64,000 nt of DNA from a bacterium (GTDB taxonomy: Bacteria; Patescibacteriota; Minisyncoccia; Moranbacterales; DUUL01). Where the stretch lies: NCBI GenBank assembly GCA_018675685.1, contig JABGXP010000010.1:49427-113426 (forward strand), in the 5' to 3' direction. Shown piece after piece: positions 1 to 64,000 of this stretch (positions are counted from its first letter, which is position 1; each line of letters starts with the position of its first letter). The position numbers and the translations under genes were made by a program. Under the pieces are notes generated by a model, which searched no databases, had not been told where the DNA came from, and saw nothing but the letters and a program-made list of their open reading frames with translations.

Positions 1-264
1 CCTAGAAATAGCTAGATCAGTTTCATTCGTTGGTGCAAGCACGGGATTAATATAACTTGGCTGTCCAATAACACCTTCTGTGTATTCACCTCCAATTGCT
101 GGCACTTCTTGTGTTGAAGAGATGTAGTATTTTAATGACCAAGTCAAAAGAGATCCCACAAGGATGAGAACTGCTAGATATAGAAAAAACTTTTCTTTTT
201 TAGATAGAACAGAACCAAAATTCTTCAATTGATCAGGGAAAGAAAACCGTAACTGTTTTGACAT
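1..264 (-). CDS. Partial CDS (N-terminal 88 aa; runs off the window start). Hypothetical membrane-anchored extracytoplasmic protein, possibly a family-5 solute-binding protein
   Basis: ATG at 264 on the minus strand gives MSKQLRFSFPDQLKNFGSVLSKKEKFFLYLAVLILVGSLLTWSL... followed by GVIGQPSYINPVLAPTNETDL, which resembles the N-terminus of OppA/DppA-type binding proteins. Only a fragment is present. Confidence 0.3.
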   Translation of the reverse strand, partial: MSKQLRFSFPDQLKNFGSVLSKKEKFFLYLAVLILVGSLLTWSLKYYISSTQEVPAIGGEYTEGVIGQPSYINPVLAPTNETDLAISR

Positions 265-354
265 TAGTCTTAATTAAGCTATTAAAGACATCCGGAGGTT
301 TTTATAGTTTAGTTGTCCGAAAATCCCTTTGTAAAAAAGTATTAAAGACAATAA

Positions 355-582
355 TTAACTCTTTGCTGAGATGATTATTGTTGCTAGGGCGTTGATGATG
401 AATAATGCACCAAGAATGCCAGAGAAAACAAAAAGAAATTTCTCGATCCCTCTTTTAGTGTGAAAACCACTAAAGTCTCCACCGAATGCAGCAGAAAGGC
501 CGGAGCCTCTATTCTGAAGTAAGACGGAGATTATAAGTAAAACCGAGATTATGATTTGACTGTAGGCAAAAAAATTGTCCAT
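355..582 (-). CDS. secG: Preprotein translocase subunit SecG
   Basis: 75 aa with two transmembrane segments and the motif LLQNRGSGLSAAFGG typical of SecG (LLQ..G.G...FGG). Confidence 0.7.
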   Translation of the reverse strand: MDNFFAYSQIIISVLLIISVLLQNRGSGLSAAFGGDFSGFHTKRGIEKFLFVFSGILGALFIINALATIIISAKS

Positions 583-594
583 TGTATCGTTTAT

Positions 595-948
595 TTATTT
601 ATCTGATAATGTTGCGGTGAAGTAGTTTACGATACTGATGATGAAAACTCCCCAAAGCGCAGACCAGAAACTGTTAATTGTAAAGAAATCAAAAGCACCA
701 GCAACGAAATATAGTAAGCAGATATTAATGATTACAACAAAAGTTCCTAAGGAAAGGAAAATCAGAGGTAAAGACAATAACTTTATCACTGGCTTGATTA
801 AGGAATTTACAAGACCTAATAGAGCGCCAGCTTTTACAAGGTTTAAAAAAGTCACTTCAAAGGTGATGCCTGAGATAAACCAAGCTGCAATATAGATAGC
901 AATCGCATTGCTAATAATGTGAAAACAAACCTTCTTTAAAAAAGACAT
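595..948 (-). CDS. Small 4-TM membrane protein, holin-like (YvlD/DUF360, phage_holin_4_2-like)
   Basis: 117 aa with four hydrophobic helices in the pattern of YvlD-family proteins. Assigned by sequence pattern only. Confidence 0.4.
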   Translation of the reverse strand: MSFLKKVCFHIISNAIAIYIAAWFISGITFEVTFLNLVKAGALLGLVNSLIKPVIKLLSLPLIFLSLGTFVVIINICLLYFVAGAFDFFTINSFWSALWGVFIISIVNYFTATLSDK

Positions 949-1102
949 TTAGTTCACTTTTTTAAACTATTTCTTAGTTGAATTTGACTTCAATATAAAA
1001 CATTTCTTAATAATTGAACTTTAACAAAAATGTCTCTAAAAGTCAATTGACGGAAGCCTTCTTTTATATTACAGTTAAAGGACGAAAAATCCTATATAAA
1101 CG

Positions 1103-3079
1103 ATGAAATTTGAATTAGTTTCCAATTATAAACCAGCAGGAGATCAACCAACGGCAATCAAAAAATTGTCCGATGATTTTTATGCTGGGAAAAAACACCA
1201 AACTCTTGTTGGGGTGACTGGATCAGGTAAGACTTTTACGATCGCAAATGTGATTGAGAAAATTCAAAAACCAACACTAGTAATTGCTCACAACAAGACT
1301 CTCGCTGCTCAATTAGTTAGCGAATTTCGGGAATTTTTTCCCAATAATGCAGTTGAATATTTTGTTTCTTACTATGACTATTATCAACCAGAAGCATATA
1401 TGCCAGCGCAGGACGTTTTTATCGAAAAGGATTTAGAGATTAATGAAGAAATTGATAAACTAAGACATTCTGCTACTGCATCACTTATTTCTCGTAAAGA
1501 TGTTATTGTTGTGGCTAGCGTTTCATGTATCTATGGTTTGGGATCCCCAGACTTCTATAAGCAAAAAATCCTAACTTTAGAAAAAGGGAAAAAGATCGAC
1601 CGTAAGGATATTTTGAAAAAATTGATTGATCTACAATATTCAAGAAGTGATGTTTTACTTAGAGGTAAATTTCGTTTACATGGCGAAACTTTTGAGATTA
1701 TGCGACCAGACAAGGAAGTTGTAATTCGCGTCGAGTTGAAAAACGGTGAAGTCATAAGGATGTACGAATACAATCATTTGACAGGTGAAGTTTTAGAGAA
1801 AGATATGTCGCAAGTTTTAATTTTCCCAGCTAAACATTTTGTTGCACCCGAATCAGTAATGAAAAAATCAGTAGGAAAAATTCGGCAGGAAATGAAAAAA
1901 AGAGTTAAATTCTTCGAAGACAAAGGCAATATTGTTGAAGCAGAAAGAATCAGAAGAAGAACTAATTTTGACACAGAACTCATTGAAGAAATTGGTTATT
2001 GCAGTGGAATAGAAAACTACTCTTTGTACTTAAGCGAAAGAAAGCCGGGTGAAGCACCTTATACATTGATGGATTATTTTGGTGATGATTTTTTGACGAT
2101 AATTGATGAGTCTCATGTAACAATTCCTCAAGTCAGAGCAATGTATGGTGGTGATTTTTCGCGTAAAAATAATTTGATCGATTTTGGTTTTCGCTTGCCA
2201 AGTGCCTTCGATAACCGTCCTTTGAAGTTTGAAGAATTTGAAAAAAAGCTTAAAAATGCGATCTTTATGTCAGCAACCCCTGCTGAGTACGAATTAGAAA
2301 AATGTGGCAGAAAGATTGTCGAGCAAATTGTTCGTCCAACTGGACTTATCGATCCCCCAATTAAAATTAGACCTTGCGAGAATCAGGTTCGAGATATTGT
2401 ATCGGAAATCAAACCGAGAGTCGAAAAAAATGAAAGAGTCTTAATCACAACATTGACTAAGAAAATGGCGGAAGATTTAGCAGAGCATTTAAAAGAGGAA
2501 GATGGCTTGAAATCGGAATATTTGCATAGTGGCGTTGATACACTTGATCGCATCAGAATTTTAGAAGAACTGCGATTGGGCGAAATTGATGTTTTAGTAG
2601 GAGTTAATTTGCTTCGTGAGGGGTTGGATCTTCCAGAAGTTTCTTTAGTGGCAATTTTAGATGCTGACAAAGAAGGTTTTTTGCGGAGCGCTACTTCGCT
2701 TGTCCAGACAATCGGAAGAGCAGCGAGAAATGTGAATGGAGAGGTTATTTTATATGCCGATACTATCACGAAGTCAATGAAGACAGCGATTGATGAAACT
2801 AAGAGGAGAAGAGCCAAGCAACTCATTTTCAACAAGAAACACAAAATTACACCAAAAACAATAGAAAAAGAGATCAAATCAATCATGAGTCACAAGAGGG
2901 AGGAAGATAATCAAAATACTGACCCTGTCTTGAAACTTGAGTCTCCAGAGGAGATAGGTAAATATATCAAAATGCAGGAATTAGAGATGAAACAGGCTGC
3001 AAAACAACTAGAGTTTGAAAGAGCTGCAGTTATTAGAGATGAAGTCACAAAACTCAAGAGAATGATTTTAAAAATATAA
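1103..3079 (+). CDS. uvrB: Excinuclease ABC subunit B (UvrB)
   Basis: N-terminal PAGDQP, Walker A GVTGSGKTFT, a helicase core, and a C-terminal UVR domain (LEFERAAVIRDEV). Length 658 aa. Confidence 0.95.
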   Translation: MKFELVSNYKPAGDQPTAIKKLSDDFYAGKKHQTLVGVTGSGKTFTIANVIEKIQKPTLVIAHNKTLAAQLVSEFREFFPNNAVEYFVSYYDYYQPEAYMPAQDVFIEKDLEINEEIDKLRHSATASLISRKDVIVVASVSCIYGLGSPDFYKQKILTLEKGKKIDRKDILKKLIDLQYSRSDVLLRGKFRLHGETFEIMRPDKEVVIRVELKNGEVIRMYEYNHLTGEVLEKDMSQVLIFPAKHFVAPESVMKKSVGKIRQEMKKRVKFFEDKGNIVEAERIRRRTNFDTELIEEIGYCSGIENYSLYLSERKPGEAPYTLMDYFGDDFLTIIDESHVTIPQVRAMYGGDFSRKNNLIDFGFRLPSAFDNRPLKFEEFEKKLKNAIFMSATPAEYELEKCGRKIVEQIVRPTGLIDPPIKIRPCENQVRDIVSEIKPRVEKNERVLITTLTKKMAEDLAEHLKEEDGLKSEYLHSGVDTLDRIRILEELRLGEIDVLVGVNLLREGLDLPEVSLVAILDADKEGFLRSATSLVQTIGRAARNVNGEVILYADTITKSMKTAIDETKRRRAKQLIFNKKHKITPKTIEKEIKSIMSHKREEDNQNTDPVLKLESPEEIGKYIKMQELEMKQAAKQLEFERAAVIRDEVTKLKRMILKI

Positions 3080-3156
3080 AAAGTGCCCAGCATATTTGAA
3101 ATTGAAAGTAGTAGTTTTTTAGTGTAGAATAGAAATAGAACTACAAAGAGAATTGT

Positions 3157-3702
3157 TTGCAAACACAAAAAATGAATAATATTGAGACTTTCAACTTAAT
3201 CTCATATCTTGAGCAAGGAAACGCCTTTTTAGAAAAGTCGTATCTTTTTCGTGGATTTAAATTTATATTAGCCTTCTATTTAATTCTGATGGCTGTTGCA
3301 ATGATATTAATGCTGTATCGATTGGTTAAATACGACTATTGGAAGGTATTGATGTCTGGTTCCGAGCTTCCAAATGTGAAAGGACGCATGCAATTGACTT
3401 GGGAGAAGTCAGTTGAGAGACTCGAGTCTAGTAATCCAAACAAATGGAAAGCTGCAATCTTAGAACTTTCTAGTATGTTGAATGAAATCCTGGGCATTGT
3501 TGGATATGAGGGGGTATTATTAGGAGAAAGACTTGAGCATATACAAACCCATCAATTGGAAAACATTGCTGAAGTGATAGAAGCAAATAAAGTAAAAAAC
3601 TTAATCGTACAAGATGACGAGTTTGTGCTTACAAAAGAGGAGGCAAAAAGAGTAGCGGAAGTTTTTGGAAGAGCCCTACGTTTATTGGAGGCAATTGAAT
3701 AA
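3157..3702 (+). CDS. Hypothetical membrane protein
   Basis: 181-aa ORF with one N-terminal TM helix. The true start may be the ATG at 3172. No recognisable family. Confidence 0.4.
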   Translation: MQTQKMNNIETFNLISYLEQGNAFLEKSYLFRGFKFILAFYLILMAVAMILMLYRLVKYDYWKVLMSGSELPNVKGRMQLTWEKSVERLESSNPNKWKAAILELSSMLNEILGIVGYEGVLLGERLEHIQTHQLENIAEVIEANKVKNLIVQDDEFVLTKEEAKRVAEVFGRALRLLEAIE

Positions 3703-3724
3703 TTTTCATAAAATAAGAATTTAG

Positions 3725-4924
3725 ATGGAAAAGAAATTTCCTAAGGATTTTCTTTGGGGCGTTGCACATGCATCTCATCAGGTTGAAGGGAATAGCAAAG
3801 GAAATGATTGGTGGGATTGGGAACAGCAAGGAAAAACGAAAGAATCTTCGGGTTGGGCTTGTGACAGCTGGAATCGCTATCCGATTGATAATAAATTAGC
3901 ACAAGAGCTTGGTTGTGATGCTTTTAGAATTTCTTTTGAATGGTTTCGTATTGAGCCCAAAAAAGGAAAATTTTCAAAGGATGGGATTGAGCATTACCGG
4001 AAGAATTTGCAAGACATGAAGAAGCGAGGCTTGAAAAGAGTTGTAACTTTGTGGCACTGGACCTCTCCAATGTGGTTTGTTGAAGATGGCGGTTGGCATA
4101 GCGAGCATTCAGTAGAACATTTTACGAGCTATTGCTCGAAAATCATAGAAGAACTTGGAGACGAGATTGATATGTTCATTACAATAAATGAACCAAGATT
4201 GCCATTGAACAGAGGTTATTTAAAAGGCGATTTTCCTCCAGGAAAAAGAAATCCCAAAGATTTTTTGAAAGCTAGGAAGAATATGATCAAGGCGCACCGG
4301 GAGTGCTATGATATTTGCAAGAAAAAGCAACCGAAAATTCCAGTAGGGATAACTCAGTTTTGCAATGTGTTTGAATATACAAATCCAAAATCATTTTTAT
4401 GGAGTTTTATAAAAAAAATGCAGAGAAAATACAATTGGTATTTCCAGGATCAAATCAAAGATAAACAAGATTTTGTGGGAATCAATTATTATTTTGGCAT
4501 GGACATCTCTTTACTACCTCCTTTTGCTAAAATGAAAAATGACGAAAAGAAGCTAACAGAAATGGGTTGGGGAGTGTATCCAAATGGACTTTTTGAGTTA
4601 CTCATTTCTGCCTGGGGAAGATACAAAAAGCCAGTATATATCTTTGAGAATGGAATTTCAGACGAAAAAGACACACGAAGGGCTCAATATATCAAAGTTC
4701 ACACAGAAGCTGTTCGCGATGCCATTGCTCAAGGCGCTAATGTGAAAGGATATTTCTATTGGTCGTTACTGGATAATTTTGAGTGGCTTTTAGGTTATTC
4801 TAGAAAGTTCGGTCTATGTGAAATTGACAAAGAGACCATGGATCGGATTCCGAGGAAGTCATATTTTGAGTATCAAAAATTGATTGCTGGCTATAAAGGT
4901 AAGTCCCAAAAGAAGAGAGGATAA
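3725..4924 (+). CDS. Glycoside hydrolase family 1 (beta-glucosidase-like)
   Basis: GH1 acid/base motif ITINEPR and nucleophile motif YIFENG. Also the N-terminal pattern FLWGVAHASHQVEG. Length 399 aa. Confidence 0.8.
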   Translation: MEKKFPKDFLWGVAHASHQVEGNSKGNDWWDWEQQGKTKESSGWACDSWNRYPIDNKLAQELGCDAFRISFEWFRIEPKKGKFSKDGIEHYRKNLQDMKKRGLKRVVTLWHWTSPMWFVEDGGWHSEHSVEHFTSYCSKIIEELGDEIDMFITINEPRLPLNRGYLKGDFPPGKRNPKDFLKARKNMIKAHRECYDICKKKQPKIPVGITQFCNVFEYTNPKSFLWSFIKKMQRKYNWYFQDQIKDKQDFVGINYYFGMDISLLPPFAKMKNDEKKLTEMGWGVYPNGLFELLISAWGRYKKPVYIFENGISDEKDTRRAQYIKVHTEAVRDAIAQGANVKGYFYWSLLDNFEWLLGYSRKFGLCEIDKETMDRIPRKSYFEYQKLIAGYKGKSQKKRG

Positions 4925-4943
4925 TATTAAAAACTGAAAAACG

Positions 4944-5870
4944 ATGAATTGGATTATGTTGGCAATCAGTGCCTATCTATTGCTTTCTATTGAATCAATT
5001 GCAAATAAGTTTTTGATTTCAGGAAAAGTTGGAAGTTGGCGCCTATATTTATTCTATATTGGGCTTCTTTCGTCCACCAGTTTAATGTTTGCTCCCTTTG
5101 GTTTGTACTGGCCAGGTTGGCATGTTGTGGGAATTTCCGTTGCAACAGGAGTTGTCTTTTTTGGATACCTAGCCTTTCTATTCTCTTCTCTGAAGAGTTC
5201 AACAGCCACTAGAGTTTTTGTTTTGATCGGTGCCGTTGCAACAATCACAACCTTTATTTTCTCAAAATTGTTCTTAAATGATAACCTGACTAGTAGCAGT
5301 TTATTCGGAGTGATAATGTTACTGTTGGGAGGTTTTTTTATAGCCTTTAAAGTTAAGGAAAAGAAGTTTTTTACAGATTACAAAAAAGTCCTTATTGCAG
5401 GTGTTTTATCTGGAGTTTCCCTGGGTATGTTGAAATATACTTTTGATATTTTCCAAGGACTTGGTGGAACAGATTTCGAAGTTTTTGTGAACGGGTATAT
5501 TTACACAAGAATGGGCTCCGTTTTAATGGTGATTGTTCTTATGTGTTTACCTTCGTATCGTAATCATATTTTGGCAACGTTTAAAAAGAAGAAAGGAAGG
5601 GAACATGCTTCAAATTTCCTAATTGTTGTAGGAGTGAAAACATTATCAGGGATTGCCACATTTATGATGAATTTCAGTCTTTCTATTGGCGACCCAACAA
5701 TTGTAAGTGCCCTAGCATCAGTTCAGTATCTCGGAGTTTTTATACTATCAATGTTTCTATCAAAAAGGTTTACTGCTATTTTCAAAGAGAATTTCGAGAG
5801 AAAAGACATGCTTTTTAAGGCCACAGGAGTGCTATTTGTTGTTTTGGGTATCATAGCTGTCTTTGTTTAG
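4944..5870 (+). CDS. Polytopic membrane protein (DMT/EamA-like?)
   Basis: 308 aa with about 9-10 hydrophobic helices. The family assignment is weak. Confidence 0.35.
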   Translation: MNWIMLAISAYLLLSIESIANKFLISGKVGSWRLYLFYIGLLSSTSLMFAPFGLYWPGWHVVGISVATGVVFFGYLAFLFSSLKSSTATRVFVLIGAVATITTFIFSKLFLNDNLTSSSLFGVIMLLLGGFFIAFKVKEKKFFTDYKKVLIAGVLSGVSLGMLKYTFDIFQGLGGTDFEVFVNGYIYTRMGSVLMVIVLMCLPSYRNHILATFKKKKGREHASNFLIVVGVKTLSGIATFMMNFSLSIGDPTIVSALASVQYLGVFILSMFLSKRFTAIFKENFERKDMLFKATGVLFVVLGIIAVFV

Positions 5871-5909
5871 TAACTTAAAAGTTTCTGTAATAAAAATTAA
5901 AATCTAAAA

Positions 5910-6971
5910 ATGCGAATTGTTAAACTCCTTGCAAAGTTGTTGGTGAAAATAATCATTTTTTTGGCTATCTTGATTGCCATTATTTTGGTTGCCTTTAATT
6001 GGCCAGTGCAGAGCAAAAATGAGAATATGGAATTCGGAGTTTCTTTTTCTGATGTGCAAGCTCGAGCGCTTGACATGGATTGGAAAAGTACTTATATCGA
6101 AATTCTAACAGACTTGAAGCCTAAGAAGATGAGAATTGCTGCATATTGGTCAGATATTGAAAAAGAACCAGGAGTCTATGATTTTTCAAACCTAGACTTT
6201 CAGGTTGAGCAGGCTGAAAAATATGGAACCAAATTAGTTCTAGCAATGGGAGTTAAAGTTCCTCGTTGGCCAGAGTGTTTTATCCCAGAAATGTATGCAG
6301 AGGGTGAAAATGACAAACCGCTCTCAAAAAAAGTTCTAAGAGAGGATGCAGTTTTGAAATTTGAAAAAGCACTGGTCGAGAGATATAAGGATAGGGAGAT
6401 TATCGAGATGTGGCAGGTTGAAAACGAACCCTTTTTGTCATTCGGTCATTGTATAGAAGGAGCATTAGACAAGCAAATTGTGGAACGAGAAATCGCACAA
6501 GTACACAAACTGGACAGTACTCGGAAAATCATGACGACTGATAGTGGGGAACTTAGTCTCTGGAGAGATGCCGCAAGTCGCGCTGACATCTTTGGAACGA
6601 CAATGTATCGAATTATCTACAAAGGAGCAAAATGGTATGACGGTTATGTCCATTATCCAATTGGCCCAAATTTTTTCAGAATCAAAGCAAAATTAATTGG
6701 AAAATGGATCAACTCTGAGGACATTGTGATTTCGGAGCTGCAAGGTGAGCCTTGGGGACCAGGTTGGATCAAGACTATGCCGATTGAAGAACAATACAAA
6801 TCAATGAGTCCTCAAAAGTTGGTTGATATTGCTGAATTTGCTCGCAGGACTAAATTTAAGGAGACATATGTTTGGGGAGTTGAATGGTGGTATATGCTTA
6901 AATACCAACGGGAGAACTCGGATATGATAGAAGCCGCAAAGCAAGTGATCACAAAAAGAGAAGAAAAATAA
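5910..6971 (+). CDS. Glycoside hydrolase, TIM-barrel clan GH-A (GH5-like), membrane anchored
   Basis: N-terminal TM helix, then a hydrolase domain with the characteristic WQVENEP catalytic-acid motif. Confidence 0.5.
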   Translation: MRIVKLLAKLLVKIIIFLAILIAIILVAFNWPVQSKNENMEFGVSFSDVQARALDMDWKSTYIEILTDLKPKKMRIAAYWSDIEKEPGVYDFSNLDFQVEQAEKYGTKLVLAMGVKVPRWPECFIPEMYAEGENDKPLSKKVLREDAVLKFEKALVERYKDREIIEMWQVENEPFLSFGHCIEGALDKQIVEREIAQVHKLDSTRKIMTTDSGELSLWRDAASRADIFGTTMYRIIYKGAKWYDGYVHYPIGPNFFRIKAKLIGKWINSEDIVISELQGEPWGPGWIKTMPIEEQYKSMSPQKLVDIAEFARRTKFKETYVWGVEWWYMLKYQRENSDMIEAAKQVITKREEK

Positions 6972-7051
6972 AAAACAAAAACAAAAAAAACAAAGACTCT
7001 ACACCTAATCAATTGGTGTGGAGTCTTTGTTTTCTGGGAAGTTATAAATAG

Positions 7052-8290
7052 TTACATCTCCAAGAGATTGTCTTGTGAAACGGGAATGGGTGACTTCAGT
7101 GAGCCTTTTTCTTCTAAAAAGACTTGCCCAATGAGATAACTTGTGAATACGACTAAAATAGTACTAAAAGAAGCGATATAAAAGCTTACATCAAACACAT
7201 TTACAAAAAGACACAATATTCCATAGAGTAAAACATTCGCTGACATTGAAGCGATATTTCGATATGTGGAGGCAGACAGAAGATCTCGTTTCTCGCCTTT
7301 TTCTAGAAGAGAGCTATCCAAGGGCAGACTAATAAATACCGAAAAAATACCAACTAAGAACACACTAAAGAAGTAGAAAAAGTCAGCTGTTACAAATAGC
7401 CTTAGAATCCAAACAATCGAAATTGTAATACCGCCAATAGCAATTAGTAAGGACCTTTTACTTTTGGTTGTTTTGCCGATAAAATAGGTGAAAACAATTG
7501 CTGTTATGGAAGCTATGATGGGGAGAATGGCAACTGATTCGATGCTTTCAAAGTAGGTAAAGATGAAGATTGGCCAAATAATTCCTTCCACGGAAGAGTG
7601 AATCCCGAAAAATCCAATAGAAAGAAAATCTTTAGTGATTTTCCAATTTTTAAAAAAAGCGCGAAATGATTTTTGTTTTCGAAGTGGTTTGTCTGGAATT
7701 CCTTTGATTCTAAAGAGCGGGAAAAGGGAAAGGCAAAGAAGGAAAATGCTAATAGAGATTAAAAAATCTTGATTTGATCCGATTAGAATCAGGGCTCCTA
7801 ATGCTGGAGCCATTAGTCCAGCCAAACGCCTTGCAATCGAAAGTCCGCTAGCATCGCTCGCAACATCATCTTTTTTGTTGCTGCATTTTACAAATAAATA
7901 AAGATGAGCAACCCAATAGAAGGTGTCATAAAGAGCAGCAAAACTAGCCAGTGCTAATAGTAGCATCCAACTGTTGGCGGAGAGATTGAAAAGACAAGCA
8001 AAGAAGCCAACGGAGAATAATGTCCCCAGGATAACTACGTTTCTAGCGCCAATCTTTCTAACACACCAACGAGCCAAGAAATTCAAAGGGACATCTATAA
8101 GATTGTAAAGAAAATAGTATAAAATAACCTCGTTCACAGAATAACCACTTTTAAGAAGTAGAATCGGAATGAAGATGGAAACTAATGACCTGGAAAATGT
8201 ATGGAGCCAGATTGAAAATTCAAACAACCACATTTTAGAGTGAACGAGTCGGATGAGCCTGTTTCCATGATAACTGTGAAAAAGTTGCAT
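7052..8290 (-). CDS. MFS-type transporter
   Basis: 412 aa with about 12 TM helices in an MFS-like arrangement. Confidence 0.5.
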   Translation of the reverse strand: MQLFHSYHGNRLIRLVHSKMWLFEFSIWLHTFSRSLVSIFIPILLLKSGYSVNEVILYYFLYNLIDVPLNFLARWCVRKIGARNVVILGTLFSVGFFACLFNLSANSWMLLLALASFAALYDTFYWVAHLYLFVKCSNKKDDVASDASGLSIARRLAGLMAPALGALILIGSNQDFLISISIFLLCLSLFPLFRIKGIPDKPLRKQKSFRAFFKNWKITKDFLSIGFFGIHSSVEGIIWPIFIFTYFESIESVAILPIIASITAIVFTYFIGKTTKSKRSLLIAIGGITISIVWILRLFVTADFFYFFSVFLVGIFSVFISLPLDSSLLEKGEKRDLLSASTYRNIASMSANVLLYGILCLFVNVFDVSFYIASFSTILVVFTSYLIGQVFLEEKGSLKSPIPVSQDNLLEM

Positions 8291-8359
8291 AAATTTATAT
8301 AAAACAACCTGAATGTTAAAAACAAACAGGCCAGTTTCATTGGTTATATTTGCGAGATA

Positions 8360-9490
8360 TTAGGTTTTTTCATTCATCAATTTGCTAAAGTTGATAGTCA
8401 CGTCATTGATCCATCTTCCAGCATTTGGGTCTTTGCTACAAGCTGAGCCACATTTCCATAAGACCATCTCTTGAGGGGTGTCTACATCAATTTTCACAAG
8501 TCTCTCAAGTCTGCCACCGACAGTGTCAATTGCATCTTGTGGACCATCAAAACAAGTATGTCCCCCTGTTCCCATTTTCTTTCTTATCCCGCGATATCCC
8601 CAATAGTTATAACAATTCTTCCCATTAAGAACTGGTACATGTCTTCCAAAACCACTTTCTTTCATTGCAATTCCAACAAGAAAAGCTGCTACAGTCCGAT
8701 CTTTCTTAGCGATTAGTGGAGCCATTTCTTCCATAGGGTTTCCTTTTAGAATCTCATAAATTTCACCTTCCAGCTCTTCTGTTTTTATGGTGTCAAAACG
8801 CTTCAGTGCATCTAGCACGAAAGCATCCAGTTTTTGATCAAATTGTTGTGCGATTTTTTCATCTTTCGCTCCAAGCACTTTAGTCTGAGCTTGTACAGTC
8901 GTTTCTGCTTGTTTAAGATGCAAATCAGCCAATTCTTCTGTAGTAGTGTTGTTTTTTTGGTAGCCAACAGTGAATGTAGCAACACTAGTAACAAGAATTG
9001 TTAGTACTAATGCAGTTGCAAAAGATTTTGTTCTGAGAAAAGACATTTGCCAATCAAAGCCCCAAAAAGAGACAGGAGTTTCTCTTGGGTCAAGCTCGCA
9101 CTCCAAGGGACTTTTGAAGGAGGTGTTCAAGAATGGAAGATCGCGGACATATTTCTTCGAATAGTTCAGTTGAAATTCTGGCGAGCAATCCATTTTTTCA
9201 AAATGCTTGGTAGGAGAAATTTCATCAATAAAGTTAACCTTTCTCACCTCAAGTGCTGTCCAACAACCTTTTTTGATTGCGATTCTTTTTGTTTGACTAA
9301 CATAGTTTTTGTTTACTCCATCAACAAAAAAATCTCTCTTGAATTTTGACAAGAAGATTGTTTCTCCCAGGACCCCACTTTTTAGTTGTTTGATCTTTTC
9401 TTGAGCTCTTTTTGGATCATCAAACAGAAACCTAAAGTCCGGTTTGTTATATTTGTCCGTTATGCAATATAAGGACTTTTTTACTTTCAT
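8360..9490 (-). CDS. Membrane-anchored protein with C-terminal GH73-like (glucosaminidase/lysozyme-like) 4-Cys domain, paralog 1
   Basis: C-terminal block PMEEMAPLIAKKDRTVAAFLVGIAMKESGFG...NCYNYWGYRG...GGHTCF...WKCGSAC...RWINDV is shared with ORFs 9627..10388 and 30461..31081. The ESGFG and NYWGYRG blocks resemble glucosaminidase AQAALESGWG and NNLFGIK. There is a TM helix mid-protein. Confidence 0.5.
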   Translation of the reverse strand: MKVKKSLYCITDKYNKPDFRFLFDDPKRAQEKIKQLKSGVLGETIFLSKFKRDFFVDGVNKNYVSQTKRIAIKKGCWTALEVRKVNFIDEISPTKHFEKMDCSPEFQLNYSKKYVRDLPFLNTSFKSPLECELDPRETPVSFWGFDWQMSFLRTKSFATALVLTILVTSVATFTVGYQKNNTTTEELADLHLKQAETTVQAQTKVLGAKDEKIAQQFDQKLDAFVLDALKRFDTIKTEELEGEIYEILKGNPMEEMAPLIAKKDRTVAAFLVGIAMKESGFGRHVPVLNGKNCYNYWGYRGIRKKMGTGGHTCFDGPQDAIDTVGGRLERLVKIDVDTPQEMVLWKCGSACSKDPNAGRWINDVTINFSKLMNEKT

Positions 9491-9626
9491 TTTTTATTTT
9501 CTTTTAGCGTTTTCAAGCTAAAAAACGACATTTAAAACACTAGACAAGACATGCTCTGAATAACTTGTCTTTATTGTAGATGATTAAGGATAAGTGTCAA
9601 TATTGTCAAGAATTGATTTTGATGTT

Positions 9627-10388
9627 CTAGATGTCAATTTTCATGACCTTAGCATGAAAAAGCGCAACATCAGAGATCCATTTTTGAACACTTTGCGGTG
9701 AATGGGTGGCGCAAGATGAACCACACTTCCAAACTGTCATCTGAGAAGGTCTTGTGGCACCGACTCTAGTCGTTAGTTGTTCTAGTCTTCTTCCAACTAT
9801 AGTGATTGCTTCCTTTGGATTCGAAAAACAGCTATAACCACTTCTGGTTGGACTGGTTTTCCCTTTGAAGCCCCAGTAGTTATAACAACGCTCCCCATTT
9901 TTTTTAGGAGAATAGACTCCAAATTTACTCTCTTTGAAGGCAATTCCAACAAGAAAAGCCGCTACAATCTTTTTTTGCTCAAGAATTGGCTCAATCATTT
10001 CTTCCATGGGAGTTCCCCCTAGAATTTCAAACAATTGTTCTTTCGATATCTTTTGTTTTTGTTCCAACAAAAGCTCTTCTTTGGACTTGAAGGTGTCCTC
10101 ATCACAAAAATCAGGGAAAATTTCAAGTTCCAGTTTCCGAGTATTTTTTTTCAAGAAGCTAGGGTTGCAAAGCGAGACGGTTTTTTTCTCAACATTTGAT
10201 TTTGCATAAGCAAATGGGAAAGCCCGACGGTTTTCGGGGGAGTCAAATGAAGAAAAAGACCAATAAAAAAAGCCACAAATGAGCAATGTGGACCCGATGA
10301 CTAGTTTTTTCTTTCTATTTTTCTGACTTGAAATAGCTCCCCTTATAAAGCTAACCGATTTAGCAGTTAAATCTGCACATCGTTTCAT
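9627..10388 (-). CDS. Membrane-anchored GH73-like 4-Cys domain protein, paralog 2
   Basis: N-terminal TM helix. C-terminal block TPMEEMIEPILEQKKIVAAFLVGIAFKESKFG...RCYNYWGFKG...SGYSCF...WKCGSSC...KWISDV. Confidence 0.5.
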   Translation of the reverse strand: MKRCADLTAKSVSFIRGAISSQKNRKKKLVIGSTLLICGFFYWSFSSFDSPENRRAFPFAYAKSNVEKKTVSLCNPSFLKKNTRKLELEIFPDFCDEDTFKSKEELLLEQKQKISKEQLFEILGGTPMEEMIEPILEQKKIVAAFLVGIAFKESKFGVYSPKKNGERCYNYWGFKGKTSPTRSGYSCFSNPKEAITIVGRRLEQLTTRVGATRPSQMTVWKCGSSCATHSPQSVQKWISDVALFHAKVMKIDI

Positions 10389-10571
10389 GTATTACAATCA
10401 ATGATTATCACCTTGAAAAAAGGATCTTACAAGGCAGCCTTTCAGTTGTTTACTAAGCTTTTTATGGGTAATTTATTTCTAAGAAACATTTTCTATTCTA
10501 CAAGTTTCAGAACACTTGTCAAGTGGGTAAAAATATGATAAAGTCGTTCTTGTAGTCGACAACACATTTTT

Positions 10572-10643
10572 GGCCCGTTCGTCTAGTGGTTAGGACGCCA
10601 GGTTTTCATCCTGGTAACAGGGGTTCGATTCCCCTACGGGCTA
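10572..10643 (+). tRNA. tRNA-Glu (anticodon UUC)
   Basis: Cloverleaf folded by hand. Acceptor stem GGCCCGT/ACGGGCT with a G1-U72 wobble. D-arm GTCT-AGTGGTTA-GGAC. Anticodon stem CCAGG/CCTGG with loop TTTTCAT (anticodon TTC). T-arm AGGGG-TTCGATT-CCCCT. Discriminator A. No encoded CCA. Confidence 0.85.
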
Positions 10644-10655
10644 CACAGAAAAAAA

Positions 10656-10682
10656 GGCACTTCTTCGGAAGTGTCTTTTTTG
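10656..10682 (+). terminator. Intrinsic terminator after the tRNA, with a UUCG tetraloop
   Basis: GGCACTTC-TTCG-GAAGTGTC hairpin followed by a T-run. Confidence 0.6.
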
Positions 10683-10703
10683 TAGTCCGTAGGGGAATCG
10701 AAC
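10682..10703. repeat. Inverted copy of the tRNA-Glu 3' end (T-arm plus acceptor 3' strand)
   Basis: GTAGTCCGTAGGGGAATCGAAC is the reverse complement of tRNA positions 10623..10644 (GTTCGATTCCCCTACGGGCTAC) with one mismatch. No matching 5' half is present, so it is not a complete tRNA. Confidence 0.6.
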
Positions 10704-10887
10704 GGGTAGCAATGAAGTAGCTTATTTTTAGCAAAAAATAAGTGTAGCGAATGCCGATGGATGCGATTAGCATTCAGCGCTACCCTGGACAAGGAGCGAC
10801 AGCGACGCGAGAAAATGCATGAAATTGAGATGCTGATTTTGAAAAAGCCGAAGAAAGAGAAATCGAATGAGCAGTAATAAAATAAAA

Positions 10888-11011
10888 CACCCATTTAAAT
10901 GGCTATTTAATTTTATTTAATTTTCCAAAAAAGTTCTAGCACCCTCTACTCAACGGAGCAAATACTTCTAAATGCCTTTTTGAGGGCATTTTCAGGTGGT
11001 TAACGTTGACT
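10888..11011 (+). promoter_or_regulatory. Operator-like palindrome ACCCATTTAAATGGCT plus conserved box AGGTGGTTAACGTTGACT upstream of ORF 11081, copy 1
   Basis: Near-perfect 16-bp palindrome at 10888..10904. The AGGTGGTTAACGTTGACT box at 10995..11011 contains a TTGACT -35. Both pieces recur at 11821..11860. Confidence 0.45.
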
Positions 11012-11080
11012 GATTATAAGTTTTATGCTAATTTTACCCATCAGTTATTTTACATAAATTACAACAGGAGGAAGTAAGGT

Positions 11081-11398
11081 ATGAAAATATCACAAGTTTA
11101 CAGATTGTTATTCCATGTAGGTGGAGCATTTAATTTCCTTGATAGAGATTTTTTGCCTGATCTTGCAGAAATCGACAAACAATACATTTTGGATATGACC
11201 GAAGTGGTGAAGAAAGCTGTTGGTAGCAAATATGGTGAAATCACAAATGATTCTATTTTGAAAAAGGTTTTCCCTGGGAATTTAGAACTAAAGGAAAATG
11301 CTGAGATGCTACACACCAAGTATCTTCAATGGTTAGAAACTTCAAAATATCCAGGCTTATATCGTGACATAAAAAATGACCCTGGCGTTTATGCTTAA
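11081..11398 (+). CDS. Hypothetical protein (105 aa)
   Basis: Strong SD (CAGGAGGAAG) 8 nt upstream of the ATG. No recognisable family. Confidence 0.5.
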   Translation: MKISQVYRLLFHVGGAFNFLDRDFLPDLAEIDKQYILDMTEVVKKAVGSKYGEITNDSILKKVFPGNLELKENAEMLHTKYLQWLETSKYPGLYRDIKNDPGVYA

Positions 11399-11428
11399 AG
11401 GGAAAATGACAAACAAAGGGAGAATGAA

Positions 11429-11695
11429 ATGGAATTAAAACCTTATTTTTACAAACAAAGAGTCAAGGACACTCATTCCGACTATGGAAAAGTAGCCATT
11501 AGTTTAGAGAAATGTCCTAACGGTACAGTAGAGTTGATGGGATGTGCTTGCACCTTTCATAGTTGTTGTAAAGATCACAAACCCCATATGCGCATAGTGG
11601 AAACCCCATACTGCTGGATACAATGCGAAGCTACAACAAAAATGATGGAAAGAGATCCTACTTTGGGACAAGTGGAAACATGTCGCGTAAAATAA
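11429..11695 (+). CDS. Small cysteine-rich protein (88 aa, 8 Cys)
   Basis: An SD (AAGGGAGA) precedes the ATG. Cys pattern CPNGT..GCAC..HSCC..CWIQC. Followed by an intrinsic terminator. Confidence 0.5.
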   Translation: MELKPYFYKQRVKDTHSDYGKVAISLEKCPNGTVELMGCACTFHSCCKDHKPHMRIVETPYCWIQCEATTKMMERDPTLGQVETCRVK

Positions 11696-11723
11696 AAAAC
11701 AAACCTTGGCAAAAAATTGCTGA

Positions 11724-11764
11724 ATCACCCCAGATCGTTATTCGATTCCGGGGTGATTTTTTTA
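11724..11764 (+). terminator. Intrinsic terminator
   Basis: ATCACCCC...GGGGTGAT stem followed by a T-run. Confidence 0.6.
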
Positions 11765-11820
11765 CTTTAAATTAAAACAGCGTTTCAAATATCTTCTGGC
11801 AGGGAGGATTGTAATAAAAT

Positions 11821-11883
11821 ACCCATTTAAATGGGTGTTTTTAGGCGGTTAACATTGACTTTCATTGCATTTTGAGGTAGAAT
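11821..11883 (+). promoter_or_regulatory. Copy 2 of palindrome ACCCATTTAAATGGGT plus AGGCGGTTAACATTGACT box, with promoter TTGACT-N17-TAGAAT for the GNAT gene
   Basis: Perfect 16-bp palindrome at 11821..11836. Conserved box at 11843..11860 whose TTGACT serves as the -35. -10 TAGAAT at 11878..11883. Confidence 0.5.
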
Positions 11884-11934
11884 TATCCGTTAAGTAAAAG
11901 TATTTTGACAATTATCCAAACGAGGAGAAAAGAG

Positions 11935-12666
11935 ATGGACAAAAAAGCGGTAACCTTAAAAGTTGGTGAAAATATCATTCTCAAAACCTTCACCCCCCAA
12001 GATGCACCAACAATTTTTGCTTTGATTGATTCCTGTCGAGAACACCTGAACCGAAACAATGAGAATACGGCGAAGAAATATCCTGATCTTGAATCGTTCA
12101 TTGAAAGCATCGTTTCTCCGAAAAAAACAAAGCGTTTACGTTTTGGAATTTGGGACAATGATGTTTTTGTCGGAAGTGTCAACATCGAAGGTAAGGGCAA
12201 TGGAAAAGCGGAACTGGGATACTGGGTTGGAGAGCAGTATCTAGGCAAGGGTTATGCGGGCACGGCTTCGTATAGATTGATTCAGTCCACTTTCAAGGGC
12301 GGTAGAATCAAACTTATCATTGCCAAGGTAGCCGAAACCAATGAGTACAGCTTTCGAATTATTGAAAAACTGGGCTTCTTTCTTGATGAGAAGAAAGAAG
12401 GAGAGCGTATCTACCATTTAGAAAGATGGCTTCCTTTCTATGTCAATGCCTGTCTTTTCTTCGGTGCTGTTGAGAATAGAGTTGAATGGGAGAAGGCTAA
12501 AAGCAACTATCCCAAAAATCCAAACTATCTACTCGACATGAGATTGAGCGAACTAACTTTGCAAGATGATCCCATGCCTGATTTTGGCGAAGGTGTCAGG
12601 TATACCGGCATCACGCTAAGAGACTGGATGACAATGAAAAATTTGGATCCAAACCAAGTCGACTGA
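11935..12666 (+). CDS. GNAT-family N-acetyltransferase (RimJ/RimL-like) with a ~75-aa C-terminal extension
   Basis: GNAT motif A: GYWVGEQYLGKGYAGTA. An SD (GAGGAG) precedes the ATG at 11935. The ORF track extended the start to 11905. Confidence 0.75.
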   Translation: MDKKAVTLKVGENIILKTFTPQDAPTIFALIDSCREHLNRNNENTAKKYPDLESFIESIVSPKKTKRLRFGIWDNDVFVGSVNIEGKGNGKAELGYWVGEQYLGKGYAGTASYRLIQSTFKGGRIKLIIAKVAETNEYSFRIIEKLGFFLDEKKEGERIYHLERWLPFYVNACLFFGAVENRVEWEKAKSNYPKNPNYLLDMRLSELTLQDDPMPDFGEGVRYTGITLRDWMTMKNLDPNQVD

Positions 12667-12695
12667 AACTCACTGGCAGTAAAATCTACTACTCC

Positions 12696-12733
12696 GCCCC
12701 TGCATCATCTGATGAAGGGGCAGTTTTATTTTG
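12696..12733 (+). terminator. Intrinsic terminator after the GNAT gene
   Basis: GCCCCTGCATCATCTGATGAAGGGGC hairpin plus a T-run. Confidence 0.55.
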
Positions 12734-12844
12734 TCTTCATTCTAGGACATCGTCCATTGACAAAAACAGTTTGTCATGCTATAGTCACTTATCAGTACTT
12801 AGCAACATTCATCAGCAACGAAACATCAAAAAAGAGGAGTGATT

Positions 12845-13147
12845 ATGCAAAAAATCGACAACTTCGCACAATTGACAGATGCGATTGGGGCTGGAAGTTC
12901 TGACCCAAGCAACCCAGGACCAGTCGTTGTTTCACTGAGTCTTTGGAACGGGAAACAGATAAACGGTGCTTATTACAGAGGAACAAAGGGCCCTGATATA
13001 ACAGTCCGAGAAGATGTTATTTGGGACAGCGAGATCCTAGATCCTTTTGTCCGGAAACTCTTTGCCGAAGGCACACCATTTATCACAGAGATGGGAAGTC
13101 ATGACATGGTCTGCACGCTCGAATGGAAGATTTCTAACGGCTCCTAG
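12845..13147 (+). CDS. Hypothetical protein (~100 aa)
   Basis: SD AAGAGGAG 6 nt upstream of the ATG at 12845. No recognisable family. Confidence 0.45.
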   Translation: MQKIDNFAQLTDAIGAGSSDPSNPGPVVVSLSLWNGKQINGAYYRGTKGPDITVREDVIWDSEILDPFVRKLFAEGTPFITEMGSHDMVCTLEWKISNGS

Positions 13148-13372
13148 GAAGCCACTGAAGAAAGTATCAACAAAGCGGGGAGTTCACAATGTGAATTTGC
13201 TGCTTTTTGTTTTTCTGTTACGAAACACGTCCGCTAGGGGGAGCATTAAATCAACAACCCAAACCACACCTTCAAATATTTCTAAAGAACTGTTATAATG
13301 GGTTATATATAATAATTAAAAATCAGGGGTGGTTTGAAAAGGGATGGGATATTTTTTATTAAATTTAAAACT

Positions 13373-14524
13373 ATGAAACAAAAAAAGTTTATTCTACTGA
13401 CTCTGAGCTTAATTGTACTGTTTTTTGCGAGCACTTTTTTCGCCTCGGCTGCTGAATTCAGGTTTGCCAAAGAGGGTCAAAACATTAATGTGGGGGAGGG
13501 GGAGAGAGTGGAAAATTTCTACACAGTTGGGAATATCGTTTCAATTGATGGCGATGTTAGCAATGATTTGTACACCGCAGGAAATGTGATAACCATTGAA
13601 GGCGATGTTGAGAATAATTTCGCTGGTGCTGGGAGAACTGTTATTATTAAAGGTGATGTTGGGAACAATGCTCACATTATGGGTGAAACAGTGATCATCA
13701 AAGGGACAGTGACAGAAGATTTGTTTATAGCTGGTGCAAGTGTACTGATTGAAAAATCAGCAATGATTGCGGGTGACCTTGTTATTGGTGCAGGGAAAGT
13801 TGACATCGAAGGTTCTGTTTTGGGAGATGTTTATATAGGTGGTAACGAAGTGACACTTAACGGTAGGATTATCGGAAAGACTAAGTTGGCAGTAGATACT
13901 TTGAAGATCGGCAAAAATGCTGAAATTGTTGATGATATTAAGTATACTTCTTCAAAGAAAGCTCAGATTCACGAAGATGCTAGAGTATTAGCAGGACTCG
14001 ATTTTGATAAAAAAGCTTTAAATGCTTCCAGTAAAGCTCCTGATACAGCTGGATTATTGCTTTTTCTCTTGCTACTTAAGATTGCAGCTTGTATTGTGAC
14101 CGGTTTGGTATTGGTTTATTTCTTCAACAAGAAAATAAAAGCAGTAGTAACGGGTGGTCTAAAGAATGTATGGGGAAATATTGGCGTGGGATTTGCTGTG
14201 TGTCTGCTTACTCCAGTTGTGATGATAATTTTGGCAGTTACTGTTGTGGGAATTCAACTCGCAGGTCTACTATTGGTTCTATATATCATGTTACTAGCAC
14301 TATCTTCAGTGATAGCCAGTATCGCTCTGGGAAGCTTTCTTATTAAAGTGCTGAAGAAAAAGGAGACATTTGAAGTTTCTTGGCAGGAAGTAGTGTTGGG
14401 AGTTATGATCTTGAAAATTGTCTGGTTTGTTCCTGTTATCGGTTGGTTATTATGTGCAACTTTTAGTTTGCTTACTATGGGGTCTATCTCCAAATTAGCT
14501 TATAAAAGTATTATTAAGAAATAA
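13373..14524 (+). CDS. Secreted bactofilin-like beta-helical repeat domain fused to a C-terminal polytopic membrane domain
   Basis: Signal peptide with AXA site (FFASAAEF). About eight tandem ~19-aa repeats of the bactofilin type (GNIVSIDGDVSNDLYTAGNVITIEGDV..., G.V.I.G.V pattern). Then 4-5 TM helices. The ORF track used a TTG at 13334. The ATG at 13373 is more likely the start. Confidence 0.5.
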   Translation: MKQKKFILLTLSLIVLFFASTFFASAAEFRFAKEGQNINVGEGERVENFYTVGNIVSIDGDVSNDLYTAGNVITIEGDVENNFAGAGRTVIIKGDVGNNAHIMGETVIIKGTVTEDLFIAGASVLIEKSAMIAGDLVIGAGKVDIEGSVLGDVYIGGNEVTLNGRIIGKTKLAVDTLKIGKNAEIVDDIKYTSSKKAQIHEDARVLAGLDFDKKALNASSKAPDTAGLLLFLLLLKIAACIVTGLVLVYFFNKKIKAVVTGGLKNVWGNIGVGFAVCLLTPVVMIILAVTVVGIQLAGLLLVLYIMLLALSSVIASIALGSFLIKVLKKKETFEVSWQEVVLGVMILKIVWFVPVIGWLLCATFSLLTMGSISKLAYKSIIKK

Positions 14525-14557
14525 TAACAATAGCTAATTGGCAACCAAGCCTTTAAA

Positions 14558-14588
14558 AGACCGCCCTTGCGAGGGTGGTCTTTTTTTA
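14558..14588 (+). terminator. Intrinsic terminator
   Basis: AGACCGCCC-TTGCGA-GGGTGGTCT hairpin plus seven T residues. Confidence 0.6.
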
Positions 14589-14677
14589 GACCCCTCTATA
14601 GAGTCCTCTAAAAACTAGTTCCTCAACAAAAAAAATAAACGTGCTATACTTTAGGTGATTTTTTATAAAAAATACTA

Positions 14678-15424
14678 ATGAGTTATAAAGTCGAAGGCAT
14701 TATTCTAGAAGCTAGGGAATGCCGAGAATATGACAGGATCTATACAATTCTTTCACGCGAAGAGGGAAAAGTCAGCGTGATTGGAGTTGGAACAAGAAAA
14801 CCCAAGGCTAAACTTGCTTCTGGCCTTGAGCCAATCACGAGAAGTGAGTTGTTTTTGGTTAAATGTCGTGGACTGGACAGAGTTAAAGGAGTTTTGATAG
14901 ATAGCCAGTATCCAAAAACAAAAAAGAATTATGAGAAAATAATTTTAGTGAGAAGAACCGCGAGAGTTTTGGGATTACTCTTGCCAGAGAAAGAGAAGTG
15001 CAAAGAACTTTTTGAAGCACTAGCTATTTTCTTGAATGTGGTAGAGAGCGACAAGAGCAATAAGAGGGTCCAAGAAAATCAAGAAATAGCGCTTGCCCAA
15101 CTCTCATTGTTTTGGCAGGTGATTTCTTGGTCTGGAACGACTCCTTCTTTGCACAATTGTGTGACTTGTAGGAAGAAATTGCAAAAAAATGATAAATTCA
15201 TTTTTTCTGTGCCAAACGGTTTGAAATGTCAAAATTGTTTTGAGCGTAAAGAAAAGGATGCTTTCTATATCAGTGCAGACGCTGTCAAATTGCTAAGACT
15301 CTTTTTGGAGGATCAAGACCAGGTTCTAGAAAGGATTAAAGTCCAACAAAAAACCTTAGGAGAGCTTCGAAATGTAACCAAATCAGTCCTGTCCTATATA
15401 ACAGAACGAAAAATTATATTCTAG
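14678..15424 (+). CDS. recO: DNA repair protein RecO
   Basis: N-terminal OB-fold pattern VEGIILEARECREYDRIYTILSREEGKVSVIG and a C-terminal C4 zinc finger CVTCRKK...CQNC. Length 248 aa. Confidence 0.75.
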   Translation: MSYKVEGIILEARECREYDRIYTILSREEGKVSVIGVGTRKPKAKLASGLEPITRSELFLVKCRGLDRVKGVLIDSQYPKTKKNYEKIILVRRTARVLGLLLPEKEKCKELFEALAIFLNVVESDKSNKRVQENQEIALAQLSLFWQVISWSGTTPSLHNCVTCRKKLQKNDKFIFSVPNGLKCQNCFERKEKDAFYISADAVKLLRLFLEDQDQVLERIKVQQKTLGELRNVTKSVLSYITERKIIF

Positions 15425-15469
15425 CTTTTGTGAGGAGTTTTTTTATGCTACAATATATAATAAGCGTGG

Positions 15470-15496
15470 AAATAAAATAAAATAAAATAAAATAAA
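15470..15496 (+). repeat. Pentanucleotide microsatellite (AAATA)5 directly abutting the start codon of ORF 15497
   Basis: GG-AAATA-AAATA-AAATA-AAATA-AAATA-AAATGG. A TATAAT-like -10 lies just upstream. Confidence 0.8.
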
Positions 15497-17410
15497 ATGG
15501 CCTTAGGAGATCTTTTAAAAAAATTATACAAGAAAAAAGATGAACTTAACGAGCGTGAACTAGACAAAGATGTCTATGACGCTAGTGGCGTTGAGCAAGC
15601 AGAGGATGGTTTTTCAAATATCGAAGGTGAAATTCTAAAGACCCAAGGGAATAGAGACATCACAGAAGAGCAGGAGGTTGCGCAAAAGAGCAAATTGTTT
15701 GTTTTTGGAGGAATAGTCCTCATTGTTCTGTTGCTTATCTTGGGGGTTGTTTTTGTTTATTTTAAAATTGTTGGGAGTGCTTTTCTTGAAGAGAAAGTGG
15801 AAATCTCAATCTCTGGTTCTAGCGAAGTGAGAAGTGCAGAGAACACAGCATATACTATCAGGGTTGAGAACTTTAATCGAGTTGCCTTGCAAAATGTGAA
15901 AATATCTTTGAATTATTCAGAAACCATGGTAATTCAGGATAAACCATATATTCAAAAAGAGGGTTTTAAATCTTCTAAAATTGTAGTCGGTAGTATAAAA
16001 GCGAAAGAAAAGAAGGAATATGAAGTTATTTTTAAACCATTTGGTCCTCGGGACAGGCAGGTTTTTTTGAACGCTGCAGTTCAGTATCAACCGTCTAACT
16101 TCAACAGTGAATTTGAAAAACTAGCTCAAAAAAGCATTGTCATTAAATCATCTCCAATTACGATAACACTGATCCCTGTTAAAAAGGCTGCTAGTGGAGA
16201 AAAAGTTCACTTGGATGCTATTGTGAAAAATAACAGCAATTTGGAGTTCGAAGACTTAGAGTTGAAACTTGATTATCCAGAGGGTTTTTCCTTCGAAGTA
16301 AGTAATCCAGCACCTTCTCGCGATAAGAACATTTGGAGATTTGAAAAGCTTGGTAGTAAGGCGCAGATAAAGGTTGGGATAGACGGAATTATTGAAGGAG
16401 TTCCTGATTCTTTGAAAAATTTTAAGGCTGAGCTTGGAGAGAGAAGAACGGATAATGAAATGCTCGTGTTCACTGAAAATGAGGCGGTTATGAAAATGAT
16501 CTCTAGTAGAGTGGAAATTAGGCAAGAGGTTATTTCTGACAGTATTTATGCCGGAGAGAGCACTACATATAATATTAAATTTAAAAATACTTCAGATGTT
16601 CCGTTGAGAGATTTGATTTTAATCCAATATATCGACTCAGAAGTTATCAAAAAAGAAAAAGTAAGAGTGCCACTGGGTCATTATGATAGTAAAAACAACA
16701 CGGTTATTTGGAAAGCGTCTCAGGTGCCAGCATTGAAACTGCTCATGCCTGGCGAAGAGGGGCTTGCGATCACCAACTTGCCCACCATTAATGAAGTTCC
16801 GATGAATAATGAGAATGATAAGAATTTCACCATTAATTCATATGTGGAACTTGAAAGTCTAGATATCGATTCCCCTTTATGGCAAAACAAAAGAATTAGA
16901 TCTTCACAGAAACAGGTCTCCATTAATTCAAAGATGATAGTTGAAGTGGAAGGATTGTTTCATAGTGAAGAACTGCCTAATACCGGTCCAATTCCGACTG
17001 TTATTAACGAAGAGACTACTTTCACTATCTATATGAGGATTAAGAATACATCCAATGATTTGAAGAATGTAATACTCACAACGAAATTTCCTTCAGGCAT
17101 CGTTTGGAAGAATAACTATTTCCCTCGTGATGCAGGGATGGATTTCAATGAAAGAACAAATGAGTTGAAATTGATAATTGGTTCAGTGGAGGCAGGAGCC
17201 GGGTTTATTTCACCCGAAAAAAAATATGCCTTCCAAGTTGGTGTAATTCCCTCAGAGAATCAACTCGGAGAAAGGGCTTATATCCTCAATGACTTGACTA
17301 CTACAGCTATTGATACTTTCACTGGAAATGAGGTCTCCTATGAATTCAGTGTGTTGGATGTGTCTCAAATAAAAGATGTGGAGGCAAAGCTTATTGACAC
17401 AAGACAGTAG
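15497..17410 (+). CDS. Hypothetical large surface protein with N-terminal TM anchor (637 aa)
   Basis: One TM helix at residues ~65-90, then ~540 aa of beta-rich sequence. No SD. No recognisable family. Confidence 0.5.
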   Translation: MALGDLLKKLYKKKDELNERELDKDVYDASGVEQAEDGFSNIEGEILKTQGNRDITEEQEVAQKSKLFVFGGIVLIVLLLILGVVFVYFKIVGSAFLEEKVEISISGSSEVRSAENTAYTIRVENFNRVALQNVKISLNYSETMVIQDKPYIQKEGFKSSKIVVGSIKAKEKKEYEVIFKPFGPRDRQVFLNAAVQYQPSNFNSEFEKLAQKSIVIKSSPITITLIPVKKAASGEKVHLDAIVKNNSNLEFEDLELKLDYPEGFSFEVSNPAPSRDKNIWRFEKLGSKAQIKVGIDGIIEGVPDSLKNFKAELGERRTDNEMLVFTENEAVMKMISSRVEIRQEVISDSIYAGESTTYNIKFKNTSDVPLRDLILIQYIDSEVIKKEKVRVPLGHYDSKNNTVIWKASQVPALKLLMPGEEGLAITNLPTINEVPMNNENDKNFTINSYVELESLDIDSPLWQNKRIRSSQKQVSINSKMIVEVEGLFHSEELPNTGPIPTVINEETTFTIYMRIKNTSNDLKNVILTTKFPSGIVWKNNYFPRDAGMDFNERTNELKLIIGSVEAGAGFISPEKKYAFQVGVIPSENQLGERAYILNDLTTTAIDTFTGNEVSYEFSVLDVSQIKDVEAKLIDTRQ

Positions 17411-17436
17411 AATCGCATAGAATAGAGATCTAGTAA

Positions 17437-18669
<1,233 letters not shown>

Positions 18670-18890
18670 AAAAGATTTTACAATTTACGTTTGAATATTA
18701 AAAACAAAACAAAACCCATTGTTTTGTTTTTAAAAAAGGAAAAGACACCGATATCCCAAGTTTACAAAACGTATTAAATGATATATTCTGGAAGTAAGAA
18801 AACGAATAAAAGAACAATCTCTTATTGGTTGATGGTAGTGACTTTTATTAACTTTTTAAAATTATAGACAAACAAATATAAAGTTAACTG

Positions 18891-19949
18891 ATGATGGAAT
18901 TTAAAAAGAAAAAAGTAAAATCACAAACTCTAGGTGAAAAACTAAAGCAAGTCAGGGAAAAAGCCAATGTTTCCTTGAGCGAAATAGCTAAGAATACAAA
19001 AATTAGAAAGCTTTACCTAGAGATGCTGGAATCAGGGCGTTTTGATAAATTGCCCCCAGATGTTTATGTTAAAGGTTTTCTCAATGGGTACGCTGAATAT
19101 CTAGGGATTGAACCAGCTGATGTGATGAAATTATACGAGAAAGAAAGAGGGATTCAAAGAAGTATGAAGAAAACGCGGAACGAAGATCAGTCCATTGTTA
19201 AGAAAAATAGAAAATTTGAATTGCCCGCTATTGTTTTTACCCCCAAAATTTTTACCGGAATATTCTTCGCGAGTTTGGTATTGTTGGGAGGAATTTATTT
19301 CTATAGGGAAGTTGGTGAATTTTCAAAAGCTCCACGCTTAGTTATTCTTCAGCCAACAAGCGATATCTCAATTGATGTCAGTTCCATCGAGGTTATTGGT
19401 ATCACTGACAAGGAAGGAAAAATCAGAATTAACGGACAACCAGTTTTTGTTAATGATAAAGGAGAATTCAAGGAAACTCTTAGTTTGCAAAGTGGAGTTA
19501 ATGAGATTGAAGTAAAGGCTATTAATCGTTTTTCCAACGAAGAAGCAAAACGTTTCAATGTATCAGCTAATTATGAAACTGATATTGCAAAAGAAGAAGT
19601 GGGAAGTGTAATGGGAGCTCAAGACAAACAAGAAGAGGAAACAGTTAGGTTGGAAATAAAAATCAAAGATTTTCCTACTTGGGTATTGGTTACTGTTGAT
19701 GGCAAAAATATCCAAAATGGCACAATGTTGCCAGGAGCAATCCAAATCTTTGAAGGGCAAGAAAAAATTTCTGTAACAGCCGGTAGAGCAGACCAGGTTT
19801 TCGTTAAGTTAGGAGAAAAAGATCTGGGGTCATTGAGCGAAGACCCAGTAGTTATCAGAGATATTGTCTTTACACCAGAGAGTGAGGGTATTTTATTGCA
19901 AGAAGACGAAAAAAATGAAAAACAAGAGAGCGAAGTGGACAATATTTAG
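18891..19949 (+). CDS. rodZ: RodZ-like cytoskeleton protein (HTH_25 + TM + DUF4115-like)
   Basis: N-terminal XRE-type HTH (LGEKLKQVREKANVSLSEIAKNTKIRKLYLEMLESG), a TM helix at ~125-145, and a beta-rich C-terminal domain. Confidence 0.6.
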   Translation: MMEFKKKKVKSQTLGEKLKQVREKANVSLSEIAKNTKIRKLYLEMLESGRFDKLPPDVYVKGFLNGYAEYLGIEPADVMKLYEKERGIQRSMKKTRNEDQSIVKKNRKFELPAIVFTPKIFTGIFFASLVLLGGIYFYREVGEFSKAPRLVILQPTSDISIDVSSIEVIGITDKEGKIRINGQPVFVNDKGEFKETLSLQSGVNEIEVKAINRFSNEEAKRFNVSANYETDIAKEEVGSVMGAQDKQEEETVRLEIKIKDFPTWVLVTVDGKNIQNGTMLPGAIQIFEGQEKISVTAGRADQVFVKLGEKDLGSLSEDPVVIRDIVFTPESEGILLQEDEKNEKQESEVDNI

Positions 19950-20006
19950 AATAAATATAAAGCAAATAAGTAAAAAAAGAGAAGATTAATATAATAAGAC
20001 ATAAAT

Positions 20007-21020
20007 ATGGCAAAAGAAGAGAAGAAAAAGAATGGGGGGAAAGTTATCGGGGATGTCATGAACGAGATCAAAGAAAAGTTTGGTGAGGGGTCAATTATGA
20101 GATTGGGGGAGGTTAAAAAGGTTGATATCGCAGCTATTCCAACCGGGTCACCATCACTTGATATTGCCCTTGGAATTGGAGGTGTTCCTAGAGGAAGAGT
20201 TATTGAGATCTATGGTCCAGAGTCTTCAGGGAAGACAACTTTAAGTTTGCATGTGATTGCAAATGCACAAAAGGAAGGTGGGATAGCCGCTTTTGTGGAC
20301 GCTGAACATGCGCTTGACCCTGGTTATGCTAAGAAAATTGGAGTAAATGTCGATGAATTATTAATCTCCCAACCAGACGCTGGAGAACAGGCATTGGAGA
20401 TTGTTGAAACTCTAGTTCGCTCAAATGCAGTAGATGTAATAGTTGTTGATTCTGTTGCTGCGTTGGTTCCAAGAGCTGAAATCGAAGGAGAAATGGGAGA
20501 TTCACATATGGGGCTTCAAGCAAGACTGATGTCTCAGGCACTCAGAAAACTAACCGGAATTGTTGCAAAATCAAACGTATTAGTTGTTTTTATCAATCAA
20601 ATCAGAATGAAAATAGGTGTTGTATTTGGAAACCCAGAGACCACAACAGGTGGAAATGCGCTAAAGTTCTATTCCTCTGTCAGAATTGAAGTTCGAAGAG
20701 CTGCTCAAATCAAACAAGGGGATATCATCATTGGAAATCGAGTTAAGGCTAAGATCGTGAAAAACAAAGTTGCGCCACCATTTCAAGTTGCTGAATTTGA
20801 TATCATGTACAATGAAGGAATCTCAAGGGAAGGTGATCTAGTGGATACCGGAGTTAAATATGGTGTTCTGAAAAAATCAGGGTCTTGGTATCAACTTGGT
20901 GAAGAAAAAATTGGTCAAGGAAGGGAAGCTGCAAAAAATTTCCTAAGAGAGAACAAAAAAGCAGCAAAAGATGTTTATGCAAAAATAAAAAAGAATATTA
21001 AAGAAGAGGAGGCTAACTAA
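20007..21020 (+). CDS. recA: Recombinase RecA
   Basis: Walker [10 protein letters not shown], and the L1/L2 regions. Length 337 aa. Confidence 0.95.
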
Positions 21021-21026
21021 AACAAT

Positions 21027-21812
21027 ATGTCTGTATCCTATAACATTGTTTTCTTTGCCGCTATAATGGGTATTCTGCCCGTTACTTGGTGGTTTTGGAT
21101 TATCATCAAAGAAAACCATTTTGGGAAAAGTAGTTTTAATTTACTAGTTGAAGTTTTTTTCTGGGGCGTGCTAACAGCCATTCCAGCTAGTATTATTGAA
21201 ATGATTATAGCAGATACAGGTGGCGGTAGTCAGATTGTTACATGGATGCAAAAAATCTGGCTATTTGGTGAAGTACCCTTCAAATTCACAGCGTTTTTAT
21301 CAGCAGGGCTAATTGCTACGATTGAAGAGCTATCGAAATTGATCGGAATCATCATTATCTTAGGAAAGAGGAATTTCAAGAATGTAAATGAAGGTTTGAT
21401 ATTTGGTTTAGTAGTGGGGCTTGCTTTCGCAGTGACTGAGAACGGAGTTTATTTTTCGACAGCTGTTCAGTCCAGGGAAGTAATAGATTTCGGCAGTGTC
21501 ATTGTATTGAGATTTGTTCTTTCGACTTCTGCACATGTTATCTATTCAGGTATAGCAGGGTTATTTTTTGCCAAGGCAATAGCAGCGAAAGGAGTTCAAA
21601 AAGCGCAGTTTTTTCTGTTATCAATTTGCTTTCCAATCTTGACTCACGCAATCTTCAATTTTCTCTTAGGAGGTCCAAGAGGTATTAACAGCGCAATTTT
21701 AGCAATTATTATGAGCATTGGGTTGTTGATGCTATGGAACGAGTACCAAGAAAATATGGGAAAGCATGCATTTAAAAATAAAAAGAAAATCAAAAAAAAT
21801 GCAAAAAAGTAA
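21027..21812 (+). CDS. PrsW-family intramembrane protease
   Basis: Polytopic membrane protein with the EExxK motif (IEELSKL), FAVTEN, and a conserved His (SAHVIYSG). Confidence 0.6.
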   Translation: MSVSYNIVFFAAIMGILPVTWWFWIIIKENHFGKSSFNLLVEVFFWGVLTAIPASIIEMIIADTGGGSQIVTWMQKIWLFGEVPFKFTAFLSAGLIATIEELSKLIGIIIILGKRNFKNVNEGLIFGLVVGLAFAVTENGVYFSTAVQSREVIDFGSVIVLRFVLSTSAHVIYSGIAGLFFAKAIAAKGVQKAQFFLLSICFPILTHAIFNFLLGGPRGINSAILAIIMSIGLLMLWNEYQENMGKHAFKNKKKIKKNAKK

Positions 21813-22746
21813 ATATCAAAAAATAAACAATCTCCTCGTGGTACTAGCGGGCTTGTTTTTGGTTTTATTCATTGGACTGAGAATACTTTATCCAAAGGAC
21901 CATTTTGATTCTACTAAAAATAATATGACAGTTGTGGCTGCAAAATTTGAAACTGAGCAAAAACAAAGAGGATATTTAGCCGTTGCACCTCAAATCGAAC
22001 ATAATTTCTATTCGGCAAAAATAGAAATAGTTTCAGAAAAAGACTTGAAGTTTGATGATGAAGCTATTGCATTCAAGGGTTTCATGGCTCAGCTTTATCC
22101 ACTTGGGGAAGAAATCGTTACAGCTGAAGAATTAAGAGAATTTATTTTTTCAAACGATGAAGAAATTCCGAATGGAACTTTGATTTCAACAAAAGGCGCT
22201 GTGTATATATATTCACGTGGTAAATGGAGACCTTTTTTAGGAGCACAAATTTTTGAAAATTTAAAATTTGATTGGAGTAGAGTAACTGCTCTGAAACATG
22301 ACGCTGTTGGGGGTTTCCAGGAGGGAGAAAGAATAATTTTCAGAACCCCACACCCGGATGGTACAATATTCAAAACAAAAGATGACAATTTTTTCTTATC
22401 GTGGGAGGAAAAGTTATTACCCATAAAAAGCGAGGAAATAATCAAAAGTGTTTGGGAAGATTATTATTCTGTTACGATTGAACAAAGAAGTCCGATGAAA
22501 ATTGGAGAATGTAAAAAATCTAGCATTAGTAATAATTTGAAATGTTTTTTCCCAAAAGAATATCGCACTCGAGAAATCTCTGGTAATATGTTTATTTTTT
22601 CTTTAGGTGAGGAATTAGACAAAATCACAAAATCAAAAGTTACGCTAGGAACATTTAATGTTTTCGATTTGGAAAACCCTAAAATAACGCTAAGTGTGAA
22701 CAAGAAAAGAATGATTGAAAAGTACAGTCAAGAAATTTTAAAATAA
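21766..22746 (+). CDS. Hypothetical membrane-anchored protein
   Basis: N-terminal TM helix. The start may be the ATG at 21799. No recognisable family. Confidence 0.4.
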   Translation: MHLKIKRKSKKMQKSKYQKINNLLVVLAGLFLVLFIGLRILYPKDHFDSTKNNMTVVAAKFETEQKQRGYLAVAPQIEHNFYSAKIEIVSEKDLKFDDEAIAFKGFMAQLYPLGEEIVTAEELREFIFSNDEEIPNGTLISTKGAVYIYSRGKWRPFLGAQIFENLKFDWSRVTALKHDAVGGFQEGERIIFRTPHPDGTIFKTKDDNFFLSWEEKLLPIKSEEIIKSVWEDYYSVTIEQRSPMKIGECKKSSISNNLKCFFPKEYRTREISGNMFIFSLGEELDKITKSKVTLGTFNVFDLENPKITLSVNKKRMIEKYSQEILK

Positions 22747-22750
22747 ACTT

Positions 22751-23128
22751 ATGCTTAGAATTAAGAAATTTTTTTACAAAAATAAAGCACTGGCTGACCT
22801 AGTCAGGAAAAGCACAGTGGTTTTAGTAGTTTTTTATTTAGGTTGTTTTGCTGTTGAATCAATCCTTCCAGGAGTTGTCATGGAAGCTTTCAACTTTAAT
22901 ATATTATTGTTTTTGATTGTGGCAATGATAGCAAGTATAACTTTCTCAGAAAAGGAAAGCGATGTTATAGTGTTTAAAAAAACACAAAAATATCTTTTTG
23001 TGTTCCTACTAATTTTATTTTTAGGCACTCTCTTTATTGTTTTGTATAGAGTTTCTTTGGTAGAAGCAATGGTCTACTTGGTGGCTTGTTTTGTGCTCTT
23101 TGGACCTTTAAAAAAACTATTTGAATAG
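22751..23128 (+). CDS. Hypothetical small membrane protein
   Basis: 125 aa with 3-4 TM helices. Confidence 0.35.
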   Translation: MLRIKKFFYKNKALADLVRKSTVVLVVFYLGCFAVESILPGVVMEAFNFNILLFLIVAMIASITFSEKESDVIVFKKTQKYLFVFLLILFLGTLFIVLYRVSLVEAMVYLVACFVLFGPLKKLFE

Positions 23129-23201
23129 CTACCTGTTAGCATTGTTGAAAAATTCAAAGAAAAGGCTTGACAAGAAAAATAGTTTAGGGTAGACTATCAT
23201 A

Positions 23202-23302
23202 ATATTTTATTTTCAAATGTTAGCACTACACCGCTTATGATCTTGGCAAGGTAACTCCCTCCTATCCCTTGCCAATGATTCATTAGCGGTGTAGTGTTTT
23301 TT
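23202..23302 (+). ncRNA. Candidate small structured RNA, or an unusually long nested terminator
   Basis: Promoter-like TTGACA (23166..23171) - N17 - TAGACT. Then a 12-bp outer stem CACTACACCGCT/AGCGGTGTAGTG (23223..23295) enclosing an inner stem TTGGCAAGG/CCTTGCCAA with the loop UAACUCCCUCCUAUC. Then six T residues. Confidence 0.3.
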
Positions 23303-23323
23303 ATTTGAAAGAATATTTTGTGC

Positions 23324-23905
23324 TCAATTAAAATTGCTCATTGTTTTTTCTAGCCCATCTTCCAAGAAACTTTCGATACATTCACGAGCGGAGGCGATTA
23401 CTTTTTCCAACTCAACTGTTTCTTCTGAGGAAAACTTTCCAAGTACAAATTTTTCAGTCGGGATTTTTTGTCTTGAAAGCCCTGTTGAAATTCCAATTCT
23501 CAATCTTGTAAAATCTTTAGAGTGTAGATGTTCGATGATCGAACCAATCCCATTATGTCCACCAGAGGTAGAGTTTTTAGATAAACGAATTTGTCCAAAA
23601 GGTAAATCAATATCATCATGAACAACAAGCAGATCATCTGCTTGTATATTCAGATATTTCATTGCAGCCACGGTTGGTTCCCCAGAGAGATTCATGAAGG
23701 ACATTGGTTTCATGAGGTGAATTTTTTCTTCCACTAAAATTGTTGCAAGTTCACCATTTATTTTTTTGTTGAAAGCAAAAGGAGTAACAGAGGGCAAGTT
23801 TAGATTTTCCAGCAATGAGTCTAACACCATAAACCCAATATTATGTCTGGTTTTTTTGTATTTATCACCTGGATTGCCGAGGCCTATAATTAGAAAGTTT
23901 TTCAT
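23324..23905 (-). CDS. pth: Peptidyl-tRNA hydrolase
   Basis: LIIGLGNPGDKYKKTRHNIGF and the catalytic His region. Length 193 aa. Confidence 0.95.
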   Translation of the reverse strand: MKNFLIIGLGNPGDKYKKTRHNIGFMVLDSLLENLNLPSVTPFAFNKKINGELATILVEEKIHLMKPMSFMNLSGEPTVAAMKYLNIQADDLLVVHDDIDLPFGQIRLSKNSTSGGHNGIGSIIEHLHSKDFTRLRIGISTGLSRQKIPTEKFVLGKFSSEETVELEKVIASARECIESFLEDGLEKTMSNFN

Positions 23906-23920
23906 TATTATTTGTGTTAA

Positions 23921-25447
23921 CTATTCTTTTTTAAATAAAACATTTCCGTCTTCATTAATAATACTCCTGTCACGTATTTCTTTTGGGCTATCCTCTTCTT
24001 TCTCATTTTGCATTTCAAAATATGTTAAAATATCGTTAGATAGACAGGCTACTATATCAAATTTTTGCAATTGGCTTGTTTCCATGGGAGCTTCGGAGCT
24101 GTCTTCTTCGGGGGAACGGTATTCTATTTTTGCATTTAATTTAGCGGCAAGATCATCGAGTGTGAAGATTTTTCTTTCTTTAGAGATGTTCAAAATAGTA
24201 TTTTCTTTTGGACAAACAGGAAGATCTTCACCTGTTGGATTAATTGTAGTATGGTATCCAAAGTTATTTAATGCAACTTTTATTTTATGATAATCCTTTT
24301 TGTTCTCTAAGACAACTGCAATTTTGGCATCCTCTTTTTTAATTGCAGTTTCTTTTCTTTTTATTTTCTCTAAATCGAAAATATTTTCTGATAATTCGTG
24401 GATTTGTTTGTAATTATTCGCTTTTGGGACAAGAACGTAAGCCATAACTCCGCCCATTTCAACATGAGTTGATCCAAGTAGCGAATCAGAGCTCCAGGCA
24501 TCTAAAACCTTGGAAGTCATTTGATAGACATTAACTTTGCGAGCCAAGTCAATAAAAGATGGTATCTCGGCTAGTTGAATATCGGTTTTAATATGATCAC
24601 CAAGCGTGTCGATTAGGGAACTTATCTTCACTGGGTTTACAATTGTTTCTAGTGAGAATGCTTTCTTCTTTGCTGCTGCCAAGACCTCTTGTTGTCTTGA
24701 AGCTCTTCCAAAATCACCTCCTTTAATGTGACGAACTCGAGCATACTTCAAAGCAGTCTCCGAATCAAGATGTTGAAACCCCTTTTTAAGCTCAAAGGTT
24801 TCATATGAATAATTGGGCCCTGGATAACTACTATCATAAATATCATTTTTAACCTCAACATCAACACCCCCCAATTCTTTGATTATATTTTTGAACCCCA
24901 TAAAGTCCAAAGTAAGGTAATAATGTATCTCTTGTCCAGTAATATTTTCCATAACAGTCTTTATGTTGCTCATAGACTCGCTACTAGAGAGGGACTTATT
25001 CTTTATTGAAAAAGTGTAGATAGCATTGATCTTGGTGTGAAGACCGTTTGTTTTTGGAATTTTTGTGTATAAATCACGAGGAACAGAAAGCATCGCTGAT
25101 TTATAGTTATTTGTGTTAACAGAGACCATCATGATCGTGTCAGTAAGGTGCTGGGATTTATAGCCCTCACCACTCATGCCTAATAATAAAATATTTGTTC
25201 TTCCGTCATCATCTCCCCGAAGAGGAATTCTGTTGTTTGTGATTAAAGTTTTTGCAGTTTCGATAAAACCCCTTGTTTCGATTGAATCACCTGCATCATT
25301 TTGTGCTATTTCAACTATTTTGCCCTCCATCTTGTATAGTTTATATCCAATAAAACCTCCGTAAGCAAGAGTCAAAATGAAAAGGAATAGAAAAATTCTT
25401 AAGATAAAACTTTTCCAGATGATTTTTAGTTTAGTCTTTTTTGTCAT
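23921..25447 (-). CDS. LCP-family (LytR-CpsA-Psr) cell-envelope polymer transferase
   Basis: N-terminal TM helix. LCP core RTNILLLGMSGEGYKSQHLTDTIMMVSVN...LSVPRD, plus a C-terminal LytR_C-like extension. Confidence 0.8.
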   Translation of the reverse strand: MTKKTKLKIIWKSFILRIFLFLFILTLAYGGFIGYKLYKMEGKIVEIAQNDAGDSIETRGFIETAKTLITNNRIPLRGDDDGRTNILLLGMSGEGYKSQHLTDTIMMVSVNTNNYKSAMLSVPRDLYTKIPKTNGLHTKINAIYTFSIKNKSLSSSESMSNIKTVMENITGQEIHYYLTLDFMGFKNIIKELGGVDVEVKNDIYDSSYPGPNYSYETFELKKGFQHLDSETALKYARVRHIKGGDFGRASRQQEVLAAAKKKAFSLETIVNPVKISSLIDTLGDHIKTDIQLAEIPSFIDLARKVNVYQMTSKVLDAWSSDSLLGSTHVEMGGVMAYVLVPKANNYKQIHELSENIFDLEKIKRKETAIKKEDAKIAVVLENKKDYHKIKVALNNFGYHTTINPTGEDLPVCPKENTILNISKERKIFTLDDLAAKLNAKIEYRSPEEDSSEAPMETSQLQKFDIVACLSNDILTYFEMQNEKEEDSPKEIRDRSIINEDGNVLFKKE

Positions 25448-25538
25448 TAAGTGCGTAAAACTCTGGATTATGAATCATTTGTATTTTAGCACAAATGATC
25501 GTTAAAACTAAAAGGCAGATCTTAGAACCAAACAAAGA

Positions 25539-26699
25539 CTAGATAAAGAAGACGAATAAGAAATTAATCCCAGTAATAATAAAAGCCAGGTTTATCTTAG
25601 ATAAAAAGAGGGTAGAAATAAGTAAGAGGGAAACCTTACCAATAGTGATAGGGATTTCACGAAATATGATAAATTCATCAATGTCATGTTCTTTTTTCGC
25701 AAGTGCATAAGTTTCAGCTGTGTGGGGCACTGAGAACATAATCACAAAAAATCCAGAAGCCACTGAGAGAGCATATATTACAATTGATGATTCAGCAAAA
25801 AATTTGCTGATCCAAACAATCGCCAACATCAACGCTGCAATTTTCACAATCTTCGATCGATTGGCCTGATTAGCCTTATTGCCCATTAGAAGAGAGAAGA
25901 AAACCGTTCCAACCCCGAGTAACGTCCCAATAACTCCAACTGAAAATTCATTCTTTAAAACTAGAAAAACAAAAAGAGGCCAAAGAACTGATTCAGTTGT
26001 CCCCCCAATAATCTCCGAACAAGTCAGATAATAATGGCGTTTATATTTTTTCAACAATTTAAATCCTCGACGAAAGCTAAAATTAATATGAGGTTTTATT
26101 TCTGGTGTGTAAAGCAGGAGGCCAATTGGAATTAAGAGAAGAATTATTGCTATGATAAATAAAATTTCAAAGCTATAAAACAAGGTGATTGTACCACCGA
26201 GTAGGGGTGCAAGCATACTAGCAATGTGTTGAAAAGAAATTAATTTCCCCACCTGGGAACTCCTACTTCCTGTTTTAGTTGATCGTGCAAAAAGGGAATG
26301 CATGGGGACCCAATAAAGCGCTGCTTGGGCACCACTAACAATCGCTAACCCATAGAAAAGGTATAGATTAGGAAAAGAGTCTAGCACTGGGAGTAAAAGA
26401 AGGTAAATTAAAGACAATGGGAGGCTAATCAACATCGTGTGTTTCAAACCCAACCTGTTAGCTATCATGCCAACAAAGAAGTTGGTTGAAAGAATTGCTA
26501 ATTGTCTAACAACAAAGAAAAACAAAACCATGCTAATAGAGAAGCCCAAGGTTAGAAGATAGATGGGGATGAAAATTCCAAAGAGCGAAAAGACGAAACC
26601 TCTAATAGAGTGAATAATATAAATACCATTTATATCCTTTTTAAGAGACTCTAGGCAATGTGGAATATGTAAATGAGTTTGGTGGTGAAACGCGTGCAT
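25539..26699 (-). CDS. MFS-type transporter
   Basis: 386 aa with ~11-12 TM helices. Confidence 0.5.
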   Translation of the reverse strand: MHAFHHQTHLHIPHCLESLKKDINGIYIIHSIRGFVFSLFGIFIPIYLLTLGFSISMVLFFFVVRQLAILSTNFFVGMIANRLGLKHTMLISLPLSLIYLLLLPVLDSFPNLYLFYGLAIVSGAQAALYWVPMHSLFARSTKTGSRSSQVGKLISFQHIASMLAPLLGGTITLFYSFEILFIIAIILLLIPIGLLLYTPEIKPHINFSFRRGFKLLKKYKRHYYLTCSEIIGGTTESVLWPLFVFLVLKNEFSVGVIGTLLGVGTVFFSLLMGNKANQANRSKIVKIAALMLAIVWISKFFAESSIVIYALSVASGFFVIMFSVPHTAETYALAKKEHDIDEFIIFREIPITIGKVSLLLISTLFLSKINLAFIITGINFLFVFFI

Positions 26700-26863
26700 T
26701 TTTATTTTTGAAAAGTGGTTAACTAGAACTAGTATAACATGAAAATTTGCATAGTTTAAAAATGCTCTTTAGGGCTATAGCACAGCGTAATTGTTTAAAG
26801 TTTTTTTTGATGTTATAATTTCAATATATCAAAAAGCAAAAATAAACATAAATAAAAGCGAAT

Positions 26864-29317
26864 ATGGGCTTCTTTCTTTGGTACTGGACAAAAGGCATAA
26901 AGGGATATTTTGTTGTTTGGAACAACTTCCTTTCTCATTTTTGGAAATTTTTTAGTGTTAAGCATCTTTTTGCTACGCTTTTCTCGGCTTGGAGAAAAGA
27001 TTTAACACCAAAGGATTGGATAGGACTCCATCCTATCTTAGAGGCTCAGCGATTTGTGGTGAACTTGATTTTTAGATTTTTTGGAGCGATCGTTCGTTTC
27101 ATTGTTGCATCATTTGGGATCTTAGTTGTATCTGTGGTATTCATTATCGGATTTTTATTTATGATAGTCTGGGGATTGGCTCCTGTGGTGCTTATTTTTT
27201 CAATTATTGGTATAACGCTAGGAGAAAGATTGTATGGTTTTTCATTGTTTGCGATTATTCTATTTTTCATCGCTGCTATGCTGATGTATTTAGAGGACAA
27301 AAAAATTCCATACAGTGAACTTCCAGTTGAAAAAATGCCAAGATTCGCTTGGTTTAAGAGAATTGCTCAGAGGATTGGGATGGCTCCGAGTGAGTTAACG
27401 GCTGGACTACTAGCTGATAAGGAGAAGTTAACAGATGTCTTGAAGAAGTATGATGTGTCTATTGATGAGTTTAATTTAATTCTAAAATGGGAAATGGATT
27501 TGCAAGTAGCCAAAGAAAAGGAAGGGAAGTTTTGGTTGATGGAGAATTTACGAAAATCAGTTCCAATCGGGAAAGGCTGGGAGTATGGATACACAGTAAC
27601 AATTGACCGTCATGCTCTGGAATTATCTAGCTATGACCCAACCGAATATCGATTAGTGCTACCAATTGGATATGACGAGGAAATTGAAATGTCAAAATTA
27701 GTTTTGGCGAAAGAAGAGCAAAACAATGTTCTTTTGATGGGGGATTCAGGAGTTGGTAAAAAAGCAATCATGCATCATATTGCTAAACAAGTTATGCAAG
27801 GGAAAGCTGGTCAGAATCTTAATGAAAAAAGGTTTATGTTGGTTGACCTCGGTAGCACAATTTCAGCAGTTGTGAATGAAGGTGGGGACCCAGAGCATGC
27901 ACTCCATTCTCTTTTTCAAGAAGCTGCTCTTGCCGGGAATATTATTTTAGCCATTGATGAAATTGGAAAATATCTTGATCCTGGGAAAAAATCTTCTATA
28001 AATGTTGCAGCAGTGATTGATAGATATTTAATGTTGCCGAATTTTCAAGTTATAGCAACGACAACACGGAAGAATTACCATTCTCTTGTTGAAAAACAAG
28101 AAGGAATTATTAAGAATTTTGATATTATTGAAATTGAAGAGCCAAGCGACAATGAAGCTATTAGAATTTTATTGCAAAAGTTTAGTGAACTCGAGCATGA
28201 TCAAGTCATTTTTACTTTTCAGGCTATTCGAGAAATTGTTCGTCGTTCTTCTCAGCTTGGAAAAATAATGCCATTACCAGGAAGAGCGATCGGATTTGCG
28301 AATAATGTACTTTTATATTGGGAAAAGAACCATGCTAATGAAGGAAAGAGAATTGGAGTAGAGGATGTTTTTCGTGTGATGAGTATTAAGACTGGCGTCA
28401 AACATGGTGAGATTTCTGAGGAAGAAAAGGACAAATTAATGAGCATGGAGAAACTTTTACACTCAAGAGTAATTGGTCAAGATGGAGCTGTAACTCAAAT
28501 TGCAAACTCTATTCGTAAAATGCGTGCAGGAATAAGGAATATTAAAAAACCAGTGGGTAGTTTTTTGTTTCTTGGACCAACTGGAGTTGGAAAGACTGAA
28601 ACTGCAAAAGCTCTTGCGGAAGTTCATTTTGGAGATGAAGAAAGAATGATCAGAATAGATATGAGTGAATATAAAACGCAAAATTCAATTGGCAGATTAA
28701 TAGGTTCACCGGCTACTGGAGAAGTAGGAATTTTAACAACAAAAGCAAAGGATTCTCCATTTTCGTTGATTCTCTTAGATGAAATTGAAAAAGCTCATAG
28801 CGATATATTGGACTTATTTTTGCAAGTTTTAGATGAGGGTTATATCACAGATGGTTTTGGTGAGAAAATTAGCTTTCGAGGAAGTATTATAATTGCCACT
28901 TCAAATGCTGGAGCACCACTGATAAAAACATTAGTTGAACAAAAAGTGGAAGCTGAAGAACTCAGAAAAAGACTAGTTGACCATATCGTTAATGAAGGAA
29001 TGTTCAGAGTAGAATTTTTGAATCGTTTCGATGCAGTAGTATTTTTCCGTGCACTGAAAAATGAGCAAATGAAAGAAGTTATTTCATTGATGCTTCAAAA
29101 ATTTGCTGTTCGAGTAGAAAGAGAAAAAAATATTTCAGTAAAATTTGGAGACAAGGTAGTGGAATGTGTGATTGAAAAAGGTTACGATCCGGTGTTTGGA
29201 GCTCGTTCAATTAATCGCTATATTTCTGATAAAATAGAAGATACAATTGCTACAAAGATTATTGCACATGACGTTGAACGGGGTGGAGAAGTCTTGCTAA
29301 CCACTGACGATTTTTAA
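26864..29317 (+). CDS. Membrane-anchored ClpA/ClpB-like double AAA+ ATPase (D1 P-loop degenerate, D2 canonical)
   Basis: About 200 aa with 3-4 TM helices come first. D1 motifs: LLMGDSGVGKKAIMHH (GxxGxGKK: Lys in place of Thr/Ser) and the Walker B-like IILAIDEIGKYL. D2 motifs: FLFLGPTGVGKTETAKALA, LILLDEIEKAH, TSNAG, GARSINRYI. The ClpB_D2-small region is present. Confidence 0.75.
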   Translation: MGFFLWYWTKGIKGYFVVWNNFLSHFWKFFSVKHLFATLFSAWRKDLTPKDWIGLHPILEAQRFVVNLIFRFFGAIVRFIVASFGILVVSVVFIIGFLFMIVWGLAPVVLIFSIIGITLGERLYGFSLFAIILFFIAAMLMYLEDKKIPYSELPVEKMPRFAWFKRIAQRIGMAPSELTAGLLADKEKLTDVLKKYDVSIDEFNLILKWEMDLQVAKEKEGKFWLMENLRKSVPIGKGWEYGYTVTIDRHALELSSYDPTEYRLVLPIGYDEEIEMSKLVLAKEEQNNVLLMGDSGVGKKAIMHHIAKQVMQGKAGQNLNEKRFMLVDLGSTISAVVNEGGDPEHALHSLFQEAALAGNIILAIDEIGKYLDPGKKSSINVAAVIDRYLMLPNFQVIATTTRKNYHSLVEKQEGIIKNFDIIEIEEPSDNEAIRILLQKFSELEHDQVIFTFQAIREIVRRSSQLGKIMPLPGRAIGFANNVLLYWEKNHANEGKRIGVEDVFRVMSIKTGVKHGEISEEEKDKLMSMEKLLHSRVIGQDGAVTQIANSIRKMRAGIRNIKKPVGSFLFLGPTGVGKTETAKALAEVHFGDEERMIRIDMSEYKTQNSIGRLIGSPATGEVGILTTKAKDSPFSLILLDEIEKAHSDILDLFLQVLDEGYITDGFGEKISFRGSIIIATSNAGAPLIKTLVEQKVEAEELRKRLVDHIVNEGMFRVEFLNRFDAVVFFRALKNEQMKEVISLMLQKFAVRVEREKNISVKFGDKVVECVIEKGYDPVFGARSINRYISDKIEDTIATKIIAHDVERGGEVLLTTDDF

Positions 29318-29418
29318 AGATAAGCTATACTTGTGTCAATAAAAAATCCTGGAATTCCAGGATTTTTTATTGACAGTAGATATTTACAAACTAAAACAGT
29401 TTAAAATGTGATTAAAGG

Positions 29419-30420
29419 CTACCTCTTTTTACAAATTGGATCTATTGAACTTTTCCCATTTCCTTCAAAAACATTATCACTTGAAATTTCTACCATTTTT
29501 GTGAAATAAGGAGATTTAATTGGAGCATGAAGAGCACATCTAATTCCAAAGTCAACGTTTTTAGCTATGAGATTATTTGAAATTTGCACAATTGAATTGC
29601 CTTCAAACGTTTGAAGATTGATTCCACTTGCTCCATTTTGAAGAAATATAGAATTCTCAATCACTAAATCTATATTTCCGATTTCTGTTTCTAAACCACC
29701 TTCTCCGTTTCCAATCACCTCTATATTGCTAATATATGTTTTCATTCCTGCATGCAGATCAACACCTTCTTCCCCGTTCTCTTTTAAGTAGGAATCTTTA
29801 ATAGTAACAGTGCTTTTCTGAAGATAGACACCCTGTCTTCGATTCTTGGTAATATGAGTTTTAACTATATCTAGTGTTGGTTTTGATGTGGAGTGTATTT
29901 CATTGAATATCCCCCATTTTGTTGCTTTTGAAATTTTGCAATTTGAAATTAAAATCCCGGTTTTATCTTGGGGTATGTAAACATTATACTTTCCATTTTC
30001 AACTGAAATATTCAGCAACTTGGTATGATTGTTTGCAAAAATAACCTTTCCTTTGTCGAGCAAGTCCAATGGTTGGATTATGGTCAGTATATTATTTTTA
30101 TAGTCAGTTTCTCCAGATAGAATAATATTTTCTGGTAATATTAAGTTTTCCTCGTAGATTCCTTTCTTAATTTTTATAATTTTCAAAGAAGTTTCTTTTT
30201 CTATGGACTCCAGAGCTGAGGAGATCTTTTTAAAAGGGTATTCAACAGAACCATTTTCAAGATTATTTTTCGATGATTGGTTAACAAAAACAATTCCCTT
30301 TTGGGGAATCAGCAGTTCATTTATGACATAGTCACTTATTCTTAGGTGAATTTGCTTATTAACAAGAAAAATAAAGCCAAAAAGAATTAGATATATAAAA
30401 AGATTCTTGAGTAGAGGCAT
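29419..30420 (-). CDS. Secreted right-handed parallel beta-helix (PbH1 / pectate-lyase-fold) protein
   Basis: Signal/TM N-terminus. Repeated G..G.I/V..N..I.N...GI stretches, e.g. NGEEGVDLHAGMKTYISNIEVIGNGEGGLETEIGNIDLVIENSIFLQNGASGINLQ. Confidence 0.55.
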   Translation of the reverse strand: MPLLKNLFIYLILFGFIFLVNKQIHLRISDYVINELLIPQKGIVFVNQSSKNNLENGSVEYPFKKISSALESIEKETSLKIIKIKKGIYEENLILPENIILSGETDYKNNILTIIQPLDLLDKGKVIFANNHTKLLNISVENGKYNVYIPQDKTGILISNCKISKATKWGIFNEIHSTSKPTLDIVKTHITKNRRQGVYLQKSTVTIKDSYLKENGEEGVDLHAGMKTYISNIEVIGNGEGGLETEIGNIDLVIENSIFLQNGASGINLQTFEGNSIVQISNNLIAKNVDFGIRCALHAPIKSPYFTKMVEISSDNVFEGNGKSSIDPICKKR

Positions 30421-30460
30421 ATTTATATTTTTTTAAAAAGGGTCTAAAAGATATCCTAAA

Positions 30461-31081
30461 CTATTTTGATAGTTTTTGAAAGTATAAATCGACATCACTA
30501 ATCCATTTTCTTACACTATAAGAGCTGTGGGTTCTACAAGAGGAACCACACTTCCAAACAATCATCTCCTTGGGAGTGTCTATTCCTTGTTTTACTAAAT
30601 AAGTTATTCGTTTAGCTACAATAGCTACAGCTTCTTCCCGTGAAGCAAAACAAGAATGCCCTCCGCTTCCAAGTGTGTTTGGTCCGCGATATCCCCAGTA
30701 ATTGAAACATTCCTTACCTTTGTATTTAGGAGTTCTTTTACCCCAATTACTTTCCTTCTTTGCGATACTCACGAGAAAAATTGAAACAATTTGATCATGC
30801 TCCATAATATAAGGAATCATTTCTTCAATCGGGTGCCCAGCAACCATTTCTCTTATTCTTTGTTCAAGCTCTATTTTTTCAATATTCTCAATATGAGAAC
30901 TCTTGCTTAAAGAAATATCTTCCTTGAGGTATATAAAATTATACCAAAGGCAAATAAATGTAAATAATAAAAGTACTAAAAAATATATCAAAAAATGACG
31001 AGATTTCTTCAGTGGAATAAAATCTTTTTTTAGTTTGTACAGAGATTTCTTTTTTGTTGCTTTTTCTTTTTTCATTTTCAA
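30461..31081 (-). CDS. Membrane-anchored GH73-like 4-Cys domain protein, paralog 3
   Basis: N-terminal TM helix. C-terminal block HPIEEMIPYIMEHDQIVSIFLVSIAKKESNWG...ECFNYWGYRG...GGHSCF...WKCGSSC...KWISDV. It lies directly upstream of, and on the same strand as, the beta-helix gene. Confidence 0.5.
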   Translation of the reverse strand: MKMKKEKATKKKSLYKLKKDFIPLKKSRHFLIYFLVLLLFTFICLWYNFIYLKEDISLSKSSHIENIEKIELEQRIREMVAGHPIEEMIPYIMEHDQIVSIFLVSIAKKESNWGKRTPKYKGKECFNYWGYRGPNTLGSGGHSCFASREEAVAIVAKRITYLVKQGIDTPKEMIVWKCGSSCRTHSSYSVRKWISDVDLYFQKLSK

Positions 31082-31145
31082 AGTCTTGTCACGTCTATCT
31101 TAATCATAACACAGAAAAGAATAGTCCTCAAAAAATCAACAAGTT

Positions 31146-31616
31146 TTAATAATGATATTGTTTTTTGTTGAGAATGCTAATTGCCCGATAGATTTGTTCG
31201 AATAACAATAATCTTGCTATTTCGTGAGGGAATGTCATCTGAGAAAGTGAAATTTTTTGTAGTTGTAACTTTTTGATTTCATCGCTAAACCCAAGAGTTC
31301 CAGCAACAATGAACGTGATACGCCCTGAAACTTTTTCAAGTTTTTTTGAAAAGTCGACTGAGGAGCACTCTTTGCCGTTTTCGTCTAATAGGAAAAAGTT
31401 TTCTGTATCATTTTTCATTATATATGTAAGGATTTTTTCACCTTCCTTTTTCTTGGACTTCAATTTATCACTTTCACGTAAGAATGGAATTGCTGACAAT
31501 TCAAGTATTTCTAATTTGCAAAAAGGACTAAGTCGTTTTTGATATTCTTTAACTAAAGAGAGAATTTCTTGATTTTTAATTTTTCCAACTGCAACAATTT
31601 TTATATCTAAAAACAT
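31146..31616 (-). CDS. rlmH: 23S rRNA (pseudouridine1915-N3)-methyltransferase RlmH
   Basis: SPOUT fold of ~155 aa. C-terminal FIVAGTLGFSDEI...SLSQMTFPHEIARLLLFEQIYRA is the RlmH signature. Confidence 0.8.
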   Translation of the reverse strand: MFLDIKIVAVGKIKNQEILSLVKEYQKRLSPFCKLEILELSAIPFLRESDKLKSKKKEGEKILTYIMKNDTENFFLLDENGKECSSVDFSKKLEKVSGRITFIVAGTLGFSDEIKKLQLQKISLSQMTFPHEIARLLLFEQIYRAISILNKKQYHY

Positions 31617-31734
31617 AAAAGGTTATTATTTTATTATTAATGATTTATTTTTGAAATGAAAAATGCACTACCTCGTCAATACGCGGTAGTCCATTTCTGG
31701 TCGCTCCTCGGCGACGATCTAAGAAAGTATCCGA

Positions 31735-31854
31735 CTAATTGGCTTTTTGGACGTGGCCGTTACCTGTTGCATAGGCATTCATATCGGCATTAAATGTGTC
31801 CTGTGTACCTGCAGCTGCTGTAGCTGTAATTGGTGGTCCGTAGCGCATCTTCAT
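31735..31854 (-). CDS. Small ORF, 39 aa (MKMRYGPPITATAAAGTQDTFNADMNAYATGNGHVQKAN), not in the ORF track
   Basis: SD GGGAGGT 6-7 nt upstream. Its own promoter TTGACA-N18-TATAAT is at 31989..31960 on the minus strand. A ~100-nt leader precedes it. GC-richer codons than the background. A hairpin plus T-run terminator follows at ~31700..31660. Confidence 0.35.
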   Translation of the reverse strand: MKMRYGPPITATAAAGTQDTFNADMNAYATGNGHVQKAN

Positions 31855-31959
31855 GGGTAACCTCCCGTGGGTTAATTTGAATTTTGGCTAAAAGCCGTCG
31901 ATAAATTATGTAGACCAATCAAGCGTGAAAAGCTCGATAAGCCTAGGGAACTGTTTAGT

Positions 31960-31989
31960 ATTATAAAACAAGGGAATCGCTATTGTCAA
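31960..31989 (-). promoter_or_regulatory. Canonical sigma70-type promoter (TTGACA-N18-TATAAT) for the 39-aa ORF
   Basis: Read on the minus strand: TTGACA ATAGCGATTCCCTTGTTT TATAAT. Confidence 0.5.
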
Positions 31990-32016
31990 ATATTAATTTA
32001 ATTTTTGGTTATTTTT

Positions 32017-32056
32017 AATAAAAAAGCAGGCCCAGCTCGAAAATTCGAGTTGGGCC
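32017..32056 (-). terminator. Intrinsic terminator for the 60-aa ORF
   Basis: Hairpin GGCCCAGCTCG-AAAATT-CGAGTTGGGCC (one G-U pair) followed on the minus strand by a T-run. A second small hairpin GGGGTCCTTTACCCC sits at 32068..32082. Confidence 0.6.
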
Positions 32057-32094
32057 TGACATTTTGTGGGGTCCTTTACCCCAAAGCCGGCTTG

Positions 32095-32277
32095 TTATCC
32101 ACAAATCATGATTCCCATTGCACCGTCTGCTGAGACATCGTCCGCAACCATAGTAGAATGGCTGACAATGCAGGTGGTCACCACATTTCCGAGATCATCT
32201 GATTTTCCTGTGGCTGTGCCCAGTGAGCTGTAAGTGGCATTGATATTGCCAGAGTTAAGGTTGGTAAACTTGTTCAT
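32095..32277 (-). CDS. Small ORF, 60 aa (MNKFTNLNSGNINATYSSLGTATGKSDDLGNVVTTCIVSHSTMVADDVSADGAMGIMICG)
   Basis: Strong SD TAGGAGGAAGGAGC 4-6 nt upstream of the ATG at 32277. A promoter TTGACA-N18-TAAAAT is at 32428..32399 (minus). A ~125-nt leader precedes it. GC-richer than background. The ORF track's 97-aa version starts upstream with no SD. Confidence 0.4.
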   Translation of the reverse strand: MNKFTNLNSGNINATYSSLGTATGKSDDLGNVVTTCIVSHSTMVADDVSADGAMGIMICG

Positions 32278-32398
32278 AAGCTCCTTCCTCCTACTGTGAG
32301 TGAAATACATGTGGTTTTTAGGCCACGGCTTTAGTAAAGTACTGCTTTGTCGGGTTTTTCCGATGCTACGAATGCGCTTTTGACGCAAGATTACTCTT

Positions 32399-32428
32399 AT
32401 TTTAAAACAAGTAGGGCATGCTTGTCAA
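32399..32428 (-). promoter_or_regulatory. Sigma70-type promoter (TTGACA-N18-TAAAAT) for the 60-aa ORF
   Basis: Read on the minus strand: TTGACA AGCATGCCCTACTTGTTT TAAAAT. Confidence 0.45.
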
Positions 32429-32534
32429 ATATCCAAACAACCCAAGGCATCATTTTGTTAATAGTAACCTTACTTTTCTCAAGGAAGTTTGTTATAATTG
32501 AAATGTAATTTTTCAAATAATAAAAACAAGGAGA

Positions 32535-33212
32535 ATGAATAGTATCAACATGGTTCTAACAGTTATCATGTTTGCTCTTTTCGCTGTAGCAGGACTTTTA
32601 GTTAAATTCCCTGACAAGGGGGATGATTTGATGGTGCAGCTAGCTAAGGGGCAGTTGTTTTCTGAAGAAGGAATTTACACTGGAAAAGTTGTCTTTGTGG
32701 AAGGTGACTTAGAGCAGAGAGTGCCTAAAGGTGGGGGATGGAAAAAGTTGGCGCAAGGAGAACAATTTCTTCCGGGGATGGAAATTAGAACGCTAGCAGA
32801 TTCAAAAGCAATCATTGAGTTTGATGAGAGAACAGCTCTATTAATGTCAGAAGTAACCCAAATAACTTTTGAAAATAAGCTATATCAAATTGACGTAGAG
32901 CTCGTTAATGGCTTTATTTTTAATAAAATTGATCTTGTTGCTTCTCGAAAATATAATATCAACGTAAACGATTACAGAATCGAAGCTACAAATGCTAATT
33001 TTGCTGTTAGAAAAGAATTCCAAGGCAATCCAGAAGTGTTAGTTTTGAGAGAAAAAATAGATCTATTTATAGACAAAGAGAAAAAGAACACATTTAACAA
33101 GGGGAGAAAGGTCGGTTTAAGAGTCGAAGAAATAGAAGAAATGGAAATCTCAGCCGATGATTACGCAAGGGAAGAAATGATATGGGGTTTAAAAGAGAGT
33201 GAAAAAAAATAG
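32535..33212 (+). CDS. Hypothetical membrane-anchored protein (FecR-like domain?)
   Basis: N-terminal TM helix then a beta-rich domain. The family assignment is weak. Confidence 0.35.
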   Translation: MNSINMVLTVIMFALFAVAGLLVKFPDKGDDLMVQLAKGQLFSEEGIYTGKVVFVEGDLEQRVPKGGGWKKLAQGEQFLPGMEIRTLADSKAIIEFDERTALLMSEVTQITFENKLYQIDVELVNGFIFNKIDLVASRKYNINVNDYRIEATNANFAVRKEFQGNPEVLVLREKIDLFIDKEKKNTFNKGRKVGLRVEEIEEMEISADDYAREEMIWGLKESEKK

Positions 33213-33314
33213 TGTCAACGCAACGTGTAGTAAAAGTTCATGCAACTATACAACTAGAATATAAATAAAAAATCACTGGTATTATACTAGTGATTTTTTA
33301 TTTATAGAAAGAGC

Positions 33315-34967
33315 CTAATTCTTAGGTGTCCAGATTTTTTCTTGATATTCGTTTACAAGCCTGTGAGTGTTGAAATGCCCAACCAAGGAAATCGCATTTT
33401 TCATTCTTTCAGCCCATTCATCTGTTCGATTATAATAACAATCGATTAAATCCTCCAATTGAACTAGGAGTGCTTTTGAATCATGTGCATCTTGATCTTC
33501 CCCTTCTGAGAAAGCTTCATTTCCAAATGCCCAACCAGCTTTTTTATTCATATTATACCCTTCAATCCACCAACCATCAAGAATTGAAAGGTTCAGGCCT
33601 CCATTTAATGCTGCTTTCATCCCACTTGTTCCGCTGGCTTCCCTTGGTGGAATTGGATTGTTCAACCAAACATCACAACCAGTAATTAACTTCTTGGCAA
33701 CTTCTATATTGTATTCTGTTAGAATCGCAACGCGGATTTGTCCACGAAGCATGTGGGAGTATCGCTCAACTTCTTGTTTTATTTGGTTGCAAAAAGAGTC
33801 TCCTTCATGACAATTTCCTGCAAAGATAAGTTGAATTTTTCTGTAACCCATATTCCGAAGTCGCTCCATGTCCTTAAAAATCAAAGTATGTCTTTTGTAG
33901 GGGACATAGCGACGTGCAAAGCCAATCGTGAGAGTTTTGACTCCGAACGAATCATCATCCTCAATCTTTTCAAAGGGAAATAATTCCTTTCTGGAATTTA
34001 ACCAATCAACTAATTCATGTTTTTGCTTTTTATGCGCTGCTACAATTGCCTGGGAATCAATTTTTTCAGTAGTGTCTTTTAGTAGTTCAGGTTTTTCTTC
34101 CCAGCCGGCAAAGGCCTCATCTAAGAGAGTTTTAATCTCGCCTCCAACCCAACGAGGATGATAGATTCCGTTAGTAACATTCTCAAAGTCATGTCGAGGA
34201 AACATTCCTTCGCAAACCTCACGATGTTTAGCGGAAACGCTATTAGAGACACGACTTAGATTTAACGCTAAATCAGTCGTGCTCAGATCTTCGTAGGTCG
34301 CATATTCTTTAATTTCGAGCGGCAGAGCTTTGTGTATTGTGCTGTAGGCTAATTTATACTCAAAATGATCATGTCCAGCTGGGACTGGTGTGTGAGTTGT
34401 GAAAGTACAAAGATCCCTTACTTTTTTTGCATCGTGATTGTGTTTTTTCAGTAGTTCTAATGTTAGGAGGGATGAATGACCTTCATTCATATGGTAAGTA
34501 TCAAGCTTATTGTAGCCAAGGATTTCAAGCGCACGAACACCGGCAATTCCCAAGATCAACTCTTGTCCCAAGCGAGTGTAGCGATCAGCAGCATATAGAT
34601 ATTTCGTAAGATCCCTATCCCATTTTTTATTATCTGGATGATTACTGCTTAAAAAAATGATCGGAATTGATTTTTCACTTCGTCCTTTCAGAGCAAGCTC
34701 CCAGAGCATAATTTTCACATTTCGTCCTTCAATTTCGACTTCAACTATCTCGTCATGCAAGGTCAGAAACTCTTCTGCATTAAACATCTTACCCTCTTCT
34801 TCACTTTGATGATAGATAAGCGAAACACCAACAACATCGCTACCAAGATCGGCGCAAGAATGTAAAGTGTCACCGGCAAGAATTCCAAGACCTCCAGCAT
34901 AGTTTGGAATTGCATCTTGCAAGGCAATCTCCATCGAGAAATAAGCAGTAGTTTGTAGTTTTTCCAC
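33315..34967 (-). CDS. glgP: Alpha-glucan (glycogen/maltodextrin) phosphorylase, short GT35 type
   Basis: YFSMEIALQDAIPNYAGGLGILAGD, and the pyridoxal-phosphate lysine region ASGTSGMKAALNGGLNLSILDGWW. The start is probably GTG at 34967. Confidence 0.9.
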   Translation of the reverse strand: MEKLQTTAYFSMEIALQDAIPNYAGGLGILAGDTLHSCADLGSDVVGVSLIYHQSEEEGKMFNAEEFLTLHDEIVEVEIEGRNVKIMLWELALKGRSEKSIPIIFLSSNHPDNKKWDRDLTKYLYAADRYTRLGQELILGIAGVRALEILGYNKLDTYHMNEGHSSLLTLELLKKHNHDAKKVRDLCTFTTHTPVPAGHDHFEYKLAYSTIHKALPLEIKEYATYEDLSTTDLALNLSRVSNSVSAKHREVCEGMFPRHDFENVTNGIYHPRWVGGEIKTLLDEAFAGWEEKPELLKDTTEKIDSQAIVAAHKKQKHELVDWLNSRKELFPFEKIEDDDSFGVKTLTIGFARRYVPYKRHTLIFKDMERLRNMGYRKIQLIFAGNCHEGDSFCNQIKQEVERYSHMLRGQIRVAILTEYNIEVAKKLITGCDVWLNNPIPPREASGTSGMKAALNGGLNLSILDGWWIEGYNMNKKAGWAFGNEAFSEGEDQDAHDSKALLVQLEDLIDCYYNRTDEWAERMKNAISLVGHFNTHRLVNEYQEKIWTPKN

Positions 34968-35127
34968 AGTAAATATAACTTTCTTTCAAATACGCCACAA
35001 GACAAAAGCTTATCTGAAGATAGATTTTTATTTTTATTATTTTTTTATTAAGTAATATAACTATAACATATACAGGAGATTTTCAGAAGACATTTATTTT
35101 TTAAAACATTGCTTTTTGTGGGTAGGT

Positions 35128-35190
35128 ATGAGATATTTGTTGGAAGGCTAAAAAATATAGTCTTTTGTAGTACGTTGAAATCTATTGTGA
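35128..35190 (+). promoter_or_regulatory. Conserved ~60-bp leader element, copy A (upstream of purL)
   Basis: ATGAGATATTTGTTGGAAGGCTAAAAAATATAGTCTTTTGTAGTACGTTGAAATC is about 75% identical to 38737..38795. Confidence 0.5.
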
Positions 35191-35262
35191 AAAATTTATA
35201 GTTAGAATATGGAAATATTCTATTAACCTAAGTATAACTCAAACCTGCAAGGAGGTTACAAG

Positions 35263-38001
35263 ATGATCTATTCGATCGCTGTACGGCCTAAAGAAAAAAA
35301 TGGGTCGGTTATCAAGGTCTATTATCTGGAAATTTCTAAGGAAAATCCGGACATTGATCTTCTGGCTAACACTTTGTTCCATAATCCGTTGACTGAGGAG
35401 CTGGTACCGGAACTGCCACAAGAAAACATCACAATTGTGATGCGCAACAATGCAGTTTTGGATTCTGCTCAGAAGTCAATCATCGACGGTTGTCGAAGGC
35501 TCGGTGTGGAAGTGGAAGCAGCCAAAGTAGCTCATTGCTACATTGGCGAAGTACCCGCTTCAGTTTTTATTAACCCTTTGATTCATGTGAAATATCATGA
35601 AGTGCCTCAACTGGAAACCCTGAAACCACGCGGTTCCAAGGTTCCCATGGAAGTTGTTGATTTGCGTGAGTATGACGATAAAGGACTTATGCAGATGAGC
35701 GAAGATCGGGATTTGAGTCTATCTTTGAAACAGATGAGAGAGTTGGTTTTGATTCAGATGGATTTGGAACAAGGCCCGGTTTCAGATGTATTCCTGGATA
35801 TTTTCGCGGCCCGCTGGTCAGATCACTGTTGTCACACTACTTGGCTATCCTGTGGATTGCTAAATATGCTCAAGAGAGCAACTGAAGTCATTGCCAATCC
35901 CAATCTCGTATCAGCCTATTATGATAATGCTGGTGGTTGGGCTTTCTATGACAATCTAGTGCTCTGTATTTCAATCGAAACTCATAACAGTCCGACAGGA
36001 AAAGAACCTTATGGCGGACAAATCACTAAACTACTCGGGAATATCCGTGATATTTTCGAATTTGCCTTAGGTGCCAAGCCGATTGGCTCCCTGGAATTGA
36101 CAGTTCTGGGTGAATTAGCCCGGAAAAAATTTCCTGAAATTGCTGGATTCACTCTTGATGCTGATATTGTTGCAAGGGAAACTATTCGGGCTATTGCTGA
36201 TGCCGGAGACCCCATGGGGATTCCGATGATGCTGGCCTCGATGGATTCCCATCCTGGTTATTCCGGAAAACCCTTCGCTTTGGGCGGAAATGTCGGAATT
36301 ACAAGGAAGGAAGTGGCTCAAAAAGGAGTTCCAAGAATTGGCGATTGGGCTGTAGTCCTTAACTGGACTGGTAATGATGGCTATCACGGTGCGACAGTTA
36401 GTTCTGGTGGTTTAACCGAAAAGACTGACACTGGCGATGCCAACCATGTTCAGATGGGGGATACCTTTCCACAACAGAAGTTGATGAGAGCTCGACTGGA
36501 ACTTCGTGATAATGACTGTTTGAGTGCCGGGAATGATTTCGGTGCCGCCGGATTTACTTCCTTTATGGAAATAGCCGAAGCCACTAAGCGTGGAGTCGGA
36601 TATGCTGGCGGGGTCAAACTGAATTTTGGCTGGGTTCCGACGAAATGTGTCGGTATTCCTGACAAAATTATTGCTGTTGGCGAAAGTCAGGAACGTTTCG
36701 GACACGTTGTGAAACCGGAGAAATTGGAAGAAGCCATGGCCATCTACGAAAAATATGAATTGATGGCGACTGTGGTTGGAATTTTCACTGGTAATAATCG
36801 GGTTCAGATTTTTAATGATCCCGATGCTACTAAACTAACTGTAGAGTCACCATTAACGGGGGTTGTCTCTTTTGACGTCCCCTACGAAATGTTTGATCGT
36901 TGTCCTTTGCCGACTGCTAAGCCGGTAGCTCCTCCGACGCTTTCTCCTCAGATTGTATTTCCTAAAATTGAGAAAAAGAACGTGGAAGAGTTAGCCATTC
37001 AGGTTGTAGGCAGTTTTGCCTTGGCTAATCAAGCTTGGGCTACCACCCAGTATGATTCAACAGTTCAGGGTATTACTAAACAAGGTCCGTTATACGGGAA
37101 GAATTACAATATCCCGAGTTCCTTGGCAGTACTTAAGCCAGTTGAAGATAAGAACTGGGGTGTGACTTTCAGTTCCAGTTTTGCTCCTTGGCAGTTTGAT
37201 GTTGATCCTGTTGCGGCAGCTTTCAATGCCGTAGCAGACGCTGTAATAAAACAGATTGTGGCCGGTGTAAGCATGGAAGACATTTGTCTGGCCGATAATT
37301 TTTACACCCCAGATAAAGACCCTTATGCTTTATGGTATCTATGTGAGCAGGTTAAACTGCTAGCAGAAACATCCGTTGCATTTGGGGCTCCCTTTATTAC
37401 CGGTAAGGATAGTTCTCATGGCTCAGGTGAATATAATGGCACCATTGTCAATGTTCCTCCTGGGGTCTGTGTCTCAGCGCTAGGGAAGGTTCCTGATTTT
37501 CATAAAATCACACCTCATCTCTGGAGCTCTCCTGGTAACAAATTGTATTCCATTGGTTATCAAACTAAAACCCTTAAGGGTTCGATTCTGGCTTCTGAGC
37601 TAGACTTGATCGAACGAGATCAGATTGACACTATGACAATTGGTCAGGGGGCTCGATTTTTGAAAGAGCTCGAAGTTTTTACGCAGGCTGGGCATTTTGC
37701 TTCAGCTGTGCCGGTTAACCGTGGTGGTTTGATCCAGAAATTGTTTGAAGGAGTCCAAGCTTCCGGATTTGGTGTGAAAACCGATCTAGTGGAAGAACTT
37801 TTTCCGGAAAGCTTTGGTTCAGTGCTGGTGGAAGTTTCACCCAAGATTTCAGGATTAGTGGAAGGTTATTTCAACGGCGAAATAGAATTGGTCGGTGAAA
37901 TTACCGCTACACCTGAAATAGCAGTGCAAGGAACAAACCTTGATATGAATAAACTCTTCAATGCCTGGAATAGTGGCTTTACAAGAAAGGTGGTGGTTTA
38001 A
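35263..38001 (+). CDS. purL: Phosphoribosylformylglycinamidine synthase PurL with an N-terminal PurS-like extension
   Basis: ETHNSPTGKEPYGGQITKLLGNIRDIFEFALGAKPIG matches the PurL ETHNHP...EPY..A.TG.GG.IRD pattern. Two PurM-like halves. 912 aa. Strong SD AAGGAGG. Confidence 0.85.
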   Translation: MIYSIAVRPKEKNGSVIKVYYLEISKENPDIDLLANTLFHNPLTEELVPELPQENITIVMRNNAVLDSAQKSIIDGCRRLGVEVEAAKVAHCYIGEVPASVFINPLIHVKYHEVPQLETLKPRGSKVPMEVVDLREYDDKGLMQMSEDRDLSLSLKQMRELVLIQMDLEQGPVSDVFLDIFAARWSDHCCHTTWLSCGLLNMLKRATEVIANPNLVSAYYDNAGGWAFYDNLVLCISIETHNSPTGKEPYGGQITKLLGNIRDIFEFALGAKPIGSLELTVLGELARKKFPEIAGFTLDADIVARETIRAIADAGDPMGIPMMLASMDSHPGYSGKPFALGGNVGITRKEVAQKGVPRIGDWAVVLNWTGNDGYHGATVSSGGLTEKTDTGDANHVQMGDTFPQQKLMRARLELRDNDCLSAGNDFGAAGFTSFMEIAEATKRGVGYAGGVKLNFGWVPTKCVGIPDKIIAVGESQERFGHVVKPEKLEEAMAIYEKYELMATVVGIFTGNNRVQIFNDPDATKLTVESPLTGVVSFDVPYEMFDRCPLPTAKPVAPPTLSPQIVFPKIEKKNVEELAIQVVGSFALANQAWATTQYDSTVQGITKQGPLYGKNYNIPSSLAVLKPVEDKNWGVTFSSSFAPWQFDVDPVAAAFNAVADAVIKQIVAGVSMEDICLADNFYTPDKDPYALWYLCEQVKLLAETSVAFGAPFITGKDSSHGSGEYNGTIVNVPPGVCVSALGKVPDFHKITPHLWSSPGNKLYSIGYQTKTLKGSILASELDLIERDQIDTMTIGQGARFLKELEVFTQAGHFASAVPVNRGGLIQKLFEGVQASGFGVKTDLVEELFPESFGSVLVEVSPKISGLVEGYFNGEIELVGEITATPEIAVQGTNLDMNKLFNAWNSGFTRKVVV

Positions 38002-38640
38002 ATGAAAAAAGTATTTGTCATTTATTGGCCGGGAATCAATTGTGAGGAAGAAACAATGGCCGCTTTTCGGGCTGTTGGTGCTGATCCTCAGTTGGTTTTT
38101 GTTCGGGATTTGATCTCCGGAAAAATCAAGATCACTGACTGTGATTTGATTTGTTTCCCAGGTGGATTTTCTTATGGTGATCACATTGACACTGGGATCG
38201 TTGCAGCTGTAATGATTCAGGAATTTATTCAGGCGCTCCTAGAGGCCAAAATCCCAGGGATTTTTATTTGCAATGGTTTCCAAATCGCAGTCAGAGCGGG
38301 AATCTTTGGTAATAACAACTTAGCCTTGGTTCAGAATGATTCAGGAGTTTTCTGTAGTCGTCCAGCCAAGCATTTTGTTGAGAAAAGTAACTGTCTTTGG
38401 ACAGCAGGATTGGAAGGAAGAACTCTTAAATTCCCTGCTGCTCATCATGCCGGTAAAGTCACCACTTTCGGCCATGTTAATCGTGTGATGCGCTATGAAG
38501 GGCTCTCTCCTAATGGAGGAGAAATAGCTGCTGTCACAAATCCGAATGGCACGCTCTTGGGCATTATGGACCATCCGGAGAGGCCGATAGGGAACAAGGA
38601 CGGTCTTGAGATTTTTCGCAACGGAATAAAAGCAGTTTGA
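38002..38640 (+). CDS. purQ: Phosphoribosylformylglycinamidine synthase glutamine amidotransferase subunit PurQ
   Basis: KVFVIYWPGINCEEE...CFPGGFSYGDHID, with the catalytic Cys in the ICNGFQ context. Start overlaps the purL stop. Confidence 0.85.
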   Translation: MKKVFVIYWPGINCEEETMAAFRAVGADPQLVFVRDLISGKIKITDCDLICFPGGFSYGDHIDTGIVAAVMIQEFIQALLEAKIPGIFICNGFQIAVRAGIFGNNNLALVQNDSGVFCSRPAKHFVEKSNCLWTAGLEGRTLKFPAAHHAGKVTTFGHVNRVMRYEGLSPNGGEIAAVTNPNGTLLGIMDHPERPIGNKDGLEIFRNGIKAV

Positions 38641-38659
38641 AAGGACTGCACGATACATA

Positions 38660-38700
38660 AAGGTATCTTTGGAAATTTTTCCAAAGATACCTTTTCTTTT
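38660..38700 (+). terminator. Intrinsic terminator after purQ
   Basis: AAGGTATCTTTGG-AAATTTTT-CCAAAGATACCTT plus a T-rich tail. Confidence 0.6.
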
Positions 38701-38736
38701 TAAGAATATTAAAATTGTTGCTTTTAGCTTTTAGAT

Positions 38737-38795
38737 ATGAGATATTAGTTGGAAGACTAAGAGTATTTTTTAGTAGTACATTACAATTAGAAACT
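38737..38795 (+). promoter_or_regulatory. Conserved ~60-bp leader element, copy B (upstream of the cdsA-like gene)
   Basis: ATGAGATATTAGTTGGAAGACTAAGAGTATTTTTTAGTAGTACATTACAATTAGAAACTG is similar to copy A. Confidence 0.5.
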
Positions 38796-38849
38796 GATTT
38801 TTAAAGGAAGATCAATAAAGACATCAATAGACTTTGAAAGGAGGAGTTT

Positions 38850-39503
38850 ATGGAAATTGCAACAAACAATCGTTTGAAGGGGGCAATTGGCAGATGGAAA
38901 TTGGCAATTTGGTTGCCAGTCATTTTGTTTTGTTATTATTATGAGCTTATGCCAATCTTTCTGTTTGTGGTTATTGTAGCAGGAATGTATGAGATTAGAA
39001 TTCGGAGCGTGTTTGTTACGAATTGGTCAGTCATAGCATATTTTCATCTTGCTGGATTGTGCTGGCTCTTTATTATGCCGGAAAAAGAAATCTGGTTTAT
39101 TGTTATGGTTGTTATTATCAACGATGCTTTCGCGTATTATGGGGGAAGTTTTCTGAACTTCGCGCGGTTTATGCGAATGAAGATTTCTACTGTAAGCCCA
39201 AATAAAACTCTAGGGGGACTGATATACGGAGTTTTTGGCGGTATTTTAATGGCAATTTTACTTTTCAAATTCTATGATTATCCACCAAGATATATCTGGT
39301 TTGCCTTTCTCTTGTGTTTGGCAGGTGATGTGGGAGATTTATTGGAAAGCGGATTTAAAAGATTCTGTGGTATTAAGGATTCTGGTGATGGTCTGTTTAC
39401 AAAAAGATTACTTTGTGGACATGGTGGCGTCTATGACAGGTTCGATGCCTTGGCGTTCGTATGCCACTACTGGATGATAATAACTCTTTTGAAGTTCAAC
39501 TAA
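38850..39503 (+). CDS. CdsA-family cytidylyltransferase (phosphatidate cytidylyltransferase-like), short form
   Basis: C-terminal signature SGFKRFCGIKDSGDGLFTKRLLCGHGGVYDRFDA matches the CdsA family pattern (S..KR....KD.G...P.HGG..DR.D). Strong SD GGAGGAG. Confidence 0.65.
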   Translation: MEIATNNRLKGAIGRWKLAIWLPVILFCYYYELMPIFLFVVIVAGMYEIRIRSVFVTNWSVIAYFHLAGLCWLFIMPEKEIWFIVMVVIINDAFAYYGGSFLNFARFMRMKISTVSPNKTLGGLIYGVFGGILMAILLFKFYDYPPRYIWFAFLLCLAGDVGDLLESGFKRFCGIKDSGDGLFTKRLLCGHGGVYDRFDALAFVCHYWMIITLLKFN

Positions 39504-39525
39504 ACAAACCTATGGAGGTGAGAAA

Positions 39526-40578
39526 ATGACAAAGAAAAAAGAAACGACCTACAAGGATGCTGGTGTGGATATTGACAAAGGAGATGAATTTGTCGATCTA
39601 ATCAAGGGAAAATTGGCCACAACATTTCCACTTCTTTCAACAGGAGAAGTTATCACAGAGCTTGGAGGTTTCAGCTCCTTAGTAGAATTGCCAGATGGTA
39701 GAATCATTGCTCTCACAACTGATGGTGTGGGAACAAAATTGATGATTGCAATTCTTTTGGATAGACACAACACTGTTGGTATTGATCTTGTCGCAATGTG
39801 CGTCAATGATTTAATCGTAGGCGGAGTTATGCCAGGTGTCTTTATTGACTATATGGCTTTAGGGAAGTTGTTTGTGGATAAAGCGGTTTCATTGGTTGAC
39901 GGCATGGTCGAGGGCTGTCGTCAGTCGCAATGCGCTATGATTGGTGGTGAAACAGCTGAATGTCCTGGACTGTATGGTCCTGAAGAATATGACCTAGCTG
40001 GATTTGCTGTTGGATTTGCCGATTCTCGCAAGAAATTGATTATGGGAGATAAAGTACGTCCAGGGATGCATGTCTATGGGCTTCCGTCTTCAGGCTTACA
40101 TTCCAATGCCTTCAGTCTAGTACGGAAGATTTTCGGTATTAACCTGGATACTCCAGTTGCCTCAATCAAAGCTTTAAATGAAGTGATTCCAGCACTGGGG
40201 CATAACATTACATTGGGAGAGGAGCTTCTTCGACCAACCAGAATCTATGTCCAAGAAGTTGCAAAATTGATGCAAAAATATACTATTGCTGGCATGGTGA
40301 ACGTCACAGGCGGTGGGTTGAAAGAAAATCCTCCACGCATAATGCCAGAGGATTGCTCAATGAATATTTATCTTGACACTTGGAAGCCACAGCCCATTTT
40401 CTCTTTGATTCAGAAACTGGGAAATGTTTCCCAAGCAGAAATGCTCAAGGCAACCAACTACGGCATCGGATATATGATTATTTCACCAGATGAAATAACT
40501 GATAGTGACATTGTCAAAATAGGTGAGATTGTCGAGTATGATGGTAAAAATGTTTTTTTTAAAGACAAAAAAGATTAA
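39526..40578 (+). CDS. purM: Phosphoribosylformylglycinamidine cyclo-ligase (AIR synthetase) PurM
   Basis: YKDAGVDIDKGDEFVDLIKG...TDGVGTKLMIAILLDRHNTVGIDLVAMCVNDLIVGG. SD GGAGGTGAG. Confidence 0.9.
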   Translation: MTKKKETTYKDAGVDIDKGDEFVDLIKGKLATTFPLLSTGEVITELGGFSSLVELPDGRIIALTTDGVGTKLMIAILLDRHNTVGIDLVAMCVNDLIVGGVMPGVFIDYMALGKLFVDKAVSLVDGMVEGCRQSQCAMIGGETAECPGLYGPEEYDLAGFAVGFADSRKKLIMGDKVRPGMHVYGLPSSGLHSNAFSLVRKIFGINLDTPVASIKALNEVIPALGHNITLGEELLRPTRIYVQEVAKLMQKYTIAGMVNVTGGGLKENPPRIMPEDCSMNIYLDTWKPQPIFSLIQKLGNVSQAEMLKATNYGIGYMIISPDEITDSDIVKIGEIVEYDGKNVFFKDKKD

Positions 40579-40601
40579 AGTTGGTGTTCTTCTAACAGAA
40601 A

Positions 40602-40632
40602 CCTCCGTAGCTCGAAATTCGAGTTACGGAGG
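40602..40632. terminator. Bidirectional terminator hairpin sharing a core with the 32029..32056 hairpin
   Basis: CCTCCGTAGCTCG-AAATT-CGAGTTACGGAGG. Same inner AGCTCG/CGAGTT with the same G-U wobble position as the hairpin at 32029..32056, different outer stem. Confidence 0.55.
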
Positions 40633-40664
40633 CTTTACTTTGCTTGTGAGAAAATATCCAAAGT

Positions 40665-40865
40665 TTATTCAGAAAGTTCTTCGTATTTTCCCTCTAAATT
40701 GAAAGTCAGGACCTCAAGTGCTTTTTCGTCAGCCCCAATTGCTTCAATTAGAAGTGTTGCAGTTTCGTCATCAACTTCACTCACTGCATTTCCCCAGATA
40801 TTTTTTTGCTCCTTTGTGAGCGTTGAATTATTTATGATTTCTAAAAGCTCAGCTTCCTTTTTCAT
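40665..40865 (-). CDS. Hypothetical small acidic protein (66 aa)
   Basis: ORF only. No recognisable family. Confidence 0.35.
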   Translation of the reverse strand: MKKEAELLEIINNSTLTKEQKNIWGNAVSEVDDETATLLIEAIGADEKALEVLTFNLEGKYEELSE

Positions 40866-41020
40866 AAGAATAAAAGTTAGATTTTTTAGTACTCCTTTTA
40901 TAGCATATCAGGATTATTTAACAAGATTGAAATTTGCCAAAATAAAGGAGTCACTATAAAGACAAAAAAATGACAAACTTTTCAAGAGTTTGTCATTTTT
41001 AACCATTATGAATCAAAGGT

Positions 41021-41209
41021 CTATTCATCTTCCCGGGTAACTGATATTGCTCCAACTGGGCAACCAACAGCAGCCTTCATTGTACAAGGGAATTCTTTTT
41101 GTGAAATTGGTGACGACTTCCCTTCATCATTTGTTTGAAATGATTCTGGACAATTTGCTACACAAGTTTGACATCCAATGCAAAGATCTTGGTTTACTTC
41201 AATTTTCAT
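41021..41209 (-). CDS. fdx: 4Fe-4S ferredoxin (single cluster)
   Basis: CIGCQTCVANCP ... CPVGAI. Four-Cys ligand set. 62 aa. Confidence 0.8.
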   Translation of the reverse strand: MKIEVNQDLCIGCQTCVANCPESFQTNDEGKSSPISQKEFPCTMKAAVGCPVGAISVTREDE

Positions 41210-41362
41210 TTTGATAGTTTAAAAAATTATCAATCCTATATTCTTTATTATATAGAACTATTCTTTTAATTCCAAGTTTGTGACAAAAACAAAAGATTGA
41301 GTTAATATGTTATAGTGATAGAGAAAAAAGCAAAATAACATAGAATTTAAAAATAAAGACAG

Positions 41363-43615
41363 ATGTCAAAATTGATTGATGGATTGAATGAGAAACAAAA
41401 AGAGGCTGTTCTTCAGACTGAAGGGCCTGTACTTATTCTTGCTGGTGCAGGGTCTGGAAAGACCAGAGCTCTGACTTTTCGTGTTGCATATTTAATTAAA
41501 GAAAAAGGAATACACCCTAAAAATGTCCTAGCCGTGACTTTTACAAATAAGGCAGCAGGCGAAATGCTGTTGCGAGTCAAAGAACTTTTAGAGTTACCAG
41601 CGGAAGCTACAATTTTTTCTTCAAAAGTTCCACATGTGGGAACTTTTCATTCTATTTGTGTGAGAATTTTGCGACGTGAGATTGAGCGCCTTGGTTTTGA
41701 GTCTAAATTTGTGATTTATGATGATCAAGATCAACTAGCACTAATGAAGCGCGTAATGCGTGAAACAGGGGTTTCACAAGAACAAATAAAACCAAAGGCA
41801 ATCCTAGGGGCAATTTCAAATGCAAAAAACAAACTTATTGATGCTAAGCTTTTTGAGGAGCAACAAGGAAGCTATTTTGAAGAAACTGTTGCCAAATGCT
41901 TTTTGAGATATGCGAAGGAACTGAAGCAAGCAAGCGCCTTAGATTTTGACGACATTATCCTCTTTACAGTCAAATTGATGCAAGAGAACCCTGATATATT
42001 GAAAAAATATCAGACGATGTTTCGTTATATCATGGTGGATGAATATCAGGATACAAATCATGCTCAATATACCTTGCTCAAGATGCTAGCAAAGGGCCAC
42101 AATAATCTTTGTGTTGTTGGTGATGATTGGCAGTCAATCTATGGTTGGAGGGGAGCGGATGTTCAAAATATTTTGGATTTCGAGAAGGACTATCCTGATG
42201 CAAAAATTGTTTTATTGGAACAAAATTATCGAAGTACACAAAACATTTTGGATGCAGCGCACCAAGTGATTTCCAAAAATGTGAACAGGAAAGAAAAGAA
42301 CATGTGGACAGAGAATGATAATGGAAACTTACTAACGCTTTTCGAGGCTAAAAATGAAAAGAGTGAAGCCAATTTTGTTACAGAGGAGATATTGAAACTC
42401 AAAAAAGAACTAAAGCATAAATTTGATGATTTTGCAGTACTGTATCGAACAAATGCACAATCACGAGCAATGGAGGAGGCTTTTATGAAAGCTGGGATCC
42501 CATATAAAATTATCGGTGGAATGAAGTTCTACCAGAGAAAAGAAGTGAAAGATGTTCTGGCGTATCTGTTTTTTGTACACAATACAAAAAATAAAATTGG
42601 CTTTTCAAGAATTATCAATACTCCAGGGAGAGGAATTGGTGATAAGACAGTAGAAAAAATTATTTCCTTAGGAGAAAAAATGGAAGGCGATCTACTACTT
42701 GCGATTGAAAAAATTGCAAAAGCAACTGACTCTCGTGAATTTGGGATTCCGCCTTCAAAAGCCAAGGAATTACAGAAATTCTATGAGTTAATGGGAGAGT
42801 CTTTAGTCGCGTCTCATTCAAAAACCGTAGCAGAGTTGATTGAAAAAATTTATAGGGATAGTGGCTATGAAAAAATGTTAGCAAAGGAAGGAGAGGAAGG
42901 GCAAGTGCGGCACGAAAATGTACAAGAACTCCTAACTGTAGCTAGAAAATTTGATAAACACGAGAATGGTCTAGAGGCGTTTTTAGAGGAGGTTACCTTA
43001 GTCTCTCAAACTGACAATGACTTGGGAATAACTGAAGTTGTTCCTTTTATGACACTTCATAGTGCCAAGGGGTTGGAGTATGAATCTGTTTTTATCGTTG
43101 GAATGGAGGAGGGTCTCTTGCCACACTCCAGAGCAACAATGAATGAGAGCGAGATGGAAGAGGAGAGAAGACTTTGTTATGTGGGAATCACAAGAGCAAA
43201 ACAAAAAGCTCATCTTGTTTATACAATGACAAGAAATATTTATGGCTCTACTCAAATTTCAGTGAAGTCCCGATTCATTGATGAAATTGAACCCGAATTA
43301 TTTGAACAGCGATATGATGAAGAGGTGGCTGACGATGATTTTTTTCGAAGTGAAGCTGTAATTGATCAAGGAATCAACGACTACTTTGGAGTAAAGCAAG
43401 GATTTATAAAGAGACCGACTAGTTTCGCTTATAAGCCCAAAAAGAAAAAGCAGGAAAAAAAGAGGTCAGATTTCAGCGATGGAGAAAGTGTGAAACATTC
43501 AGAATTTGGAACGGGAATGATCGTCTCACAAGACAAAAAAACTTTTAGTGTTGTTTTTCCAACGGCAGGTTTGAAAAAATTGGCAAAAGGAGTGGCTCCA
43601 TTGGAAAAGGTCTAA
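41363..43615 (+). CDS. pcrA: ATP-dependent DNA helicase PcrA/UvrD
   Basis: LNEKQKEAV, Walker A AGAGSGKTRAL, and the UvrD helicase motifs through motif VI. Length 750 aa. Confidence 0.95.
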   Translation: MSKLIDGLNEKQKEAVLQTEGPVLILAGAGSGKTRALTFRVAYLIKEKGIHPKNVLAVTFTNKAAGEMLLRVKELLELPAEATIFSSKVPHVGTFHSICVRILRREIERLGFESKFVIYDDQDQLALMKRVMRETGVSQEQIKPKAILGAISNAKNKLIDAKLFEEQQGSYFEETVAKCFLRYAKELKQASALDFDDIILFTVKLMQENPDILKKYQTMFRYIMVDEYQDTNHAQYTLLKMLAKGHNNLCVVGDDWQSIYGWRGADVQNILDFEKDYPDAKIVLLEQNYRSTQNILDAAHQVISKNVNRKEKNMWTENDNGNLLTLFEAKNEKSEANFVTEEILKLKKELKHKFDDFAVLYRTNAQSRAMEEAFMKAGIPYKIIGGMKFYQRKEVKDVLAYLFFVHNTKNKIGFSRIINTPGRGIGDKTVEKIISLGEKMEGDLLLAIEKIAKATDSREFGIPPSKAKELQKFYELMGESLVASHSKTVAELIEKIYRDSGYEKMLAKEGEEGQVRHENVQELLTVARKFDKHENGLEAFLEEVTLVSQTDNDLGITEVVPFMTLHSAKGLEYESVFIVGMEEGLLPHSRATMNESEMEEERRLCYVGITRAKQKAHLVYTMTRNIYGSTQISVKSRFIDEIEPELFEQRYDEEVADDDFFRSEAVIDQGINDYFGVKQGFIKRPTSFAYKPKKKKQEKKRSDFSDGESVKHSEFGTGMIVSQDKKTFSVVFPTAGLKKLAKGVAPLEKV

Positions 43616-43782
43616 TTTATAAATTAGCTGAGTTGGGCAGAAAAACCTTGAGTTTTTTTGCCTTTTTGTTAAGATAACTGGAAGCATTTGCTTCATCGTG
43701 TGTTCTTTGAACAATCTAACGTTTTGCCAGTATAAATTTTTCAGAACTTTTTTCTTTTTTAATACTAAGGAGGGTAGATATT

Positions 43783-44448
43783 ATGGATAATATCCTGGCT
43801 GTTGTTACGACTATTTTGTGTTGGCTATTTGTTTTTGCAGTAGAAAGAAAGGTAAAAGACAATGGAAAGAGTCTAAGACAATTGATTCTACGTTATAAAT
43901 ACGTGCTACATCCCAATGCAATTACCATAGGAGCTCTTATTTTAGCCTTGATTTCAATGCGTTTGTATCATTTGCAATTTCCACGTTTGGCAATCATCCT
44001 TTTTTTAATTGCAGCTTTCGCTGATGCAATTGATGGAGTTATTGCTCGTGGAACGGGACTTGTGACTTCGCTGGGAAAGGAGATAGACCCTCTTTGTGAC
44101 AAAATTAAATATTTCATCCCCTTGATTTATTTTGCTTATCAAGGCTTATTGTCGAAAGAATTGGTTATTATACTTTTCTTGATTGATGTAACTGGTCAAT
44201 TACTAAGAAGAAGTGTTTCGTGCATCAATAAGAATTTTAAACTTAAATTCAAAATTGCCTCGAATGGTTTCGGAAAGATTAAAACAATTCTAGCATTGTT
44301 ACTAGTAGTTTATTGTTGCTTATTACAACAACGAAGTGGTGTACCGGATTTTGCTAACCACATACTATTTATTGTTTTGATCTTAGCCACTCTTTCTGTC
44401 GTTTTCAAATTTGTGAAAAATAAAGCGACGAAAGAAAGACTTGTATAG
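43783..44448 (+). CDS. CDP-alcohol phosphatidyltransferase (PgsA-like)
   Basis: DAIDGVIARGTGLVTSLGKEIDPLCDKI matches D-G-x2-A-R-x8-G-x3-D-x3-D. Confidence 0.75.
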   Translation: MDNILAVVTTILCWLFVFAVERKVKDNGKSLRQLILRYKYVLHPNAITIGALILALISMRLYHLQFPRLAIILFLIAAFADAIDGVIARGTGLVTSLGKEIDPLCDKIKYFIPLIYFAYQGLLSKELVIILFLIDVTGQLLRRSVSCINKNFKLKFKIASNGFGKIKTILALLLVVYCCLLQQRSGVPDFANHILFIVLILATLSVVFKFVKNKATKERLV

Positions 44449-44615
44449 TAGACAAAGTTAATAAGAAAGGCTTTTGAGAAGCATTAAAAAGGATTGGAGA
44501 AAAAACTTCAGTCCTTTTTTACTAGATATTTTTTAGAGTAATAATTCAAAAATTAAATGAGATATTTTTTCTAGTAAAAGCATTAAGGGTTTCTATTCAC
44601 CATATGCTTATAAGT

Positions 44616-44664
44616 AAAAAATAAGAGTGCCGAACTTGAAACTTCAAGTTCGGCACTTTATTAG
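44616..44664. terminator. Bidirectional intrinsic terminator
   Basis: Perfect 14-bp stem GTGCCGAACTTGAA-AC-TTCAAGTTCGGCAC flanked by A-run and T-run. Confidence 0.7.
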
Positions 44665-44696
44665 ATAGGGAAGGAGAAGGCCCTATCCAGACTGTC

Positions 44697-45359
44697 TTAG
44701 TCACAGCAGACGCGATTACGTCCACATTTTTTTGCTTTGTACAAATTTTCATCTGCTTCACTCATAAGGGCAGGTAGCGACTGCTCTTTATCGCGCAGAG
44801 TCGCCACACCTAAACTCAGAGTTAAAATTTCGGAAGCATCAGAATTGGAATGGGGAATTTCAAGTTTTTCAATGGCTAAGCGAGCTCTTTCTGCCATAAC
44901 TTGAGCACCTGCTTCATCAGTGTTGGCAAGAATAAAGACAAATTCCTCCCCTCCATATCTTGATAAGGAGTCAGCAGGACGATGCAAGGTGTCTTTGAGC
45001 GCCATCGCAACATTTTCGAGCGCCTCATCTCCTTTTTGATGTCCGTAAAGATCGTTATATTTCTTAAAATAATCAATATCGATCATTACAATAGACAGGG
45101 GTTCATTCCGCCGTAAAGATTCACGGAATTCTCGTTTTGACTCTTGATCAAAGAATCTCCTATTTGAAACACCCGTTAGTCCATCAATCGTTACGAGAGA
45201 CTCAAGTCTTTTGTTTTCCTCCTCTAGCTGGATTATATAGGCCAGTGATCCATCTAACCGCTTTTCTGTCTTGGCTAGTTTTTTTGCAAAGGATTTAATG
45301 ATCTTTCGCAATTTCTCTACTAATAAGTCGACATGTGGTAATCTTGACTCCTTTGCCAT
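44697..45359 (-). CDS. Diguanylate cyclase (GGDEF domain) with N-terminal coiled coil
   Basis: GLTGVSNRRFFD, the GGEEF active site (RYGGEEFVFIL), and an I-site-like RPAD motif. SD AAGGAG. GC-richer than background. Confidence 0.9.
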   Translation of the reverse strand: MAKESRLPHVDLLVEKLRKIIKSFAKKLAKTEKRLDGSLAYIIQLEEENKRLESLVTIDGLTGVSNRRFFDQESKREFRESLRRNEPLSIVMIDIDYFKKYNDLYGHQKGDEALENVAMALKDTLHRPADSLSRYGGEEFVFILANTDEAGAQVMAERARLAIEKLEIPHSNSDASEILTLSLGVATLRDKEQSLPALMSEADENLYKAKKCGRNRVCCD

Positions 45360-45569
45360 AGTAAGCTCCTTTAGTGAAGGTGTTTTCTGATTTGTACAAA
45401 TAAATAAAATGAACTGGTATGCTTTTAATCATAGCATGTTTAAAGATATTTGTCAATAGTTATATGCAAATAAAAATCACTAGAAAGCTCATTTGTTTGA
45501 CTAAGGATTAGACTCTAAAAAAGTGTTTTAAAGCATTGTTTTTTAGGAATTATTTGTGATATACTTTCA

Positions 45570-46556
45570 TTGATGAAAATGAAAAGACTGGTATGGATTA
45601 TTGTATTTATTTTGATTGGATGGCTGATTTGGAATGGATCAGTGGCTTTATTTAATGAAAAACGTAAAATTTCTTTTTTTGGAGAAAAACTAATTACTGT
45701 GAATGATGATGGTTTGGTTTACCAAATTTTGTCTGATGCTAAAAATATCGCTGAATTTGAAAAAAAACATAAACTTAGATCGAGCGAAAACGATTTAATT
45801 TACCCAAATAAAAGCGAGAGACTCTTGCCAGGTATGATTGTGGAAGTTTGGCGCAATAGAAAAGTGAAAATTGAGGTTGACGGAAAAGAGATTGAAAAAA
45901 ACACTTTTGCTAAAACTGTCGAGGAAGCTCTTGCTGATGCAGACATCTTTGTGGGACGTTTGGATGTAGTAGAGCCATCTAAGTTGGAAACAATAGATAA
46001 CAGTAAGGAGATCGTTGTGACTAGAATTAATGTTGAAAACATAACCATTGCAAAAAAAGTTGACTTTGAAACAATTGAAAAGAATGACAAAAAACTGCAA
46101 TGGATGAAAAATAAAATTGAACAAGCGGGCGAAAAAGGTGAGAGAGTTGTTGAATATCAAGTAACCTATAAAAACGGTAAGGAGGTTTCAAGGAAAACTC
46201 TTTCCTCTGAAATTACAAAAAAACCAGTAACTGAAATTGTTAGAATTGGAACAAAGATCAACTTTGGAAAATCTCACACTGGATGGGGAACATGGTATGA
46301 CCAGGGACCCCATCCGAAACTTAGAGCAAGATATCCATTTAAAGGAGATATGTTTGCTGCAAGCCCTTGGTTGCCGCTTGGGAGTTATGCTAAGATCACG
46401 AACAAAGCCAATGGAAAGGCTATTATTGTTAGGATAAATGACCGTGGACCCTTTGGAGAAAATAGAATCATTGATCTACATAAACCTGCATTTACGGCAA
46501 TAGCCTCCCTGGGAGCAGGAGTACTAGAAGTAAAAGTGGAAGAAATTTTGCAATAA
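45570..46556 (+). CDS. RlpA-like lytic transglycosylase family protein (TM + G5-like + DPBB domain)
   Basis: C-terminal GWGTWYDQGP...AIIVRINDRGPFGENRIIDLHKPAF is the RlpA double-psi beta-barrel signature. A middle G5-like beta domain. Confidence 0.7.
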   Translation: MMKMKRLVWIIVFILIGWLIWNGSVALFNEKRKISFFGEKLITVNDDGLVYQILSDAKNIAEFEKKHKLRSSENDLIYPNKSERLLPGMIVEVWRNRKVKIEVDGKEIEKNTFAKTVEEALADADIFVGRLDVVEPSKLETIDNSKEIVVTRINVENITIAKKVDFETIEKNDKKLQWMKNKIEQAGEKGERVVEYQVTYKNGKEVSRKTLSSEITKKPVTEIVRIGTKINFGKSHTGWGTWYDQGPHPKLRARYPFKGDMFAASPWLPLGSYAKITNKANGKAIIVRINDRGPFGENRIIDLHKPAFTAIASLGAGVLEVKVEEILQ

Positions 46557-46637
46557 ATTTAATAACGAGTAATTTCCCATGCTTAAGAAGAAAATGATAT
46601 ATTCCTTGAGCGCATTTAAGAATTTAAAAACCCCAGA

Positions 46638-47525
46638 ATGATAACGAGAAAGGAAAAGAGGAGAGAATTCAAAAACAAGAACCAAAAAGATAAGTTTTCT
46701 CAGAACTTTCCCCAAGCCAAAAAATCCTTGGGGCAGAATTTTTTAAATGATGAGAAATTTCTTAACTTAATTGTTGAAACAGCAAATTTAAAAAAAACCG
46801 ATAATGTTCTGGAAGTTGGACCAGGAACAGGACTTTTAACTGATAAACTGGAAAGAGCTCCCAAAAAAGTAATTTGTATTGAAAAAGATCGAAGAATGGT
46901 TAAATATTTAGTTGCAAAGTATGGATTGAATAAGGAAAAACAAAAAGAGCAAAAAATTGAAATTATAGAAGGTGATATCTTAGAAATAGACTTGCCTAAA
47001 TTTTTGAAGGAAAGAAACTTTGGTGACTATAAAGTTGTCGCTAATATTCCCTATTATATAACAGGAAAGCTTTTACGTTTATTGTTGGAAACAGAAGTTC
47101 GGGCAAAGTCAATCGTTCTTTTAATTCAAAAGGAAGTCGCTGAGCGAGTTTGTAGCGAGTCTGGCTCCATGAACATCCTTGCAGTGTCAGTTCAGTATTA
47201 TGCAGACATTCGATTAGTTGCAGTTGTTCCAAGAGAGGTGTTTAGTCCGATACCGAAAGTTGATTCAGCCATCATTCATGCGACACCTTTTTTGAAAGAA
47301 AGAGAGAGTGTAGAGCTTGAAAAAGGATTTTTCAAGGTTGTGAAGAGTGGATTTTCTAGTCCGAGAAAAAAATTGTTGAATAATTTGGCTTCTGGATTAA
47401 AACTAGAGAAGGACAAGTTAACCTTTATTTTCTCTGAATTTGGATGGGATGAAAATGTGCGAGCCCAAAATCTGTCTATTAAACAATGGAAGGAGTTAAG
47501 AGATAAAATTTCAAAAAATTTCTAG
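46638..47525 (+). CDS. rsmA: 16S rRNA (adenine1518/1519-N6)-dimethyltransferase RsmA/KsgA
   Basis: KKSLGQNFLNDEKFLNLI, SAM motif VLEVGPGTGLLT, and NIPYYIT. Confidence 0.9.
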   Translation: MITRKEKRREFKNKNQKDKFSQNFPQAKKSLGQNFLNDEKFLNLIVETANLKKTDNVLEVGPGTGLLTDKLERAPKKVICIEKDRRMVKYLVAKYGLNKEKQKEQKIEIIEGDILEIDLPKFLKERNFGDYKVVANIPYYITGKLLRLLLETEVRAKSIVLLIQKEVAERVCSESGSMNILAVSVQYYADIRLVAVVPREVFSPIPKVDSAIIHATPFLKERESVELEKGFFKVVKSGFSSPRKKLLNNLASGLKLEKDKLTFIFSEFGWDENVRAQNLSIKQWKELRDKISKNF

Positions 47526-47633
47526 ACGTAGAATCAATCACAGAGAAGAGGCCCAGCCAATTTTTAATTTACCCAATAATCTTCCATTATGCTATAATGG
47601 AAGCATAAAAAAATACATAAAATTGATCTAGTC

Positions 47634-50600
47634 ATGAGCGAAGAAGAAAAACAAAAACAAAATGAAGAAAACTCTGATGATGCTCAAAAGGCTAGTCAGA
47701 CAAATGTGAATGACGACGAAGAAAGAGTTGTGTACGAAGAAGATGAATCGCCGGAAGAAAAAGAGCGCCGTCATCTTGAGGCACGAGACAAGAGGCGAGC
47801 AGAAAGAAAAGCCTTAGAAGAAAAGGAGAAAAGGGATGTAAAGGAAAGAAAGAAGAAGAAAAAGGAAGAAATGAACTTTGCTAGAAAAGGGAAGGTTCAA
47901 AAAACCCTAACACACTTGAAAAAGGGTTCCGAGGAAGAAGAGGCTTCAAAACTGGCAAACACACTTCATATCCCGTATCTTGATCTTAATATTTTTCCGA
48001 TTGACCAGGAAAATGTTAAATTTATAGAAGAGGATATTGCGAAAGAGTTAGGAATAGCAGTTGTTCATAAACTAGAAAGATCAATAAAGTTAGTCACGAC
48101 AAACCCTGAAGAGGGAAAAGTCAGGGATTTCATCGCAGAACTAGAAGATGATGGGATGAAAGTCGAACTTTTTATAGTTTCGCAATCATCCATAGAGAGA
48201 GCCTGGGACGAGTATGGAAAGGAAAACTTAGTAGAAATCCTAGATACATTACGAGCGGGGTTAACAGGTGAAGAGTTAGCAGCTTTCGAAAATGATACGA
48301 AAGGTGTTTTGGATATGGATACAAAAATTCGTGACCTTCCAGTAACAAAAGTCTTGAACATGGTTCTGGCTGGAGCTATTAAGTTAGAATCATCGGATAT
48401 TCATTTCGAGCCACAACAAACAAGTAAGGTCCGTTTGAGATTTCGTATAGACGGTGTATTGCAAACAGTAGCATCTTTCCCTGTTCATATATATCCAACG
48501 GTTGTTGCTAGAGTGAAGGTGCTTGGAAAAATGATGATTAATGTGCGAGATATTGCACAAGACGGTCGTTTTTCTGTTGAAAGAGAGGGTCAAGCCCCAA
48601 TGGATTTGCGTGTTTCGATTCTACCAGGTAATTTTGGTGAAAATATTGTGGTTCGTTTGCTTAGTCAAAACATCGATGACTTGTCTTTAGATAAAATGGG
48701 ATTAGAAGGGCTGAATTACGAATGGCTTATTAATGAATCTGAAAAAAAACAGGGTGCTATTATTAATTCTGGACCAACAGGAAGCGGAAAAACAACAACA
48801 TTATATGCGCTTATTAATCGTTTAAATTCCGTTGACAAGAAAATCATTAGTATCGAAAACCCGATTGAATATCAAGTCCCTGGTGTTAGTCAAACCCAAA
48901 TTGAAGAAAGAAAGGGATACACATTTGAAAGTGGCCTGCGGGCAATTATGCGTCAGGACCCAGACATTATCTTGGTCGGTGAGATTCGGGATGAAGCTAC
49001 TGCAGAGATAGCCATTCATGCCTCATTGACTGGTCATCTTGTGCTTTCAACAACTCATGCAAATAGTGCGACGGGGGTGATTGGACGTTTCGTTGATCTT
49101 GGAATTAAACCAAACTTAATAGCCCCTGCAATCAATGCTTTTGTTGCACAACGTCTTCTGAGACGTCTATGCCCACATTGCAAAGAGGAATACAAACCAG
49201 CAAGTGAGACAATTGATATGATTAAGAAAATGTTGGCGCTTATTTCTCCTAAGGCTGATATTTCCATACCTAAGCATATTGAAAAACTTTGGAGACCAAA
49301 GGGTTGTCATAAATGTCATGGACTTGGGTATAAAGGAAGAGTGGGAATTTTTGAGATCCTTGTTATTTCAGAAGAAATCAAAGATGAAATCGAGAGAATG
49401 TCGCCAGAGGATGAAATTAGGAGTGTGGCATTGGAAAATGGAATGATTACTTTGGAGCAGGACGGAATTTTAAAATCTGTTATTGGTACTACCTCAATCG
49501 AGGAATTGCAAAGAGTCGTTGGAAAGGGTGAATACTTGATTGATTTATATGAAAAAATAGTTGTACAATCTTTGGCACGTGGAATTTTTGTTAAAGATGA
49601 AGTTTTGCAGGCTGTTGATAAAATCAGGGATGATTATGAGGCATTCGAAGAACTGTATCGGAAACTTCCGCCAAAGGAATTAATCAAATACATTCTAATT
49701 GGAGCAATATACACAGGAACTGGAGACATTCATATTGAACCAGGGATGAAGCAATTTAAGATTCGATATCGAATTGACGGTGCTTTGCATGATATCGCAC
49801 TTTTGGCAATGAATGATTATTTGACTGTCTTAAATGAGATTAAGAATTTAATGGGAGTTAAAACCGGAAAGCGAGAAGGAGTGATTGATGGGAGATTTAA
49901 AATTATGTATACCAATAAAGACAAGGAGTCAGGAGAGGAGAGTATTGACGTTCGTGTTTCTATTATACTTGGTGGCTTTGGCGATGTAATCGTGATGAGA
50001 CTTTTAAGTCAAAGCGTCCAAGTTGCTAGCTTGGAAAAGTTAAATATAAATGAGTATAATCTTGAGAAAATAAAGAGAAATGTTGCCCGTCCCAATGGGA
50101 TTATTATGGATACAGGACCGACTGGGAGTGGAAAAACTACTACATTGTACAGTCTTTTGAATTATCTTAAGGACCCTAAATTAAAATTAATCACAATTGA
50201 AGATCCAATTGAATATCAAATGGAAGGAGTTTTGCAAACTCAAGTAAAAGAGGAAGAAGATTATACCTTCACGACAGCGATGAGGGTTATTTTACGACAA
50301 GACCCTGATATTGTAATGGTTGGAGAAATAAGAGACTCAGAGAGCGCCAATGCTGCCTATAGAGTAGCTTTAACAGGGCATTTAATCCTAACCACACTAC
50401 ATGCAAACAGTGCAGCAGGAGCTGTGCAAAGACTTTTGAATATGGGTATATCGATGTCGGATCTATCAACTGGTACGAATTGTTTTATTGCACAACGTTT
50501 AGTCAGAGTACTTTGTCCTCATTGCAAAAAAGAAAAAACAGTTGATTCGGAAGAAAAAAAGATAATTGAAAAAGTTTTAAAGGGTGTTTCTCCGAAAGTG

Positions 50601-50945
50601 ACCCTAGATATTCCTGAAAAAGTTGAAAAAATTTGGGAAGCAGTTGGTTGTGAAGAATGCCATAACATTGGTTTCAAGGGAAGAGTTGCAATTACGGAGG
50701 TCTTGGAGATTGATAGAGTAATGCAAAAATTTCTAACCATGAATCCAATCACAGTTGAAATTAGAGAGAAGGCGATTGAAGAGGGAATGTTGACGATGGG
50801 ACAAGAAGGAATCTTGCGTGTTGTAAGAGGGGAAACAACAATCGAAGAGATTTCCCATGTAATTAAAGAGATAGATTTTGTCAAAGTTGAAAAACAAATT
50901 GAGTTAAAGGAAGAAGAATCCGCAACCGAAGAGGTTGTGGTGTGA
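47634..50945 (+). CDS. Tandem-fused double PilB/GspE-family secretion ATPase (two complete ATPase modules in one 1103-aa polypeptide)
   Basis: Module 1: GspE N-terminal domain, Walker A SGPTGSGKTTTLYAL, Asp box DPDIILVGEIRD, His box LTGHLVLSTTHANSA, tetra-Cys CPHCKEE...CHKCHGLGYKGR. Module 2: TGPTGSGKTTTLYSL, DPDIVMVGEIRD, LTGHLILTTLHANSA, CPHCKKE...CEECHNIGFKGR. A ~90-aa charged low-complexity N-terminus. Confidence 0.85.
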   Translation: MSEEEKQKQNEENSDDAQKASQTNVNDDEERVVYEEDESPEEKERRHLEARDKRRAERKALEEKEKRDVKERKKKKKEEMNFARKGKVQKTLTHLKKGSEEEEASKLANTLHIPYLDLNIFPIDQENVKFIEEDIAKELGIAVVHKLERSIKLVTTNPEEGKVRDFIAELEDDGMKVELFIVSQSSIERAWDEYGKENLVEILDTLRAGLTGEELAAFENDTKGVLDMDTKIRDLPVTKVLNMVLAGAIKLESSDIHFEPQQTSKVRLRFRIDGVLQTVASFPVHIYPTVVARVKVLGKMMINVRDIAQDGRFSVEREGQAPMDLRVSILPGNFGENIVVRLLSQNIDDLSLDKMGLEGLNYEWLINESEKKQGAIINSGPTGSGKTTTLYALINRLNSVDKKIISIENPIEYQVPGVSQTQIEERKGYTFESGLRAIMRQDPDIILVGEIRDEATAEIAIHASLTGHLVLSTTHANSATGVIGRFVDLGIKPNLIAPAINAFVAQRLLRRLCPHCKEEYKPASETIDMIKKMLALISPKADISIPKHIEKLWRPKGCHKCHGLGYKGRVGIFEILVISEEIKDEIERMSPEDEIRSVALENGMITLEQDGILKSVIGTTSIEELQRVVGKGEYLIDLYEKIVVQSLARGIFVKDEVLQAVDKIRDDYEAFEELYRKLPPKELIKYILIGAIYTGTGDIHIEPGMKQFKIRYRIDGALHDIALLAMNDYLTVLNEIKNLMGVKTGKREGVIDGRFKIMYTNKDKESGEESIDVRVSIILGGFGDVIVMRLLSQSVQVASLEKLNINEYNLEKIKRNVARPNGIIMDTGPTGSGKTTTLYSLLNYLKDPKLKLITIEDPIEYQMEGVLQTQVKEEEDYTFTTAMRVILRQDPDIVMVGEIRDSESANAAYRVALTGHLILTTLHANSAAGAVQRLLNMGISMSDLSTGTNCFIAQRLVRVLCPHCKKEKTVDSEEKKIIEKVLKGVSPKVTLDIPEKVEKIWEAVGCEECHNIGFKGRVAITEVLEIDRVMQKFLTMNPITVEIREKAIEEGMLTMGQEGILRVVRGETTIEEISHVIKEIDFVKVEKQIELKEEESATEEVVV

Positions 50946-51006
50946 TAAAAAAATACAATAAAAAAACTGCCACTTGGGCAGTTTCAAGGCGCATTTCTAA
51001 GATTAA

Positions 51007-51134
51007 TCTGTAGACAATAAAAGCTTACACGACAAGGTGTAAGGCAGGAATAGAACCGAGGATAGCACAGTCGAAACCACACTAACCTATACTAAGAAAA
51101 ATCCCCTGGGAGTTCAGAGCACCCTTGTCTACAG
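51007..51134. repeat. 128-bp GC-richer element closed by an 11-bp inverted repeat (CTGTAGACAA...TTGTCTACAG); structured RNA or MITE-like
   Basis: Terminal inverted repeats at 51007..51016 and 51125..51134. An internal hairpin CTTACAC-GACAAG-GTGTAAG. Sits between the pilB-fusion terminator and the ruvB promoter. Confidence 0.4.
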
Positions 51135-51317
51135 GTTAACACTAAAAATGTAAAAAAACTCTGACAAAATTCTTAATCCACGTTAAGACATCCTAGCATA
51201 AAGCAAAAAATTTGTCAAGAGATGTTATTGTTTTTATCTTCGAAGAATATTTTTGTGTTGGAAAATTGAAAAAAATGATAGAATGAAAGGGTATGTAAAG
51301 AAAGTAATTCACAGACA

Positions 51318-52322
51318 ATGATTGAAACAAACAAACAAGATGATATAGATGAGCAATTAGATACTACATTGCGCCCTCAGTCGCTAGATGAATATGTTGG
51401 CCAGGAAATTATCAAGAAAAACCTTCATATTTTGATGGGTGCAGCTAAAAAAAGGAAAGAAGCTCTTGATCATATTTTGTTATTCGGACCCCCCGGACTC
51501 GGTAAGACTACTTTAGCTCACATTATTTCAAGAGAAATGGGCGCCGGAATCAAAACAACATCAGGACCTGCGATCGAAAGAGTTGGTGACCTTGGCTCCA
51601 TTTTGACTAACTTAAACGACGGAGATGTTCTGTTTATAGATGAAATTCACAGATTGAGTAAGGTTGTAGAGGAAGTTCTGTACCCTGCTATGGAGGATGG
51701 GAAGCTGGATATTATAGTTGGCAAAGGTCCGTCTGCAAGGACAATTCAATTGGAACTGCCAAATTTTACACTTATTGGAGCTACCACAAGAATGGGAATG
51801 TTATCGGCACCACTTAGAAACAGGTTCGGGGTGATTAACAAACTCGAGTTTTATTCAGAAGAAGAGATGTGTCAAATTATTGAAAGAAATGGCAAAATTC
51901 TTGGAGTAAAAACAGATCCTCAAGGAAGAGTAAGAATTGCAAAATGTGCCAGAAAAACACCAAGAATTGTGAATAGATTGCTTAAGAGGGTGAGGGATTA
52001 TGCACAAATGAATGATCATTCAATTATCTCCAATAACACAGTTGCTGCTACTTTTGAAATCCTAGATATAGATCATTTGGGACTAGAATCATCAGACAGA
52101 GAAGTTTTAAGTATTATGATTGATAAATTTTCTGGAGGACCAGTTGGTGTTCAAACCATAGCTGCAGCTTTCTCTGAGGATGTTCAAACGATAGAAGAAG
52201 TATATGAACCGTTCTTAATGCAACTTGGGTTCGTTGAAAGAACTCCACGAGGGCGACGTGTAACAGATGCAGCATATAAACATTTAGGAGTGAAAATTCC
52301 TGAAAACAGAGAACAGATCTAA
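51318..52322 (+). CDS. ruvB: Holliday junction branch-migration helicase RuvB
   Basis: [13 protein letters not shown], Walker [12 protein letters not shown], Walker B DEIHRL, sensor motifs. 334 aa. Confidence 0.95.
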
Positions 52323-52344
52323 TATGTAACAATTTTTTGATTAA

Positions 52345-52605
52345 ATGATAAACCTACTCTTAATTGCATACTTTATTTTTCTCCTATTCTTTTTTGGTGG
52401 AAGTTTGGCTGTTGTTTATCATCTCAAAGTGAATAAACTAAACGAAAAAGTATCGACGATTACAACACTTTTTTTTATTGTTGGATGTTTACTTGTTCTA
52501 ACTTTTAATATTTCAAATGCGATTCAAGTTGACTGGAAATTACTTTCTTTCGATCTCGGAGAGATTCCAGTGAGCTTAGAGCTAGAAGATTCTTCATATG
52601 AATAA
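52345..52605 (+). CDS. Hypothetical small membrane protein (2 TM)
   Basis: 86 aa. Stop overlaps the start of the next gene (ATGAATAA). Confidence 0.35.
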   Translation: MINLLLIAYFIFLLFFFGGSLAVVYHLKVNKLNEKVSTITTLFFIVGCLLVLTFNISNAIQVDWKLLSFDLGEIPVSLELEDSSYE

Positions 52606-53194
52606 ACCAAAAGGTAACTACCAACACAGATTTCTAGACTATCATTTCAAAGGAAAAAGAGATGGTGAGGAAATCATTTTGATCCTAAGGAGACATTGGT
52701 TGATTTTAGTCGCGAAATTGATACCATTTGGATTTTTTTCAATTGGTCTTATCGCAATTTTTTTTCTCGCACCAATTTTAACAGAATTTCTCCCTATTGT
52801 GATTGATAACAATGTTTTTAATGTAGTAATGAGCTTCTTTTTTATGGGTTTTTGGTTAAGCCTTTTTGTGATGTGGATTGATTTTTATTACGATGTTTGG
52901 ATCGTCACAGATCAGAGGATTATTAGTATTGAACAGTTGGGCTTGTTTCGACGTGAAATAAGCGAACTAGAACATGGGAAAATTCAGGATGTGACAACGG
53001 AAATTCATGGGATAGTCCCAACTTTACTGAAGTTCGGCCAAGTGTATATCCAAACTGCTGGAGAAAAAGCTCGCTTCACTTTTAAGCAAGTGGAGAATCC
53101 TGTTATGATTAGATCAGTGGTCATGGCATTGCAGAAAAATGCGATAAAACAACAAAAAAGAGAAGAGGGTGCGATAATGAGAGGTAAAGTTTAA
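52598..53194 (+). CDS. Bacterial PH-domain (bPH_2/DUF304-like) membrane protein
   Basis: Two TM helices then YDVWIVTDQRIISIE...GLFRREI...IQDV pattern typical of YdbS/YdbT bPH_2 domains. Confidence 0.45.
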   Translation: MNKPKGNYQHRFLDYHFKGKRDGEEIILILRRHWLILVAKLIPFGFFSIGLIAIFFLAPILTEFLPIVIDNNVFNVVMSFFFMGFWLSLFVMWIDFYYDVWIVTDQRIISIEQLGLFRREISELEHGKIQDVTTEIHGIVPTLLKFGQVYIQTAGEKARFTFKQVENPVMIRSVVMALQKNAIKQQKREEGAIMRGKV

Positions 53195-53277
53195 GGGGAA
53201 TAAAAATAATCTTAAGGTAATTTTTTAGTATGCTTATAGGAGCTAGTTTTATTAGAAAATAATATCTACATATCAAA

Positions 53278-54069
53278 ATGAAAAAGAAACCTCAAAAAAG
53301 TTTCATGTTGTGGCAAAAAATAGGACTTCTCACATTGGCTACTTTTGTGATTGGCTACATAGCAATTCTAGTTTTTCCTCAAAAAGGAAAGACCATTTCA
53401 AGACTTAGCACAAAAGAACATTCTCTCAAAATAAACCTGGATAAGAGTATGTATAAAACTGAAGAGATAATGGAAGTAAGGATTGTGAATATTTCAGAAC
53501 AACTGGTTTACTTTCAAAAACCATGTGACGATTTGCCCGAAATTTTATTTTATGACAAAGAAAATAGCTGGACAACGGTCAAGAACTACAGCTCCAAGAT
53601 GTGTGATTTGGAGTTTGCGAAACTAGCCCCAAACGAAAAGCTAAAAATCACAGTTCGCCCAGAAGTATATAAACTTTTAGAAGGACAACATACTTATAGA
53701 TTCTCCTTACGGTATACCCAAGAAGAAGTCAAAGAAGAGAAAGATTTATCTCGGAAGGTATTGTCTAAGATGCCAACAGTTTATTCTCAAAAAATAACAA
53801 TCAATAATTTACTAGGAGTTGATCAAAAAAAAGAGTGCAGCACTGATAATGATTGCGAAGTGCGCTTTTCCCAGTGTGATTGTGGCTCCCATTGTGTAAA
53901 AAAGAACAAAGAGTGGAAAGATTGTGCTAAGGTCTGTAGCGATGATATTGTCCAAGGGGAGTTAGTTGAGTGTGGCTGTACAAACGGTCTATGCTCAGAG
54001 AATAAGCCAGAACTAGAACTGAACGAGAAGGAATCTTCAAAAGTGAAAATATTTAATACTACCTCATGA
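53278..54069 (+). CDS. Hypothetical membrane-anchored/secreted protein with Cys-rich C-terminus
   Basis: N-terminal TM helix. C-terminal ~60 aa contain about 10 Cys (CSTDNDCEVRFSQCDCGSHCVKK...CAKVCSDD...CGCTNGLCSEN). Confidence 0.4.
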   Translation: MKKKPQKSFMLWQKIGLLTLATFVIGYIAILVFPQKGKTISRLSTKEHSLKINLDKSMYKTEEIMEVRIVNISEQLVYFQKPCDDLPEILFYDKENSWTTVKNYSSKMCDLEFAKLAPNEKLKITVRPEVYKLLEGQHTYRFSLRYTQEEVKEEKDLSRKVLSKMPTVYSQKITINNLLGVDQKKECSTDNDCEVRFSQCDCGSHCVKKNKEWKDCAKVCSDDIVQGELVECGCTNGLCSENKPELELNEKESSKVKIFNTTS

Positions 54070-55097
54070 ACGTGAAGAATCATAGAATGGTATATAGTTT
54101 AATCTCAGGGAGTTTAATTCTCTTTTCTTTGGGTTGGTTTTGTCTCTATAATGCTTTCTATGTAAATAATTACAATGGTTTAATATTGCCCATCTTCCTC
54201 TTCCTTTTTGCCTTCGCACTCTTTTACTTTTTAGTCGTTATCGAACATAATCTCAAAGTCCTATATATTGTTTGCTCTCTTGGAATGCTAGGAGCTGTTT
54301 CTTTAGGAAGGGAGTATTTAATAAGTTCCTTCTTAGTTTGGATTTTGACCTCCATCTCATGTATCTTAGCAATCAAAAGAATAAAAACAGAGCAATATAA
54401 TAGAATAAAAATCAGCGTCTATAGAACCTTGAAAAGAGGGATTCCAATCATAGGAACAGTTTTCTGTCTTTTAATTGCAGTCGGTTTTTATTTCTCGATA
54501 GCTAACTTCCAAAACCTTGGAAATATCCCAAGATTCAAAGTCAAGCTCCCCATCGAAACAACCAAACTAGCCTTTGGAGTTATGAATGCATTTATGCCGA
54601 ATGAGGAAATTTCTTGGATTGTGGAAGGTGTGACAGTAGACGAATATTTCCAGAAAATTTTGCGCTCGCAGGACATTTCACTAGAAGGTACAGTTCTGCA
54701 GGAGATTAAAAATGAAGTTGATGAGGATACAAAAAAACAGATGGCAGCTGGAATAGAACGAGAAATATGGGAAAAAGAACGAACAGTGATTGTGAAGAAT
54801 AGAGAAATGTTGCAGGATAAATTAGGAATAGAACTTGAAGGAAATGAACGGATTGACGAAGTGTTGCATGGTTTAATCAATAAAAGATTGAATGATTTCA
54901 TTAATGGAAGGGTAGTTTCATCAGACGTTTTGCCCGTTGGGGGAGCATTTGCATTATTTATAACACTAAGGTCTATTGTGTGGGTTTCCAATATGATTTT
55001 GTTCTGGACAGTTTCGGTAATCTTCTCTATACTTGTTAGACTGGGTAAGATTAAGATTAAGAAAGAGAATCAAGAAGTTGAAGTTATCGAAATCTAA
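54066..55097 (+). CDS. Hypothetical polytopic membrane protein
   Basis: 343 aa. Start overlaps the previous stop (ATGA). About six N-terminal TM helices, a soluble middle, and C-terminal TM helices. Confidence 0.4.
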   Translation: MNVKNHRMVYSLISGSLILFSLGWFCLYNAFYVNNYNGLILPIFLFLFAFALFYFLVVIEHNLKVLYIVCSLGMLGAVSLGREYLISSFLVWILTSISCILAIKRIKTEQYNRIKISVYRTLKRGIPIIGTVFCLLIAVGFYFSIANFQNLGNIPRFKVKLPIETTKLAFGVMNAFMPNEEISWIVEGVTVDEYFQKILRSQDISLEGTVLQEIKNEVDEDTKKQMAAGIEREIWEKERTVIVKNREMLQDKLGIELEGNERIDEVLHGLINKRLNDFINGRVVSSDVLPVGGAFALFITLRSIVWVSNMILFWTVSVIFSILVRLGKIKIKKENQEVEVIEI

Positions 55098-55138
55098 ATT
55101 TCCTAGTAGAATAATAAAAAATTAGCGATTTATATAAA

Positions 55139-56227
55139 ATGAGTAAGGATCTTTATTCTATTTTGGGCGTCGATAAGAACGCCTCAGACGATGAGATAAA
55201 AAAAGCATATAGAAAACTCGCGCACAAACATCACCCAGACAAAAAGGGTGGAGATGAGGCCAAGTTTAAAGAAATCAATGGAGCTTACCAAACACTTTCC
55301 GATAAGCAAAAGCGTGGACAATACGACCAATTCGGTCAAACATTCGAAGGTGCAAGTAATGGAGCTGGCGGAGGTGCTGCTGGCGGAGGTTTTGATTTTA
55401 ACTTTGGGCAGGCTAGCGGAAATGCTGGCGGAGGTTTTGAGGATTTATTCTCAGATCTATTTTCGCAAACAGGTTTTGGTGGAGCATCTGCTCCAGGGGA
55501 AAAAGTCGGCTCTGATATTGCAGTTGATATAGAAATTACTTTTAAAGAGATGGCGCTTGGTGTTGAAAAAGAAGTGGAATTATATAAGAAAATTCTGTGT
55601 AAGCATTGTGATGGGACTGGTGCAAAAAACAAAAACACAAAAACATGTAATGCTTGTGGTGGTGCTGGAAAAGTCCATAAAACAATGAGATCAATGTTTG
55701 GTGCAATTCAACAAGTTGTAGTTTGTGAAAAATGTCATGGGAAGGGGCAGATTCCAAAAGATAAATGTGATAAATGCGGAGGAGATGGAGTAGTCAGAGA
55801 TTACCAAAAAGTTAATATCAAGATTCCAGCAGGAATTGAAAGCGGGCAAACAATCAGAGCGACTGGTCACGGGGAAATGCCAGCAGGAGGAGGACACGCC
55901 GGAAATCTTTTCATTACAATTCATGTAAAATCAGAACCAGGCTTCGAAAGAAGCAACGATGATATTGTTTCAAGAGCAGAAATTTCTTTTTCACAAGCCT
56001 CTCTTGGTGATAAAATAGATGTTAAAACAATAGAAGGTGTTATGAGGATGAAAGTCAGCGCTGGAACTCAGTCTGGCGATATTTTCAAGATTAAAAATAA
56101 GGGAATTAATCGCGAAGATAGATTTGGAAGAGGAAGTCATTTAGTGAAAATTGCAGTGAAGACCCCAAAGAGTCTGACAAGAGACCAAAGAAGATTAGTG
56201 AAGAAACTGCAAGAAGAAGGATTGTAA
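55139..56227 (+). CDS. dnaJ: Chaperone DnaJ
   Basis: J-domain with HPD (AHKHHPDKK), a G/F region, and four CxxCxGxG zinc-finger repeats. Confidence 0.95.
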
Positions 56228-56427
56228 TCTTAGAGTATGATTCGAAAACATGGAGATGACCTATTTTTTATTGGGTCATCTTTTATTTTAGGGTAGAAAG
56301 ATGAAATATCGTTAATTGCGATGAAGAGATATGGGAAGCAGAAATAATTCACCAAGATTAATTGTCTTGGGTGTACCCATTATATTTAAAGGTGATTTGA
56401 TATCAAAGCTGTTGATTATTTTTTTCC

Positions 56428-56456
56428 TTGCAAAAAACTTCCTGCTCTAATACAAT
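56428..56456 (+). promoter_or_regulatory. Promoter TTGCAA-N17-TACAAT for murA; spacer conserved with the promoter at 60509..60537
   Basis: TTGCAAAAAACTTCCTGCTCTAATACAATG versus TTGCCAAAACAACCCAGCTTTAATACAATG. Confidence 0.5.
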
Positions 56457-56492
56457 GTATGTAGCACTTAAACGCTTAAATTAAGATAAAAA

Positions 56493-57794
56493 ATGCAAAA
56501 TTTTGAAATAAACGGAGGGAAAAAACTCCACGGAGAGATTGAGGTAAATGGTTCAAAGAATGCAACTGTGGCTATTTTGGCTGCCTCCGTTTTAAATGAA
56601 GGAATAACGACCTTAAGAAATGTTCCACAAATTGAAGAAGTAAATCGTTGGGTTGAAGTCTTGGAGAGTATCGGAATGCAAATTAAACGCAAGGGAAAAA
56701 CTTTGACTTTGAAAGCGCCGAAAACTATTGAGATTAAGAAGATAAACAGGGAAGCTGCAGAAAAAACTCGTAGCGCGATAATGTTAATGAGTTCTTTAGC
56801 TGGAAAATTTAGAAAATATTCCATCCCCCAAGCTGGTGGCTGTAAACTCGGAGCTCGAACTGTGAAGCCCCACCTTTTTGTATTGGAAAATTTTGGGATT
56901 AAAATTAAAGCAAAAGAAGACTGCTTTGAAGTTGACGCTGGAAAATTTAATAAAGCAGGCAAGGTAGTGCTTTACGAATCTGGCGATACCGTAACTGAAT
57001 CGGCCCTTATGGCGGCAGCTCAAATTCCAGAGGAAACAACAATTAAGATGGCAACCTCAAATTACATGGTTCAAGATCTTTGTTTTTTCTTAGAGAAATT
57101 GGGTGTTAAGATCAGTGGTATTGGTGGAACAACCTTAAAAGTAGAGGGTCTGAAAAAGATAAACAAAAATATTGTTTATGAGATTAGTGAAGATCCGATT
57201 GAGGCAATGTTTTTTATCTCTTTGGCTATTACAACAAAAAGCAAACTACTTGTTAAAAGGTGCCCGTTGGAATTTTTAGAGCTTGAATTGTTGAAATTAG
57301 AAAAGATGGGTCAGAAATATGTTGTTAAACAAGAGTATAAAGCTAAAAATGGGCATACTGATTTAGTGGATCTTGAAATCATTCCTTCTAAGCTAATAGC
57401 GTTAGAAGAAAAATTGCATGGACTACCTTTCCCTGGACTTAATATGGACAATCTTCCTTTTTTTGTTCCAATAGCAATGGTGGCTAAGGGAAAAACTTTA
57501 ATTCATGATTGGGTTTATGAGAACAGAGCTGTTTATTTTACTGAACTTAATAGGCTTGGTGCGAATATATCCCTCTTGGATCCGCATCGAGTTTATGTTG
57601 AAGGCCCGACCACTATTAGAAATGCCGAAATGATGTCACCACCAGCGCTCCGTCCAGCAGCAATAATTCTTGTTGCGATGTTAGCAGCAAAAGGAAGGTC
57701 AGTTTTAAGAGATGTGTATTCAATTAATCGTGGGTATGAAAATTTAGAAGAGAGACTGCAAAGCATAGGAGCTGATATCAAGAGTGTAATATAG
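56493..57794 (+). CDS. murA: UDP-N-acetylglucosamine 1-carboxyvinyltransferase MurA
   Basis: FEINGGKKLHGEIEVNGSKNATVAILAASVL. Two-domain EPT fold. 433 aa. Confidence 0.9.
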   Translation: MQNFEINGGKKLHGEIEVNGSKNATVAILAASVLNEGITTLRNVPQIEEVNRWVEVLESIGMQIKRKGKTLTLKAPKTIEIKKINREAAEKTRSAIMLMSSLAGKFRKYSIPQAGGCKLGARTVKPHLFVLENFGIKIKAKEDCFEVDAGKFNKAGKVVLYESGDTVTESALMAAAQIPEETTIKMATSNYMVQDLCFFLEKLGVKISGIGGTTLKVEGLKKINKNIVYEISEDPIEAMFFISLAITTKSKLLVKRCPLEFLELELLKLEKMGQKYVVKQEYKAKNGHTDLVDLEIIPSKLIALEEKLHGLPFPGLNMDNLPFFVPIAMVAKGKTLIHDWVYENRAVYFTELNRLGANISLLDPHRVYVEGPTTIRNAEMMSPPALRPAAIILVAMLAAKGRSVLRDVYSINRGYENLEERLQSIGADIKSVI

Positions 57795-57798
57795 CCAA

Positions 57799-58122
57799 AT
57801 GAAAAAATACTACAAAGCAATTTCTGATTTTCACAAAAAATTTAAGATGAAAAACACAAATAATGAAGAGATGACGTTTCGTTTAAATTTGATGACTGAA
57901 GAATTAGGGGAATTAGCACAGGCCGTGACCAAAGGGAAGGGGAGGGAAGCAATCATAGAGGAAAATATCGATTTGTTGAATTTGGTTATTGGAAATTTTG
58001 TAAGTCTTGGGATCTCAGTCAAGGAAGTGGATGAAGCATTTTGGAAAAAGCATGGAGAAATTATGGGCAGGAAAAAGAGGTTAATAAGCGGAGAAAATTT
58101 TAGAATTTCAGATTTTAAATAA
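57799..58122 (+). CDS. MazG-like nucleotide pyrophosphohydrolase (small all-alpha NTP-PPase)
   Basis: RLNLMTEELGELAQAV ... EENIDLLNLVI, the EExxE/EExxD metal-binding helices of the MazG family. Confidence 0.6.
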   Translation: MKKYYKAISDFHKKFKMKNTNNEEMTFRLNLMTEELGELAQAVTKGKGREAIIEENIDLLNLVIGNFVSLGISVKEVDEAFWKKHGEIMGRKKRLISGENFRISDFK

Positions 58123-58135
58123 CACAAGAAAGTAA

Positions 58136-58570
58136 ATGAAGATTGGAAAAGACTATATCGGGGTTGGAGGAGGAATCCTTATTTTCAATGAGAAGGACGA
58201 GATTTTGCTCTTAAAAAGAGGGATTAAATCTAAAAATGAAATTGGTTTTTGGCAAAAACCAGGAGGAGAGGTTGATTATGGCGAAAAAGTGAGCAGGTCA
58301 ATGAAAAGAGAGGTTAAAGAGGAAACTGGCCTAACGGTTGAAATTTGGGGATATTTGCCTCACACTGATCATATTATCGAAAAAGACCAACAACATTGGG
58401 TGGCTTTCAATTATCTCGGAAGAGTAGTTTCAGGTGTTGCCAGAATTATGGAGCCTCAAAAGTGTGAAGAATTGAATTGGTTCTCCTTGGAAAATTTGCC
58501 AAAAGGAACTCAGCAAACAACAAGAGAGTCAGTTGAAAATTTTCTTAAAGGAAAGTATATTGAAATCTAG
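58136..58570 (+). CDS. NUDIX hydrolase
   Basis: Nudix box GGEVDYGEKVSRSMKREVKEETGL. Confidence 0.85.
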   Translation: MKIGKDYIGVGGGILIFNEKDEILLLKRGIKSKNEIGFWQKPGGEVDYGEKVSRSMKREVKEETGLTVEIWGYLPHTDHIIEKDQQHWVAFNYLGRVVSGVARIMEPQKCEELNWFSLENLPKGTQQTTRESVENFLKGKYIEI

Positions 58571-58765
58571 AGTTATTTTTTGTAACAAAATTCGTTGGAT
58601 TATTTAGTAGATTCTTCCACTTTCTATATGTTAGTGTTTGGTCATCTAAGAATATAGTAAATAACTTAATGAAATCAAGTATACTTTTTCGTTTAATGCA
58701 TAATGCGTTTTCCGAGTAAACTTGAATAGAGAGAATTTAATTTGTTTGAATATTTTCCACAATAT

Positions 58766-59770
58766 ATGTTTTTCAAGAGAATCGGAATCGACCTTGGAAC
58801 AGCCAATACTTTGGTCTTTGTTCCAAAAAAAGGAATTGTAGTAAATGAACCCTCAGTCGTAGCTGTTACAATGGACAATAACAGAGTGATTGCTGTTGGA
58901 AATGAAGCAAAAGAAATGATTGGAAGAACTCCGGATATTATAACAGCGTATCGCCCTTTGAAAAATGGTGTAATCGCTGATTATCGTGTAACAGAAGCGA
59001 TGCTTAAATATTTTATTGCGAAAGTTAGCCCAAAAATTAGATTTTCAAAGCCTGACGTGATGGTTTCAATTCCAGCTGGTGTAACTTCCACAGAAAGGCG
59101 TGCTGTTGTGGAGGCGACAATTAAAGCTGGCGCAAAAAATGCATATATAGTAAAAGAACCAATCTTAGCTGCAATCGGAGCGGGTATACCAATTAATAGT
59201 GCGAGTGGAAATATGATTATTGATATTGGTGGTGGAACATCTGAAGTCGCAGTAATTTCTCTAGGAGGAATTGTTTCTGCTCACAGTGCACGAGTCGGAG
59301 GTGATCGAATCGATGCTGCAATCGCTCAGTATATCAAGAAGAAGCACGGACTTGCGATTGGTGAACGGACAGCAGAAGAAGTAAAAATAGAAATAGGTAG
59401 CGCCTTGCCTCAAGTAAAAGAGGAATATGTTGAGGTCCGTGGACGAGACTTGATGGGTGGTTTGCCAAAAACAATCAGAATTTCAACAAATGAAATTACC
59501 GAAGCAATTCAAGATGAACTTAGGGAGATTATCAATGCTGCAAAAAAAGTGATGCAAGAAACACCACCAGAATTAGCCGCTGATATTATGGACAAAGGAA
59601 TAGTGCTGTCTGGAGGAGGAGCATTATTAAGAAACCTCGATCGACTTATTACAAAGGTAACAGGGGTCCCCTGTTATGTTGCAGATGATGCACTGCTTTG
59701 TGTCGCAAAAGGGACCGGAGCCGCATTAGATAACTTGGATATCTACAAAAGAACAATATCAATTAAATAA
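58766..59770 (+). CDS. mreB: Rod shape-determining protein MreB
   Basis: RIGIDLGTANTLVFV, the actin-fold phosphate loops, and DIGGGTSEVAVISLGG. The ORF track began at a TTG at 58742. The ATG at 58766 is more likely the start. Confidence 0.9.
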   Translation: MFFKRIGIDLGTANTLVFVPKKGIVVNEPSVVAVTMDNNRVIAVGNEAKEMIGRTPDIITAYRPLKNGVIADYRVTEAMLKYFIAKVSPKIRFSKPDVMVSIPAGVTSTERRAVVEATIKAGAKNAYIVKEPILAAIGAGIPINSASGNMIIDIGGGTSEVAVISLGGIVSAHSARVGGDRIDAAIAQYIKKKHGLAIGERTAEEVKIEIGSALPQVKEEYVEVRGRDLMGGLPKTIRISTNEITEAIQDELREIINAAKKVMQETPPELAADIMDKGIVLSGGGALLRNLDRLITKVTGVPCYVADDALLCVAKGTGAALDNLDIYKRTISIK

Positions 59771-59941
59771 ATTTGGAATAACTTTCTGAAATAAAAACAG
59801 GCAAAAACCTGTTTTTTTAGGTGCAACAAAAACAACCAGATATTGACAAAAAAAGAAAAACAATGTATAAACAAGATAGTAACTTTTGAGTCATTCTAAT
59901 TTTTATACAACTTAGCAACTTTTTAACAAAAGGAGAACAGG

Positions 59942-60439
59942 ATGTACAAAAAAACCAGCAGTTTATTGGCGATCGTTTTTTTTGGAATTATCTTTTGTGG
60001 ACTAGCATCCGCCGCGGATAAAGAGATAATAGGAAAAAGGGAGATAATAATCAAAACTTCTTTTGCTGACTCTGAATTACCTGAGCGATACCAGGAGGAT
60101 TCTGCAAGGGAGAAAGTTGAAAAGGAATTAAAAGCAGCGGTGATTGCAGAGAAAGTTCAACATGTTGACTATGTTGGTGGTGAGTTGATTGTATACTCTT
60201 CGGGAACTTTGGTTGATTGGAATTTAATGAAAGAATATATTACTATTGAATATGATTCCGTTGGTAAGTTCGCGAAAGGAACACTCACTGTCCCCCGGGA
60301 CTTCTTTCTGAAATATCTGGAAGACAATGTTTATCCAGGGGCAATCCCAGCTTATTACCTTGATAACTATGGGAATGACGGAAACTTTGAATCAGGGGAA
60401 GCCCAAAATGGTTATGGGGTAAAAAAAGGATTTGAATAA
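59942..60439 (+). CDS. Hypothetical secreted protein
   Basis: Signal peptide (LLAIVFFGIIFCGLASAADKE). SD AAAGGAGAA. No recognisable family. Confidence 0.4.
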   Translation: MYKKTSSLLAIVFFGIIFCGLASAADKEIIGKREIIIKTSFADSELPERYQEDSAREKVEKELKAAVIAEKVQHVDYVGGELIVYSSGTLVDWNLMKEYITIEYDSVGKFAKGTLTVPRDFFLKYLEDNVYPGAIPAYYLDNYGNDGNFESGEAQNGYGVKKGFE

Positions 60440-60508
60440 TATTTGAGAACTATAAAAAAGGAGATAAAGCTCTTTCTGCAGATTGTGTGGAAGGAGTTTT
60501 TATTTTTT

Positions 60509-60537
60509 CTTGCCAAAACAACCCAGCTTTAATACAA
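60509..60537 (+). promoter_or_regulatory. Promoter TTGCCA-N17-TACAAT for the first GT4 gene
   Basis: Spacer conserved with the murA promoter at 56428..56456. Confidence 0.5.
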
Positions 60538-60584
60538 TGAAGCTAGCTTGTAAATAAACAGAGGATTTTAAAAAAGGAAAATAG

Positions 60585-61664
60585 ATGAAAATTGGGATTG
60601 ATGCATCACGTGCATTAATAAAGCAAAGAACTGGAATTGAAGAGTATGCATATCAAACGATTAAGAATCTTCGGGAACCTCTTGGGGGCCATGAAGTCTT
60701 TTTATATATAAAGGAAAAAGATCAAAAGAATCTTGATTTTAAACTTCCAGTAAACTGGACGTTGAAAGTTGTTCCATTTAATTATTTTTGGACACAACTG
60801 GGACTTTCTTGGGAGATGTTAATGAGACCAACTGATATTCTTTTTATACCTGCTCACACTGTTCCTTTTGTATACCCAAGAAAAACAGTTGTTACGGTTC
60901 ATGGACTCGAATACGAGCATTGTCCAGAAGGATATTCCCTGTACTCAAGGTGGTTTCATCATTTTTTTATAACTAGAAGTTGTCGCTGGGCGAAAAAAAT
61001 TATAGCAGTTTCTCAGAATACAAAAAAAGATCTAAAAAAAATATACAAGATTCCAAAAGAAAAAATTTCAGTCGTATATAATGGCTTTGAATTGAGCGGT
61101 GGTAGTAATGAGATGGTAACTGAAAAAGAAGAGGTTAACTACATTTTATATATTGGAAGAATCGAAGAGCGAAAAAATATTAAGAATATCGTTAAAGCAT
61201 TTGAAATCCTTAAGAAGAAATATGGGTATAAAGGAGAACTGTTATTAGCCGGAAAGTCTGGATATGGGCATGAGAAAATTAAAGAGACAATAAAAAAGAG
61301 CGAATTTAAAAAAGACATTAAATGTCTAGGGTTTATTTCGGATAAAGAAAAACAGGAGTTATTAACTGATGCAGATTTGTTTCTTTTCCCTTCCTTGTGC
61401 GAAGGTTTTGGAATTCCAATTCTTGAGGCACAAAGCGTGGGGACGCCAGTTGTAACTTCAAATTTTGGTCCAATGGATGAAGTTGCTGGGAATAATGAAA
61501 TCTTAGCAATTCCAACTCATCCGAAACATATTGCAGATGTCGCGCAAAGAATTATATCAGATGAAAAGAAATGTAAAGAAGTTGTTAAAAAAGGTTTTGA
61601 GAATACAAAAAGATTCTCTTGGAAAAAATGTGGTGAAGGCGTAGCTAAAGTTTTATTAAATTAG
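60585..61664 (+). CDS. Glycosyltransferase family 4 (GT4)
   Basis: GT-B C-terminal motif EGFGIPILEAQSVGTPVV (E-x7-E). Confidence 0.85.
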   Translation: MKIGIDASRALIKQRTGIEEYAYQTIKNLREPLGGHEVFLYIKEKDQKNLDFKLPVNWTLKVVPFNYFWTQLGLSWEMLMRPTDILFIPAHTVPFVYPRKTVVTVHGLEYEHCPEGYSLYSRWFHHFFITRSCRWAKKIIAVSQNTKKDLKKIYKIPKEKISVVYNGFELSGGSNEMVTEKEEVNYILYIGRIEERKNIKNIVKAFEILKKKYGYKGELLLAGKSGYGHEKIKETIKKSEFKKDIKCLGFISDKEKQELLTDADLFLFPSLCEGFGIPILEAQSVGTPVVTSNFGPMDEVAGNNEILAIPTHPKHIADVAQRIISDEKKCKEVVKKGFENTKRFSWKKCGEGVAKVLLN

Positions 61665-61744
61665 TTTTATTGCGACCAGGGTTTCTTGAGATGACAATAG
61701 AAAGAGATAATAGCGAGTATCATTAATGATTAGCGACAATAAAA

Positions 61745-62845
61745 ATGAAAAATATTGCCTTCGTGCACGACTTTCTTTTATATCATGGAGGAGCTGAGAG
61801 CACGCTAAGCGTGATGAGTGAGATCTTTCCAAAAGCTCCTATTTTTACATTGCTCCAAAACAAGGAGTTTGTGAAAAATAATTTTTCACAACAAAAAGTC
61901 GAGAGTTCATTCTTGCAAAAAGCTCCAAAGTTTTTCTTGAAAAGACATCGAATCTTGTCGCCAATGATGCCAACTGCAATCGAAACTTTCAACTTAAGGG
62001 ATTTTGATATAGTCATTTCCTCTTCTTCGGCCTTTGCGAAGGGGATTGTTGTGAAACCAAAAACAAAGCATTTTTGTTACATGCATGCTCCCATGAGATA
62101 TGTTTGGGATTGGAGCCATGAATACCTTGAGGAACAAAAATTAAAAGGAAAAACAAAGTTACTCACTAGATTTCTACTTAGTTATTTGAGGATGTGGGAT
62201 AGAGCGAGTGCAGAGAGAGTCGATAAGTTTATTGCAAACTCTAAGTATACAGCGAGGAGGATTAAGAAATATTACCGAAAAGAATCGGAAGTTATTTACC
62301 CACCTGTTGATATTGAGAAATTTTGCCCACAAAAAAAACATGATGACTACTTTTTGACAGTCGGTAGGCTTTCTCCGTACAAGAGAACGAAGTTGATTGC
62401 CGATGCTTTTATAAAACTAAAACTCCCACTCGTAATTGTGGGTGATGGTCAGGAAAGAGAACTGCTGGAGAATGTCGCAAAGGAAAATAAGAATATTAAA
62501 GTTCTGGGATGGGTTGATGAGCAAGAAATAACAAAACTATATCAAAATGCAAGAGCTTTTGTTTGTGCTTCTGAGGATGATTTTAATATTACCGTTATTG
62601 AGGCTATGGCAGCAGGAAAACCAGCAATTGTTCTGCGAAAAGGCGGTACAGCAGAAACTGTGATAGAAGGGAAGACAGGAGAATTTTTTGATGTTCCGCA
62701 ATTGGAAATTCTAGCAGACGGAGTAAGGAGGTTTATTGAAAATGAACATAAGTATAACCATCTGGATATTCGCAAGCATGCGGAGCAATTTTCCAAGGAG
62801 GTATTCAAGAGAAAATTAACAGAGTTTATTGAAAAAAACTCATAG
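61745..62845 (+). CDS. Glycosyltransferase family 4 (GT4)
   Basis: EDDFNITVIEAMAAGKPAIVLRKGGTAETV. Confidence 0.85.
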   Translation: MKNIAFVHDFLLYHGGAESTLSVMSEIFPKAPIFTLLQNKEFVKNNFSQQKVESSFLQKAPKFFLKRHRILSPMMPTAIETFNLRDFDIVISSSSAFAKGIVVKPKTKHFCYMHAPMRYVWDWSHEYLEEQKLKGKTKLLTRFLLSYLRMWDRASAERVDKFIANSKYTARRIKKYYRKESEVIYPPVDIEKFCPQKKHDDYFLTVGRLSPYKRTKLIADAFIKLKLPLVIVGDGQERELLENVAKENKNIKVLGWVDEQEITKLYQNARAFVCASEDDFNITVIEAMAAGKPAIVLRKGGTAETVIEGKTGEFFDVPQLEILADGVRRFIENEHKYNHLDIRKHAEQFSKEVFKRKLTEFIEKNS

Positions 62846-63770
62846 TAAAAAAGCAATGGAAACCATTAATCAAAAGCAGTGGAATTTTCTTGAAAAGACA
62901 GAAAAAAATAATTCACTTGTTAGTGTTTATCTTTTTTGTGGTCCTTCAAAAATTGGTAAAAATACCATGGCTTTTGATTTCGTGCGGAAAATCAATAATC
63001 TTGAGGAAAAAACGAATATTGAAGATGGTGCAAATCCAGACGTGATAGTTGTTGCACCAAAAACAGAAGAAAAAGCTAAGAAAAAAAGAAAAAAAGATAT
63101 TTCAATTGAGCAGGTAAAGGAAGCCATAAAGAGTGTTGGGTACTATCCGTATAAAGCTAAATATAAAGTTTTAATAATCAAGGAGGCGGACAGAATGACT
63201 GCTTCAGCAGCGAATAGTTTGTTGAAAATTATGGAAGAACCAACCTCTGATACGATTATTATTTTAGTGAGCGACAATGACCTGCGACTTCTTTCTACAA
63301 TTCGCTCCAGGTGTCAAATTATTAGATTCGGACTCGCAAGTAAAGCTGTGATATCAAAACAACTTCAATATGAAAATGTTGAATTTGAGGAAGAAGAATT
63401 AGAAGAAGTGGTAGAATTTTCACAAGGAAAAATTGTTAAAGCTCGAGAATTTTTGACCAACCCTGATAAGCTTAAATTGACAAAGGACAATTTAAAAAAT
63501 TTCAGAAGTGCTCTCAAAAAAGGAGTACTCGAGGGCTTTATGCTCTCAGATGAGCTAGCTAATGACAAGGAGCAGCTCAGAGAGTCATTGGAAGAGATCA
63601 CTTGGTATTTACGTGAACTTATTAAAAAACAAATAGATATCGGTGCAGACATGCGTGTTGCTAATAAAATTTCTCTTATAATAGAAAAATTAATCAAATT
63701 ACGTAAGGAACTTCTAACTAGCAATGTCAATCAAAGGTTGCAATTGGAAAATTTTTTTGTGCAGCTATAG
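62829..63770 (+). CDS. holB: DNA polymerase III subunit delta-prime (HolB)
   Basis: P-loop-like GPSKIGKNTMA, KVLIIKEADRMT, and the SRC motif STIRSRCQIIRF. The start may be the ATG at 62856. Confidence 0.8.
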   Translation: MKKTHSKKAMETINQKQWNFLEKTEKNNSLVSVYLFCGPSKIGKNTMAFDFVRKINNLEEKTNIEDGANPDVIVVAPKTEEKAKKKRKKDISIEQVKEAIKSVGYYPYKAKYKVLIIKEADRMTASAANSLLKIMEEPTSDTIIILVSDNDLRLLSTIRSRCQIIRFGLASKAVISKQLQYENVEFEEEELEEVVEFSQGKIVKAREFLTNPDKLKLTKDNLKNFRSALKKGVLEGFMLSDELANDKEQLRESLEEITWYLRELIKKQIDIGADMRVANKISLIIEKLIKLRKELLTSNVNQRLQLENFFVQL

Positions 63771-63887
63771 CTCAAAGAGACCAAGCTTTAAAGAAGTTTT
63801 TTTATTTTGGAATATTTGGAGGCAATTTCTTTACTGTGCTACAATTGAGAATAGTTCGCGGATACTTTTTATAAAAATAAAAATAAA

Positions 63888-64000
63888 ATGAGTTTATTTG
63901 ACAAGGACGAGCAAGGAGAGCAAAACATTTCTTTTCTAGGAAATCTTTTCCATGGAGCCACCTTCTATGTTTTTATGGTACTTCTTGTTGCGGGAGTTAT
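63888..64000 (+). CDS. Partial CDS (N-terminus only; runs off the window end), hypothetical membrane protein
   Basis: ATG at 63888: MSLFDKDEQGEQNISFLGNLFHGATFYVFMVLLVAGV... Confidence 0.3.
   Translation, partial: MSLFDKDEQGEQNISFLGNLFHGATFYVFMVLLVAGV

What the first reader, a model, noticed from the sequence alone, without database searches (positions are those of the whole stretch)
47634..50945. Two full PilB/GspE secretion-ATPase modules fused into one 1103-aa polypeptide
One uninterrupted ORF holds two full sets of GspE/PilB catalytic motifs: Walker A GPTGSGKTTT twice, Asp box DPDI..VGEIRD twice, His box LTGHL...HANSA twice, and two tetra-Cys zinc motifs. A GspE N-terminal domain precedes only the first module, and a ~90-aa highly charged Lys/Glu-rich tail starts the protein. 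PilB/GspE ATPases normally assemble as hexamers of ~550-aa subunits. A covalent head-to-tail dimer would fix a pseudo-trimer-of-dimers geometry and allow the two halves to specialise. No pilM/N/O/C or pilin genes are adjacent; the flanking genes are rsmA and ruvB, so the partner machinery is unclear. I do not recognise this architecture as a described PilB/GspE form.
Basis: seen in the sequence. Interest (0 to 1): 0.65.

Follow-up and report, generated by a model that had tools for sequence, protein, structure and literature searches.

The report
Fused double PilB-type secretion ATPase
This is a real gene in which the motor unit of a pilus-assembly (PilB/GspE-type) ATPase occurs twice in one protein; it belongs to an old, widespread but so far undescribed lineage of ultra-small Patescibacteria, and it offers a natural covalently linked version of a motor that normally works as six separate subunits.

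Summary
ORF 47634..50945 (+) encodes 1103 aa: a charged tail, one N-terminal docking domain, then two complete PilB/GspE ATPase modules, each with Walker A, Asp box, Walker B, His box and a four-cysteine motif. It is not an assembly artefact. The halves share 43% protein identity and almost no DNA identity, and the exact protein recurs on many contigs.

It is not unique. More than 120 clusters of full-length relatives exist in Patescibacteria, under generic names. Module 1s and module 2s form separate clades, indicating one ancient duplication. Both ATP sites are conserved throughout. A three-module relative exists. Among 14,641 PilB/GspE-like clusters at 50% identity, only about 13 are doubles. 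I found no paper describing the architecture.

Single- and double-module forms occupy the same position upstream of ruvB, never beside pilus genes. No pilus genes lie within about 84 kb here.

The most likely reading is that three chains build one six-module PilB-like ring, driving a type IV filament encoded elsewhere. That is inferred; stacked rings are not excluded.

In passing, I found a conserved structured RNA between this gene and ruvB that matches no Rfam family.

The parts
47634..50945 (+). Complete ORF of the double PilB/GspE-type ATPase (1103 aa plus stop)
   Evidence: the identical protein P0001 is on 23 contigs read
47634..47903 (+). N-terminal Lys/Glu-rich low-complexity tail (residues 1-90), specific to the close clade
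   Evidence: Residues about 13-81 are gapped in most of 117 family members; the tail is conserved in P0002-P0008
47967..48221 (+). N1 domain (Pfam MshEN / GSPII-E N-terminal type), residues 112-196; present once only
   Evidence: PF05157, 29.5 bits, above the 23.1 cut-off; the c-di-GMP-binding motif is absent
48333..49514 (+). Module 1 (N2 domain plus ATPase CTD), residues 234-627. Walker A at 380, Asp box 442, Walker B 448, His box 466, Cys 513/516/558/561
   Evidence: aligns to PilB chains 5tsg/6olj; fold TM-score up to 0.91 to PilF/PilB cores
49515..49679 (+). Inter-module linker, residues 628-682. It contains the conserved helix GKGEYLIDLYEKI, followed by helices that mirror the pre-N2 helices of module 1
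   Evidence: conservation; linker motif across the family; secondary structure
49680..50867 (+). Module 2 (N2 domain plus ATPase CTD), residues 683-1078. Walker A at 828, Asp box 890, Walker B 896, His box 914, Cys 961/964/1006/1009
50868..50942 (+). Acidic C-terminal tail (residues 1079-1103), clade-specific
   Evidence: 81% gaps across the family
50963..50985 (-). Hairpin followed by a U-run on the minus strand, abutting the ORF's stop codon. Candidate terminator of the convergent RNA and probably of the ATPase mRNA too
   Evidence: the A-run columns are invariant in relatives
51003..51139 (-). Core of a conserved structured RNA (four helices) encoded convergently to the ATPase gene and divergently from ruvB. 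It is a neighbour of the ATPase, not part of it
   Evidence: no Rfam match
51190..51218 (-). Promoter-like site on the minus strand (TTGACA, 17 nt, TAGGAT with TG) for the RNA
   Evidence: the -35 columns are invariant in alignment A2
51318..52322 (+). ruvB, the conserved downstream neighbour
   Evidence: it lies directly beyond the RNA in 62 of 62 informative metagenome loci
46638..47525 (+). rsmA (16S rRNA dimethyladenosine transferase), the upstream neighbour

Best explanation
SHOWN.
- This is a genuine PilB/GspE-superfamily ATPase whose motor unit (N2 domain plus RecA-like ATPase domain with a four-cysteine zinc-type motif) is present twice in one chain, behind a single N1 docking domain.
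- It arose by an internal tandem duplication of roughly 448 aa in a single-module gene. That gene already sat in the same chromosomal position, upstream of a small RNA gene and ruvB, away from pilus genes.
- The duplication is old. It is shared by a large set of Patescibacteria (names include Moranbacteria/Moraniibacteriota, Paceibacterota, Minisyncoccia and Parcubacteria) and has been inherited vertically.
- Both nucleotide sites have stayed intact under similar constraint.

INFERRED.
- Three chains assemble side by side into one ring of six ATPase modules, equivalent to a PilB hexamer. The ring alternates module 1 and module 2 and carries three N1 domains instead of six.
- The three-module relative would form the same ring from two chains.
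- The ring docks on a PilC/PilM-type platform encoded elsewhere and powers extension of a type IV filament (adhesive or DNA-uptake pilus), as PilB does.
For: Real and reproducible:
- One ORF with two T2SSE stretches and all motifs present twice.
- The same protein occurs on many independent contigs.

Old, single duplication:
- The halves are 43% identical in protein and unrelated in DNA.
- In a tree of modules, all module 1s form one clade and all module 2s another, with parallel branching.
- Walker A spacing is a near-constant ~448 aa (447-461) across 120 relatives.

Both sites functional by sequence:
- Walker A, Asp box, Walker B and His box are kept in both modules in essentially all 120 relatives.
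- All eight cysteines are invariant in 63 sequences.
- Mean conservation is 0.74 for the module 1 CTD and 0.71 for the module 2 CTD.
- 91 columns are conserved and identical in both modules.

PilB-like:
- Residues 70-629 align end to end with PilB chains 5tsg/6olj at E about 1e-100.
- The fold matches PilF/PilB cores with TM-score up to 0.91.

In-situ origin:
- The nearest single-module relative, P0136, lies in the same DHH - GspE - small ORF - ruvB context.
- Among metagenome loci found through the neighbouring RNA, single-module genes (L043/L060/L117, L105, L114, L120) and double-module genes (at least 32 loci) occupy the same position.

Ring logic:
- Natural variants have 2 or 3 modules, both divisors of six.
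- Solved PilB/PilT hexamers include a C2 'ccocco' state (6olj) and a C3 'ocococ' state (6ojy). These are the symmetries that a dimer of triples and a trimer of doubles would impose.

Pili are widespread in these bacteria: PilB, PilT, PilC and PilM/N/O are enriched in CPR genomes (PMC6744442).
Against: - No pilC, pilM/N/O, pilD, pilT or pilin gene lies within about 84 kb in this genome. None lies within 10 kb in 12 relatives. No pilin-like N-terminus occurs in 1.1 Mb of related loci, apart from one classical PilB locus. The partner machinery is therefore unidentified, and I could not show that these genomes encode one.
- Scanned singly, neither module reaches any curated equivalog cut-off: PilB 453 and 359 against 676; GspE 453 and 375 against 630; ComGA 235 and 213 against 300.
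- AlphaFold2 does not fix the relative position of the modules (pTM 0.57 for the whole protein, 0.66 for CTD1-linker-N2D2). The tools return no coordinates and do no multimer modelling, so ring geometry was not tested.
- Tandem P-loop ATPases in other families usually stack as two rings (my own knowledge).
Confidence: 0.55

Rival explanations
1. Stacked double ring. Six chains assemble so that the module 1s form one hexameric ring and the module 2s a second ring beneath it (12 ATP sites), as in tandem AAA+ proteins. Only the upper ring would contact the membrane platform.
For: The linker of about 55 aa, with a conserved helix, is long enough for such an arrangement. GspE has been crystallised as an engineered C-terminal fusion to the hexameric ring protein Hcp1 (PDB 4ksr/4kss, listed), which shows that a ring can sit below the CTD ring. 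AlphaFold2 gives no confident side-by-side packing. Stacked rings are the norm for tandem p97/NSF/ClpB-type ATPases (my own knowledge).
Against: Module 2 keeps its own N2 domain. In PilB/PilT hexamers, from my memory of the structural literature and not tested here, the N2 domain packs on the neighbouring subunit's CTD within one ring. The three-module variant would then need three stacked rings. No stacked arrangement is known for this superfamily (one search shows only single-ring entries).
Confidence: 0.2
2. The lineage is not a pilus-extension motor. It is a PilB-like ATPase recruited to a DNA-related task, such as DNA uptake or translocation feeding recombination, reflected in its fixed place among DNA-repair genes.
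For: The neighbourhood with ruvB is deeply conserved, and in deeper relatives it also includes polA, a DHH-family phosphoesterase, ruvC and yebC. Pilus genes are never adjacent, whereas CPR pilus components usually co-localise (PMC6744442). Patescibacteria are thought to depend on DNA uptake (same paper).
Against: The ATPase and ruvB are separated by a convergent RNA gene with its own terminator, so they are not one operon. The RNA follows ruvB in 62 of 62 loci but the GspE-type gene in only 53 of 64. Other neighbours are generic housekeeping genes (rsmA, tsaE, dnaJ, murA). The N1 docking domain and the four-cysteine motif are hallmarks of filament-assembly ATPases. A competence pilus is itself a type IV filament, so this rival partly overlaps the best explanation.
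Confidence: 0.15
3. One module is a degenerate, regulatory pseudo-ATPase, so that only three of the six sites in a ring hydrolyse ATP.
For: Module 2 has NPD instead of DPD in the Asp box in 91% of relatives. 16 columns are conserved only in module 1, against 4 only in module 2. Some deep relatives have GPTSAGKTT or GSTGAGKTT in module 2. An unrelated double, P0135, has lost the Walker A lysine in its first module.
Against: In this protein and essentially all 120 relatives, both modules keep the Walker A lysine, the Walker B glutamate, the His box and the cysteines. This window's module 2 even keeps DPD. Overall conservation of the two modules is nearly equal.
Confidence: 0.07
4. Artefact: a collapsed or chimeric assembly, or a missed stop or frameshift joining two adjacent pilB genes.
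For: None beyond the rarity of the architecture.
Against: There is no DNA repeat between the halves. The identical ORF occurs in 51 assembly blocks. More than 130 diverged full-length relatives have the same uninterrupted frame and a near-constant module spacing. The linker itself is conserved.
Confidence: 0.01

Closest known systems
PilB, the type IVa pilus extension ATPase (e.g. Geobacter metallireducens PilB, PDB 5tsg/5tsh/6olj)
   Same: Module 1 with its N1 domain aligns over its full length (E about 1e-100). The N2 plus CTD fold is the same (TM-score about 0.9). It has the same Walker A, Asp, Walker B and His boxes and the four-cysteine motif.
   Different: A second complete N2 plus CTD module is fused in frame. 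Per-module scores are below the PilB equivalog cut-off. The gene is not next to pilC or pilins.
Thermus thermophilus PilF (PDB 5it5, 5oiu, 6f8l)
   Same: It is a PilB-type motor enlarged by internal repetition, and its ATPase core is the best fold match.
   Different: From my own knowledge, PilF repeats the N-terminal GSPII domains and has one ATPase core (913 aa chain, one matched stretch). Here the ATPase core itself is repeated and the N1 domain is single.
TfpB of Acinetobacter baylyi, a second extension motor (PMC8213720)
   Same: It is a PilB-family ATPase, phylogenetically distinct from canonical PilB, that lacks pilB's usual pilB-pilC synteny and contributes to pilus extension and transformation.
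   Different: TfpB is a single-module protein. This protein does not reach the TfpB model cut-off (368 against 850 per module). Whether a classical PilB coexists with it here is unknown.
Engineered GspE-Hcp1 fusions (PDB 4ksr/4kss)
   Same: Covalent fusion is used to fix the oligomeric state of a GspE-type ATPase (listed).
   Different: Those are artificial, and the partner is an unrelated ring protein. Here the fusion is natural and joins two ATPase modules.
Tandem P-loop ATPases of other families: p97/NSF/ClpB (stacked AAA+ rings) and EccC/EssC of type VII secretion (three FtsK-like domains in one chain). From my own knowledge.
   Same: Several ATPase modules lie in one polypeptide, some catalytic and some regulatory.
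   Different: They belong to different superfamilies. Their modules stack along the ring axis, whereas the N2-CTD organisation here suggests side-by-side assembly. That was not tested.
P0135-type fusion (metagenomic, 1047 aa)
   Same: Two T2SSE modules in one chain.
   Different: It is an independent lineage. It is preceded by two T2SSF (PilC/GspF-type) stretches instead of an N1 domain, and the first Walker A lysine is replaced (GPTGSGTTT).

Membership tests
Pfam T2SSE (PF00437), the PilB/GspE/PilT/VirB11 secretion-ATPase superfamily | Match above the gathering score | tested here: met
   698.8 bits against a 24.9 cut-off, in two stretches
Pfam T2SSE (PF00437), the PilB/GspE/PilT/VirB11 secretion-ATPase superfamily | Walker A, Asp box, Walker B and His box | tested here: met
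   All four are present in both modules and conserved across the family
PilB, type IV-A pilus assembly ATPase (TIGR02538 equivalog) | A single ATPase unit scores at or above the curated cut-off (675.65 bits) | tested here: not met
   Module 1 with N1 scores 453.4 and module 2 scores 359.1. The whole-protein 795.7 bits is the sum of two modules.
PilB, type IV-A pilus assembly ATPase (TIGR02538 equivalog) | Full-length collinearity N1 - N2 - CTD with the four-cysteine motif | tested here: met
   Met for module 1: residues 70-629 align to PilB 38-584, and the cysteines are invariant. Module 2 lacks N1.
PilB, type IV-A pilus assembly ATPase (TIGR02538 equivalog) | Gene linked to pilC/pilM/pilins, or such genes present in the genome | tested here: not met
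   Linkage was tested and not found: none in about 84 kb here or in the flanks of relatives. Presence elsewhere in the genome could not be tested.
PilB, type IV-A pilus assembly ATPase (TIGR02538 equivalog) | Forms a hexameric ring and is required for pilus extension | not testable with these tools
   There is no multimer modelling and no coordinates; the monomer pTM values are 0.57 and 0.66.
GspE, type II secretion ATPase (TIGR02533 equivalog) | A single ATPase unit scores at or above 630.25 bits | tested here: not met
   452.6 and 374.9 bits
GspE, type II secretion ATPase (TIGR02533 equivalog) | Linked to gspF/L/M, pseudopilins and a secretin | tested here: not met
   None are nearby. CPR genomes lack the PilQ secretin, according to PMC6744442.
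ComGA, competence pilus ATPase (NF041000) | Score at or above 300 bits per unit | tested here: not met
   234.7 and 213.1 bits
MshE-type c-di-GMP-binding ATPases (functional MshEN domain) | Tandem 24-residue motif RLGxx(L/V/I)(L/V/I)xxG(L/V/I)(L/V/I)xxxxLxxxLxxQ (PMC5013675) | tested here: not met
   Neither the strict nor the relaxed motif occurs in this protein or in any of 145 long relatives. No known c-di-GMP-binding MshE sequence was available as a positive control for the regexes. The Pfam MshEN hit reflects only the general N1 fold.
PilT/PilU retraction ATPases (TIGR01420) | Score at or above 319.1 bits; no N1 domain and no four-cysteine motif | tested here: not met
   163.2 and 147.9 bits. 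The N1 domain and the cysteines are present.
TfpB accessory extension ATPase (NF053534) | Score at or above 850 bits | tested here: not met
   367.8 and 329.2 bits per module

The most novel reading that the evidence does not exclude
Patescibacteria carry a natural covalent PilB dimer, and in some lineages a covalent trimer. These close into a six-module ring with enforced C3 (or C2) symmetry and only three (or two) docking domains. It would be a dedicated motor encoded apart from the pilus genes, fixed for a very long time next to ruvB and a previously unknown structured RNA. The two modules would take alternate roles in the rotary cycle. That would give a ready-made system for mutating defined positions of a PilB ring, and a possible link between DNA-uptake pili and recombination.
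Probability: 0.3. Interest if true: 0.75.

Novelty: new variant of a known kind. Interest (0 to 1): 0.6.

Why it matters
PilB/GspE motors are homohexamers. How their six sites fire, and whether the working state is C2 or C3 symmetric, is argued from crystal and cryo-EM snapshots; both states appear among the solved structures listed. A natural chain with two modules, and a relative with three, fixes which sites are neighbours. It lets one mutate 'every second' or 'every third' site without engineering. From my own knowledge, that approach was decisive for other ring ATPases studied as covalent multimers.

Biologically, this marks out a distinct, ancient, orphan PilB lineage in Patescibacteria, organisms whose lifestyle is thought to depend on type IV pili and DNA uptake. 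Current annotation hides it behind generic 'GspE/PulE family protein' names. Summed scores also push it misleadingly over the curated GspE and PilB equivalog cut-offs.

The neighbouring RNA is a well-supported structured RNA absent from Rfam.

Tried and rejected
- Assembly artefact or missed stop: rejected.
- Equivalog membership: the NCBIfam 'pass' for GspE and PilB is a sum of two modules. Per-module scans fail every equivalog cut-off.
- c-di-GMP control through the MshEN domain, suggested by the Pfam name and a nearby GGDEF gene: the published motif is absent in all 145 relatives, though the regexes were not checked against a known binder.
- Operon with ruvB: rejected, because a convergent RNA gene with its own terminator lies between them.
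- RNA linked specifically to the ATPase, my first reading: corrected by the metagenome scan. The RNA is tied to ruvB in 62 of 62 loci and to a GspE-type gene in 53 of 64.
- Inter-module geometry from AlphaFold2: both the whole protein (pTM 0.57) and the CTD1-linker-N2D2 junction (pTM 0.66) were inconclusive. The tool returns no coordinates or PAE.
- AFDB50 fold search: the library was not available.
- Finding a classical PilB on the same contig as a double, by matching contig lengths in a homologue search with the pilin-adjacent single PilB P0144: no match, and the top hits were again doubles.
- Extending the genome view: the look-up of the last window ORF failed. The flanks obtained through two other genes show no pilus genes.
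- Rfam identity for the RNA: none at gathering or permissive thresholds, for 17 instances.
- The RNA in the two deepest double-GspE loci: a weak 15-bit hit in L011 and none in L012, even with filters off.
- Literature searches for a tandem PilB/GspE or a ruvB-associated RNA in these bacteria found nothing.


Full report
OBSERVATION

Pfam finds one N-terminal MshEN/GSPII-type domain (residues 112-196) and the T2SSE secretion-ATPase domain in two stretches (698.8 bits).

Every catalytic landmark occurs twice:
- Walker A GPTGSGKTT at 380 and 828
- Asp box DPDI at 442 and 890
- Walker B VGEIRD at 448 and 896
- TGH at 466 and 914
- CxxC pairs at 513/558 and 961/1006

The two halves are 43% identical over 410 aa. 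Their DNA is essentially unrelated, with a best match of 77% over 48 nt. That excludes a collapsed tandem repeat and shows the duplication is old. The identical protein is on record in 51 blocks of public assemblies, and the 23 contigs read have the same neighbours.

ANATOMY

- Residues 1-90 are a Lys/Glu-rich tail. It is missing from most relatives but conserved among the 81-84% identical ones.
- Residues about 91-200 are the N1 domain.
- Module 1 (residues 234-627) together with N1 aligns end to end with solved PilB chains: query 70-629 against PilB 38-584, E about 1e-100.
- A linker of about 55 aa follows. It contains a conserved helix, GKGEYLIDLYEKI, that recurs across the family.
- Module 2 (residues 683-1078) has its own N2 domain and ATPase domain but no N1.
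- An AlphaFold2 model built on 63 relatives is well folded (pLDDT 82.5). Each module matches PilF/PilB cores with TM-score up to 0.91.
- No solved structure contains a tandem arrangement.

FAMILY

A homologue search returns at least 120 clusters (90% identity) of full-length relatives of 1000-1110 aa and 50-84% identity. Where named, they come from Patescibacteria: Moranbacteria and Parcubacteria. A second search adds a large group of 964-967 aa named Minisyncoccia and Paceibacterota. The closest species-level genomes are Candidatus Moraniibacteriota MAGs.

All relatives keep the four ATPase motifs in both modules. The eight cysteines are invariant in a 63-sequence alignment. The two ATPase domains are about equally conserved, at 0.74 and 0.71.

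In a tree of separated modules, all module 1s fall in one clade and all module 2s in another, with parallel branching. This indicates a single ancestral duplication followed by vertical descent.

Specialisation is slight. 91 columns are conserved and identical in both modules. Only 4 are conserved but different; for example, DPD in module 1 against NPD in most module 2s. 16 columns are conserved only in module 1 and 4 only in module 2.

One relative, P0009 (1460 aa), has three intact modules. Its middle module is intermediate between the two types.

An exhaustive search of 1.84 billion representatives finds 14,641 PilB/GspE-like clusters at E <= 1e-30. Only about 13 of them are doubles. Two of those, P0131 and P0133, have halves that are 55% and 74% identical and look like separate, later duplications. 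A further, unrelated double (P0135) carries two PilC/GspF-type stretches at its N-terminus and has lost the first Walker A lysine.

So the architecture is rare across the superfamily but common and old within one bacterial group. Members are already in GenBank under generic names, for example KKU82539.1, 'General secretory pathway protein E'. I found no paper that describes it.

GENOMIC SETTING

In this window the gene lies between rsmA and ruvB. ruvB is followed by an 86-aa membrane ORF and a bPH_2 protein. The order GspE - ruvB - small ORF - bPH_2 holds in 9 of 10 loci down to 51% identity.

At 39-49% identity the setting is still recognisable: polA - tsaE - DHH gene - double GspE - (inserted toxin-antitoxin or Abi genes) - ruvB - small ORF - bPH_2-type gene, with yebC and ruvC beyond in L011.

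The nearest single-module relative, P0136, sits in the same DHH - GspE - small ORF - ruvB context. Another single, P0144, is followed by a pilin-like gene, which is the classical context. The position next to ruvB therefore predates the duplication, and the duplication happened in place.

No pilus gene is present in the window, in the 10 kb beyond each end, or in the flanks of any relative. In 1.1 Mb of fetched loci, the only pilin-like N-terminus is beside P0144. By contrast, CPR pilus components are reported to co-localise in numerous genomes (PMC6744442).

I could not determine whether the genomes that carry the double also carry a classical PilB and a pilus cluster elsewhere.

WHAT IT IS NOT

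- The whole-protein NCBIfam scores pass the GspE and PilB equivalog cut-offs, but only because two modules add up. Scanned singly, neither module reaches any equivalog cut-off: PilB 453 and 359 against 676; GspE 453 and 375 against 630; ComGA 235 and 213 against 300; TfpB 368 and 329 against 850; PilT 163 and 148 against 319.
- The 'MshEN' label and a GGDEF gene two genes upstream suggested c-di-GMP control. The published binding motif (PMC5013675) is absent, in strict and relaxed form, from this protein and from 145 relatives. The regexes were not checked against a known binder.
- The gene is not in an operon with ruvB (see below).

MECHANISM

Shown: a PilB-type ATPase with two intact motor modules and one docking domain, maintained for a long time.

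Inferred: three chains form one six-module ring equivalent to a PilB hexamer, with module 1 and module 2 alternating and three N1 domains. This ring drives extension of a type IV filament whose platform and pilins are encoded elsewhere.

Arguments for side-by-side assembly:
- Module 2 retains a full N2 domain.
- Natural variants have two or three modules, both divisors of six.
- PilB/PilT hexamers have been solved in C2 'ccocco' and C3 'ocococ' states. These are the symmetries a dimer of triples or a trimer of doubles would impose.

Arguments against certainty:
- AlphaFold2 does not define the relative position of the modules (pTM 0.57 for the whole protein; 0.66 for CTD1-linker-N2D2).
- No multimer modelling or coordinates were available.
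- Tandem ATPases of other families usually stack.

I put the pseudo-hexamer pilus-motor reading at about 0.55, stacked rings at about 0.2, a DNA-related non-pilus role at about 0.15, one regulatory module at about 0.07, and artefact at about 0.01.

SIDE FINDING

The 372-bp gap between the ATPase stop codon and ruvB has no credible ORF but holds a conserved element closed by CTGTAGACA...TGTCTACAG.

Strand and structure:
- The consensus fold is far better on the minus strand: -24.0 kcal/mol, 37 pairs, 15 with compensatory changes. The plus strand gives -10.5.
- A minus-strand promoter-like site (51218-51190) and a terminator hairpin (50985-50963) bracket it.

Distribution and linkage:
- A pattern scan of metagenomes found at least 119 matches. 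104 were confirmed by a covariance model.
- Among loci with enough flank, ruvB lies directly beyond the RNA in 62 of 62. A GspE-type gene, single or double, lies on the other side in 53 of 64.

Covariation on 81 distinct sequences:
- 92.7% of cells are paired, against 81% in shuffles and about 43% when partners are slid.
- 22 of 37 pairs show double changes.
- 0 of 500 shuffles reach the observed values.

Seventeen instances match no Rfam 15 family. It is thus a well-supported structured RNA of unknown function, primarily a neighbour of ruvB. It separates the ATPase gene from ruvB transcriptionally.

VERDICT

This is a new variant of a known kind: real, ancient, widespread in one phylum, hidden by generic annotation and, as far as I could search, undescribed. 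Its assembly state and partner machinery remain open. Interest 0.6.

Noticed in passing
window 50957-51218 (core 51003-51139), minus strand: A conserved structured RNA with four helices, its own promoter-like site and a terminator. It lies between the ATPase gene and ruvB and matches no Rfam 15 family. It was found in at least 104 metagenome loci, always directly upstream of and divergent from ruvB (62 of 62), and usually with a GspE-type gene on the other side (53 of 64). Covariation is strong: 22 of 37 pairs compensatory, 0 of 500 shuffles.
   Followed up: yes
L005 10001-14383 (protein P0009): A three-module version of the same ATPase (1460 aa, three T2SSE stretches, all motifs intact). The middle module is intermediate between the module 1 and module 2 types, suggesting unequal recombination within a double.
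   Followed up: partly
protein P0135 (1047 aa, metagenomic; no locus fetched): An independent fusion: two T2SSF (PilC/GspF-type) stretches followed by two T2SSE modules in one chain. The first Walker A lysine is replaced (GPTGSGTTT). This would be a platform-plus-motor fusion with one probably inactive site.
   Followed up: partly
proteins P0133 and P0131 (about 995 aa): Doubles whose halves are 74% and 55% identical, without the conserved linker helix. They appear to be separate, more recent duplications of a PilB-type gene.
   Followed up: partly
window 8360-9490 (-), 9627-10388 (-), 30461-31081 (-): Three paralogous ORFs share a C-terminal domain of about 130 aa with conserved cysteines (PMEEM..FLVGIA.KES.FG..CYNYWG..WKCGSSC..WISDV). 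There is no Pfam match.
   Followed up: partly
window 44697-45359 (-): A GGDEF (diguanylate cyclase) gene two genes upstream of the ATPase, conserved in the close relatives L007-L009. The ATPase's N1 domain nevertheless lacks the MshEN c-di-GMP-binding motif.
   Followed up: partly
window 52345-52605 and 52598-53194 (+): ruvB is followed, here and in distant relatives, by an overlapping pair: a hydrophobic, probably membrane-spanning ORF of 72-86 aa and a bPH_2-domain membrane protein. This pair is conserved and of unknown function.
   Followed up: no
(annotation issue, not a locus): Summed scores of the two modules lift the whole protein over the curated NCBIfam equivalog cut-offs for both GspE and PilB, although neither module qualifies alone. 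Automatic pipelines may therefore misname such tandem proteins.
   Followed up: yes
proteins P0020 and P0021 (N-termini): Other members of the family carry unrelated low-complexity N-terminal extensions of about 95 aa that are rich in Gln, Ser and Ala. Disordered tails seem to have been added to this ATPase more than once.
   Followed up: no
L013 4605-5819: In the genome with the single-module orthologue, ruvB is followed by a 404-aa protein with a T4SS_pilin (PF18895) domain, a component of the conjugation-type secretion system.
   Followed up: no
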